This document shows, piece by piece, positions 1 through 47,855 of a DNA stretch of 47,855 bases. The notes under the pieces are model-generated. The model ran no database searches, was not told the DNA's origin, and saw only the letters and a list, made by a program, of their open reading frames with translations. A program made the translations under genes and the position numbers. The DNA comes from Thecamonas trahens ATCC 50062 (lineage: Eukaryota; Protista; Apusomonadida), in assembly GCF_000142905.1 (NCBI RefSeq), contig NW_013657644.1, positions 66,285-114,139 on the forward strand. Direction: 5' to 3'. Each line of letters begins with the position of its first letter. The first letter of the stretch is position 1.

Positions 1-88
1 ACACACACTCGCCACTCCCCCCCGCCCCCCCCACCCCCCACCCACCACCACCACCACCACCACAGCCAATCGCACCACATACAAACAG

Positions 89-805
89 ATGGCTACATCA
101 CAGTCTGCGCACACACCATCGCGCCGCCTCAAGCCGGCTACGTCCACATCGCAGCCGTGGGCTGATGTGGAAGCAAGGCTCCACGCCCGCGCCCACACCA
201 GAAGAACGCAGCTTCTTGGATCCGAGGCTGCTCGTGACAGGCAGGATGCCGCCGCCGATGGCGCTCTACTTACAAGTCAAGAGCGGCAAGCTGCTGCCCT
301 GCTCCAGGCTCAGCGCTCTGCCGCTGAATCGCTCGACATCGGCGCCGAAACCCTCGCCGAGCTCCACGCCCAGCGCGCAGTCCTCGCCCGCGCTGCCCGC
401 AATCTCGATCGTATCGACGAGCACACTCACGAGTCACGCCGTCTGCTCAACACCATCGGCTCGTGGTTTGGTGGCATCAAGAACATGTTTGTTCGCCGCC
501 GCAAGCCGCTCGCCCGCCCGGATCGCCCGCCTCTCGCCACCATCGATCCCATTGCCTCTCCCGCCGGCTCGACCCGGGCCGCTGCCGGCTCTTCCCACCA
601 AGCTCCGCTAGGAACATCAGCTGGCACAGCTGACGACGACCTTGACTCACTCGCAGCTTCGATCGCTGGCATGAAGGCGATGGCCCTCGAGATGAACACT
701 GAGCTCGATGATCAGAACAAGCTCCTCGACGACATCGCCTACGGCGTCGACGCCGTCAGTCCCAAGATCCGCAACTGCACCCGGCGTGCCATCCGCTACA
801 CCTGA
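89..805 (+). CDS. SNAP25/SNAP29-family Qbc-SNARE
   Basis: Two SNARE heptad motifs with zero-layer Gln (ETLAELHAQRAVL; EMNTELDDQNKLLDDI) and no TM segment. The 'WFGGIKNMF' segment after Qb resembles SNAP29-type proteins. Confidence 0.85.
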   Translation: MATSQSAHTPSRRLKPATSTSQPWADVEARLHARAHTRRTQLLGSEAARDRQDAAADGALLTSQERQAAALLQAQRSAAESLDIGAETLAELHAQRAVLARAARNLDRIDEHTHESRRLLNTIGSWFGGIKNMFVRRRKPLARPDRPPLATIDPIASPAGSTRAAAGSSHQAPLGTSAGTADDDLDSLAASIAGMKAMALEMNTELDDQNKLLDDIAYGVDAVSPKIRNCTRRAIRYT

Positions 806-1159
806 ACATGACCAACACCACACAAAGGCACATCACATCGTCAGCACACATCAGCACGAAGCACATCATCGTCGCATGACCTGCGCCAAACGCCTCGATC
901 ATTGTCCCACACAGGCATCCCTCCCGAAACCACCGACATGCCCGCATCAACAACCACAGCAACGGCACCACCTGCACCACCTGCACCACCACCATCGCCA
1001 CCATCGCCACCATCCCCCCCCTTTCCCTCATCTCCCTCCCCATGCCCTTGAAGGTGCGGGAGCCAACATCAGTCGCCCATTCACTGATCAATCACTGCCA
1101 CCCTCCTCCCCCCCTCTCCGACCCTCCCCACCCGTCTCTCCTCGCACTACCACATCGGC

Positions 1160-3256
1160 ATGCCTACTGACAACGTACAGGTACTTCTACGCATTAGGCC
1201 ACTTGCTAGCGCATGCGGTAGCACCCTGACGGTGAGTGGAGAGCCTGCCCGTCTTCCTGGTGAAGACAAAGCGATTCAAACTTTTGCAAAGTCCGTTACC
1301 CTCCGCCTCGCCCTCCCGGGCACCGTCATACCGCCATCGCCTCTGGCTCTGACTCCTGGTGTGGGTACTACTCAGGCTTCCGACTCGCCTGCACGACCCG
1401 CTGTCAGGCCTTCAACTCCTGCTCGTCGCCGCGGTCATCGGAGGACGCTGTCGACTCCGACAAGGCTGCCTTCCTCCCCGCCGCCGGGCATCTCCGGGCC
1501 GCTCCCGGCGCAGCGTCAGACGCCAAGGATGTCGCGCACGGCGCGGGCCTTTGAGTTTGACGCTGTCCTCGATGAGAACGCCTCGCAAGACAATGTTTAC
1601 TCCCTTGTTGCCCCGTATGTCGCCTCGGTTGTCCGCGATGGCTTCAACGCCACCGTCATGGCTTACGGCCAGACCGGTTCTGGCAAGACCCACACCATGA
1701 TGGGCTCGTCGGCCGCTCCGGGCGTCATCCCACGCGCCATCGACGCGCTCTACGCCCTCATCGAGCAGAGCCCCGAGACAACCTTTATGCTCGACGTCTC
1801 GTTTGTCGAGCTTTACAACGAGAACTTTTTCGATCTGCTCCACCCAGATGGGCCCGAGGCCGCGGCGGCGTCGGGCGACAAGATCGCTGTCCGTGAGGCT
1901 GCCGACAAGTCGACCTTCCTCGCTGTCCGCGATGCATCGGGCCGCTGGGCGGGCAAGTTGCGGACTCCTGTTGCCTCACGCGAGCAGCTCCTCCAGCTGC
2001 TCCACGACGGCATGGCCCGCCGGCGGGTCATGTCCACGCTCATGAACTCGTCGTCATCGCGCTCGCACGCCCTCTTCTCCATCTACGTCGAGTCGTCCGG
2101 CCCGGCTGGTGCCCGTGCCGCCACCCTCCATCTAGTGGACCTAGCCGGAGCCGAGAGCATCAAGGCCTCCGGCGTGACGGGTGTCCACGCTAAGGAGGCG
2201 ACGTCGATCAACAAGTCTCTCTCTGCTCTTGGCGACGTTCTCGCGCACCTCTCAACCGCCCGCCGCACGTCGTCCTCGGCGCCTTACCGCAACTCGCCGC
2301 TCACCTTTTTCCTCCGCGACTCGCTCGGCGGCTCGGCCAAGACCCTGCTCATTGCCACCGTCCGCCAGGAACTCGCGTGCGGGCCGCAGACCAAGTCGGT
2401 CCTGGTCTGGGCCGCCCGCGCCCGCCAAATCTGCAACAAGCCCGTGGTCCATGCTCAGGGCGCCGGCGACTCGCGGATCCGGGCGCTCGAGGCGCAGCTT
2501 GCCCGCAACAACGCTCGCGCTGCCGAGCGCATCTCGCAGCTCGAAGCACTCCTCGCGTCGCGGCCCGACCCGGACGCCTCGTTCAACATGTCGTTTACCG
2601 CCTCGCTCGACGAGCTCGAGGCCGAGAAGCAGCGCGAGGCCGCCGAACGCGAGGCCCTCGAGGCAAAGCTTGCCTTTCTCATCAACGCCCACAACGATGA
2701 GCGTGCCGCCCAGGATGCACGTGTCGCCTCGCTCGAGGCCAAGCTCTCGGCAACCGCTTCCGACCTGAAGACCTCGGAGCAGCGAACGGCCGAGGCGCTT
2801 GCTAATCTTGAGGCTGTCACCGCCTCGCTCAACATCAACAAGGCCGAGGCCGAGGACCATGCCGCCAAGATCCAGGCGCTCACTCGCCAGTGGTGCGACC
2901 ACTCGCGCCTGGCCCAGAAGGAGAGCGCGTCGCTCAAGGCTCGCCTCAAGCGTGAGCACAAGAAGCGCAGAGCCGCCGAGGCCGCCGCTGCTGCCGCCGC
3001 CGCCTCCAACGACACCCTTGCAGCCGAGCTGGCCACTCTCCGCGGCCAGCTCTCCGAGGCGAACGCCCAGGTGAGCTCGGCGTTTGGCCAGATCTCGCGG
3101 CTGCTCGTGAGCGCCAACAAGGCGCAGGCATCCAAGGACTCCCGCATTGCTGAGCTTGAAGCGCTCAACGCCCGCCTCGAGGCCCAGCTCTCGTCCAAGG
3201 ACGTGCCTAGCTCGACGCCTGCCCGTCCGCGCTACCCGCTCGCCGAAGTCAATTGA
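1160..3256 (+). CDS. N-terminal motor kinesin with C-terminal coiled coil (divergent)
   Basis: NVQVLLRIRP, FEFDAV, P-loop GQTGSGKT, switch I SSRSH, switch II DLAGAE, INKSL, PYRNSPLT, DSLGG; heptad-rich tail. Confidence 0.95.
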   Translation: MPTDNVQVLLRIRPLASACGSTLTVSGEPARLPGEDKAIQTFAKSVTLRLALPGTVIPPSPLALTPGVGTTQASDSPARPAVRPSTPARRRGHRRTLSTPTRLPSSPPPGISGPLPAQRQTPRMSRTARAFEFDAVLDENASQDNVYSLVAPYVASVVRDGFNATVMAYGQTGSGKTHTMMGSSAAPGVIPRAIDALYALIEQSPETTFMLDVSFVELYNENFFDLLHPDGPEAAAASGDKIAVREAADKSTFLAVRDASGRWAGKLRTPVASREQLLQLLHDGMARRRVMSTLMNSSSSRSHALFSIYVESSGPAGARAATLHLVDLAGAESIKASGVTGVHAKEATSINKSLSALGDVLAHLSTARRTSSSAPYRNSPLTFFLRDSLGGSAKTLLIATVRQELACGPQTKSVLVWAARARQICNKPVVHAQGAGDSRIRALEAQLARNNARAAERISQLEALLASRPDPDASFNMSFTASLDELEAEKQREAAEREALEAKLAFLINAHNDERAAQDARVASLEAKLSATASDLKTSEQRTAEALANLEAVTASLNINKAEAEDHAAKIQALTRQWCDHSRLAQKESASLKARLKREHKKRRAAEAAAAAAAASNDTLAAELATLRGQLSEANAQVSSAFGQISRLLVSANKAQASKDSRIAELEALNARLEAQLSSKDVPSSTPARPRYPLAEVN

Positions 3257-4667
3257 CGCCGTTTACCTTGCACATCGCCGCCGCTGCCTCAGGCGTCAGC
3301 CCGGCTAGCTCGGTGAGAACCTCCATCGTGGCGCCGCTGTACCGTGGCCGCGACGGGAGCGTCATCCGGACCTTGTGGCCTGCGGGGGGAGCCGCGGCGT
3401 CACGGGCCGCAAGCGTCGGCGCAGGCAGCGGCATGACCGCCTGCGGCTCGTCGCCGAACCGGCCGCCCGGTGGGTTGGCGACAACCTCGTTGAGCGGCAC
3501 CACTCGCGAGACGCACGCGTCCGAGCCGGCAAACACGGCGTCCCATTCGGCGGCGGTCCGCGAGGCAAACGCCGAGGTGAGCGCCGCCCGGAGCGCCGGC
3601 CAGCTCTTGGCCTTGTATTGCGCAGCTGGCTCAACGTCGAGGCCGAGCAGCGCGACGGCTTCGGCAAAGAACTTGGGCTCGATTGCGCCGAGTGCCATGT
3701 ACTCTCCGTCAGCGGTTTGGTAGGTGTCGTAAAACGGGGCCCCCGAGTCAAGAAGATTAGTGCCCGGGCGCGACGGCGCGTACCCACCGGCCTGCGCCAT
3801 GGCGTAGAGGAACGAGCCGATGTACGCCGAACCACTGACCATGTTCGCGTCAACAATCGAGCCGGCTCCGGTCCCACCGGGCGCATCGCGGGCATGCAGC
3901 GCGAGGACGATGCCAAACGCGCACGAGAACGCACCGCCGGCCATGTCGCCGAGCAAGTTGATGGGCGGCGTGGGGGGGGTTGGATGCGGCAGGGCACGGG
4001 CAAAGCATGAGAGCAAGCCGGTTGCGGCCACGTAGTTGATGTCGTGCCCGGCAGCCGTCGCTTCCTCCCCAACCTGCCCGTAGCCGGTCATCCGCGCGTA
4101 GACTAGCCGCGGATTGACCTCTTCACCCATCAGCACTTCTGGCCCGAGCCCTAGCGACTCCATCACACCAGCACGGAACGGCTCGATGACCACGTCCGCG
4201 CTCTGCGCCAGCGCCTTGAACGCTTCCACCTGCTTCGGCACCTTGAGATCGAGGACCACCGACTCTTTACCGCGCGACGTCAGCGTTGTCCCCATGTGTG
4301 GCTCGTGATCGATTGCGTCCGTCTCACCCGCCCGACTGCTCCCGCTTCCCGTCCCGTCGCCGTCGCCTGCATCGCCCGTCGTCTGTGCCGCAGCCGCCGG
4401 CGGCCGATCAATGCGGATGACTCGGGCGCCAAAGTCGGCCAGGACCATGCCGGCCATTGGCGCAGCCGCCAGCCCCTCCAGCTCGAGCACAGTGACGCCG
4501 GCCAGCGGCTGGGCCCGCGCCTCCCACCCCCCACCGCCTTCGCCTGCATCCGCTGCGACACTGCCGGCACAGACACCGCTGCTGGCGCGCACAGACTGCG
4601 CCAAGCCTCCCCATCCGGCTCCCCGCATGGCGAGTCGGACGGTCTTTCGCGAGAAGGCAACCAACAT
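3249..4667 (-). CDS. AMACR: Alpha-methylacyl-CoA racemase (CaiB/BaiF, CoA-transferase family III)
   Basis: PLAGVTVLEL, LADFGARVIRID, RGKESVVLDLK, DVVIEPFRAG, catalytic GHDINY and NLLGDMAGG, NLLDSGAPFYDTY. The first in-frame ATG is 4667 (MLVAFSRKTVRLAMR); 4628 is an alternative. Confidence 0.9.
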   Translation of the reverse strand: MLVAFSRKTVRLAMRGAGWGGLAQSVRASSGVCAGSVAADAGEGGGGWEARAQPLAGVTVLELEGLAAAPMAGMVLADFGARVIRIDRPPAAAAQTTGDAGDGDGTGSGSSRAGETDAIDHEPHMGTTLTSRGKESVVLDLKVPKQVEAFKALAQSADVVIEPFRAGVMESLGLGPEVLMGEEVNPRLVYARMTGYGQVGEEATAAGHDINYVAATGLLSCFARALPHPTPPTPPINLLGDMAGGAFSCAFGIVLALHARDAPGGTGAGSIVDANMVSGSAYIGSFLYAMAQAGGYAPSRPGTNLLDSGAPFYDTYQTADGEYMALGAIEPKFFAEAVALLGLDVEPAAQYKAKSWPALRAALTSAFASRTAAEWDAVFAGSDACVSRVVPLNEVVANPPGGRFGDEPQAVMPLPAPTLAARDAAAPPAGHKVRMTLPSRPRYSGATMEVLTELAGLTPEAAAAMCKVNGVN

Positions 4668-4741
4668 GCCTTGGAATAAAGTCAAGTGTGCTACTCCGAC
4701 ACGCCGCCGCGTGCTGGACGGCTCGGCGGCAACACACGGGT

Positions 4742-5135
4742 TTACTGCTGCGCCTTGAGCGCGTCGGCTTGCAGGCTCATTGAGGTCTCGTGGACAGCCT
4801 CGGCGGCCGCTGTGGCTGCAGCTGTTGCGACCGGGGCAGGCGCGGTTGTGTCGCCAGACTCACTGGAGCCGGCGTCGCTGCGCGTTGGTGCGGTGCCGTT
4901 CGCGCTACCGCCGGGCTGCTGCTGGTGTGCCAGATGAGCACGGGCTTGGGCCATGGCGACGGCCTGGGCCTGGGCCTGGGCCGTAAACTGGGCCTGATGC
5001 TGGTGCATCATGTGCTGCTGGAACGACCAGAGCGACATGGCCTGGTTGGCGGCCTGGATGGCTTGCGAGGCGTGCGCCGAGGCGCTGGCCATGGTAGCCG
5101 CGGGTTCCTCGGCTGCGGGCTGGGACTGCTGCTGG

Positions 5136-5203
<68 letters not shown>

Positions 5204-7416
5204 AGGCTGCTGAGTGGCAGTCTTGTCGTTGCTGCCGTCTGCGGCGACAGGCTGCTGGGCAGCAGGCGGCTGGGCCTGGGCCTGACCGGGAGCAGCCTGT
5301 ACATGGTACATGTGCGAGTATGCCGACTGGACGTAGTGCTGGGCCTGCAGGACCTGGACGTGTGCTGAGGTTGCGGTGCGGGCCTGGCGCTGGGCCACGT
5401 CGTTCATCCACATCTGGCGTTCGGCGGCGTCGGGCCCGTCCCATGCGCCCATCTCCGACTCGGCGAGCTGGAGGTAGTGCCGGTAGTAGGCGTGCTCCAA
5501 GGCAGTTTGGAGCATCATGCCGTTGGCCGAGGCCAGCGCCAGGGCATAGAGGCCGAGATCCTGCGTAATTGCTGCTGCTGCTGCTGCTGCTGCTGCTGAG
5601 GCTGCTGAGTGGCAGTCTTGTCGTTGCTGCCGTCTGCGGCGACAGGCTGCTGGGCAGCAGGCGGCTGGGCCTGGGCCTGACCGGGAGCAGCCTGTACATG
5701 GTACATGTGCGAGTATGCCGACTGGACGTAGTGCTGGGCCTGCAGGACCTGGACGTGTGCTGAGGTTGCGGTGCGGGCCTGGCGCTGGGCCACGTCGTTC
5801 ATCCACATCTGGCGTTCGGCGGCGTCGGGCCCGTCCCATGCGCCCATCTCCGACTCGGCGAGCTGGAGGTAGTGCCGGTAGTAGGCGTGCTCCAAGGCAG
5901 TTTGGAGCATCATGCCGTTGGCCGAGGCCAGCGCCAGGGCATAGTTGTGGATGACGGCGAAAAAGGTAGCTGAGCCCGGCTGGCCCTGCACGCTGGCGGT
6001 CGGTGGCGGATAGCCCGCCGCCGCCGCCGCCGCCGATGCCGCCATCATGGCTTCCTCCGACGAGCCGGTCGACGAGACCGAGCCCATCGACGACGACCGA
6101 TCACGGGTGCCTGTGAGCCCGCCGCCGCCCATGTAGTATCCGCCGCCACCTCCTGCCATCATGTCGGGCGCCATCATGCCGGGCCCCGCCATGCCGGCCA
6201 TCGGCGGCGGGTACGAGTAGAACACAGCGCCGCCGCCGCGCTGATGCGGGACGCCCGGGTAGCCGTACGGAGGAGGATAGTACTGCGCACCGCCGTGGCC
6301 GTGTCCGTGGCCGTGGCCGCGGCCGGGGCCTGCGCTGTACCGGCTCCCGCCCGAGCCGCGGCGCCGCGGCTGCCGCCGCGGCCGGGCCATGGCCACGTTG
6401 ATGACCGCCCCGTTGAGCTGCGACTTGTCGAGCGCGGCGATGGCTGTGGCGCACGACGCCGGCGAGCGGAACTCGACAAAGCCAAAGCCACGCGACGAGC
6501 CGTCGGTGTCGTACACCACCGTGGCCTTGATCACCTCTCCGTGCGCTGCAAAGTGGTGGCGCAGGTTGTACTCGTTGGTTGCCGGATCCAGATGCGCCAC
6601 ATACAGCGTCTTGTTAGGCGGCCGCGTGGGATCAAACGGCTCCGGCTCCGACTCGGCCCGGTGCCGCCGCCCGCTGCCGGCGCTGCTTGCCCGCGGCTGC
6701 GCCCACGAAACGTGTAGGATCGAGTCGTGGATGACAAAGTCGTTGGTGAGCACGTCGCGCGCAAGGACCGCGTCGTCAAACGAGGCAAACTTGACAAAGC
6801 AAAATCCGCGCGATGCGCCGGTCACCGCGTCCCGCTTCAGCGCCAGCGACACAATCCGCGGCACCACCGCGGCCTGGAGCGTGTCAAACAGCTCGTCCTC
6901 ACCCACAGCCACCGGAATCTTCGACACAAAGAGCGTGTCCTTGGACTCGGAGTGCCCCGTCCGCGTCTGCCGCTCGCGAATAACCGGTGCCGGCCCGGCC
7001 AGCGCCGCCTCCTGCCCGGCCCGCGTCTCAAACATCACAAATCCGTAGCCACGGCAGAGGCCCGACTCGGAGTCGCGAACCACGTTGCATCCGACCACGT
7101 TGCCAAATGACGCAAACGCTTGGCGGACCTCGTCCTCAGTCACGGCCGACACTAGATCGCCCACAAAGATCTTGTACGTCCGCGCCGGCCTTGGCCGCGC
7201 TTCGCGCTCCGCACGCCCATTGCTGGCTCCCTCGCTGCTCCCGGTTGCAAGCCCGTTGCCACTGCTCGCCACACCCGCACCTCCTGCACCGGACCCGGGT
7301 GCACCGGCCTCGACTCCACCAGCTTCAGCTGCTCCGGCCGCTTCTGCCATTTCCGCCATCCCCGTCATCCCCGTCGGTGTCTGCCCAGCTGGCGGACTTG
7401 AAGTCGCTGTCGCCAT
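4742..7416 (-). CDS. Three-RRM RNA-binding protein with Q/A/M/Y-rich low-complexity C-terminus; frame broken by an internal 395-bp duplication
   Basis: RNP2/RNP1 pairs KIFVGDL/RGYGFVMF, TLFVSKI/RGFCFVKF and TLYVAHL/RGFGFVEF. ORFs 5515-7485 and 4742-5839 join into one frame if one repeat unit is removed. The start is uncertain (first ATG 7416). Confidence 0.8.
5138..5203. repeat. (CTG)n/(CAG)n microsatellite encoding polyglutamine
   Basis: Uninterrupted ctg run of roughly 20 units seen directly. Confidence 0.95.
5176..5944. repeat. Tandem direct duplication of about 374 bp (period 395) with a 21-nt unique spacer at 5550-5570
   Basis: 5176-5549 and 5571-5944 appear identical by eye; both end in gccagggcatag. 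Confidence 0.9.
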
Positions 7417-7508
7417 CACCTGTGTTGTCCTCGTCGCTGTTGCGTCTGCGCTGCCTCTCACACTCGAAGCCCACCTGCGTGGCACAGCCTACCCACCCAC
7501 CAGCATGA

Positions 7509-7560
7509 AGAGAGAGAGAGAGAGAGAGAGAGTGTGTGTGTGTGTGTGAGTGTGAGTGTG
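7509..7560. repeat. (GA)n(GT)n compound microsatellite
   Basis: agagagag...gtgtgtgt seen directly. Confidence 0.9.
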
Positions 7561-7730
7561 CGTGGTTATGTATGGACCACAAATAGCCACCGAGTCGAGA
7601 CGACGACCACCACAAACAGTCTCAGGTCGCACCGCAACGCATAGCAGACCCGACGGAAAGTGTTCGTGACGCGACAGGAGGGGGGAGGGGGGGGAGGGGG
7701 AGGGTGGGGAAGGGTAGGGTAGTTGAACTA

Positions 7731-7979
7731 NNNNNNNNNNNNNNNNNNNNNNNNNNNNNNNNNNNNNNNNNNNNNNNNNNNNNNNNNNNNNNNNNNNNNN
7801 NNNNNNNNNNNNNNNNNNNNNNNNNNNNNNNNNNNNNNNNNNNNNNNNNNNNNNNNNNNNNNNNNNNNNNNNNNNNNNNNNNNNNNNNNNNNNNNNNNNN
7901 NNNNNNNNNNNNNNNNNNNNNNNNNNNNNNNNNNNNNNNNNNNNNNNNNNNNNNNNNNNNNNNNNNNNNNNNNNNNNNN
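7731..7979. other. Assembly gap (N run)
   Basis: N characters. Confidence 1.
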
Positions 7980-8065
7980 CCCATCCCCCATCCCCATCCC
8001 CTCTCCCAAGCCACCAAACGATCCCAACCGTTAGCCACCTCACCCTCCCCTCCTCCCTCCCTGTC

Positions 8066-10221
8066 ATGGATGGCGAGCCCGAGGCCGAGACGGCAGGTCT
8101 GCCACTGCCACCAGGGCCTCTGGCCACATCAGACGAACTACGGGATGCTGTACTGGCTGCCCGGGCGGCGGCTCGTGTCCACCACACCCGCGCTCAAGTC
8201 CTGGACGACGAGGTAGAGCGGCTGAAGGCCGAGCTGGCGGCAGCCGTCACGACCGACAAGTTGTCGGCAGAGCGCCTGGCTGCTGCAGAGAGCCGCATCG
8301 ATGAGCTGGAAAAGCAGCTCAATCGGAGATTGTCTCGGAACTCACGGCGATCAGCTCCGTCACCGAGTGCTGGTGAGCCCGATCTTGTCGCCTACCGGTC
8401 CGACTACTCTACCAACGCCGTCCTTGCTACCCTCCCTCCCGAGCTTGATCGGGACTCGGCACCCGAGTCCATCTCGCGGCGCGAGGCCGCTGAGGCTGCT
8501 ATTGAGGCTGCTGCCAAGGCGGCGGCCCGTGAAAAGCACCTTGTCGACGCGCTCGACGCCGCAAATGCCCGCATCGCTGAGCTGCAGCTCCAGCGTGACA
8601 CCGCCGTCGAGGATCGCATGGTGGCCCAGGCCATGACCCGCTCCGCCATGGACCAAGCCAACGCCTCCGCCAAGGTCGCCGCTGAGCTCCGCGACAAGCT
8701 CAACGCCGCCGTCGACACTGCCACCGCCTCGCCGTCGCCGCCATCTCTCCGCAGCGCCACCCTCTCCACCCACTCGCTCTCACCGGCCGCTGGCCCGGAC
8801 GTCGCCGCTGCTCTCGCCGCTGCCCGCTCCGGCTCGCCACGCCCGCCATCGCGCCTCGGCTCGTCGCCGCTGAACTCCTCCTCGCGCCTCTCAGACGACG
8901 GCTCGTCGCCACCGCACCCGCCGCGCGTCCGCTCACGCTCTTCGCGCTCGCAGTACCTTGCCGCCGTCAAGCCGACAGCCAACGAGAGCCTCACTGCGTC
9001 GCCGCCCCGGACCGCCGCCGCCCGCTCAACACTTGCTGCCTCGCGATCTGCCCGCGCCAGCCTCTGCTCGGCCTCGCGCTCCGACTCTGACGAGAGCGAT
9101 GCGGGCGACGCCGACTCGCTCGTCTCGGAACTCGTCGCCGAAGTCAACTGCGAGATGGAGCTTCAGTTTGCCATGGACGAGCGCCACACTGCCGTGGTCT
9201 CTCGCCTCGCAGACAAGTGCCGCGCCATGGCTTCTGACTACGACGAGTCTCGCCGCGTTCTCCAGGCCGAGATCAACCGGCTCACCGCCGTCGTCACCGC
9301 GCTCGAGATGCAGCAGCCGGTTTTTGGCGTCGTCGCCATCAACGGCTCATCCTCGCTTCCATTCCAGCTGACAGAGACCTACGAGAACACGTTTCTCATC
9401 CAGTTTGTCGCCCGCCCGGGCCTACTACCGTCCTTGTCACCAACGCTGCGGCCCGAACGCCGGCTCTAGACTCGCCGTCGCGCTCTCTCTCGCGCTTCAA
9501 CTCGGCTGTCGCCTCGATGACCTCGCTCTCTGCCTCGGTCAATGCCACAGACGACGCATTGGACTGCGCCTCGCTCTCGCCCTCGCCGCGTCGCACCCTC
9601 TCTCACCATCCGTCAGCTGTCTCGGAGCTCTCACTCGTCTCTTCGGTCGCCTCCCGCGGCTCGGGCTACTCGAGCCACCGCGTCACAGACCTCGGCATCG
9701 CGCCGCCGGCCATTACAGACCCGTCGATCGCCGCCGCAAAAGCCCGCGCCGCCGCTGCCACCATCCGCCCGCGCCTCGGCCTCGCTATCTGCCCCACCTC
9801 CAACCTTCACATCGGCGTCGAGATCGCAGACATCGAGCCCAACGGGCCTGCCCAAGCCGCCGGCCTCCGCATCGGCGACATCATCGTCGCCCTCGGTGGC
9901 GCAGATGTCAACTCGCCAGCCGCCTTTCGCGCTGTTGTCGTCGCTCTTGCCACCCCGCGCACTCGCCTTGCCGTCAAGTACGTCCGCGATGCCTCGTCCG
10001 TCGCTACCACCACGATCGTGGCTCTCCCTGCCAAACCCAAGCGCTCTGCTCGCTCGCTCTCGTCGGCCTTTTCCGACTCCATCTCCCGCACACCCTCGCT
10101 CGTCGCCCTCAACCACATGTCCCCCGAGCAGCGCGCCGCCCTCGACGCTGCCCGCGCCCGCCACGGCGCCGACAGCATCTCGGTCACAGAGGCGCTGCTT
10201 GAGGCTGAAGGCCTCCGGTAA
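8066..10221 (+). CDS. Coiled-coil protein with C-terminal PDZ domain (one apparent frameshift near 9418)
   Basis: ORF 8066-9469 has heptad repeats. The frame of ORF 9517-10221 is open from at least 9418 (GPTTVLVTNAAART) and encodes a PDZ-like sequence (RLGLAI..VEIADIEPNGPAQAAGLRIGDIIVALGG..LAVKYVR). Confidence 0.7.
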
Positions 10222-10241
10222 AGACCACAACCACCTTTAAT

Positions 10242-13200
10242 TCAAGGGCCAAGCAGCGGCACCTCGTCGCGCATTCCCCTTCCCTGCCGCCGCTGCCGTC
10301 TCACCGCGCCCGGCTTCATCAGCTCAGCCAGCGTCGGCGGCTTGTACCGCCGCAGCAAGAGCGAGGAGCAGACGACCGAGACCGACGACATAGCCATGGC
10401 GAGGCCGCCGAGCCACGGTGGAATCATGATCGTCGAGTACGGGCACCAGTACAGCCATCCGGCCGCCAGCGGAATGCCCACACAGTTGTACACCAGTGCC
10501 CACACAAAGTTGAGCCGGATGCGGTTAAAGGTGACCGATGAGAGGTCGATCGCCACCAGCACGTCTACCAGCGACGACTTCATGATGACCACGTCCGCCA
10601 CGTCGATGGCCACGTCCGTCCCGGCTCCGATGGCAATGCCCACATCGGCCTCGGCGAGCGCAGGCGCGTCATTGATCCCGTCGCCCACCATTGCCACCAT
10701 CGGCTTGGCCCCACCGTTCACCCAAGCGTCCTGCGCCTGGAGCGCACGCACCGCCGCTGCCTTTTGTGCAGGCAGCACGTTGGCCGTGATGCAGTCCGGC
10801 GGCAGCCCGAGCTGCGTCCCGATGTAGTTGGCCGCCATTGCGTTGTCACCCGTCAGCATGTGAACCTGGATGCCGCGCGACCGCAGCGCCGCCACAACGC
10901 CCGCAGACTCGGGGCGCACCTTGTCGGCAATCGCAATCGCGCCGAGCAGCACATGCCGCCCGCTGCTGCCCGCCACCACAGACACAAGGACCACCGTCCG
11001 CCCCAGCGGCTCATGCTCTGCAAGAAAGTCGCCAATCTCCATGTCGTTCTCGCTCAGCAGCTCGCCGCCCTCACTCCCGTCTGCCGTCATGAACCGCGGC
11101 GCGCCGACCCGGACCCGCAGCGGCTGCCCAGCTGCAACCCGGACCGGGCCGTCCACTCCTAGCGCGTCGAGCTCCACGTCGCACGGCGCCACCACAACCG
11201 CCTCCACCCCGTGCCCGGTCACAGACTCAAACTCGCTCACCACCGGTAGCTGCCCGGGCTCCAGCCCAAGCGTGCCCTTGCAGTGCTCCAGAATCGCCAG
11301 CGCAAGCGGGTGCTGCGAGTTGGCCTCCAGCGCACCGGCGAGCTGGAACAGGACAAGTTCGGCGTCGTCTACAGACTCGGACCACGCCGCGCACGCCGCA
11401 TGCTCGATTACCGTCGGCTTGCCGAGCGTAAACGTTCCGGTCTTGTCAAACACCACCGTAGTCACCCGGTGGCACGACTCGAGCGCCGCGCCACCCTTGA
11501 TCAGAATCCCGTGCGCGGCGCCGACGCCAGTGCCCACCATCACCGCCGTCGGCGTCGCCAGGCCCAGTGCACATGGACAGGCAATGACAAGGACAGAGAC
11601 TCCAAACATGAGCGAGGTGAGGAAGCCCGACGAGCCGTGCGGGTAGCATGCCGCCGGCAGCGTGCCCGACGATGTGAGCACCAGCCAGAGCACAAAGTTG
11701 GCTGCCGCAAGCAGCAGCACGCCAGGCACAAACTTGGCCGCCACACCATCTGCAAACGACTGGATCGGCGCCTTGGACGTCTGCGCCTCCTCCACCAGCT
11801 TGATGATTTGCGCCAGCGCCGTGGACGACCCCACAGCTGTCGCCTCCATCCGGAAGCTCGAGTTGACGTTGATCGTTCCGCCGAGTACCGTGTCTCCGGC
11901 CTCCTTGGTCACCGGCATCGACTCGCCGGTGATCATCGACTCGTCTACTGTCGACCGCCCGCTCACCACCCGCCCATCGGTCGGAATCGCGTCACCCGGC
12001 TGGACAAGCAGCACATCGCCGCGCTGCACAAGATCAAGCGAAATGACTTCGCGCGAGACCTCACTACTTGTGGCATCGCCCTCCTCCTCGAGCACAAGCA
12101 GCGTCGCAGTCTTGGGCTGGAGCCCGAGCAGCGACGTAATTGCTGCAGACGTCTTGCCCTTGGCCAGCGACTCAAACATCCGCCCCATCAGAATAAACGT
12201 GAGCAGCATGGCAGAGGTCTCGAAAAACGTCGTCGCCCGGTAGCTCGGCCGCACCACAGACACCGCCGTCGCCAGCAGCGAGTAGCTCCACGAGATCGTC
12301 GTCGCGCTCACCACCAGCACGTCCATCGTTGGTGACCAGTGCTTCATCGACTTGTACGCCGAGATGTAAAACGGCTTGCCGAGCCCAAACTGGACCGGCG
12401 CAGAGAGTATCGCCAGAAACACGTTGGCGTGCGAGGCGCCCAGGAACGACCGCGCCTCCAGAAAGCTGCTCACAGGCTCGACATGGTTAAACACAAACGA
12501 GAGGAGGAAAATGGGAACTGTGAACATCAGCGACGTCACAAACTTGGCCCGCCAGTCTGCCGTCTCACTCGCCTTGGTCAGTCGGTCCACAGACGCCTCC
12601 GCCGCCGCGAGCCGCGCCTCAAACCCGAGCTCCTCCACCGCCGCAATGAGGTCGCGCGGGCCCACAACCGCAGACTGGTGCTTGATGCTCGCCACCCCGG
12701 TCGTCAGGTTGACTGCCACAGACGCCACCCCGTCCATCTCGCCCACGTTACTCTCGATCGTATGCACACACGACGAGCACGTCATCCCGTCCACGTCCAG
12801 TCGTGTGTGCGTCAGCTGCGACGTCTCGGCCTCCAGGAACTCGGCGCCGAACCCGATCTCGTCAAACTCGGCCACGAGCTCGTCCACGCTCGTCTGCTCA
12901 GGCTCAAACATGACCTCGGCCTTTTCCGCGAGCAGGCCAACCACAATCGAGACCACTCCCGGCCGCGCCGCAAAGTGGTTCTCGATCGACCGCACACACG
13001 ACGCGCACGACATGCCACTCACCCCAAACACCGCCCGCTGTGCACTGCTACTGACCCGGGACCCACTTTGGCCTGCGCCGCCCGCTGCGTCACTTGCAGA
13101 TCCTCTGCCGCCCGACTGCGTTCCCGACGACGCCTTGGATAGCAGCGACCGTGTGACCACCGCAGCATGCTCCCGCCCCTCGACAACGTCAAAGCCGGCG

Positions 13201-14721
13201 TCCTCAATCGCGCCCCGCACCTGCGCCTTTGCCTCGCTGTCAAGAGCGGTGTCAGCGTAGACCACTGCCGTCTCGTCGTCGAGCGAGACAACCGCAGTAT
13301 CCACAAAAGGCAGCACCCGGAGCGCTCCGGTGATCGAGTTGACGCACGACGAGCACGTCATGCCTGTCACGCCGACCGTCAGTGCGTAAAGTGGCGTCGG
13401 CTCACCGACCACAGACGCGTCAAAGCCGAGATCCTCAACAGCGCCCACCAGCCCATCGATGGTGCCGACCGCGCGATCGAGAATAACCTCCACCGTCGAT
13501 GCCCCGCCCGAGACTAGCGTGACCGAGAGAACCCGGTCAACGCCACGCGTCAGCGGAAGGTTCGACTCGATCGCCGCCACGCACGACCCGCACGTCATGC
13601 CGAGCACCTCGAGTGTGACTCGGGCGTGCGCAGCAAGGCTTGCAAGCTCGCCGGTCACGCTCGCCACCGTCCGCGCATCAAACCCGAGTGCCTCCACCGC
13701 AGACACCAGACCGGCCCTGTCGATTTGCTGCTCGTTGTGCCGCGCGACCACAAGACCCGGCGTGAGCTCGACCGCGTCGAGACCGAGCACGCCATCGAGC
13801 TTGGGTAGCTGACCGCGGATTGCCGCCACGCACGAACCGCACGTCATACCGTCGACCGCAATGATGCTCACCTGCTGGCCTGCCAGCTCGGCGAGCGGGA
13901 CTGCAGACACCACTCTGGCATCAAAGCCAGCACCCTCCACTGCTGCCGCCACCTCGGCCGCCACTGTGCCCGGCACGATGTTACCCTTAACGCTGGCCAC
14001 CAAAAGGCCCGGATCGAGCGAGAGAGCCTCGACCTGCGCGCCGGCCACGCGCTCGCCCAACGCCGCCGTCACCGAGCTTGTGCACGACGAGCAGGTCATG
14101 CCGTCGATAGCCACCACAACCACTACGCCAGGTGCACCGCGAGCCGCCATGCGGAGCGAAGCCAGCCCGCTATCACCTCCATCTCTCTGCTGTCCAGACT
14201 CGCCCGAGACCAGCGACCCGATCGAGGTCGCCGTCGTGAGCGAGCCGGCTGTCGAGACCAGCTCCGATCGCGTAGCAAGTTCAAAGCCTGCGCTTTCCAC
14301 CGCTTCACCCAGCCGGGCAATCGAGACCTTTGACGGATGATACGAGATTCGAACCAGATGTTCATCCAATGATGCATGAGCCGACAGCACGCCATCGACC
14401 TGACCCAACGCCGCCTCCACCGCCTGCGTACATGATGTGCAGGTCATGCCTATCTCCGTCCACCCCGTTCCACCACCACCACCACCACCGCCACCACAAG
14501 TATATCAACCATCACGACATGTCCTCTCTCCATGACGTAACCCCCCCCCCCCCCCCTCGCCGCTGCCCCCCCCCCCCCCCCCCACTCCCCTCCGCCACCC
14601 GACTCCCCCCGACCCCACCCCCGCCACCCTCACCCTCACCCCCTACCCCCCACATCATCTACTACATACCAGAGATATGGAGAGTGACGATGGACCACTC
14701 CTCGGAATTGGACCCTCTCAT
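10242..14721 (-). CDS. ATP7: Copper-transporting P1B-1 ATPase, ATP7A/B-like; exons 14721-14670 and 14449-10242
   Basis: Seven GM(T/S)CxSC HMA domains, [30 protein letters not shown] and MAMSS. A GTATGT...AG intron at 14669-14450 joins [24 protein letters not shown] in phase and completes HMA1. Confidence 0.95.
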
Positions 14722-14975
14722 TGTCGGTCTCACGACGAGTCTTGCTCCCCTTCCCCCACCCCCGTTCCACCCCGCACACGTGGACTCGTGTCGGTCAGGC
14801 CTTCTCAGGTCGCACCCGACCCTCCCCGTCCTGAATGGCCACACACACGCTACCCATGCGGTCACAGTCAAATTCAAACAATCACGCCAACTCACCATGA
14901 TGATATAATATGGTTATATGGTCGGATCATTGTTTCGCTATGGAGCAGATGACGACAACAATGACCACGATGTCG

Positions 14976-16307
14976 CTACGTCAAGGTCGGAGTGCCCATG
15001 TCCATCCCGACAGCAGCGCCGCCGCTCATAAACTCGGGCTCGTCGTCGGGAAAGGCCATGCTCGTTGCAGGCTCGCTTCCAAAGGCGTAGTTGGGCGAGG
15101 TAGCCATGGCGGCTGGCACTGGCTCGGAAGGTGGGCCCGGCGATGGATGGAGCATCGAGTACAGGTCTGCCGTGTACGCCTGATGCGACGCGGCTTCGGG
15201 GTGGAATCGGAGCATTTCGTTGAAGAGTAGGGCGCGGATGGTGGACGCGTCGAGGCTTGGTGCAAGCTCAAAGTCAAAGGGAGCGAGCTGGTGTGGCGCC
15301 TCGATCTCGGAAGCGCGGTCGCGGAATTCAGTGTCAAAGACCGGATGGTCGAGCGCATCAGCGGCGCTCAGCCGAGTCCGCCAGTCCATGTCCAACAGCC
15401 GTGTCGCGAGGTCAAGCAAGTCCGGCGGTGCGTCTGGGAATCGGGCCGAGAGCGGGACAAACGGCGGAAAGGTGTAGCCGAGGATGTAGCTGCGCGCATC
15501 AGCCGGGTACTGGTCCACAAGATCGCTCGGTGGTGGGCCAAAGGTGTCCAAGATGAGGTTGAGTTGCGAGAGGTCAGTCGGCCCGTCGAGCCACGGCCGC
15601 GCGTCGCCGGAGAGAAACTCGAGGATCATCATGCCTACGGCCCACATGTCGATGGCTTCCGAGTAGTTGTACGGGTCGAGAAAGAGCTCAGGTGCACGAT
15701 ACGCCCGAGTCACCACCACCGCCTCGTAGTCTGGTACAATGTGCTGCTTGGCGAGCCCAAAGTCGCAGATCTTGAGCACGCAGTGTGCGTTGGTGAGGCA
15801 GTTGTCTGGCTTGAGGTCGCGGTGCATGCAGCCTGCCGAGTGCAGGTACTTGAGTGCCTTGAGGATCTGGTAGGCAAAGAAGACGTAGTGCGCAGACGTG
15901 AGGCTCTGTGAGGAGGCAAGGACCGACCGGAGGTCGACGTCGACCAGCTCGACTACCAGGTACAGATCTGTGAACGACGTGGCGTCGCTTGCGGCGATGG
16001 GCATGACGTCGAGCAGCGCGAGAATGTTGGGATGATCGAGCACGCCCTGGATGGCCAGCTCACGCAGTGTGCGCTTGGCCTGCAGCGTCAGTGCCTCGGT
16101 CGAGAGCCGCTTCGCGTCCATCAGCCGCGACAGCTTCTTCACCGCCACCTCCTTTCCGCTCGCCACCTCGACCGCCCTCGCCACCACACCCGACGTTCCA
16201 GCCCCGAGCACTTCCTCCACCCGATACCGCCCGTCCACCACCAGCATCTCCTCGCGCCCGTGTACAGTCACCGTATACTGCACCCTTCCCCCGTCGTCGG
16301 TCGCCAT
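14976..16307 (-). CDS. MAP kinase-like CMGC kinase with atypical activation loop
   Basis: GAGTSG, VAVKK, AKRTLREL, DLYLVVEL, YQILKALKYLHSA, HRDLKPDN, LKICDFGLA, VVTRAYRAPE. First ATG at 16307. Confidence 0.92.
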   Translation of the reverse strand: MATDDGGRVQYTVTVHGREEMLVVDGRYRVEEVLGAGTSGVVARAVEVASGKEVAVKKLSRLMDAKRLSTEALTLQAKRTLRELAIQGVLDHPNILALLDVMPIAASDATSFTDLYLVVELVDVDLRSVLASSQSLTSAHYVFFAYQILKALKYLHSAGCMHRDLKPDNCLTNAHCVLKICDFGLAKQHIVPDYEAVVVTRAYRAPELFLDPYNYSEAIDMWAVGMMILEFLSGDARPWLDGPTDLSQLNLILDTFGPPPSDLVDQYPADARSYILGYTFPPFVPLSARFPDAPPDLLDLATRLLDMDWRTRLSAADALDHPVFDTEFRDRASEIEAPHQLAPFDFELAPSLDASTIRALLFNEMLRFHPEAASHQAYTADLYSMLHPSPGPPSEPVPAAMATSPNYAFGSEPATSMAFPDDEPEFMSGGAAVGMDMGTPTLT

Positions 16308-16794
16308 TTCCCACTCCCCACGCAGCAAAGTCGGGTGTTGCTGTTGCCCTCCCCAACCCCGTCCCAACCCCAGCCATGACTGCGGCAAACGTATCGCCGC
16401 CTGGTCTGAGCCGTGCTACCCCAGCCAGCCACCATCAGCGCCATCATACCCCCCCCCCCCCCCCTCCCCCCTGATTAGAGCGTTGTAGGCTTCACCGTCC
16501 ACGACTGCACCTGCCGGTGGTGTACCCACTGAAGGATGAAGCGGATGTGATTATTTGTAAACTTTTTTTTTACAACTTTTGATTGTTTCTACACCACCAA
16601 AAACTAGTATACCGACAAAAGGGAAATTATTGCTTAACGGAAGTCGCTACAGAGCATGGATAGGAGATAAAAAACAATATCTGTTGGTTCTGATAGAAGC
16701 AACTAGTGGGTTGCTTTAGGTTCCTGGAGAGATGCTCAAAGGACACGCCCATCACCACCACACACACACCGACCACGACATCGATCAGACCATT

Positions 16795-16842
16795 CCCACC
16801 CCATCCCATCCCATCCCACCCCATCCCATCCCATCCCATCCC
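16795..16842. repeat. (CCCAT/CCCAC)n pentamer repeat
   Basis: cccatcccatcccatcccacc...; a similar short tract lies at 7980-8000. Confidence 0.8.
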
Positions 16843-17133
16843 AACTACCAAGTCCAGCAAGTAGATCCTAGTCCCTCCATACCCCCCCCCTCCCCCTTCC
16901 CCCTCATCTAGCCCATCTTGCCCATCATGTTGCCATCGCCACCATCAGGGCAGGGCATCAGCCAAATACGCCAACACTGGCCAACCCTGTCACGTTTTCA
17001 TGAACACATTCATTGTTCTTCCAACAACCCAACAAACTAGGATACGGCTGTCCAGAGGCGAGTCACGACACGCTCTGCTCCCTCACGCTTGCTTGGCGTG
17101 AAGATGCCGATACACATACACACACTCGAGTCA

Positions 17134-20100
17134 ATGGCAGCGGTAGACTTTGAGGAGGTGGTGCTGGGCCTGAAGAGGTACCTTGTGGGTGTAGGTGCGG
17201 TCTTTGCTGAGGAGGTCGAAGAGCATGTTGCTGAGGATGACCGTCCCTTGACTATGGCCGTAGCAATGGCTCAGAGTGGCTCGGGCCAGGAAGCGATGAC
17301 GACGACGACGACGGCGGCGGCGGCTACGACGGCGGCGGCGGCGGCTGCGACTGCTGCGGCTACGACAACAGGCGACATTGAGACGGGAACAGGCTTCCCG
17401 ACCAAGTTGCTCAGTACATACATGTGTGGCAGAGACCCAGAGCCGTACCTGAGCGAGCTCGCGGCCACGCTGAGGGTCTCCGTTTGTGGGGCAGGCTGGA
17501 ACGAAGGCGCACTTGCCTTTCGCTGTCTCACCTGCCAGGTCTCCGACTCTTCGGCTATCTGTGCCGCCTGTTTCAAAGCCTCGGATCATGCTGATCATGA
17601 GTACAAGATGTACAAATCGGGCTTTGGCGGCGTGTGCGACTGTGGAAACGAGCTGGCATGGGCAAGAGAGGGCTTCTGCTCCGCCCATCAGGGCTACGAT
17701 CCTGACTTCAACACCCTCAGCCAGCTCCCGCCCGACCTTCTCGCTCGAGCGCGCAAGCTCATGGTGCTGCTGCTCAACGCGCTCGCACATGTGCTGGCCC
17801 CGCACTCGGTGCCCATTCCCGACGCGCTCGCCCTTGCCTCACCAGCACCGGACATCCTTGCTACAGACATCATGGACTATGTCCTCGGCATCTCGAACCT
17901 CTCGGACGCCTTTCGTCTAATCGTCACCGAGGCCTTCACCTTTCCGGTTACACTCATGCCGCTGATTGACGGCACCACGCCGACGGCCCATGCCGTCGCC
18001 GCCGCCGTAGCCGACTTTGAGGCCTCGGGCGCACTCGACGCCGACACGCCGCTGCCGTCGGTAGACTACCTCGCGCCACTGCCAGTGCGCAAGGAAGATG
18101 CGGGGACCGGCTTGGCGCTACCGCCGGCTGGTGTCGGCTTTGAGAGCCTACTCGACGCTGCTTGCTCGGCGTTCCTCACGCACACTCCGGAGCTTAACGA
18201 CGCCTTCTCGTCGTTTGTCATGTCGCTCCTCAACGACTTTCGCATGAAGCAGCAGTTTATGCGGGTCTTCATGACGTACTACGCCCACATGGCGCGCCAC
18301 CTGCCGCGCCTTGCCCTCCGCGATGCTGGTCAGCCGGCAGCCGTCCGCGAGGCGTCCAAAAAGTTCCTCGATGACCTGGTCAATCGGCTCTCGGCGCAGC
18401 TCTTCTCGTTCCCGCACATCATGCTCGAAGTGTTTGACACTTACAACCTGCTTGGCGTTATCACCGATGCCGTCCGTCTCGTCCTCGAGTCGACCGCTGC
18501 AGACTTTCCGTACGCTCCGCAGACCTTTGCCTCGCGCGCCGAGGCCGTGGCCTCGGGCATCCGTTTTGCGCCGGTCGTTCGCCGCATCGACGTCACCTCG
18601 CCCATCATCGAGCAGCGCCACTACTGGTCGTTTTCCAACGACATTGTCTCTATTCTGGGCCACGCCGAAATTGCTGCGCACTGTCTCACTGCGCCGCGGG
18701 TCTTTGACGCGCTCCTTGACCTCGCTGCGACGGCCAACGAGATTTTCCCCATGTTCCAGCTCCAGGTCGGTCAGTACGATGCATGGGCGGCCAGCCTCAC
18801 GCTCCAGGCCGAAGTCGTCCAGCCGTTTTCGTCGTTTGCCGACGGTCTCCGCCACCACCATGCCGCCCACGCCGACGTCGGTCCATGTGATTGCGTTGAG
18901 ATCATGCAGAGCGTTATTCGCCGTGCCGCCGACAAACTGATCGCCACAGAGACGACGCTTGCCGCGGATACCACCCCGACCAACCGCGACAGCACGGTCC
19001 CGTTTGCGTCGCGCTCGGTCGGCGCCGGCGTCTCGCTCTGCTACCCGCTGCAACGGGTAGTGGCCCAGCTTGTCAGCATCGCTGTCAACGACCTCGCGCA
19101 GCTCAAGATGGCTGGCGAGCCGGTGGCCGTGCCGAGCGTGGCCGAGCTGTTTGGCGTTGCCGGCGACGAACCCGCCGCCCGAGCAGCAGCCGTGAAGCTC
19201 GCGACGGCCCTGTTTGTTCGTCCGATGCGCGCCCAGGCCTGGCTTGCCCAGACCCGGACTGGAGCCTGGCGTCGCGGCGGCAAGGGTATTGAGACCACAG
19301 TGTACGTCTACGTCTCGTCGGGATTTGGCGCCCGTCTCCGCGACCTAGACACTTTTGCGATGCAGGTCGCTCTCTCTCTGGTGGCCAACGAGACCGAGTC
19401 GCTGCTTCTGCCGGCAGCATCCGCGTTTGGCATTGGCCCGCCCGAGTTTGCGGCTATTGTCGACCTCCATTCACCAACCGTCTCCCAGTACGATGGCTTC
19501 CTCACCTTTGTCTATGCTCTCGCCACGGACCGGCTGCAGACAGGCATGCCCCTCAAGGCCGCAGTCAAGCGCGAGTTAGTCCATCGGCTGGCCTGCGCGC
19601 CGGCCTCGTTCTCTATCATCCAGCGCCAGCTCGGCTCGACCTTTGCTCGCCACCCGGCATTCTCGGACATCCTCAACTCGATCGCCGACTTTGTGCCGCC
19701 GACCGAGTCGCATTCTTCAGCGTACAAGCTCAAGCTGGACTCGTGGTTCCTGTTCGAGGCCACCTTCCCGCGGTACTCATCGCGCGAAGCTCACACCGCC
19801 CGCGAAAACTACTCGGCCATCCGGCGCTCCGCTGCCGACAAGGTCAAGCTCTCGCCGCTGCCACTGCCAGACGTCCACCGCCACCTTGTGCCGGCCTTTG
19901 CCTGGCTCCCGGACCTCCTCTCCAACCATCTGGTCTTTGCACTCACCTGGATGTTTGCCTTTCACGTCTCGGGTGCGCCGGGCGCTGCCGATGCTGCGCC
20001 GCCATCGTCGCTCTTTTACGCCCACTACTACTCGCTCGGTACGCTGCTGCAGGCCACCCGCCCACTCGACGTCGAATCTGACACGAGAGTGGGAGACGCG

Positions 20101-23100
20101 TGGCGCGCGGCCATGGACCAGCGCCCGATGATTTCGACGCTAGACGACGCACTGGGCGTGTTCTTTGACCTTGACGAGTCGCCACTTGGCGCGTGCCTTG
20201 AAGCGGTCATCTGCATGCGATTTCGGGTGGCACCGCCGTCGGGCGGGACTGACCTACCAGAGGTCTCGGTCCTGGGCTCGCTCATCCGGCTCCACGACTC
20301 GACTGCCGACGCCGAGGAGCTGTCGGTGGTGCATGCGGTGCTTGCGCGGGCATGGGCGTTTTCGGCCCTCGTCCGCGGTGAGATGGAAGGCGTCCTGGAG
20401 AAGGCTGGCGAGAGCGGGGCATCGCTACTAGCATCGCTGGCGTCGGGCTCTGGTGTTGTCGACAACGCCAAGGAGGCACGACGCCTTCGGGTCAAGCGCA
20501 AGCGCGAGCGCATCCTCGCCAAGATGCAAAAGCAGCAGTCCAAGTTTATCTCAAACCACGGCGCACTGTACTCGGAGGACGGCGACGACGACGGCGAGCC
20601 AAGCGGCACCGGTAGCAGCAGCCAGGCCGAGGCCGCTGAGGCCGCTGCACACGGCGATGGTGCGCTCTCGGCGCCACTGGGCCTTCCGGAGCGCCCTCCG
20701 TCTACGAGCTCGCTCTCGTGTGTCCTATGTCACGTCGCCGGGCCGCGATACGACGGCGCGGACACCGAGACTGCCACTGGTCGCGGCGGCGGTATCCTTG
20801 GCCCGATCTGCGCTGTCGGCTTTGCCTCTCCACATGGCTTATTTGCTGACGAATGGGCGGCGGTGACTGCGCTCAAGACCCGTGTTGATCGTGGCACCGG
20901 CCACGAGCGCAACGAGGCAGGGTCCAACGCCAATCCTGGAGTCGAGCCCCAGCCTGAGCCGTCGATCGACTCCGACTCTGACTCGGATTCTGACTCGGAG
21001 GGGCCGCCACCGGCGCCGATCCGGCGCGAGTCTCTCATGGCCCGCCTGCAGTCGATGATTGTGGCGCTATCCGGGCAGCGCCCGCGGGAAGGCTTGGGCA
21101 CAGCTGGTGAGGACGACACGGGTCAGCCGGGTCCGAGCGAGACGAGCACGCCGATGGAAGAGGAGGGCAACGGGGAGGTCCGGTCGAGTGACGATGCGCC
21201 GGTGGCGCTAGCACTCAACATGCGACCGCTGCCGGAGCCCAACGCAGTCGGCGATATGCTGGAGCCTCCGCCGGCAGCGCCGCCGTCGATCCACTTTTGC
21301 GGGCACTTTTGTCACGCCTCGTGCATGCATGCCTACTTTCAGACGCTGCTCAACAAGCGTTGGACCGGCGCCGCCAACGTGCGTCTCGGAGAGTTTCTCT
21401 GTCCTCTCTGCCGGCGGCTCTCAAACGTTGCGGTGCCGCTGGGGGCGAGCGAGGCGGAGAGCGTGGCGCCGGTGGAAGCGGCGGCGTACACGCTAAGCCC
21501 TGTCTCGTACGGCGGGTGGGCCGATGCGGTGGAGACGGTGACAGAATCCAGCGGCGGAGCAAGCGAGAGCGTGGCGCGAATGGCTGCCGCCGCCGGAGAG
21601 TTTCCGGAGCCGATGGCCGAGGCGCTGGTGACGATGGTGGAACGAGTGGGGCTTGCGACGACGTCGTGCCCACCGCACATGGCGGCACAGCCGAGCATGG
21701 CGTCGGTGGTCTTTGCGCTCGCGCCGCTGCGTGCGCTGGTGGCGGCGGAAGAGGAGGCTGCGCGAATGAGCGTGGGGACGGTGGTCCAGGCAAGCGCGCT
21801 GGTTGACTCGGCGTTTTCTGACGAGCCGCGGAAGCGGCGGCTCATGTTTGGCCTGCACGATGCTGTGCGGGCGGGCATCGGCGTTCTCGCGCATCGGCGC
21901 GAGAGCGTGGCCAGCGGCATCGTTGCCGCCCTTGCCAACTCGCTCACAGCTGCCGGTCCGAGCGGTAGCGGCGGCGAGGATGATGAGCGCGAAACAGTGG
22001 TCCTCGACTCGCTAGAGCTGTTCCAGCTGCTCGTCCTGCTGCAGAATGGCGGGCGGGTGGATGCGGACGGGTTCCGAGCAGCGGCGCGGGTGGCGGTGGC
22101 GTACGAGGTTGCGAGCTTCCTGGTGCGGGTGGCCGTGGAGGACGACCTCGCGCGACTGGTCGAGCCGCTTGTGGAAGTGGTGGCCGGGCCCGAGGTTGCC
22201 GCGCCGTTTGTGGCTGCACTCCATTCGCTCCGGACGACGATTCCGCCGCTTGGTGCAGTCTCGACCGGCGTGCAGGCAACGCTGGATCGGATCCGCAAGA
22301 TGCTCGTGCTTGGGCCAGCGGTGATGGCTGGCGCGCCGAACGACGAGGTTGGGGCCGAGGCCGTGCTTGCCGCCAACGTGCTCCCGTTGCTCCGGCGGCT
22401 GGTGGTGTACGGGAGCGGGCCGCTCGGGCTCGGGTTCGAGTCGAGCGCAGGTTCGGTCGAGGAGGCACCGGCAACCGCAGAGGCCGAGGCCGAGGCACTG
22501 CTGCGATTGATCGGCGTGAGCTCGGGTGGGTTTGGCATAGTGGCCGAGGGCGGGCCCGGAATGGCCAAAGCGATGCTCAGCTGGATCCATCCGCAGCTCG
22601 TGGTGTGTGCACCGGTGAGGCGCACGCTGCCAACGTACCTCGGGTGCGAGATCGGCGGTCCGCCTGCGCTGGAGCTTGTGGCCCTGCCGCGGGCCTACGA
22701 AGAGGTGTACCAGGATGCGTTTACCCAGCCGTGCGACAAGTGCGGGGAGATTGCGGCACAGCCCATCATGTGCCTCTTCTGCGGCAAGATCATGTGCACA
22801 TACCCGGGGCAAAAGTCGACGTCAACGTCACGATGCCGCAACGGGTACCAGCATGCGCGTGAGTGCCGCGGTGGTGGTCTCGGTCTGTTCCTCGTCCTCT
22901 CTGTCACCTCTGTCCTCCTCCTGCGGGCAAACCGGTTCTCGTGGTCCCATCGACTCTACTTTGACCGGCACGGCGAACCAGACGTTAACCTCACCCGCGG
23001 TCTGCCAGTCTTTCTGCAGGAGAGTCACTACATGGCGCTGGCGCTCGCCGCCGTCCGCAACGGCTTTGACTGGGATTCGGTGACCAAGGAGATCCGGCGG

Positions 23101-23121
23101 GAGGAGCTGTGCTCGTGGTAA
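17134..23121 (+). CDS. UBR-box/RING E3 ubiquitin ligase (UBR1/2/3-PRT6 family)
   Basis: UBR zinc finger (CGAGW..FRCLTC..AICAACF..H.DHEY..CDCG..W...GFCSAH), KRELVHRLA winged-helix region, RERILAKMQKQQSKF, split RING-H2 (CVLC...CGHFCHASC...FLCPLC) and a C-terminal Cys-rich domain (CLFCG, YFDRHGEPD..LTRG). The start may be 17104 or 17134. Confidence 0.93.
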   Translation: MAAVDFEEVVLGLKRYLVGVGAVFAEEVEEHVAEDDRPLTMAVAMAQSGSGQEAMTTTTTAAAATTAAAAAATAAATTTGDIETGTGFPTKLLSTYMCGRDPEPYLSELAATLRVSVCGAGWNEGALAFRCLTCQVSDSSAICAACFKASDHADHEYKMYKSGFGGVCDCGNELAWAREGFCSAHQGYDPDFNTLSQLPPDLLARARKLMVLLLNALAHVLAPHSVPIPDALALASPAPDILATDIMDYVLGISNLSDAFRLIVTEAFTFPVTLMPLIDGTTPTAHAVAAAVADFEASGALDADTPLPSVDYLAPLPVRKEDAGTGLALPPAGVGFESLLDAACSAFLTHTPELNDAFSSFVMSLLNDFRMKQQFMRVFMTYYAHMARHLPRLALRDAGQPAAVREASKKFLDDLVNRLSAQLFSFPHIMLEVFDTYNLLGVITDAVRLVLESTAADFPYAPQTFASRAEAVASGIRFAPVVRRIDVTSPIIEQRHYWSFSNDIVSILGHAEIAAHCLTAPRVFDALLDLAATANEIFPMFQLQVGQYDAWAASLTLQAEVVQPFSSFADGLRHHHAAHADVGPCDCVEIMQSVIRRAADKLIATETTLAADTTPTNRDSTVPFASRSVGAGVSLCYPLQRVVAQLVSIAVNDLAQLKMAGEPVAVPSVAELFGVAGDEPAARAAAVKLATALFVRPMRAQAWLAQTRTGAWRRGGKGIETTVYVYVSSGFGARLRDLDTFAMQVALSLVANETESLLLPAASAFGIGPPEFAAIVDLHSPTVSQYDGFLTFVYALATDRLQTGMPLKAAVKRELVHRLACAPASFSIIQRQLGSTFARHPAFSDILNSIADFVPPTESHSSAYKLKLDSWFLFEATFPRYSSREAHTARENYSAIRRSAADKVKLSPLPLPDVHRHLVPAFAWLPDLLSNHLVFALTWMFAFHVSGAPGAADAAPPSSLFYAHYYSLGTLLQATRPLDVESDTRVGDAWRAAMDQRPMISTLDDALGVFFDLDESPLGACLEAVICMRFRVAPPSGGTDLPEVSVLGSLIRLHDSTADAEELSVVHAVLARAWAFSALVRGEMEGVLEKAGESGASLLASLASGSGVVDNAKEARRLRVKRKRERILAKMQKQQSKFISNHGALYSEDGDDDGEPSGTGSSSQAEAAEAAAHGDGALSAPLGLPERPPSTSSLSCVLCHVAGPRYDGADTETATGRGGGILGPICAVGFASPHGLFADEWAAVTALKTRVDRGTGHERNEAGSNANPGVEPQPEPSIDSDSDSDSDSEGPPPAPIRRESLMARLQSMIVALSGQRPREGLGTAGEDDTGQPGPSETSTPMEEEGNGEVRSSDDAPVALALNMRPLPEPNAVGDMLEPPPAAPPSIHFCGHFCHASCMHAYFQTLLNKRWTGAANVRLGEFLCPLCRRLSNVAVPLGASEAESVAPVEAAAYTLSPVSYGGWADAVETVTESSGGASESVARMAAAAGEFPEPMAEALVTMVERVGLATTSCPPHMAAQPSMASVVFALAPLRALVAAEEEAARMSVGTVVQASALVDSAFSDEPRKRRLMFGLHDAVRAGIGVLAHRRESVASGIVAALANSLTAAGPSGSGGEDDERETVVLDSLELFQLLVLLQNGGRVDADGFRAAARVAVAYEVASFLVRVAVEDDLARLVEPLVEVVAGPEVAAPFVAALHSLRTTIPPLGAVSTGVQATLDRIRKMLVLGPAVMAGAPNDEVGAEAVLAANVLPLLRRLVVYGSGPLGLGFESSAGSVEEAPATAEAEAEALLRLIGVSSGGFGIVAEGGPGMAKAMLSWIHPQLVVCAPVRRTLPTYLGCEIGGPPALELVALPRAYEEVYQDAFTQPCDKCGEIAAQPIMCLFCGKIMCTYPGQKSTSTSRCRNGYQHARECRGGGLGLFLVLSVTSVLLLRANRFSWSHRLYFDRHGEPDVNLTRGLPVFLQESHYMALALAAVRNGFDWDSVTKEIRREELCSW

Positions 23122-23183
23122 GGGCGAGGTGGGTGAGACCTTCTTCAATGCAACGCGCCAGGAAGGCAAGCGCGACGGCGCCA

Positions 23184-24488
23184 TCATCGGCGTCTGTTCT
23201 GAGCGTTGTACTTGACAGCGTTGTTAAAGGCGGTGAGCCAGTCGGAGAGCTCGCCGGCGTTGTAAAAGCCAAGAATGTAGGCCTTTTTCTTGGTCGAGTG
23301 CGCCGGGGTGAGCCGGATGACGTGCTCTTTGCCGGCTCTGTCGTCGGCGGAGACCTTTGTGGTGACGGCGCACGACGTGAGGTTGATGACGCCCTTCATC
23401 TTCTTGTCCATGGGCGAGGCCTTGTAGGCGAGGACAAAGCCGCCGCCGTTCTTGCCACCTGGTGTGGGGTCGATGTCGAGCTCTGCCCAGCGGCGCTGCC
23501 ACTTGTCCTTGCGGCGGCCACCGAGCTTCTCCATCCAGCCGTGCTTGATGCACTCTTCCTTGGTGATGGCGACGTCTTTGGTGGGGAGCGAGGCGAGGGT
23601 GGGGGCAGACGATGTACCCCCGACGATGGCGACTGGGGCGGCGACCGGCGACGAGAGCTCGGACGACGATGGTGGGGCGGTCGAATAGGGAGCGGCGCCG
23701 GCGGAGACGGCGGGGTCGGAAAGGAGGTTTGCGCGTGGGTCGGCAGCGTGGGCACCCGGCGACGAGAGCGTGCCCGATGTCGAGGTGCCGTCGTGGGTGG
23801 TGTAGTGGCCTTCAGAGCCAATGCCGCCAGTCAGCGACGTCCGCGACGAGCCACCGGTCAAGGGTGGCGGCACCGCAATGTCTGTCGGCGATCCGTGGAG
23901 CATGTCATCGTGGTAAGACGTCATAGCCGACTCATTCAGCGCCTGCATCATGGCCGAGTACTCGCTCGATTCAGCAGCGTTGCCGGTAGTTGTGGCCTGT
24001 GAGATCGATGCCATCAGCAGATGGAGCTCGTCGCGGGTAGCGGTAGCCGCCACCGGGCCACCGGCCGCGCCTACCGCGCCGCCACCAGGCCTCGACGACA
24101 TCGATGCCATGTTGGCGCCGGCGACTTTGGCCAGAGCAGCCTGGAGCTCAGCCTGGGCATCGGCGCCAAAGGTCTCCACCTCTGACGCTTTGATATCGAC
24201 CTGATTGAGCAGCTTGAGCATCTCCACGTCCAGCGCGCCCGAGCCGGTCTGCGACGAGTGGAGCATAGACATTACCGAAGATAGATCCGGCGCAGGCGAA
24301 CCTGCAGTTCCTCCGCCTGGGCGAGTAGCCCCGCCACCTGGTCGGGAATGCGCACCACCACCAGGCGGAGCAAGCGTCGATGACGAATGTGTCGAGCTTG
24401 AGGTTGACCGACTTCCACCGCTTCCTCCAGGAAGGGTAAGTCCGCCGCCAGAGTCGCTCGGAAGAGGCGGTGGCGGGCTGCTGGCCAT
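23184..24488 (-). CDS. PH-domain protein with low-complexity N-terminus
   Basis: C-terminal PH domain: IKHGWMEKLGGRRKDKWQRRWAEL...MKGVINLT...ELSDWLTAFNNA. ATG at 24488; upstream exons in the gap cannot be excluded. Confidence 0.8.
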   Translation of the reverse strand: MASSPPPPLPSDSGGGLTLPGGSGGSRSTSSSTHSSSTLAPPGGGAHSRPGGGATRPGGGTAGSPAPDLSSVMSMLHSSQTGSGALDVEMLKLLNQVDIKASEVETFGADAQAELQAALAKVAGANMASMSSRPGGGAVGAAGGPVAATATRDELHLLMASISQATTTGNAAESSEYSAMMQALNESAMTSYHDDMLHGSPTDIAVPPPLTGGSSRTSLTGGIGSEGHYTTHDGTSTSGTLSSPGAHAADPRANLLSDPAVSAGAAPYSTAPPSSSELSSPVAAPVAIVGGTSSAPTLASLPTKDVAITKEECIKHGWMEKLGGRRKDKWQRRWAELDIDPTPGGKNGGGFVLAYKASPMDKKMKGVINLTSCAVTTKVSADDRAGKEHVIRLTPAHSTKKKAYILGFYNAGELSDWLTAFNNAVKYNAQNRRR

Positions 24489-24762
24489 AGTCACGGTTGG
24501 GGGGTGGGGGGGAAGGGGGTGGTGGTGAGGGGGGTGGGGAAGGGTGGTGGTGAGGGTGGGGGAGGGTGGAGTGCTCGCTCTGCTTGTCGTCAACCGTAGA
24601 CTACGGCAAAGAGCTGGTGGTGGTTGTGGTGGCTGTGGTGGTGGAGCAGGTGGCGTTGCACGTTGTGCGCGTGGCCTCCGTTTTGGGGGGGGGGGAGGGG
24701 GGGGGGGGGGGGGGGGGGGGAGGGCGGAAGGTACGGCGAAAAATGGTCGCATTCTGCTCGTT

Positions 24763-25758
24763 NNNNNNNNNNNNNNNNNNNNNNNNNNNNNNNNNNNNNN
24801 NNNNNNNNNNNNNNNNNNNNNNNNNNNNNNNNNNNNNNNNNNNNNNNNNNNNNNNNNNNNNNNNNNNNNNNNNNNNNNNNNNNNNNNNNNNNNNNNNNNN
24901 NNNNNNNNNNNNNNNNNNNNNNNNNNNNNNNNNNNNNNNNNNNNNNNNNNNNNNNNNNNNNNNNNNNNNNNNNNNNNNNNNNNNNNNNNNNNNNNNNNNN
25001 NNNNNNNNNNNNNNNNNNNNNNNNNNNNNNNNNNNNNNNNNNNNNNNNNNNNNNNNNNNNNNNNNNNNNNNNNNNNNNNNNNNNNNNNNNNNNNNNNNNN
25101 NNNNNNNNNNNNNNNNNNNNNNNNNNNNNNNNNNNNNNNNNNNNNNNNNNNNNNNNNNNNNNNNNNNNNNNNNNNNNNNNNNNNNNNNNNNNNNNNNNNN
25201 NNNNNNNNNNNNNNNNNNNNNNNNNNNNNNNNNNNNNNNNNNNNNNNNNNNNNNNNNNNNNNNNNNNNNNNNNNNNNNNNNNNNNNNNNNNNNNNNNNNN
25301 NNNNNNNNNNNNNNNNNNNNNNNNNNNNNNNNNNNNNNNNNNNNNNNNNNNNNNNNNNNNNNNNNNNNNNNNNNNNNNNNNNNNNNNNNNNNNNNNNNNN
25401 NNNNNNNNNNNNNNNNNNNNNNNNNNNNNNNNNNNNNNNNNNNNNNNNNNNNNNNNNNNNNNNNNNNNNNNNNNNNNNNNNNNNNNNNNNNNNNNNNNNN
25501 NNNNNNNNNNNNNNNNNNNNNNNNNNNNNNNNNNNNNNNNNNNNNNNNNNNNNNNNNNNNNNNNNNNNNNNNNNNNNNNNNNNNNNNNNNNNNNNNNNNN
25601 NNNNNNNNNNNNNNNNNNNNNNNNNNNNNNNNNNNNNNNNNNNNNNNNNNNNNNNNNNNNNNNNNNNNNNNNNNNNNNNNNNNNNNNNNNNNNNNNNNNN
25701 NNNNNNNNNNNNNNNNNNNNNNNNNNNNNNNNNNNNNNNNNNNNNNNNNNNNNNNNNN
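24763..25758. other. Assembly gap (N run)
   Basis: N characters. Confidence 1.
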
Positions 25759-25808
25759 CTCTCCCCTCCCCCGCCTCCCCCCACCTTCCTCCGCGCGTGC
25801 CTGCAAGA

Positions 25809-25988
25809 ATGGAGCGCCCGTCGTACGATCCGTTCGGTTACTACCAGCGGCCAGCAAAGTGCATGGCCAACCCGTGGTGGGTCAAGGCCTTGTTTGTCCT
25901 CCTCGCCGTCCTCAGCTTTGTCACCGTCGTCCTTCTCTTTGCCCTCACCGCCACACACTCGAGCAACGAGGGCTACGGCAAGAACTGA
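25809..25988 (+). CDS. Small single-pass membrane protein (59 aa) or last exon of a gene starting in the gap
   Basis: MERPSYDPFGYYQRPAKCMANPWWVKALFVLLAVLSFVTVVLLFALTATHSSNEGYGKN has one clear hydrophobic helix and GC3-rich codons like the neighbouring genes. Confidence 0.55.
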   Translation: MERPSYDPFGYYQRPAKCMANPWWVKALFVLLAVLSFVTVVLLFALTATHSSNEGYGKN

Positions 25989-26437
25989 TCGGGCCTTGAC
26001 CGCATCTATCTTTGCCTGCCGACTACGCCAGTCGCTCGACTCTGGCCACCCTATCTCCGTCCTCTGTCCAAGAAAGCAGACTACATGCTCTCTTGCTCTC
26101 GCTCTGTCCCCCCGCTCTCTGCTCTCATCGCTTCATGATCGCCTCGTTCCGTGGCTATGGCCTCCCGTCACTACCGCCAACCCTGACCACCATCATTAAG
26201 CCGATGATAGCCTCCCAACCCACCCACCGGTACCATTACAAGCCACATACACTGCATATTCTGCAACCATCCTCCATTGCGAATCCCCCTCCCTCCTCCC
26301 CCCCCCCCCCCCTCCCCCTCCCTCCCCCCCCCTCCTCTCCCCTCCTTCCCTCCACCCGACTGACCGGCCTCTCCCCCGCCGACCCCCACCCGCCTACCCT
26401 CACCTCACCCAGTGGCCACACTCCTCGCCTTGTCACC

Positions 26438-27581
26438 ATGCAGCGCACACAGTACGTCCTTTTCACCCCCTCCTCATGTACCACCCTCACCACATACGCA
26501 CACAAACCCTGTCCTTCTCTCTCCCTCCACCCGTTCCTCTCCTTGCTGCTTGCTTCTCTTTGGCCATGGCCGACTGCGACCTGTGACCAAAAACTGGGTC
26601 GCAGCCAACCAAGGAAGGACACGACCTTTTCCAGGACACACTCCCGCCTTTCTCCACTCTCCCCCATACACACGCACGCACACACACACACATCGGCAGG
26701 AGTTCAACCTACGTATACTCACATTCATATTTGTGCACGTGTTCTTTACTGTGACATCCTCCTTGTGGCGAGGTGGTGTACAGGCAGCCCATCGTGACGG
26801 GCACCTCGGTGCTGGGCATCAAGTTTGACGGCGGAGTCATGGTCGCGGCAGACACGCTGGGTACGTCGCCTGATAGGGAGGAAGGGGGAGGGGATGTAGA
26901 GCCGAGAGAGTGTGTGTGTGTGTGTCTGTATGTGTGAATGTGAGTGTGTGTCTGTGTGTCTGTGTGTCTGTGTGTGTGTGTGTGAACTTATGGTTGTGGC
27001 TGGATATGGATGTAGGCTCGTATGGCTCGTTGGCACGGTTCCGCGACCTGCGGCGGGTGCGGCAGGCCGGCGAGTACACGCTGCTTGGCGGGTCGGGCGA
27101 CTACATGGACTTTGAGGCCATGCTGGAGTACGTGGACGAGCTGCTGCTGGAGGACACGACTCTCGACGCGCCGCCGTCGTACACGCCGCGCGAGCTGCAC
27201 CAGTACTTGGCCCGGATCTACTACAACAAGCGGTCCGAGTTTGATCCACTGTGGAACCAGCTAGTGGTGGGCGGCGTCCGTGACGGCGACGTCTTCCTTG
27301 GATACGTCGATCTGCAGGGTACACACTACGAGGACGAGACCGTGGCTACCGGATACGGCTCGTACATCGCCCGCCCGCTCCTCCGCGAGGCCTACCGCGA
27401 CGACCTGACAGAGGCCGAGGCGCGCAAGGTTCTCGAGGACGCCATGCGGGTCCTCTTCTACCGCGACGCCCGTACAATCAACCGCATCCAGATCGGTGTC
27501 GCCACCGAGGCCGGCGGCATTGACATCTCCGAGCCCTTCGAGCTGGAGACCGATTGGACTGTCGGCATCCGCAAGCACTGA
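26438..27581 (+). CDS. PSMB4: 20S proteasome subunit beta-7 (PSMB4/Pre4); exons 26438-26451, 26784-26860, 27016-27581
   Basis: Spliced product [39 protein letters not shown]...[10 protein letters not shown]...[14 protein letters not shown]...[10 protein letters not shown]. Both GTACGT..AG introns are in phase. Confidence 0.95.
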
Positions 27582-27632
27582 CCGCCGCTGCCAACTGTTC
27601 GAGCAAAACTCCCCCCCCCCCTCCCCCCCTGT

Positions 27633-27984
27633 NNNNNNNNNNNNNNNNNNNNNNNNNNNNNNNNNNNNNNNNNNNNNNNNNNNNNNNNNNNNNNNNNNNN
27701 NNNNNNNNNNNNNNNNNNNNNNNNNNNNNNNNNNNNNNNNNNNNNNNNNNNNNNNNNNNNNNNNNNNNNNNNNNNNNNNNNNNNNNNNNNNNNNNNNNNN
27801 NNNNNNNNNNNNNNNNNNNNNNNNNNNNNNNNNNNNNNNNNNNNNNNNNNNNNNNNNNNNNNNNNNNNNNNNNNNNNNNNNNNNNNNNNNNNNNNNNNNN
27901 NNNNNNNNNNNNNNNNNNNNNNNNNNNNNNNNNNNNNNNNNNNNNNNNNNNNNNNNNNNNNNNNNNNNNNNNNNNNNNNNNNNN
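27633..27984. other. Assembly gap (N run)
   Basis: N characters. Confidence 1.
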
Positions 27985-28050
27985 TCCCCCACCACACACA
28001 CACACCTCCCCTCCAACACCCAACTCTCGGAAGGGCAACCGGACCGAGGC

Positions 28051-30852
28051 ATGAGCACGGTCAAGCAAGCCGAGGATGAGGCTGCTGCGGCCATGGCCAG
28101 CAGTGGCGACGGGCCGGGCGCCGAAGAGGAGACCAACGACAACAACGCCAGCGAGACCGGGACGCCCGCCGCAGACGCTATTGAAGGCGAAGGTGAAGGC
28201 GAAGGCGAGGGTGAGGTGGTAGAGGAGGTTGTGGAGGTAGAGGAGGTTGTGGAGGACCCGGAGGAGTTGCTTCGGGCACGGCTGGTGGAAGAGTATCCCG
28301 TGGTACGGCAGCTCGGGGTGTGCCCGCCGTGGGCGCCGGCGACGGTGCCGACGGTGGCGCTGCCCAAGGCCAAGGCGCTGGCGGGCGGACGGGTCGGCAA
28401 GGCCAAGTCAGTTGTGGTGGGCCTGGACTGGACTTCGGAGATGCCTGTTGATCTTGATGCATATGCCCTGCTGTTTGATGAGGCCGGTGAGCTCATGGAG
28501 ATGGTGTACTACGACGCACTGGTCTCTCACTCGGGTGCTATCCAACACATGGGTGACAACCGGACGGGTGGTCCCGATGGAGACGACGAGTCCGCGTATG
28601 ACGATGACGCCGCCGTCGACGACGAGAGCTCGATGCCGCCGCCGCTGACACAGATTAGGGTCACCTCGCCGTCGATCCTCTCGTTTGCACCCGACGACGA
28701 CGACGAGGCAGGCTCGGCCGAAAGCGGCGGTGGCGACGGCAGTGGAGGAACTTCCGGTGAAGAGAGCGCAAAGCCTGAGCACTCGCCCCTCGAAGACGAC
28801 GACGAGAGCATCCGCATCCGCTGGGGCCTTCTCGACGACTCGGTTCACGCGGTTATGATTGTGGTCAACTCGTTCTCGGGCCAGACCTTTGCGCAGATTC
28901 CCGAGTGCAAGCTCCGCATCTACGCCACACCCAAGGGCCTCCCGGGCATCGAAGACGACGACGACGAAGAGTCGATTGATGGCGACGACGATGATGACGA
29001 GTACGATGACAACGCGTCAGCATGCACCGACGACTACTACGACGACGACCGATCGGTGGCGTCGGCTGACATGCGGTCTTCGTCCCGGCTCAGCTCCCGC
29101 GCCGGCTCGCGCGCTGGCTCCCGCGCCGGCTCGCGCGCCGGCTCGCGCGCAGCGTCCCGGGTTGGCTCTCGCGCCGGCTCGCGTGCTGCCTCGCGGGGAT
29201 CTTCGCGCTCTGAATCGCACTCACGCTCGCGCCAGACGGCGTCGACTGCGTCAGACGGCTCACTCGACGAAGACGCCGAGGCTGCGGCTGCGGCCGCGGC
29301 TGATGCCAAAGGCAATGCTGATGGCGCAGCAGAGACACCCACTGACGAGCCTCTTGAGCCCGAGGAGGACCCGCTGCAGGAGTTCCTTGTGCTAGACGTG
29401 GCGTGCGAGTCGGACGCAACAACGCTTGTGGTGGGCACGTTCTTCCGGGCACTCGCACCCAATTGGATGCTTCCTCCCAAGCCCAAGGCCGAGGCGGCCG
29501 ATGGCGACGGCGACGGTGACGGCGACGGTGACGGCGACAGTGAGGCTAGAGCCGATGGTGCCGACGAGATCGCCGACGAAGGCTACTCGCAGTACGACGA
29601 GTACAACGACTCGCGGTCGTCGTACGGCGGCGAGGCTGCTCTGAGTGGTGGTGGTGGGTATAGCGGGTCCGAGAGCGACGGCGAGGATGGCCAAGACGGC
29701 GACGACGACGACGACCCGGGCTACGGGCCGGACGGAGTGTGGCACTTTGCGCCGTCGGGTGTGGTGGCCATGGGCAACTCGGTGGAGGAGATGCTGCCGC
29801 AGCTTGTGGTTGCCCTCGCGCCATTCACCAAGGGCATCGAGCCGTACGTGCCGAAGCATCTTGCCGCGGCCGAGAGCGACAGCAAGGAGCAAGTCGAGCT
29901 CGACGAGGGAACACTCAAGCGCGGACTCTCGCTGGTGGCCAAGACCCGGTCCGGGCTGCAATGGGCGTACACCCAGCTGTTTCTGGCCAAGGGCAGCTGG
30001 CACAATCTGGGCCTGCTGACAAGCTACAAGTTGCTGCGGTATGTGCACCTGCCCCACAACGCGTTCACGGACGTGAGCCCGCTCAACGCGCTCGACGACC
30101 TCATGGAGCTGGTCATGCCGCACAACCGGGTCGGCGACTCTTGGCTGGCGCTCACGCCGCGCCGGTGGCTGGAGAGTGTCGACCTTGGCCACAACAAGGT
30201 GGCGGCGCTCTCGCCGATCGTCCACCCCTCCCTCCGGTCGCTCAACCTCTCGCACAACCGGGTGACCCAGATCGAGCACCTCGAAGACGCGACTCACCTC
30301 GGAAAGCTGGCGCTCAACCACAACGCTATCTCGTCGCTCCGCGGCGTGACAGCCCCGCATCTGAAGGAGCTGCACCTCTCGTACAACACAATCCGGCTGG
30401 TTGGCGCGGCAGCGATGCCCTCGCTCAGGGTCCTCGTTCTAACCCACAACAACATCCGTTTGACATCCGGCCTCGAGGCGCTCCCTGCGCTGGAGATCCT
30501 CAACCTGGCGTTCAACGACGTGAACGACTTGGACCAGGTGGCGGCTCTCGGCGCACTGCCGCGGCTGACGTGGCTCTCGCTTGTCGAGAACCCGATCTCG
30601 TTCTCGGAAGAGCTTGGGCCCGACTACCGCCTCGAGGTGCTGATGGCGATCAAGACGCTCACCGTCCTCGACGAGATGGTGGTTGACTCTGGTGAGCGCG
30701 AAGACGCCGACGAGCTGACCAAGGAGCGTGAGGCTGCCGCCAACCCGTCATCCGACGCCGACCGCGATCACGACTCGGACAACGAGTACGACGACAACAG
30801 CTTTGACGGCGACAACAACGAGTATGATGACGGCTACGATGACTACGACTAG
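28051..30852 (+). CDS. TerD-domain / LRRC23-like leucine-rich-repeat fusion protein (933 aa)
   Basis: TerD motifs VGLDW, VDLDA, VYY, SGAIQHMGDNRTG..DGDDE, ESIRI, VVNSFSGQTF and WHF. These are followed by LKRGLSLVAKTRSGLQWAY...LLRYVHLPHN and SDS22-type LRRs with an LRR cap (ENPI..DYRLEV..LTVLD). Confidence 0.8.
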   Translation: MSTVKQAEDEAAAAMASSGDGPGAEEETNDNNASETGTPAADAIEGEGEGEGEGEVVEEVVEVEEVVEDPEELLRARLVEEYPVVRQLGVCPPWAPATVPTVALPKAKALAGGRVGKAKSVVVGLDWTSEMPVDLDAYALLFDEAGELMEMVYYDALVSHSGAIQHMGDNRTGGPDGDDESAYDDDAAVDDESSMPPPLTQIRVTSPSILSFAPDDDDEAGSAESGGGDGSGGTSGEESAKPEHSPLEDDDESIRIRWGLLDDSVHAVMIVVNSFSGQTFAQIPECKLRIYATPKGLPGIEDDDDEESIDGDDDDDEYDDNASACTDDYYDDDRSVASADMRSSSRLSSRAGSRAGSRAGSRAGSRAASRVGSRAGSRAASRGSSRSESHSRSRQTASTASDGSLDEDAEAAAAAAADAKGNADGAAETPTDEPLEPEEDPLQEFLVLDVACESDATTLVVGTFFRALAPNWMLPPKPKAEAADGDGDGDGDGDGDSEARADGADEIADEGYSQYDEYNDSRSSYGGEAALSGGGGYSGSESDGEDGQDGDDDDDPGYGPDGVWHFAPSGVVAMGNSVEEMLPQLVVALAPFTKGIEPYVPKHLAAAESDSKEQVELDEGTLKRGLSLVAKTRSGLQWAYTQLFLAKGSWHNLGLLTSYKLLRYVHLPHNAFTDVSPLNALDDLMELVMPHNRVGDSWLALTPRRWLESVDLGHNKVAALSPIVHPSLRSLNLSHNRVTQIEHLEDATHLGKLALNHNAISSLRGVTAPHLKELHLSYNTIRLVGAAAMPSLRVLVLTHNNIRLTSGLEALPALEILNLAFNDVNDLDQVAALGALPRLTWLSLVENPISFSEELGPDYRLEVLMAIKTLTVLDEMVVDSGEREDADELTKEREAAANPSSDADRDHDSDNEYDDNSFDGDNNEYDDGYDDYD
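29095..29200 (+). repeat. 12-bp coding minisatellite encoding (SRAG)n
   Basis: tc(c/g)cgcgc(c/t)ggc units give SRAGSRAGSRAGSRAGSRAASRVGSRAGSRAASRG. Confidence 0.85.
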
Positions 30853-31066
30853 CGCCACAATGGTTACGATCCAGTGTGGGCACGACCGCCATTAACATGC
30901 CACTCCTGCCCGTCGCAGCAGCTTTGGGGCGGAGGCGGCCGAGTCCTCCTTCCTGGCTGGGCAAAGCCGTGTGCGGCGGCTGGTGCGGCAGGAACCACGG
31001 ACACGCCACTCGACGGGGGGACCAGGCGGAAGGACTGGCCGAGCGAGAAGGGAGGGCAAGGAGGGG

Positions 31067-32559
31067 ATGGCTGGAAGCAAGCAAGACGAGGGCATTGTGG
31101 GCCGGCAGCTCTACCGACAGGGCTTCTTCCCGCGGCTGAGATTCCGCTGTCAGGGGCGGGCGGTGACCTCGCGCGACCGCAACCTGTTCTACGCCGCAGT
31201 GGGCGCGACGTATCTCCCTGCTGTGATCTTTGTGGGGAGCATGTACGTGGCGGGAGGGAGATGGGGCGGAGTAAGAGTAGAAGAGATGAAAGGGAGGGGG
31301 GAGGGGGGGAAGGCGACTCATGGCGATGGCAATGTTTGGTTACGATGGCTGGTCATGGCTTGGGTGATCGCGCTCGTGTCCACAGTATTCCGGTGGCACA
31401 CTCGGAACAAGCGCTGCCGGTGTGGGCGCTGGCTCCGCTCACGATGATGGTGCTGATGATACAGGCGGCGGCAATGGCCAGGGTCCACTATGCCGACCCA
31501 GGCATTGTGCCGGGCACATCGGCGTACGGCGACGAGCGTGACAGCAAGGGCGCGGTCGTTCTCTCTGCTGCTAACTTTGCCATCCCCATCAAGCGGACTC
31601 CCTGTCGCGGCATGAACGTGCTCGCCAAGTACTGCCATGCATGTCGGGTCTACCGCCCGCCGCGGGCGTCGCACTGCTCGCGATGCTCGACGTGCGTGCT
31701 CAAGTTTGACCACCACTGCCCATGGCTCGGCACTTGCATCGGCGAGTGCAACTACCACGCCTTTCTCACCTATCTTGCGCTCACTCTCGTCCTCACTCTC
31801 CACACGGTTCTTGTCTGCGTCATGGTCATCCTCCGCCTTGGTCTCAGCGCTCCGTTTGGCCAGGGCTACTCGATGGGAGAGGTTCTGCGGCGGGTGCCGA
31901 TGGCCATTGTGCTCATTCCGTACGCTGGGCTCGTCTGCCTTGCCGTTGGCTCGCTCTTTTCGTTCCACCTCTACCTCATTGCCTGCAACATGACGACTGC
32001 CGAGTACCTTAAGAAGCCGAGCCACCATCCGTACCGAGACTCGATCGCCGTCCACTGCCTTCGTGCATGGTGCCTCGTCCGCCCCGCGCCGCTTGACTGG
32101 CGCGGGCCCAGCGCTGTCTGCGCCGACGACCCCGGGCTCTCGTACGATCTCGAGCTTGGAGGCGGCAAGGCGGTCGCTGCATACAACGTCGAGCTTGGCG
32201 ACTTTCTGGTTCCTGCCAGCAGCGACGAGCTTGACGATGCTGAGCGCGAGGTGGTATTTGATGATGCGGGCGCGGCCGATCGGGACGGCCACGGCATGGG
32301 TCTGGAACTGGCGCCGCTGGTGGCGTCGCTCTCGCACTCGTGCTCAGAAGACGGTGCGTGGTCTGGCGGGCCTGCTGGCTCGGAAGCCGACTCTACCTCG
32401 CACGTCTCGTCGGTCTCGTCCGAGGGTGAGCCGCTCTTGATGCGACGGCTGCAGCGCCAGTCGCGATCGTCATCGCGAGCTTCGTCTCGGACCTCGTCAC
32501 GCCGGATCTCGTCGGGCGGGTATGTAGTGAGCGGCGGCGGCGGCGGTGGGCGTGTGTAG
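31067..32559 (+). CDS. DHHC palmitoyltransferase, Erf2/ZDHHC9-14-18-like; exons 31067-31242 and 31386-32559
   Basis: DPG, KYCHACRVYRPPRASHCSRCSTCVLKFDHHCPWLGTCIG and NMTTAE. Exon 1 (FPRLRFRCQGRAVTSRDRNLFY) resembles the ZDHHC9/14 N-terminus. The GTACGT..CAG intron is in phase. Confidence 0.9.
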
Positions 32560-32607
32560 CCGACGGGTGCAGCATGCACATGTGGCACCGATTGTTTTAC
32601 CAACTGC

Positions 32608-35600
32608 TCAGTTGTAGATCTTGATCGAGTGACCCGACGAACGGGTGGAAGTCGGCGTGGCGCGGATGTCCTCGACCTTCTTGTTGGCGTGACGAATGCC
32701 GATGTAGTCCGAGTTGAAGAACTTGTGTCTGTTGAGGATGTACGCGTCGTCGAGGGTCTTGGGCGAGGAGAACGAGACAAGGTAAAACTTCCAGGCGGCA
32801 AAGTCCTCGTCGGGGATGGCGAAGCGAGCCTTGACGCGAGCCTTGAGGTCGGCGACGGGCTCACCGGGGCGGAGGTACATCATGAACGGGGTGCCAAAGG
32901 TGTGGTGGATGGACTTGACAAAGTGGTTAAAGAACATGGCCTTGGAGCCGGCGGGCACATCGATCTCGTCGGCAGGCACGGGCTCGACGCGGACGATGGC
33001 GTAGTGCGGGATGAGATGAACCGGGTCACCCTCGTCGAAAAGGCGCACGATCTTGGCCAGCCGCGAGACCTCGAGCATGCGCAGCGGACCGTCAAAGCCA
33101 GCGGGAACATCGGCGTCGGCGCGGGCGGCGAGGGTGTCACGGAGCTCGTTGAGGACGTCGGCAACGGTGGCGGCGTGCTCGACGTAGAGGTCGAGGGTGG
33201 ACTCGCGCTCGCCAGTGAGCGAATGCAGGTGCAGCGAGAGCTTGCGCTTGGTCTCGATCTCCACCAGCGGACGGTCGAGGACCTCGTAGTAGAGAGTGTC
33301 GGCGAGCGGCTTGTAGTGGGTGTAGAGCATGCGGAAGAGGGTGAGCTCGGTGCCCGAGACCGGCGTCCGCCGCAGCGGCTGCCGCTTCGGCCCCTTGGTG
33401 TACGCGTTAAAGCCGGTGAGCCGGATGTGGTCCGCGCTGTAGCCGGTGGCAGCGCCGAGCGCCTCGACCACCATCGAGTAGCTGTCCTCTTGGGTCAGGT
33501 CGAGCGTAGTCGTCACCGCAGACTTGTCCTTGGCCGCCGCCTTTTCAAGCGGCACAAACTTGATGAGCAGCCGGTTGACAATGTACGTAAAGTAGTCAGG
33601 CACCGTCGGGTGCGCCACGTCGCCGCCGGTCTCCTCGCCGCCGGGCGCCTTCTGGAAGCAGAGGATGTCGCCATTGCCCAGCTCGGCCGCGTTGAGGTCG
33701 TGGCTCAAGTTGACCTCGTCGATCATGATCGGATCGGCCGTCTTGATCTCCTCGTACACCACCAGCGGCACGTCGGCTTCCAGGCCGGCCATCTCGCGCA
33801 TGACCGGGAGCAGTTCGGCAATCGAGGTAGTCTTCTCCACCACCTTGCGGCCGACGTACATCAGCTCGTGGGCGACCGGGTCGTAGTACTTGAAGAACAG
33901 GTTGGCCTTGGTCGGCGTGATCTCTTCAAACGAGCCCGACTCGGGAAGAACCTCGAGGAAGAGCTTGCACGCGGTGAGCGACTTGAAGAGCGACGTGATC
34001 CGCGCCGAGTACTTGTCGTCTGGCACGATGCGCGACGGCCGCGAGGTCTTGTTCTTGCGGTTGAGCCAGTACCAGTACCGCTGCGACGCCGCTGGGATGC
34101 CCCACTTTTTCTCGACCTCCTTCTTGAGGCCCTCGAGCGTCGAGTCCTTCTTGACCTTGATAGGCTCGACGTTAGTCACGTTGACCAAGTCGACGTCACG
34201 GTGGCCCTCCAGGTCCTTGTCGCGGATGATGCGGATGTTGACGTAGAGGTGTGCCTCGCGCCGCGCCTTCTCCTGCTCGGCCCGCTCGGCGTTCTCGCGC
34301 TCAATGCGCTCGCGCAGGTGCTCCGGAATGACATCGTCCGTCAGCTCCTCGTTAACCCAGTGCGAGTCGGCCCGCCGGACGTAGATAAGCATGTACGCGT
34401 TGGTGTACCGCCGCGCCATCCGGATGCTGCGGAACCCGTCGTTGCCGCCTGCGCTTGGCGTCCACCCAAAGTTCTCGTTGAGCGCCTGCTTGTCCTTCAC
34501 CTTGATCACCTTGTCGTCGTCGAACCGGAGCCACTGAGGCTCGTCCGACGGCCGCACAAACGCGTAGTAGTGCCCGCCCTGCACTCCGCCCGAGTGGATG
34601 AGGACGCCAAAGAGATCGTAGACCTGCGGCACACTCTTGTCCGCAGACTCGGAGAGGTACTTGTCCAGCTCGAGCACCGTCGGGAACTCAAACCGGTCGT
34701 TGATCTTGTTGAACGCGCCCGTCTGGTAGTCGTACTGGAACCGCTTGAGATGAAGCTGCAGGACCGGTGGGAGGACCTCAAAGCGAATGCCCTTGACCGC
34801 GTCCTGCTTGCCATAGTCTTCGGTCGAGTACTGGTTCTCGCCGTCGAGCGTGTCCTCGGCCACGTAGTCCTCAAACGCGTCGTACACATTCTTGTTGCCC
34901 TTGACGTCGAGCGAGACGTCAAAGAACGACTCGGTCCGCGTCGACGAGTAGTCGACGTTGAGGCACTTGATGTAGTTGAACAGCTTGCCCTCAAACAGCT
35001 TGCCGATCGCACCTTCCACCTCGGTCCCCTTCATCTTGGTCTCCAGGTTGTCGCACAGGACTCGGTTGAGCTCCTGCACATCGTGCTGGTAGAACGACTC
35101 CATGGCGTCCCATCCAAACGACTTGGTCAGCTCCTTGGTCGACACCGCAGACTCGGCAAACTGCATGTTGTAGAAGAGCCGCTGCAACGCAAGCGGAATC
35201 GATGCGCCCACCTTGTCCTCCTCCGTCGGGAGCTGATACACGCACTTGCGGAAATACTTGGTGTGGTACAGCGTCTGGAGCAGCGAGTTCATGTAGCACG
35301 TCGCTCCCTGGTTGAGAATGCCCACAAACCCCGTCTCCTTCCGCGAGTCGTAGTTCCACCAGTTGTACGCCGTAAACGGCTGCTCGAGCACCTCCAGCGT
35401 GCACTCGACCACAAGCTTGTCGTCCACCAGGAAGCCGGCGTCCGGGTCAAGCACCTTGTCCAGCGTCATAAACTTGGAAAAGCCCCAGTCCGTCGACGTC
35501 TTGACAAACAGGTGCGTCGCCGCACGAAAGTGCGAGTCTTCCGCGTTCTTCTGGTTCACAAGCTGAAGCCGGAACTCCGTCTGCGCCCGCCACGTCGCGT

Positions 35601-36191
35601 CCACAGAATCATCCTGCACACACTCGAGGAAGAGCGAAAAATGCCCGGCCTCGTTGCCCTTGGGGAAGCAGAGCACCCGCCACTGCCGCCCCTCGGCCTC
35701 AAACGCCTCCGACCAGATCTTCTTGTCCGTCACCTGCGAAAAGTTCTCGATCTCCCAGTGCGTGATAAACGTCTTGTCGTCCGAATCGGCAGAATCCGAC
35801 TCGGTCTCGGCTTCCGCGAGCGCGCCGTCTGCCGCATCGTCTACCTCCCGCCATGCACCCACCATGTTCCACCATGAGTCCACCCGTCACCTGCAGCTTC
35901 AATATTCCCCCACCCACCCACCCACCCGCTCCACCTCCCTACTAGCCCTGCCTTCCAAGCTTTTCCCCTCTGTGCCCAGCCGCGCATGTCGCCATGATCG
36001 ACGAGACGGCAACAGCATGTGGAACAACGACGAAACGAAGGCGAAAGCGAAACATCTGCATGCCTTGCCTGCGCGCCGCCGGCCTCCACACCCCGCGCCT
36101 CCGAAAGCTCTATGCCCCCCCCATCCCTCGCTTTGGCCCCTGGCTCCTTGGACCGCATACCCAACATCGCCGTTGCCGTCAAACCTTCCAT
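32608..36191 (-). CDS. USP7: Ubiquitin-specific protease 7 (USP7/Ubp15); proposed exons 36191-36161 and 35840-32608
   Basis: MATH domain (WEIENFS..WRVLCFPKGN..DWGFSKFM), Cys box NQGATCYMNS, QHDVQE, His box GGHYYAF, WLRFDD, UBL repeats and C-terminal SIKIYN. The short first exon MEGLTATAML with a GTATGC donor is inferred from phase. Confidence 0.95.
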
Positions 36192-36873
36192 GGTCGGGGG
36201 GTGGGCCCGCCTGGCCAGGTCGCAAGTCCGGAAAAAAAACGAAGGTCGCCAGTCGGCGGCTGGAAGCAGGCCTCCAACTGGCGATAGCGGGGGGACGACG
36301 GGGGAGACGCAGAGCAAGGGCCACAGCCAACGAACTGAACGAGAAGGGGAAGGGGGGAGTGACTGGCATCAAGCATGAGACTTCACCTTGTAACATACTC
36401 GAGATGGGGATATCAGTCTCGGGGTCCGACATGTTCCCTCAAACGGAGCTCCAGAGTGGGGTGTACCCCCCTCACCCCTTGGCCTTGGCCGTCGTTCCTT
36501 CTCCTTCCTTCCGGTTTCTCCCCAGCCACAAACCCACTGGCCACTCACTCTCGGCCACCAGCCGCCAGCCACCAGCCACCAGCCATCAGCCACCAATTCT
36601 GTTCCTTCCCATGAAAAACATGTCCGTGCCCACCAGTTTCCCCCCTCCTCCCCCACCCCTCCCTACACCCTTCCCCTACCTCCTTCCCTCCCCCCCCCCC
36701 CCCCCCTTACACACACACACACACACACACCTCCCCCCCTTCCCCACCTCTCCCTTCTACTCCCCTCCCCTCCTCCTTTACACCCACCCACCCCTACAGC
36801 TACAGCCCTTCCCCTCCCTCTGCCTGCCCCTGCCCCCCGCCCGTCACACTCTCGGTTTGTCAGCAACCGAGCC

Positions 36874-38512
36874 ATGGCTAGTACGAGTGCAGAGGCCCAG
36901 GTGGGCGATGGGATGGTGTACAAGTCGGAGGACATGCCTGTCAAGATTGGCAAGAGCAAGAACTGGTTGGATGGCCATGTGGTGCTGCGGTCAAACGGGG
37001 TCGTCGTCCGCCTGGCTGGCGAGGTGGACAAAGCCAGCGAGCTCCTGGCTAGCCTGCCCGAGGCGGTGCGGACGCCCGACGGCTACATCCGCATTCCGCT
37101 CGATACGATCACTCGGGTGACCAAGACCCGCCGCAAGACCCATGTCTCGGTCGTCCGCATTGAGTCCTCGCTCGGGCTCCGCATCCAGGGCGAGCCGAAG
37201 GAGTCGAGCCCAAGCGAGTGGCTCGACGCCATCACCCTCGTTCTCAACGAGCACACCCGCGTGCTCACGCTCGAAGCGGCGCTCGAGGCCGCGGGGGGGC
37301 TCGGCGATGGTGTCGAGCCCGGCGTTGATGACCATCGCGGCGACCTGGACCTCACCACTGTCGATGAGTCGTCGACGGTGGTGTTCGGCAAGCACCTGCA
37401 CCAGTTGCTGTGGCGGGACAACGTGCCGTCTATTGCCGTCCATCCGCACCTGCGCAAGATGGTTGCCTTTGTTGAGGCCCACGGACTCGAGACCGAGGGT
37501 CTCTACCGGGTCCCCGGCTCGCAAAAGTCATTTTCGAGCTCCGCGACGCCATCGACGCCGGCGCCGACCTTGTCCTCGACGACCAGCTCGACCCCAACGT
37601 GGTCGGCGGTCTGCTCAAGCTCTATCTCCGCGAGCTCTCCGAGCCGCTCATCCCTTTTGAGCTCTACGAGGCTTTTATCGGCGTCGGAGCGCACTACGGC
37701 GACGTCGACGAGACGACCCGCACGCTGTACATGAAGCTGCTGGTCGACCACCTGCCGAAGCGCAACCGAGTCCACCTCGACTTTATTGTCGCCCACCTCG
37801 TCAACGTTGCCAAGCACTCGGACGTCAACCTGATGGCTCTCCACAATGTGGCTCTGCTGTTCGGCGCCCTCCTCCTCCGTCCGCCCAACGCCACCGCGCT
37901 CGACATGATGCAGACAACTTCGGTGAGCTCAGCGACTGCCAAGCTCCTCATCGGCCACTACGACCGCATTTTCTCCTCCCGCGGCTCGCGCTTCCAGCTC
38001 CTCGCCTGCGTCCGCGCCGCCTTTACGTTTGAGGCTCAGCTCGACAACGAGCTCGAGCTCGCCGAGGGCGACATCGTCTTTGTTGCCCACGAGGAGAATG
38101 ACGAGTGGTTCTTTGGCTACAAGAACGACGTATCGGGCATCTTCCCAAAGAACTTTGTTTCCACCATCATCGACTTTGTGCCGTACGCTGGCGACGCCGC
38201 CGGTGGTGATGACTCGACCTCTACTCCTGCCTCTGCAAGCACCCCCGTCGCACCTCGGTGGCCGTCGAGCCCGAGACGCCGCAGCCTGATGCCACTCCCC
38301 GGGCCGATTCAATCGAGCAAGGCGATGAAGGCTACCACGACGCCAGCCCTGACGATGCCTCGGCCGCCTCGGCCGACTCAGCCGACTCGTCCGACTCGTC
38401 GCTCTCGTCGCGCAGATCGCGTCTGGCGTCTCCGCCGCCGGCGGAAGCTCCAATGTCTGTTCCTGCTGTCGTCGCCGACGTCTCATCTCCCTCTGCTTCC
38501 CTTTCTGATGCT

Positions 38513-38571
<59 letters not shown>

Positions 38572-38866
38572 TGCGCCTGCTCTGTCTTCTATTCCTGCTG
38601 CTGCGTCTGCTGCTGCGTCTGCTGTTGTACCCGCACCTGCACCTGCATCTGCACCTACACCTGCATCTGTACCCGCTACCACTACCGACGACGGGCCCCT
38701 CCTTGCCCGTATCGAATCTCTCCAGTCGGATCTCGCAACCGAGCGCGCCGCGCGGCTCGCCGCCGAGGCGCGGCTGTCCGAACTCGAGTCGCTCCTCGCA
38801 GCCCTCACCTCCCGCGTCACCGATGTCGAGATGGCCAGCGTGGCTGCCCTCACTGGGGTTGAATGA
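36874..38866 (+). CDS. PH-like + RhoGAP + SH3 + C-terminal coiled-coil protein (two apparent frameshifts near 37525 and 38245)
   Basis: VFGKHL, arginine finger EGLYRVPG, VGGLLKLYLRELSEPLIP, NLMALHNVALLFG; SH3 FEAQLDNELELAEGDIV..EWFFG..GIFPKNFV; coiled coil IESLQSDLATERAARLAAEARLSELE. These are spread over three consecutive frames. Confidence 0.85.
38510..38571 (+). repeat. (GACGCC)n hexamer repeat encoding (DA)n
   Basis: About 10 gacgcc-type units seen directly. Confidence 0.9.
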
Positions 38867-39048
38867 TCATGCCCTTTATCAAATAATGTCTGCACCAGAC
38901 CACAGCGCACCAGCCAACGCTCCCGTGCAGCACGGCAAGTAGCCTCTCAAACAGCTGGCATGACCTTGAGCCATAGACGAAAGACCACAACCACCGCCGG
39001 GAACGCCACTCCTGCCACCCCAACCCACCGCTCTCCAACACCACAGCC

Positions 39049-40160
39049 ATGGGCAAAAAGGGCCAGCTGGTGATTGGACCTGCAGGCTCTGGCAAGGTAC
39101 GCCCCCTCTCCCCCCCCTCCTCCCATACGCATGATGTCTTCTGTCTTCCTACCCATCTCCCGCCCTCGCCACCTGCTGCTGAGACGGACATGGTGGTCGG
39201 GATGGATGGGGAAGGTGGCCGAGTGACAAGGGGGTGGGAGAGTGAAACACACTCGCACTCTGCACTCACGCACAGATACACGCACACGGCCATGGTGACA
39301 CTGGATGTATCCTGGAACTATGGTCTTTGCTGGATACCATGTCGATCGTGGTGCAGTCTACCTACTGCGAGACCATCCATCGATACTGCTCGGAGCAGGG
39401 TCGGACGGTCCATGTGGTCAATCTCGACCCTGCGGCCGAGGTGTTCAACTACCCGGTGGCTGTGGACATCCGGGATCTGATCAAGGTTGACGATGCAATG
39501 GACGTGCTGCACTTTGGGCCGAACGGCGGCCTCATCTACTGCATGGAGTACCTGCTGGCGCACTCTGAGTGGCTGGAGGACGCCATCGGCGACTTTGACG
39601 ACGACTACCTCATCTTTGACTGCCCCGGGCAGATCGAGCTGTACATGCACGTGCCGATGGTCAAAGCACTGATGGGCATGCTCGACCGGCTCGGCTACAC
39701 CATCGCCTCGGTTTACGTCATCGACTCGCAGTTTGTGTCGGACCCGGCTAAGTTTATGTCAGCCAATCTGATGTGCCTCTCGGCCATGCTTCAGCTCGAA
39801 CTCCCACACGTCTCGGTCCTCTCCAAGGTCGACATTCTCAAGGCACAGCACGGCGGGGAAGAGCCCGAGTTTCTAGAGGACTTTCTTTCGCCGGACCCGC
39901 TGCGGCTGATGCAGAAGATGTCGTCCAGCATGGACTCCAAGTTCTACTCGCTCACCGACGCCATTGCCGGTCTGCTCGACAACTTTTCCATGGTCTCCTT
40001 CCTTCCGCTCGACATTACCGACCAGGACTCGATCGACTACGTCCTCTCGACCATCGACTACGCCATCCAGTACGGTGAGGATCTCGAGCTCAACGAGCCT
40101 GCCGAGCTGGAGGATGAGGTCGACTTGCAGGACGCGCTCGCGGCGTGGAGCCGCCCGTGA
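39049..40160 (+). CDS. GPN3: GPN-loop GTPase 3; exons 39049-39096 and 39357-40160
   Basis: QLVIGPAGSGK|STYC, VVNLDPAA, GPNGGLIYCMEYL, FDCPGQIELY, and the GPN3-type C-terminal IDYAIQYGEDLE. The GTACGC..CAG phase-0 intron splits the P-loop. Confidence 0.93.
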
Positions 40161-40179
40161 CGGCTTCAGCCTCTCGTGC

Positions 40180-40992
40180 TTACGAGAACGTCCACTCGGA
40201 CTCGTTCGGATTGTCCAGTCCGGCGTAGTCGTCGCGCCGCGGGTCGGCGCAGAAGATGTATCCGACAAGGAAGATGACCGAGACGAGGAGCATGGCGGTG
40301 CCAAAGCCAAAGAGCACCGCAGCCTCAGTCAGGTCCATGGTCTTGGCCATAAACCCAAACACAATCGCCACAAGCGTCAGCGCGCACCCGGTCACCCCCA
40401 GCGCCGCCGCCAGCGGCTTGGCCCGCCCGGGAGACACGTCCGGCACCGCCTCGGCCGAGTCCTCCGACCACTGCCGCTCAATGTCGTCAAGCACCGCCGC
40501 CACATCGTCGTCGCCATCGCTCCCGCCAGCGTCAGCCTCGGCCCGATCCAGCGCAGACTCGACCGCCACCAGCCGTTCGCGCACCTCGCTGCTCGACAAC
40601 GCCTGGCCCGACCGCCGCACAAACGCATCGTACGCCACAGAAGTCCGCTTCAGCCGCCGGCGCTCCTCCTCGGTCAGCTCGTCGTCGTCGCCGCCATCAC
40701 CGTCGCCGTCGTCGTTCCCCTCATGCCGGCTGCTCGCCCCGACACCTCCTCCGCCGCCACCGCCGACCATCCGAGTCTTGCGCTTTGCCCGCCGCTCGGC
40801 CATCCGCGCGTTGAGTCGAGCCACCGAAGCCTTGGGTGGCGGCGCCAGCTTGGGAGTCGTCTCTGCTGCTTCCCCCGCACCGCCTGCGGTAGAGCCACCT
40901 GCCGCAACGCCAACCCCAAGTCCGGCCCCAGCACCAGCACCACCGTCTTCAAACTCATCCGAGTGGGATGAAGATCCACGTCCGTCGTCCAT
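40180..40992 (-). CDS. Hypothetical protein with two C-terminal transmembrane helices
   Basis: 270-aa ATG-started ORF filling the space convergent to GPN3; hydrophobic segments LAAALGVTGCALTLVAIVFGFMA and AAVLFGFGTAMLLVSVIFLVGYIFC. Confidence 0.65.
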   Translation of the reverse strand: MDDGRGSSSHSDEFEDGGAGAGAGLGVGVAAGGSTAGGAGEAAETTPKLAPPPKASVARLNARMAERRAKRKTRMVGGGGGGGVGASSRHEGNDDGDGDGGDDDELTEEERRRLKRTSVAYDAFVRRSGQALSSSEVRERLVAVESALDRAEADAGGSDGDDDVAAVLDDIERQWSEDSAEAVPDVSPGRAKPLAAALGVTGCALTLVAIVFGFMAKTMDLTEAAVLFGFGTAMLLVSVIFLVGYIFCADPRRDDYAGLDNPNESEWTFS

Positions 40993-41345
40993 GACTGTGC
41001 AAGAGTGATGTGTGCCCGTACTCGTCCTCGCACTCGCACTCGCAACTGAAGCCAGGAAGCGGTGAGTGGCCTGCTGGCTGACTGGTTGGCTGGCTTTGGG
41101 TCATTCAACCCGGCCATAGACCGGCCGACCCACAGACCGACCGACCGCGCAACACACACTCGATTCCGGTCGAGTGGTCGCTCCAGGTGGGGCGAGGCGG
41201 CTTGGCCTTGGCATCTGCCACTGTCACCTGACTTCCACTGCCTCTCTCCGGGCAACATGGACCGCCATGCCAGGGTATGTGTCATGAGAGAGATAATGAA
41301 TGGGGGGGGGGGGGGGGGTGTATACCCCCACGAGGGGGGGGGGGG

Positions 41346-41720
41346 NNNNNNNNNNNNNNNNNNNNNNNNNNNNNNNNNNNNNNNNNNNNNNNNNNNNNNN
41401 NNNNNNNNNNNNNNNNNNNNNNNNNNNNNNNNNNNNNNNNNNNNNNNNNNNNNNNNNNNNNNNNNNNNNNNNNNNNNNNNNNNNNNNNNNNNNNNNNNNN
41501 NNNNNNNNNNNNNNNNNNNNNNNNNNNNNNNNNNNNNNNNNNNNNNNNNNNNNNNNNNNNNNNNNNNNNNNNNNNNNNNNNNNNNNNNNNNNNNNNNNNN
41601 NNNNNNNNNNNNNNNNNNNNNNNNNNNNNNNNNNNNNNNNNNNNNNNNNNNNNNNNNNNNNNNNNNNNNNNNNNNNNNNNNNNNNNNNNNNNNNNNNNNN
41701 NNNNNNNNNNNNNNNNNNNN
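41346..41720. other. Assembly gap (N run)
   Basis: N characters. Confidence 1.
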
Positions 41721-41852
41721 ACCTCCCTCCCTCCTACTCGCCCTACCCCCAACCACCGACACGCTCCTCCACCACCCCTCCCCCCCCCCCCCTCCCCCCC
41801 ACCCCCCAACCCCCAACCCCCAACCCCCTCACACCCTCTCGTTTGCATGTAG

Positions 41853-44800
41853 GTGGATAACCTGCTGGTGTTCATGAATGCGGCGCTGGAGAGAGCGCAA
41901 CTGGAGATCCGGCTCGAGTCGCTGCGGAACGTCACGCCGTATGTGTTACACATGGTACTCTCGCTACTGGAGCTTGAGCTGGCGGCTGTGGCAGTCTCGG
42001 AGATCCGCGCAGGCAATGTGGCTGTGAATGGCAAACGCCTGTCGCGTCCGTTGTCACGTGTCCAGTCTGAAACATCCCCGTTGACATTCTCCGAGTCGTT
42101 TGTACCGACGCCTGGGCCGCTGATCTCGTTTCTGGACGCGAGACACGAAGGCAGCATCGAGAGACCGGCTGGACCAGCGGCGGCGACGTCGCCGCCGCCG
42201 CTTGCTTCAGGCGCCCGGGACAGCACCCGCAACTTGTGGGCGACCTCCCCGAAGGCTCCTGTTGAGTCGCCGGACTCTACATCAGGCGTCACGTCCGAAG
42301 CAGATCTTGTCCCGCCGCTGACGGGCACGCATCCGCTGCTGGTCTCGGTGCTCACTGCTGAACGCTACCCAGCGCTGGCTCCGCTACTGTGCGACGAGAA
42401 AGGGAGCGCAAGCGAGCCGTCGTCGGCGCGTGGGACGCGCAAGATCGAATATGCGCCGCAGACCTCTGCTCGGTCAGCTGCCTCGGAGATCTTTTCCTTC
42501 AACGCCAGCCAAGGCAGCATCGCGTTGCAGTGCTCGGGCAGCACCGGGCTTTTGGGCTCGATGGCGGAGCACTCGAGCAACCTGGACAACACAATGGGAC
42601 TTGTGGTCAACGTCGACGACGTCCATTGCGCACCGCCCCACACCATGTTTTCGGCAACAACGCCCGAGCTGTCTGCCTCGCAGCGCGAGAAAGCGCATCG
42701 CACGGTCGAAACGCCGCCGCCGCCGGCCGGGCATTTGCGGCATATATGGCAGCTAGGCTCGGCTATGTCGCTGGTGGCGTACCGCTACATCCTGGCGACA
42801 GGCATGCCGACCGAGGAGCGCTCAACGTATATTTGGTCGCTGGAGGAGTTTGACCTTGCCGAGAACCAGCTCTTCCACTTTCTTCTCACGGTCCAGGCCC
42901 ACTACGAGGGCTACATGGGCCAGTTTTTGGTCTCGCACACATCGCCGCTCTTCGCGGAGCTGCTGGCGCCTGCACTTGTTTCGCAGTCGCAGGCAGGTGC
43001 GCGGCCGAGCGGATCAGACACGGCAGACGGGCTGTCGAGCTCGGAGCCACAGAAGCCCGGCAGCACCCTTACTCCGGGTCGCTCTCTTCCCTTGCAAAGA
43101 ACAGGAGGCAATGCCTGCACATCGGGCGAGACGAGCAGTGACTCGGACGAGACCCGTCTAGTGGCCTCGGAGACCGACGAGGGTAGCGCGACTGACACGA
43201 TTGGCGAGCCGGGCTCGCGTACGAGAGGAAAGAGTCCCTTGAAGCGGGTTCGGCGAAACACCGTCTCGACTATCCCGCGGGCAACGCCGCCGCAACGCCT
43301 GTCCGGGCGCCACGCGTGGATGGCCAGCTCGTCAAGCTCGAGCTCGTCGCCGACGCGTGGGCCAAGAGATTCGGACGAGTCCCACTCGGCGTCGTCGGTT
43401 CCTTCGCCTCGGTCAGCCACCTTTTCGGCTTCGGTCGAGCGGTCATCAACCGAGTCACGAACTGACTCGGCATCGTCGAGCGACACGTGTGTCGTCGACT
43501 CATCGGCCTCGACCGACTCGAGCTGGTCGTCGATGACAACGGTGACGGACCGGCCACTTGAGAACGATGTTATTCGGGCGAGTGAGTACTACACGCTCTC
43601 GTTCATGACGTTCAAGGTGACGATGGCATCGTGGGTGGTCTCGACGCTCGACACCGCCGGTGTCACGCTCCCGTTTCCCGGAGTGGTCAACTACTTGCTG
43701 GATGCGCCGGTCGACCCGCTGCGCAACGCGTGGATTGTGCGGCTTATGGCGGAGGCGAAGCTCAGCGAGGCGCTTGCGGCCAAGTCGGACGCCCTTCCTG
43801 AGCTTGCCCGGCCGGAGCCAGTGTCTGTTCTGGCAGCGTCTCATGTGGCCCAAGATGAGGAGGCCATGGCTGTGGTGGCGCGCCGGGCGCGAGCCGAAGT
43901 CCGGGCGATGTGTACCACGCTCTGTGGCCTCTTTGAGCTTGGCGTTGAGCCCATCGATGGCAGCGTACGGCGTGAGTGGCGGTTCGACGAGTCGTGGATG
44001 CGGTATGACCCGCGGCTGCGGGCATTCAAGCCCGAAGCCGATCCTGCGATGCCGGTGTGGAGTGCAACAGGTGACGACTCCAAGTTTATCTCGCCGCGGC
44101 TCACGTCGCGGCTCCCACTGTTTCTCTTCCAGGCGCTAGCGTGTGTGGCCCGGGCAGCAGACGAGGGCTACTGGCTCCCGCCGCGGGTGTACTGCTTTGT
44201 GGGCTCGGACGGTGGGGACACGGCGTTGGTGACAAGCGAGCGCGGGCGCGAGAACCGGCTTCCGCTTATGGTTACGCTCACCGACGAAGAGACGGGCCTC
44301 TCGTTTGACATCCGCACCAAGCGGGCGGTGCTCTCGCGCGAGGTGCGGTCGTCCGCTGATCGGGCGCGCGCCAAGCGGTCGATGGCACAGCGCGGGATCG
44401 ACCTCTCGTCGTACGAGTGGATCGATGTCAAGCTCGGTCTACTCTCGGTCCCACACGTCGGCTTTGTGTACCATCCGGTACGGCAGCGGTTCATGATCCG
44501 CAACGTCAACTCGTGGCACGCCAACGATACCTTTTATGGCGGGCTCAAGCTCGCCGACGCCGAGCGGTTGGTCAAAGACGCCGATGACTTGCTCGCGCTC
44601 GAGCTGGTCTCGGGCAAGGCGCTGGTGGTCAAGGCTGGTGCCGACGACGCTCAGGGTGGCGTGGTGTCGTTCCGAGTTACGTTTGAGCAGGGCGTGCGAA
44701 GCCACCTCGACACGGCGGAACGGTTGGCATCCAAGCCGGGCCAAGTGGCGCGGCTGCAGATCGGGCCGGACCCGCCGTCGCGGCTGCTAGCCTGCGTCCT

Positions 44801-47108
44801 TGCGCTTGCGCAGAACGCGTTTATCGATGCGGTGTGGGCAGCCGAGTGGCAAAAGCTGCTGCCGCTGGTTGCCGACGTGGCGCCGTACGCTGAGCTTGTC
44901 CCGCGGCTGGCGCCCGAGCTCCGCATGGCCGACCTCGTCCCGTCTGCCGAGCTGCGTGAGTCTCAAACCCTGTCTTGGGCCGTCTCGGGCTACTTGGACG
45001 ACGGCGTAGCCGACGTACCGGAGCCGCTGCGCTCGCGGGCGCAGGCCGTTCTTGTCTTTCTGCACCTCCAGCGTGTCGGTCTCCAGGCCGCGCACGACGG
45101 TCGGGAGCAAGGCTCGATGGTCAGATCGAGCGGGGTGGGCGCGCTCTCGGTGTCGATGCCAACGTCGGTGGGGGATCAGACGGCATCGGACATGATGGTC
45201 ATGCAGCGGACCAATGATGGTGCGCCGCAGCGGCAGAGCCAGTGGCGTGGCAACTCGATGAGCTCGTCGCTCGAGCTGCTCGAGGTGGAGAAAGAGAGCA
45301 CTCGGCTCTTTGCGCTCTTTGCCTTTGCCACCAAGGTCCAGGCGCAGCACGTGGCGCTCGGGGTGTTGTGGCGGCTGCTGCAGGTTGTCAACGTGGAGAA
45401 CAACGGGCTGGCCGGCAAGAAGAAGACGCCCGGCGAGCTGCGGGTGAAGTTGTTTGGCAAGTCGCTAGTGAGCGGTGCGGCATGTGGAGGTAGAGGCAAG
45501 GCGGGCGGGCGGGTGCCGAGCCCGAGCCAGGCTCCGGTTGTCACCCTTGACGCCAAGTCGGATCGAATGGCCAAGCTCAAGGCGCGGCGTGCGGCGCGGG
45601 CCAAGGAGCGCAAGGAGTCCGAGCGGGCGTCGCGCGGGCACGACGGGGTGCAGCTGAGTGCGGCGCTGGCTGCGTCGAACGGGGTCTCTCCCTCGGGGCC
45701 GGCGCCTGTGGCGGGTGCGGTTGGGCCGGTTGTCCTCGGCTCGTCGCTCCTCGACTCGGCCAAGATGGCGGCGAGTGTGCGGTTTTTCAGTGAGGGGCGG
45801 TTTGGCGGCGAGACAGTGCTCCATCACGCTGTTCGCGGGCAGATGATTGACGTTGTGCACTACATCCTCGCGTTAGGCATTGTGTCTGTGAAGGAGCGGA
45901 ACAACTCGGGCTTCACCGCGCTGTACACTGCCGCGATGCTCGGCAACACACGCCTGAGCGCAATGCTGCTGCTTGCCGGCTCGCGGGTGGACGAGGCGTG
46001 TGGTCTCAACCACGAGACGACCATCTTGCACGAGGTGGCGCAGGCCAACTTGCTGGAGATTATGGCACTGATTGTGGAGCTCACAGACGATACCAAGTAC
46101 GGAGTGCTCGATGCGCACGGGCGGACGGCGCTGCAGCTCGCGGGCTCGGTGGAGATGACCAACGTGCTCAAAGCCATGACGCCACAGCTTCCGCCCAACT
46201 TTAACGTTATTGACTTTTCCGAGGTCCTGATCGGCCCGCGGCTCGGCGAGGGTGGGTTCTGCACCGTCTACGCCGGCAAGTACTCCGGGTGGGAGGTTGC
46301 GGTGAAGCAGATGAAGGTGACTGTCGACGAGCAGCTGCGTGACCCGGAGATGACAACGACGTTTATCCGCGAAATCGGGTTCCTCACCAAGCTTGTCCAC
46401 CCCAACGTGGTGCGGCTCTACGGCGTGTCGCAGGGCGAGAAGCCTGCACGGTGGCACATTGTCACCGAACTGTGCGAGAACGGGACTCTGGCGCGGTTGC
46501 TGGACCGTGCGGCGACGCTCGCGTGGTCGACGCTGCACATGGTGGCCATGGACGTGGTCCGGGCAATGGCATATCTACACACACGCGCTCCGGTCGTCTT
46601 TCACTGCGACATTAAGCCGTCGAACATCCTGCTCGACCGCTCGCTGAGGGCGCGGCTCTCGGACTTTGGCCTCTCGCGAGAGGACGAGGCAGCCGACGAC
46701 AAGGCTCAGCCGTCGCAGAGCCTGGTGGGCACGGTGCGATACATTGCGCCCGAAGTTATGTCCAATGGTGTCGGCTCGTACTCGCGCAAGGCAGACGTCT
46801 TTTCGTTTGGCGTCATGCTGTGGGAGATGATGTTTGCCTACGTCCACGGCACCCACATCCTGCCGTACGACACGATGAGCGGGCCTTCGGCGCCCGACGC
46901 GCCCAAGCCTGCCGGTGAGGGCGCAACACTCGACTCACACCTTGTTCTCCTCATCTCGACTAACGAGGTTGTCCTCGACATGAGCGGTCTGCCCAAGGGC
47001 GCGGTCGAGCTCCTCCAGAAGCTCATTCATCCCTCGCCAAGCGTCCGCCCGCTGTTCTCCGAACTCGGCGACATGCTCGCGGCGGTGGAGAATGTGCGGC
47101 GGCTGTAA
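41853..47108 (+). CDS. Large ankyrin-repeat TKL-group protein kinase (5' exon(s) probably in the gap)
   Basis: Ankyrin repeats GETVLHHAV, SGFTALYTAA, ETTILHEVA, HGRTALQLA. Kinase motifs LGEGGFCTV, VAVK, FIREI, HPNVVRLYG, HCDIKPSN, DFG, GTVRYIAPE, ADVFSFGVMLWEM. The ORF starts right after a TAG acceptor at 41850-41852. Confidence 0.88.
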   Translation: MDNLLVFMNAALERAQLEIRLESLRNVTPYVLHMVLSLLELELAAVAVSEIRAGNVAVNGKRLSRPLSRVQSETSPLTFSESFVPTPGPLISFLDARHEGSIERPAGPAAATSPPPLASGARDSTRNLWATSPKAPVESPDSTSGVTSEADLVPPLTGTHPLLVSVLTAERYPALAPLLCDEKGSASEPSSARGTRKIEYAPQTSARSAASEIFSFNASQGSIALQCSGSTGLLGSMAEHSSNLDNTMGLVVNVDDVHCAPPHTMFSATTPELSASQREKAHRTVETPPPPAGHLRHIWQLGSAMSLVAYRYILATGMPTEERSTYIWSLEEFDLAENQLFHFLLTVQAHYEGYMGQFLVSHTSPLFAELLAPALVSQSQAGARPSGSDTADGLSSSEPQKPGSTLTPGRSLPLQRTGGNACTSGETSSDSDETRLVASETDEGSATDTIGEPGSRTRGKSPLKRVRRNTVSTIPRATPPQRLSGRHAWMASSSSSSSSPTRGPRDSDESHSASSVPSPRSATFSASVERSSTESRTDSASSSDTCVVDSSASTDSSWSSMTTVTDRPLENDVIRASEYYTLSFMTFKVTMASWVVSTLDTAGVTLPFPGVVNYLLDAPVDPLRNAWIVRLMAEAKLSEALAAKSDALPELARPEPVSVLAASHVAQDEEAMAVVARRARAEVRAMCTTLCGLFELGVEPIDGSVRREWRFDESWMRYDPRLRAFKPEADPAMPVWSATGDDSKFISPRLTSRLPLFLFQALACVARAADEGYWLPPRVYCFVGSDGGDTALVTSERGRENRLPLMVTLTDEETGLSFDIRTKRAVLSREVRSSADRARAKRSMAQRGIDLSSYEWIDVKLGLLSVPHVGFVYHPVRQRFMIRNVNSWHANDTFYGGLKLADAERLVKDADDLLALELVSGKALVVKAGADDAQGGVVSFRVTFEQGVRSHLDTAERLASKPGQVARLQIGPDPPSRLLACVLALAQNAFIDAVWAAEWQKLLPLVADVAPYAELVPRLAPELRMADLVPSAELRESQTLSWAVSGYLDDGVADVPEPLRSRAQAVLVFLHLQRVGLQAAHDGREQGSMVRSSGVGALSVSMPTSVGDQTASDMMVMQRTNDGAPQRQSQWRGNSMSSSLELLEVEKESTRLFALFAFATKVQAQHVALGVLWRLLQVVNVENNGLAGKKKTPGELRVKLFGKSLVSGAACGGRGKAGGRVPSPSQAPVVTLDAKSDRMAKLKARRAARAKERKESERASRGHDGVQLSAALAASNGVSPSGPAPVAGAVGPVVLGSSLLDSAKMAASVRFFSEGRFGGETVLHHAVRGQMIDVVHYILALGIVSVKERNNSGFTALYTAAMLGNTRLSAMLLLAGSRVDEACGLNHETTILHEVAQANLLEIMALIVELTDDTKYGVLDAHGRTALQLAGSVEMTNVLKAMTPQLPPNFNVIDFSEVLIGPRLGEGGFCTVYAGKYSGWEVAVKQMKVTVDEQLRDPEMTTTFIREIGFLTKLVHPNVVRLYGVSQGEKPARWHIVTELCENGTLARLLDRAATLAWSTLHMVAMDVVRAMAYLHTRAPVVFHCDIKPSNILLDRSLRARLSDFGLSREDEAADDKAQPSQSLVGTVRYIAPEVMSNGVGSYSRKADVFSFGVMLWEMMFAYVHGTHILPYDTMSGPSAPDAPKPAGEGATLDSHLVLLISTNEVVLDMSGLPKGAVELLQKLIHPSPSVRPLFSELGDMLAAVENVRRL

Positions 47109-47196
47109 AGTGGCGTCATTGTCGTGTGCATGTTACGTGGGGCCATGACAGAGATCAGAGGGAGGGGGAGGGGGGGGGGGGAAGGAGGGGAAATTA

Positions 47197-47822
47197 TCAG
47201 CAGCACTTCTTCTTCTTGGCCGGGGCAGCGTCGTCGTTCTCGTTGTCGACAACGATGACCTTGGAGGCGTTATTGGCCATGGGCTTGGTCTTGCCCGAGC
47301 CGGCAGCGTCCGAGTTCATCGACTTGCGCGACACCTTTTCGTAAATCTTGGTGAGGATGGAGGAGAAGGCCTCCTCGACGTTGGAGGCGTCGAGAGCAGA
47401 GGTCTCGATGAAGGAGATGCCGTTTTCCTGGGCAAAGGCCTCGGCGTCCTCTGTCATGACGACGCGCAGGTGACGCAAATCGGACTTGTTGCCGACCAGC
47501 ATGACCTCGATGTGGTTCTCGGCGTGGTCGCGAAGCTCCTTGAGCCAGCGCTCGACATTGGAGAAGGTCTCATACTTTGAGATGTCGTAAACAAGGAGGG
47601 CACCGACCGCGCCACGGTAGTAGGCCGAGGTAATGGCCCTGTACCGCTCCTGGCCAGCAGTATCCCAGATCTGTGCCTTGAGCACCTTGCCGTCATCAGT
47701 CGAGATGGAACGGGTGGCAAACTCGACTCCGATGGTCGACTTTGACTCGAGCGAGAACTCGTCGCGGGTGAACCGGGAGAGCAGGTTGGACTTGCCGACG
47801 GCCGAGTCACCGATAAGAACGA
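47197..47822 (-). CDS. RAB11: Rab11-family small GTPase (3' exon; first exon outside the window)
   Basis: [72 protein letters not shown] and a C-terminal CC. AG acceptor at 47824-47823. Confidence 0.95.
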
Positions 47823-47855
47823 CTGTGTATGAGAGGGGGAGGGGGGGGGGGGGGG

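Follow-up and report, generated by a model that had tools for sequence, protein, structure and literature searches.

A TerD domain fused to a diverged LRRC23-family module in Thecamonas trahens, a candidate Ca2+-responsive component of the radial spoke 3 head

The route by which Ca2+ reaches the control of the radial spokes and central pair is a long-standing question, and to our knowledge the established inputs are calmodulin-based. The mammalian head of radial spoke 3 (RS3) contains one AK9, two AK7, and two LRRC23 molecules, and in the mouse, hairpins of LRRC23 plug two AK9 catalytic sites; the RS3 surface towards the central pair is acidic, as are the head proteins in both their domains and their loops (preprint 10.1101/2025.05.19.654877). 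In Tetrahymena, the paralogues Lrrc23A and Lrrc23B have both been proposed to reside in the RS3 head (PMC12399478).

RSP1 (7jrj_F, 7jtk_A, and 8glv) is a spoke-head protein with TerD-fold domains, the Chlamydomonas protein matching the TerD profile at an E value of 1.8e-15 and the fold at Z 16.1 over 185 aligned residues. Its partner module has been described as MORN repeats, and the protein is part of RS1/RS2 rather than RS3. Other eukaryotic TerD proteins, of the Dictyostelium CABP1/capA type, stand alone without an LRR or axonemal module. The Klebsiella protein, KP-TerD, has two Ca2+ sites, comprising residues 40, 41, 42, 78, 79, and 89 (Ca1) and 29, 82, 84, and 88 (Ca2) (PMC8779313). Searches of the literature returned no description of a TerD-LRRC23 fusion and no paper linking TerD with LRRC23 or RSP1.

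The window analyzed here, a stretch of 47,855 nucleotides from Thecamonas trahens, contains a gene that joins a TerD domain to an LRRC23-like module. As the first-pass annotation had claimed, the gene is one uninterrupted open reading frame (ORF), a single exon of 933 codons plus a stop at 28051-30852 on the plus strand, where all features described below also lie; the encoded protein has a net charge of about -124. Stop codons are expected at about 0.025 per codon at the local G+C content of about 65% (an estimate from base composition), so an open run of this length is far beyond chance. A public record in the ESM Atlas has the identical 933-aa sequence, and an exact look-up in a collection of 15 billion proteins did not return it. 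An assembly gap of 352 bases (27633-27984) ends 66 bases before the ATG and thus hides the promoter and any further upstream start from view. In a scan for X-box (RFX) motifs, the single match in the window lies elsewhere and is at chance level, the region upstream of the fusion gene being the assembly gap. The neighboring genes encode a proteasome β subunit, a DHHC palmitoyltransferase, and a USP7-like protease; the locus is eukaryotic, and no ter operon neighbors of the terZABCDE type lie beside this gene.

A complete TerD β-sandwich occupies residues ~105 to 592, split by three disordered inserts of acidic or Ser-Arg composition. The match to Pfam TerD (PF02342), a check proposed in the first-pass annotation, exceeds the curated threshold (60 bits against a cutoff of 25.3; E = 2.8e-16) and places aa 117 to 188 on profile positions 19 to 97. 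A local TerD profile gives collinear matches in three pieces, and removal of the inserts yields one match of 90.9 bits (E = 3.5e-30). In an AF2 model the core pieces are confident and the inserts disordered, and all strong fold matches are TerD folds (Z 13 to 18.7), the next match having a Z of only 4.5. Piece A (aa 105-182; 28363..28596; pLDDT 85-93) contains both acidic Ca2+-site motifs, piece B (aa 246-296; 28786..28938; pLDDT 79-92) covers profile positions 76 to 122, and piece C (aa 439-473; 29365..29469) covers positions 126 to 161. Piece D (aa 560-592; 29728..29826; pLDDT 78-88) supplies the last strand (VWHFAPSG) and the C-terminal helix, which line up with the W-x-F strand and the helix in other TerD domains. 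Each of the TerD hallmark motifs quoted in the first-pass annotation was located in the ORF: GLDW (aa 124-127), DLDA (aa 134-137), GDNRTG..DGDDE (aa 168-180), ESIRI (aa 252-256), NSFSGQTF (aa 273-280), and WHF (aa 564-566).

The domain resembles the bacterial TerD proteins of Klebsiella (2kxt) and Streptomyces (3ibz) in its β-sandwich (Z 13 to 15), its GDNRTG..DGDDE and DLD motifs, and its predicted Ca2+ site. A residue-level alignment to 2kxt (E = 5.9e-8), mapped onto the published residue list (PMC8779313), indicates that 9 of the 10 Ca2+-site residues are identical to those of Klebsiella TerD, the sole change being G84 to P175. The predicted site residues, all in piece A, are W127, D134-L135-D136, D169, N170, G173, P175, D179, and E180. 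We take the G84/P175 position to be a backbone ligand, the source text providing residue numbers only. Judged from the sequence, the predicted bipartite Ca2+-binding motif is intact. The domain differs from its bacterial counterparts in being eukaryotic and devoid of a ter operon, in its three long disordered loop inserts, and in its fusion to LRRs.

Most of the negative charge resides in the inserts. Insert 1 (aa 183-245; 28597..28785), a gap between collinear profile matches, is acidic and disordered (pLDDT <50); its 63 residues directly follow the last predicted Ca2+ ligand, beginning right after the DGDDES motif and ending in a second DDDES. Insert 2 (aa 297-438; 28939..29364) opens with an acidic run, passes into Ser-Arg-Ala-Gly repeats, and closes with an Ala-rich run; it includes a 12-bp unit repeated 8.6 times at 29093-29195. 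Its pLDDT is low throughout and mostly below 50, with a single strand weakly called at model residues 236-244 (about 50 to 57). Insert 3 (aa 474-559; 29470..29727; pLDDT <50) is disordered and rich in Asp, Gly, and Tyr, with 6/12-bp repeats at 29499-29543. Insert 1 has a GC3 of 0.73 and no splice-donor motif, and the possibility that the inserts are introns was rejected because the frame is kept in a relative, the repeat periods are multiples of three, and donor motifs are absent. The domain is preceded by an acidic low-complexity region (aa 1-104; 28051..28362) with 27 Asp and Glu and 4 Lys and Arg residues, which contains in-frame short tandem repeats (28182-28264) and has no family match. 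A linker of 14 residues (aa 593-606; 29827..29868) leads to the second half of the protein.

The LRRC23-like module (aa 607-893; 29869..30729) comprises an N-terminal β-hairpin, LRRs, and an LRR cap. Its best phmmer matches among solved structures are LRRC23 chains (9d2f_B, 7.6e-35; 9fqr_Xm, 1.2e-34), covering chain residues 37 to 339, and bit scores against the PDB are 123.6 for LRRC23, 77 for LRGUK, and 63 for SDS22. The model of this half (pLDDT 83) superimposes on 9fqr_Xm at VIA Z 30.1, with 272 of 276 residues aligned and an rmsd of 2.4, and on 9d2f_B at VIA Z 29.1 (283 of 288 residues); FAP246 is nearly tied by fold (Z 28.4) but has an rmsd of 4.2. In a tree that contains no SDS22 rows, an LRGUK-like clan is split from the LRRC23 group, which includes the fusion gene, with support of 100/99. 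The LRRC23 likeness claimed at first reading is thus borne out by sequence and by fold (Z 30), and the tree and the bit scores assign the module to LRRC23 rather than to LRGUK or, by score, to SDS22.

The LRRC23-type hairpin (aa 622-644; 29914..29982) has strands at 626-631 and 638-644 and is predicted as such in the model at pLDDT >90. It includes LKRGLSLVAKTRSGLQWAY at aa 622-640 (29914-29970), and its motif, GLSxLxKTGxGLxHAY, present in this gene as GLSLVAKTRSGLQWAY, aligns across 19 LRRC23-family rows. The LRRC23 motif that the first-pass annotation gave as human is seen in the bovine-sperm entry 9fqr_Xm, aligned to this stretch. The TerD domain with its predicted Ca2+ ligands ends 30 residues upstream of the hairpin. 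Like LRRC23, of which it spans nearly the whole chain, the module has the hairpin, the LRR array with its cap, and an acidic C-terminal tail (aa 894-933; 30730..30849), which is rich in Tyr and Asp and contains 17 Asp and Glu residues against one Lys or Arg. LRRC23 itself begins with a short acidic N terminus of about 36 to 40 residues, whereas the fusion protein has in its place ~600 residues of acidic leader and insert-laden TerD.

The architecture is not widely cataloged, a single relative sharing it among the 150 best matches from 1.84 billion representative proteins. This uncultured marine relative, recovered from three metagenomes, is 54% identical to the fusion protein; its inserts stay in frame, and it retains the final TerD strands as well as the junction and the LRR module. 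The comparison covers the C-terminal half of its gene, which lies beyond the Ca2+-site residues. Two scans of JGI metagenomes, the first with the TerD N-terminal half and the second with an alignment built on the C-terminal half, yielded no relatives. Identity is 54 to 63% over TerD strands (54% for piece C), linker, and LRRs but 21% over insert 3, which is open and acidic in both genes, and at the place of insert 2 the relative reads, in frame, through a RSGSRAASRSGSRAS run and then GGE repeats. The strand of piece D (aa 560-575) is 56% identical, and the helix and linker (aa 576-615) are 58% identical, indicating that the junction is under protein-level constraint. These features support a single conserved coding unit that joins a TerD domain to an LRRC23-family module. 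Our guess is that the relative comes from an apusomonad.

The first-pass annotation had anticipated a reciprocal best hit to LRRC23, and this expectation failed. The canonical LRRC23 orthologue of T. trahens is a TerD-less gene on another contig (C30) that scores 220 bits (4.1e-64), against 123 bits for the fusion gene, which is therefore a long-branch paralogue and not the orthologue. Upstream of this C30 gene, an X-box match with a single mismatch falls short of significance. In the tree, a very long stem (2.37) leads to the fusion gene and its marine relative, and a clade uniting the two with the C30 gene, though not rejected (AU P = 0.178), is not shown either. We infer that the LRRC23 module and the canonical C30 gene are paralogues, with the module having diverged. 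The long stem is compatible with a change of function, and placement in RS3 is a prediction for this gene. Acidic tails of a similar kind end the C30 orthologue and the marine relative.

Other TerD copies in T. trahens and in radial spokes bear on the role of the fusion. A scan of the genome located TerD on six contigs, and the domain is promiscuous there, joined to many unrelated modules, so that fusion by itself implies no flagellar role. The sole NDK and Dpy-30 (NME5/RSP23) gene of T. trahens, on contig C68, has three N-terminal TerD-like domains. It resembles the fusion gene in attaching such domains to a radial-spoke-type protein and in its acidic and Ser-Arg inserts, but its TerD domains are degenerate and its partner is a spoke-neck kinase rather than LRRC23. 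No significant similarity connects the fusion TerD specifically with these domains (E of 0.1 or worse), the style of the inserts alone being alike. RSP1, whose second TerD-like domain bears a long insert at the loop occupied here by insert 2, lacks LRRs and has a degenerate Ca2+ motif. TerD folds are seen in three spoke-type proteins, namely, Chlamydomonas RSP1, Thecamonas NME5/RSP23, and, as a candidate, the Thecamonas LRRC23 paralogue. Of the Thecamonas spoke-type copies, the one that keeps its Ca2+ ligands lies beside the LRRC23 hairpin.

In favor of an axonemal role, genes for an AK9 orthologue (1.2e-106), an AK7-like kinase, CFAP61, and CFAP91 are also present in the genome. The reading that we favor, tentatively, is that the TerD-LRRC23 paralogue most likely takes one of the two LRRC23 positions on AK9 in a Ca2+-responsive RS3 head. 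Its LRRC23 module would fill one of these positions on the adenylate kinase, giving a two-paralogue head as proposed for Tetrahymena Lrrc23A and Lrrc23B, and the TerD domain and acidic loops would project immediately upstream of the hairpin that plugs AK9, at the negatively charged side of the head that looks to the central pair. Binding of Ca2+ to TerD could in turn alter the engagement of the hairpin or of the head surface with its partners. The first-pass proposal, that such a protein could place Ca2+ binding directly on RS3, is partly supported; as the gene is a diverged second copy, a role as a flagellar calcium sensor is a good hypothesis.

A somewhat unlikely alternative is that a mobile TerD domain was gained after duplication of LRRC23 and that the paralogue changed function, becoming a Ca2+-responsive LRR scaffold of the cytoplasm or cortex and not of the axoneme. 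Retention of the canonical gene on C30, the long branch, and the spread of TerD over six contigs are all in keeping with such a history, as is the fact that the fusion TerD is nearest to the domains of a "stress protein" on contig C9 and of a gene on C6 and not to the spoke-linked ones. Arguing for an axonemal role instead are the LRRC23-specific hairpin, which is kept in both species within a module of which 272 of 276 residues, nearly its entire length, superimpose on LRRC23 (rmsd 2.4), the acidic tail similar to that of the C30 orthologue, the precedent proposed for Tetrahymena of two LRRC23 paralogues in one RS3 head (PMC12399478), and the TerD folds of two other spoke proteins.

It is less likely still that the protein is axonemal but senses no Ca2+, its TerD sandwich and acidic loops only making the spoke head bulkier and more negative, as the degenerate TerD folds of RSP1 probably do. 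Neither RSP1 nor the C68 gene has GDNRTG..GDDE in its TerD-like domains, and the net charge of -124, mostly in inserts, would suit a head whose proteins have been described as acidic in domains and loops (preprint 10.1101/2025.05.19.654877); moreover, an insert adjoins the Ca2+ loop. Unlike RSP1 and the C68 gene, however, the fusion TerD keeps 9 of 10 Ca2+-site residues, and this retention, together with conservation of the rest of TerD in the relative, whose own site residues lie outside the comparison, suggests selection on the Ca2+ site. A gene-model artefact, with two adjacent genes (TerD, then LRR) or open introns in the low-complexity stretches, is very improbable: stop codons are few in G+C-rich DNA and the GC3 of the inserts (0.71 to 0.77) is below that of the LRR part (0.88), but GC3 in TerD pieces A and C equals that of the inserts, 933 codons pass without a stop, no insert border has a GTRAG donor, repeat periods are multiples of three, the relative's frame is open through different insert sequences with a TerD-LRR junction that is 58% identical (aa 576-615), and the ESM Atlas contains the identical protein.

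Returning to a TerD-LRRC23 paralogue on AK9, a broader and quite unlikely extension would make the TerD β-sandwich an accessory module that recurs in the radial spokes of distant eukaryotes and has gone unremarked until now, with Ca2+ gating at the RS3 head. Under the same doubtful extension, Ca2+ could gate adenylate kinase activity or contact with the central pair, an input independent of calmodulin.

The chemistry of the RS3 head, with AK9, AK7, and LRRC23 hairpins in AK9 sites, was resolved only recently. Should the fusion protein not be axonemal, it adds to the cases of TerD domain shuffling in Thecamonas. If instead it is axonemal, it would offer a directly testable link from Ca2+ to ATP regeneration at RS3, and the TerD folds of RSP1 and NME5/RSP23 raise the prospect that the association of TerD with radial spokes may exceed one odd fusion.

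The TerD domain and the LRRC23-like LRR module share a single open frame of 933 sense codons and a terminal stop (window 28051-30852, + strand), in whose translation the motifs quoted by the first-pass annotation (GLDW, DLDA, GDNRTG..DGDDE, ESIRI, NSFSGQTF, and WHF) are all found where they had been reported. Neither the promoter nor a possible start codon farther upstream can be seen, because a 352-base assembly gap (27633-27984), bordered by a C-run and a CA-repeat, ends 66 bases 5' of the ATG. There are three further N runs in the window (7731-7979, 24763-25758, and 41346-41720), and the T. trahens assembly as a whole comprises 28.7 Mb in 131 contigs at a GC content of ~65%. The neighboring genes have housekeeping functions, encoding a proteasome β subunit, a DHHC palmitoyltransferase, and a USP7-like protease, and an entry identical to the 933-aa sequence is present in the ESM Atlas.

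The TerD assignment is borne out by the Pfam TerD profile (score 60 bits, threshold 25.3), whose match is a single piece taking in the first half of the profile only. A local profile was derived from the T. trahens "stress protein" using its six TerD domains; it has collinear matches in the ORF at aa 117-182, 246-291, and 439-473, and when the three intervening stretches are taken out, these become one 90.9-bit match (E = 3.5e-30) spanning local profile positions 18-160. In an AlphaFold2 model of aa 100-615, the core has pLDDT values of 79-93 (aa 113-175, 250-297, 446-466, and 564-592), and the inserts fall almost entirely below 50. Strong VIA-align matches to the TerD model are to TerD folds only (Z of 13.0-18.7 to 2kxt, 3ibz, 2qz7, 2qng, 9a6r_B, and 7jtk_A), the best match after these having a Z of 4.5. 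From the collinear profile matches, the modeled core, and the TerD-only fold matches, the domain extends over aa ~105-592 and is split by insert 1 (aa 183-245), insert 2 (aa 297-438), and insert 3 (aa 474-559).

The Ca2+-site residues of Klebsiella TerD, as quoted in PMC8779313 from Pan et al. 2011, are 40, 41, 42, 78, 79, and 89 for Ca1 and 29, 82, 84, and 88 for Ca2. Transferred by HMMER alignment, they correspond to D134, L135, D136, D169, N170, and E180 (Ca1) and to W127, G173, P175, and D179 (Ca2), and 9 of these 10 quoted positions are identical in the two proteins. Insert 1 starts directly after the last Ca2+ ligand, and a second DDDES lies at its end.

Among the best 150 matches listed from 1.84 billion representative proteins, there is only one close relative, a 482-aa fragment with 54% identity. 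This marine relative occurs in near-identical form in three separate ENA marine metagenome assemblies, including one of Tara Oceans project PRJEB4352 (loci L015, L016, and L017), on contigs of 1.7-2.0 kb that all end within the repeat-rich insert. Its frame is open to the 5' end of the contig, where it encodes a Ser-Arg run followed by GGE repeats, and stays unbroken downstream across the final TerD strands, an acidic insert 3, the linker, and the LRR module. Relative to the T. trahens protein, the TerD strands, linker, and LRR are 54-63% identical and insert 3 only 21%, indicating that protein-level constraint acts on the TerD-to-LRR junction in both species. The TerD-LRR architecture is confirmed as real and conserved.

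The tandem repeats in the inserts are in frame, with periods that are multiples of three. They include two minisatellites in TerD loops: a 12-bp unit repeated 8.6 times (window 29093-29195), coding Ser-Arg-Ala-Gly (SRAG), and 6/12-bp units (29499-29543) coding Asp-Gly (DG). A Ser-Arg run occupies the matching place in the marine relative, and another occurs in a loop of a TerD-like gene on contig C68. The GTRAG splice donor is absent at every insert border, and the GC3 of the inserts (0.71-0.77) equals that of the TerD pieces at aa 105-182 and 439-473. From the repeat periods, the absence of donors, the GC3, and the frame in the marine relative, we conclude on sequence grounds that the three inserts are translated loops; introns are rejected as improbable, given the in-frame repeats, the missing donor motif, and the frame kept open in the marine relative.

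The LRR half had been proposed to be closer to LRRC23 than to LRGUK or SDS22, and sequence and fold agree, as does phylogeny with respect to LRGUK. Among solved chains, residues 607-906 best match LRRC23 (9d2f_B, 7.6e-35; 9fqr_Xm, 1.2e-34), followed by LRGUK (9.5e-21) and SDS22 (~1e-16). The AlphaFold2 model of aa 555-933 (pLDDT 83, pTM 0.74) aligns to bovine sperm LRRC23 with a Z of 30.1 (rmsd 2.4 Å, 272 of 276 residues) and to mouse RS3 LRRC23 with a Z of 29.1 (rmsd 2.4 Å, 283 of 288 residues), the next fold matches being FAP246 (Z 28.4, rmsd 4.2) and SDS22 (Z 26). In the maximum-likelihood tree, LRGUK-like sequences are split, with support of 100/99, from an LRRC23 side that includes the T. 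trahens protein and its marine relative. The LRRC23-like motif singled out in the first-pass annotation is conserved in 19 LRRC23-family rows and is predicted to form a β-hairpin (strands at aa 626-631 and 638-644).

The expected reciprocal best match with LRRC23 did not hold, as a TerD-less gene on contig C30 of the assembly (G000:C30, locus L010:1480-2607, + strand) scores 220 bits (4.1e-64) to LRRC23 (9fqr_Xm), compared with 123 for the window gene, and is the canonical orthologue. The two proteins are 37% identical, and the C30 protein ends in an acidic Tyr/Asp-rich tail similar to those of the window protein and marine relative. A third member of this LRR group, LRGUK/FAP246-like, lies on C25 (locus L011:1465-2472, + strand; 1.5e-42 to LRGUK). 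Because C30 scores higher and a long stem (2.37) leads to the window pair, the window gene is, judging by sequence, a diverged LRRC23 paralogue; a clade of the pair with C30 is neither shown nor rejected (AU test, P = 0.178).

TerD folds are linked to radial spokes by the C68 gene and by Chlamydomonas RSP1. The former (locus L020:391-4200, + strand; 1270-aa open frame) is the only NDK plus Dpy-30 gene found in the genome; among solved structures it best matches Chlamydomonas RSP23 (1.6e-43) and NME5, and upstream of NDK and Dpy-30 lie three TerD-like domains, all degenerate and each carrying acidic or Ser-Arg inserts similar to those of the window TerD. The T. trahens TerD profile matches RSP1 (814 aa; 7jrj_F / 7jtk_A / 8glv) with an E of 1.8e-15, over two TerD-like stretches (residues 16-169 and 353-531). 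Over 185 residues, the TerD model of the window protein superposes (Z 16.1) on chain A of the Chlamydomonas RS1 structure 7jtk, assumed to be RSP1 because the RSP1 sequence is likewise deposited there.

The main rival explanation is that the protein is a non-axonemal LRR scaffold with changed function. A diverged LRRC23 paralogue may have left the axoneme, and a TerD fusion alone gives no proof of a ciliary role. TerD is common in this genome (14 matches on six contigs). Frames on C23 and C6 have TerD as their sole Pfam family, the C23 frame having several repeats and a Cys-rich tail at its end. The window TerD is closest to the "stress protein" and C6 domains, and no specific similarity to the C68 TerD-like domains was found. 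The TerD-LRRC23 combination appears to be undescribed and, among the best 150 matches listed, seems so far limited to T. trahens and a single relative from the sea. A literature search found no paper naming TerD together with LRRC23 or with RSP1. Each of the two domain families is known by itself, and a solved spoke-head protein already contains a TerD fold.

The RS3 head contains one AK9, two AK7, and two LRRC23, with the N-terminal β-hairpins of both LRRC23 copies wedged in two AK9 catalytic sites and a highly acidic face towards the central pair (preprint 10.1101/2025.05.19.654877). LRRC23 orthologues follow the species distribution of the RS3 head (PMC10721216), and in Tetrahymena the paralogous Lrrc23A and Lrrc23B, whose tails are rich in Glu, are both proposed as RS3 head parts (PMC12399478). 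T. trahens encodes an AK9 orthologue (1.2e-106 to 9d2f_A, mouse AK9 in the RS3 structure) as two long open frames on C48 (locus L026:2-2917 and 3510-6386, + strand), the first also containing ADK and Hydin_ADK domains; their separation by ~600 bases implies an intron, a frame break, or two exons. Since an AK7-like ADK-RIIa protein, CFAP91, and CFAP61 are also encoded, a two-paralogue RS3 head is plausible in this organism, and the net charge of the window protein (-124) fits an acidic head surface. The best reading, held with low-to-moderate confidence, is that the protein would serve as the second LRRC23-type subunit in the RS3 head, where a predicted Ca2+-competent TerD domain and its acidic loops would adjoin the AK9-plugging hairpin.
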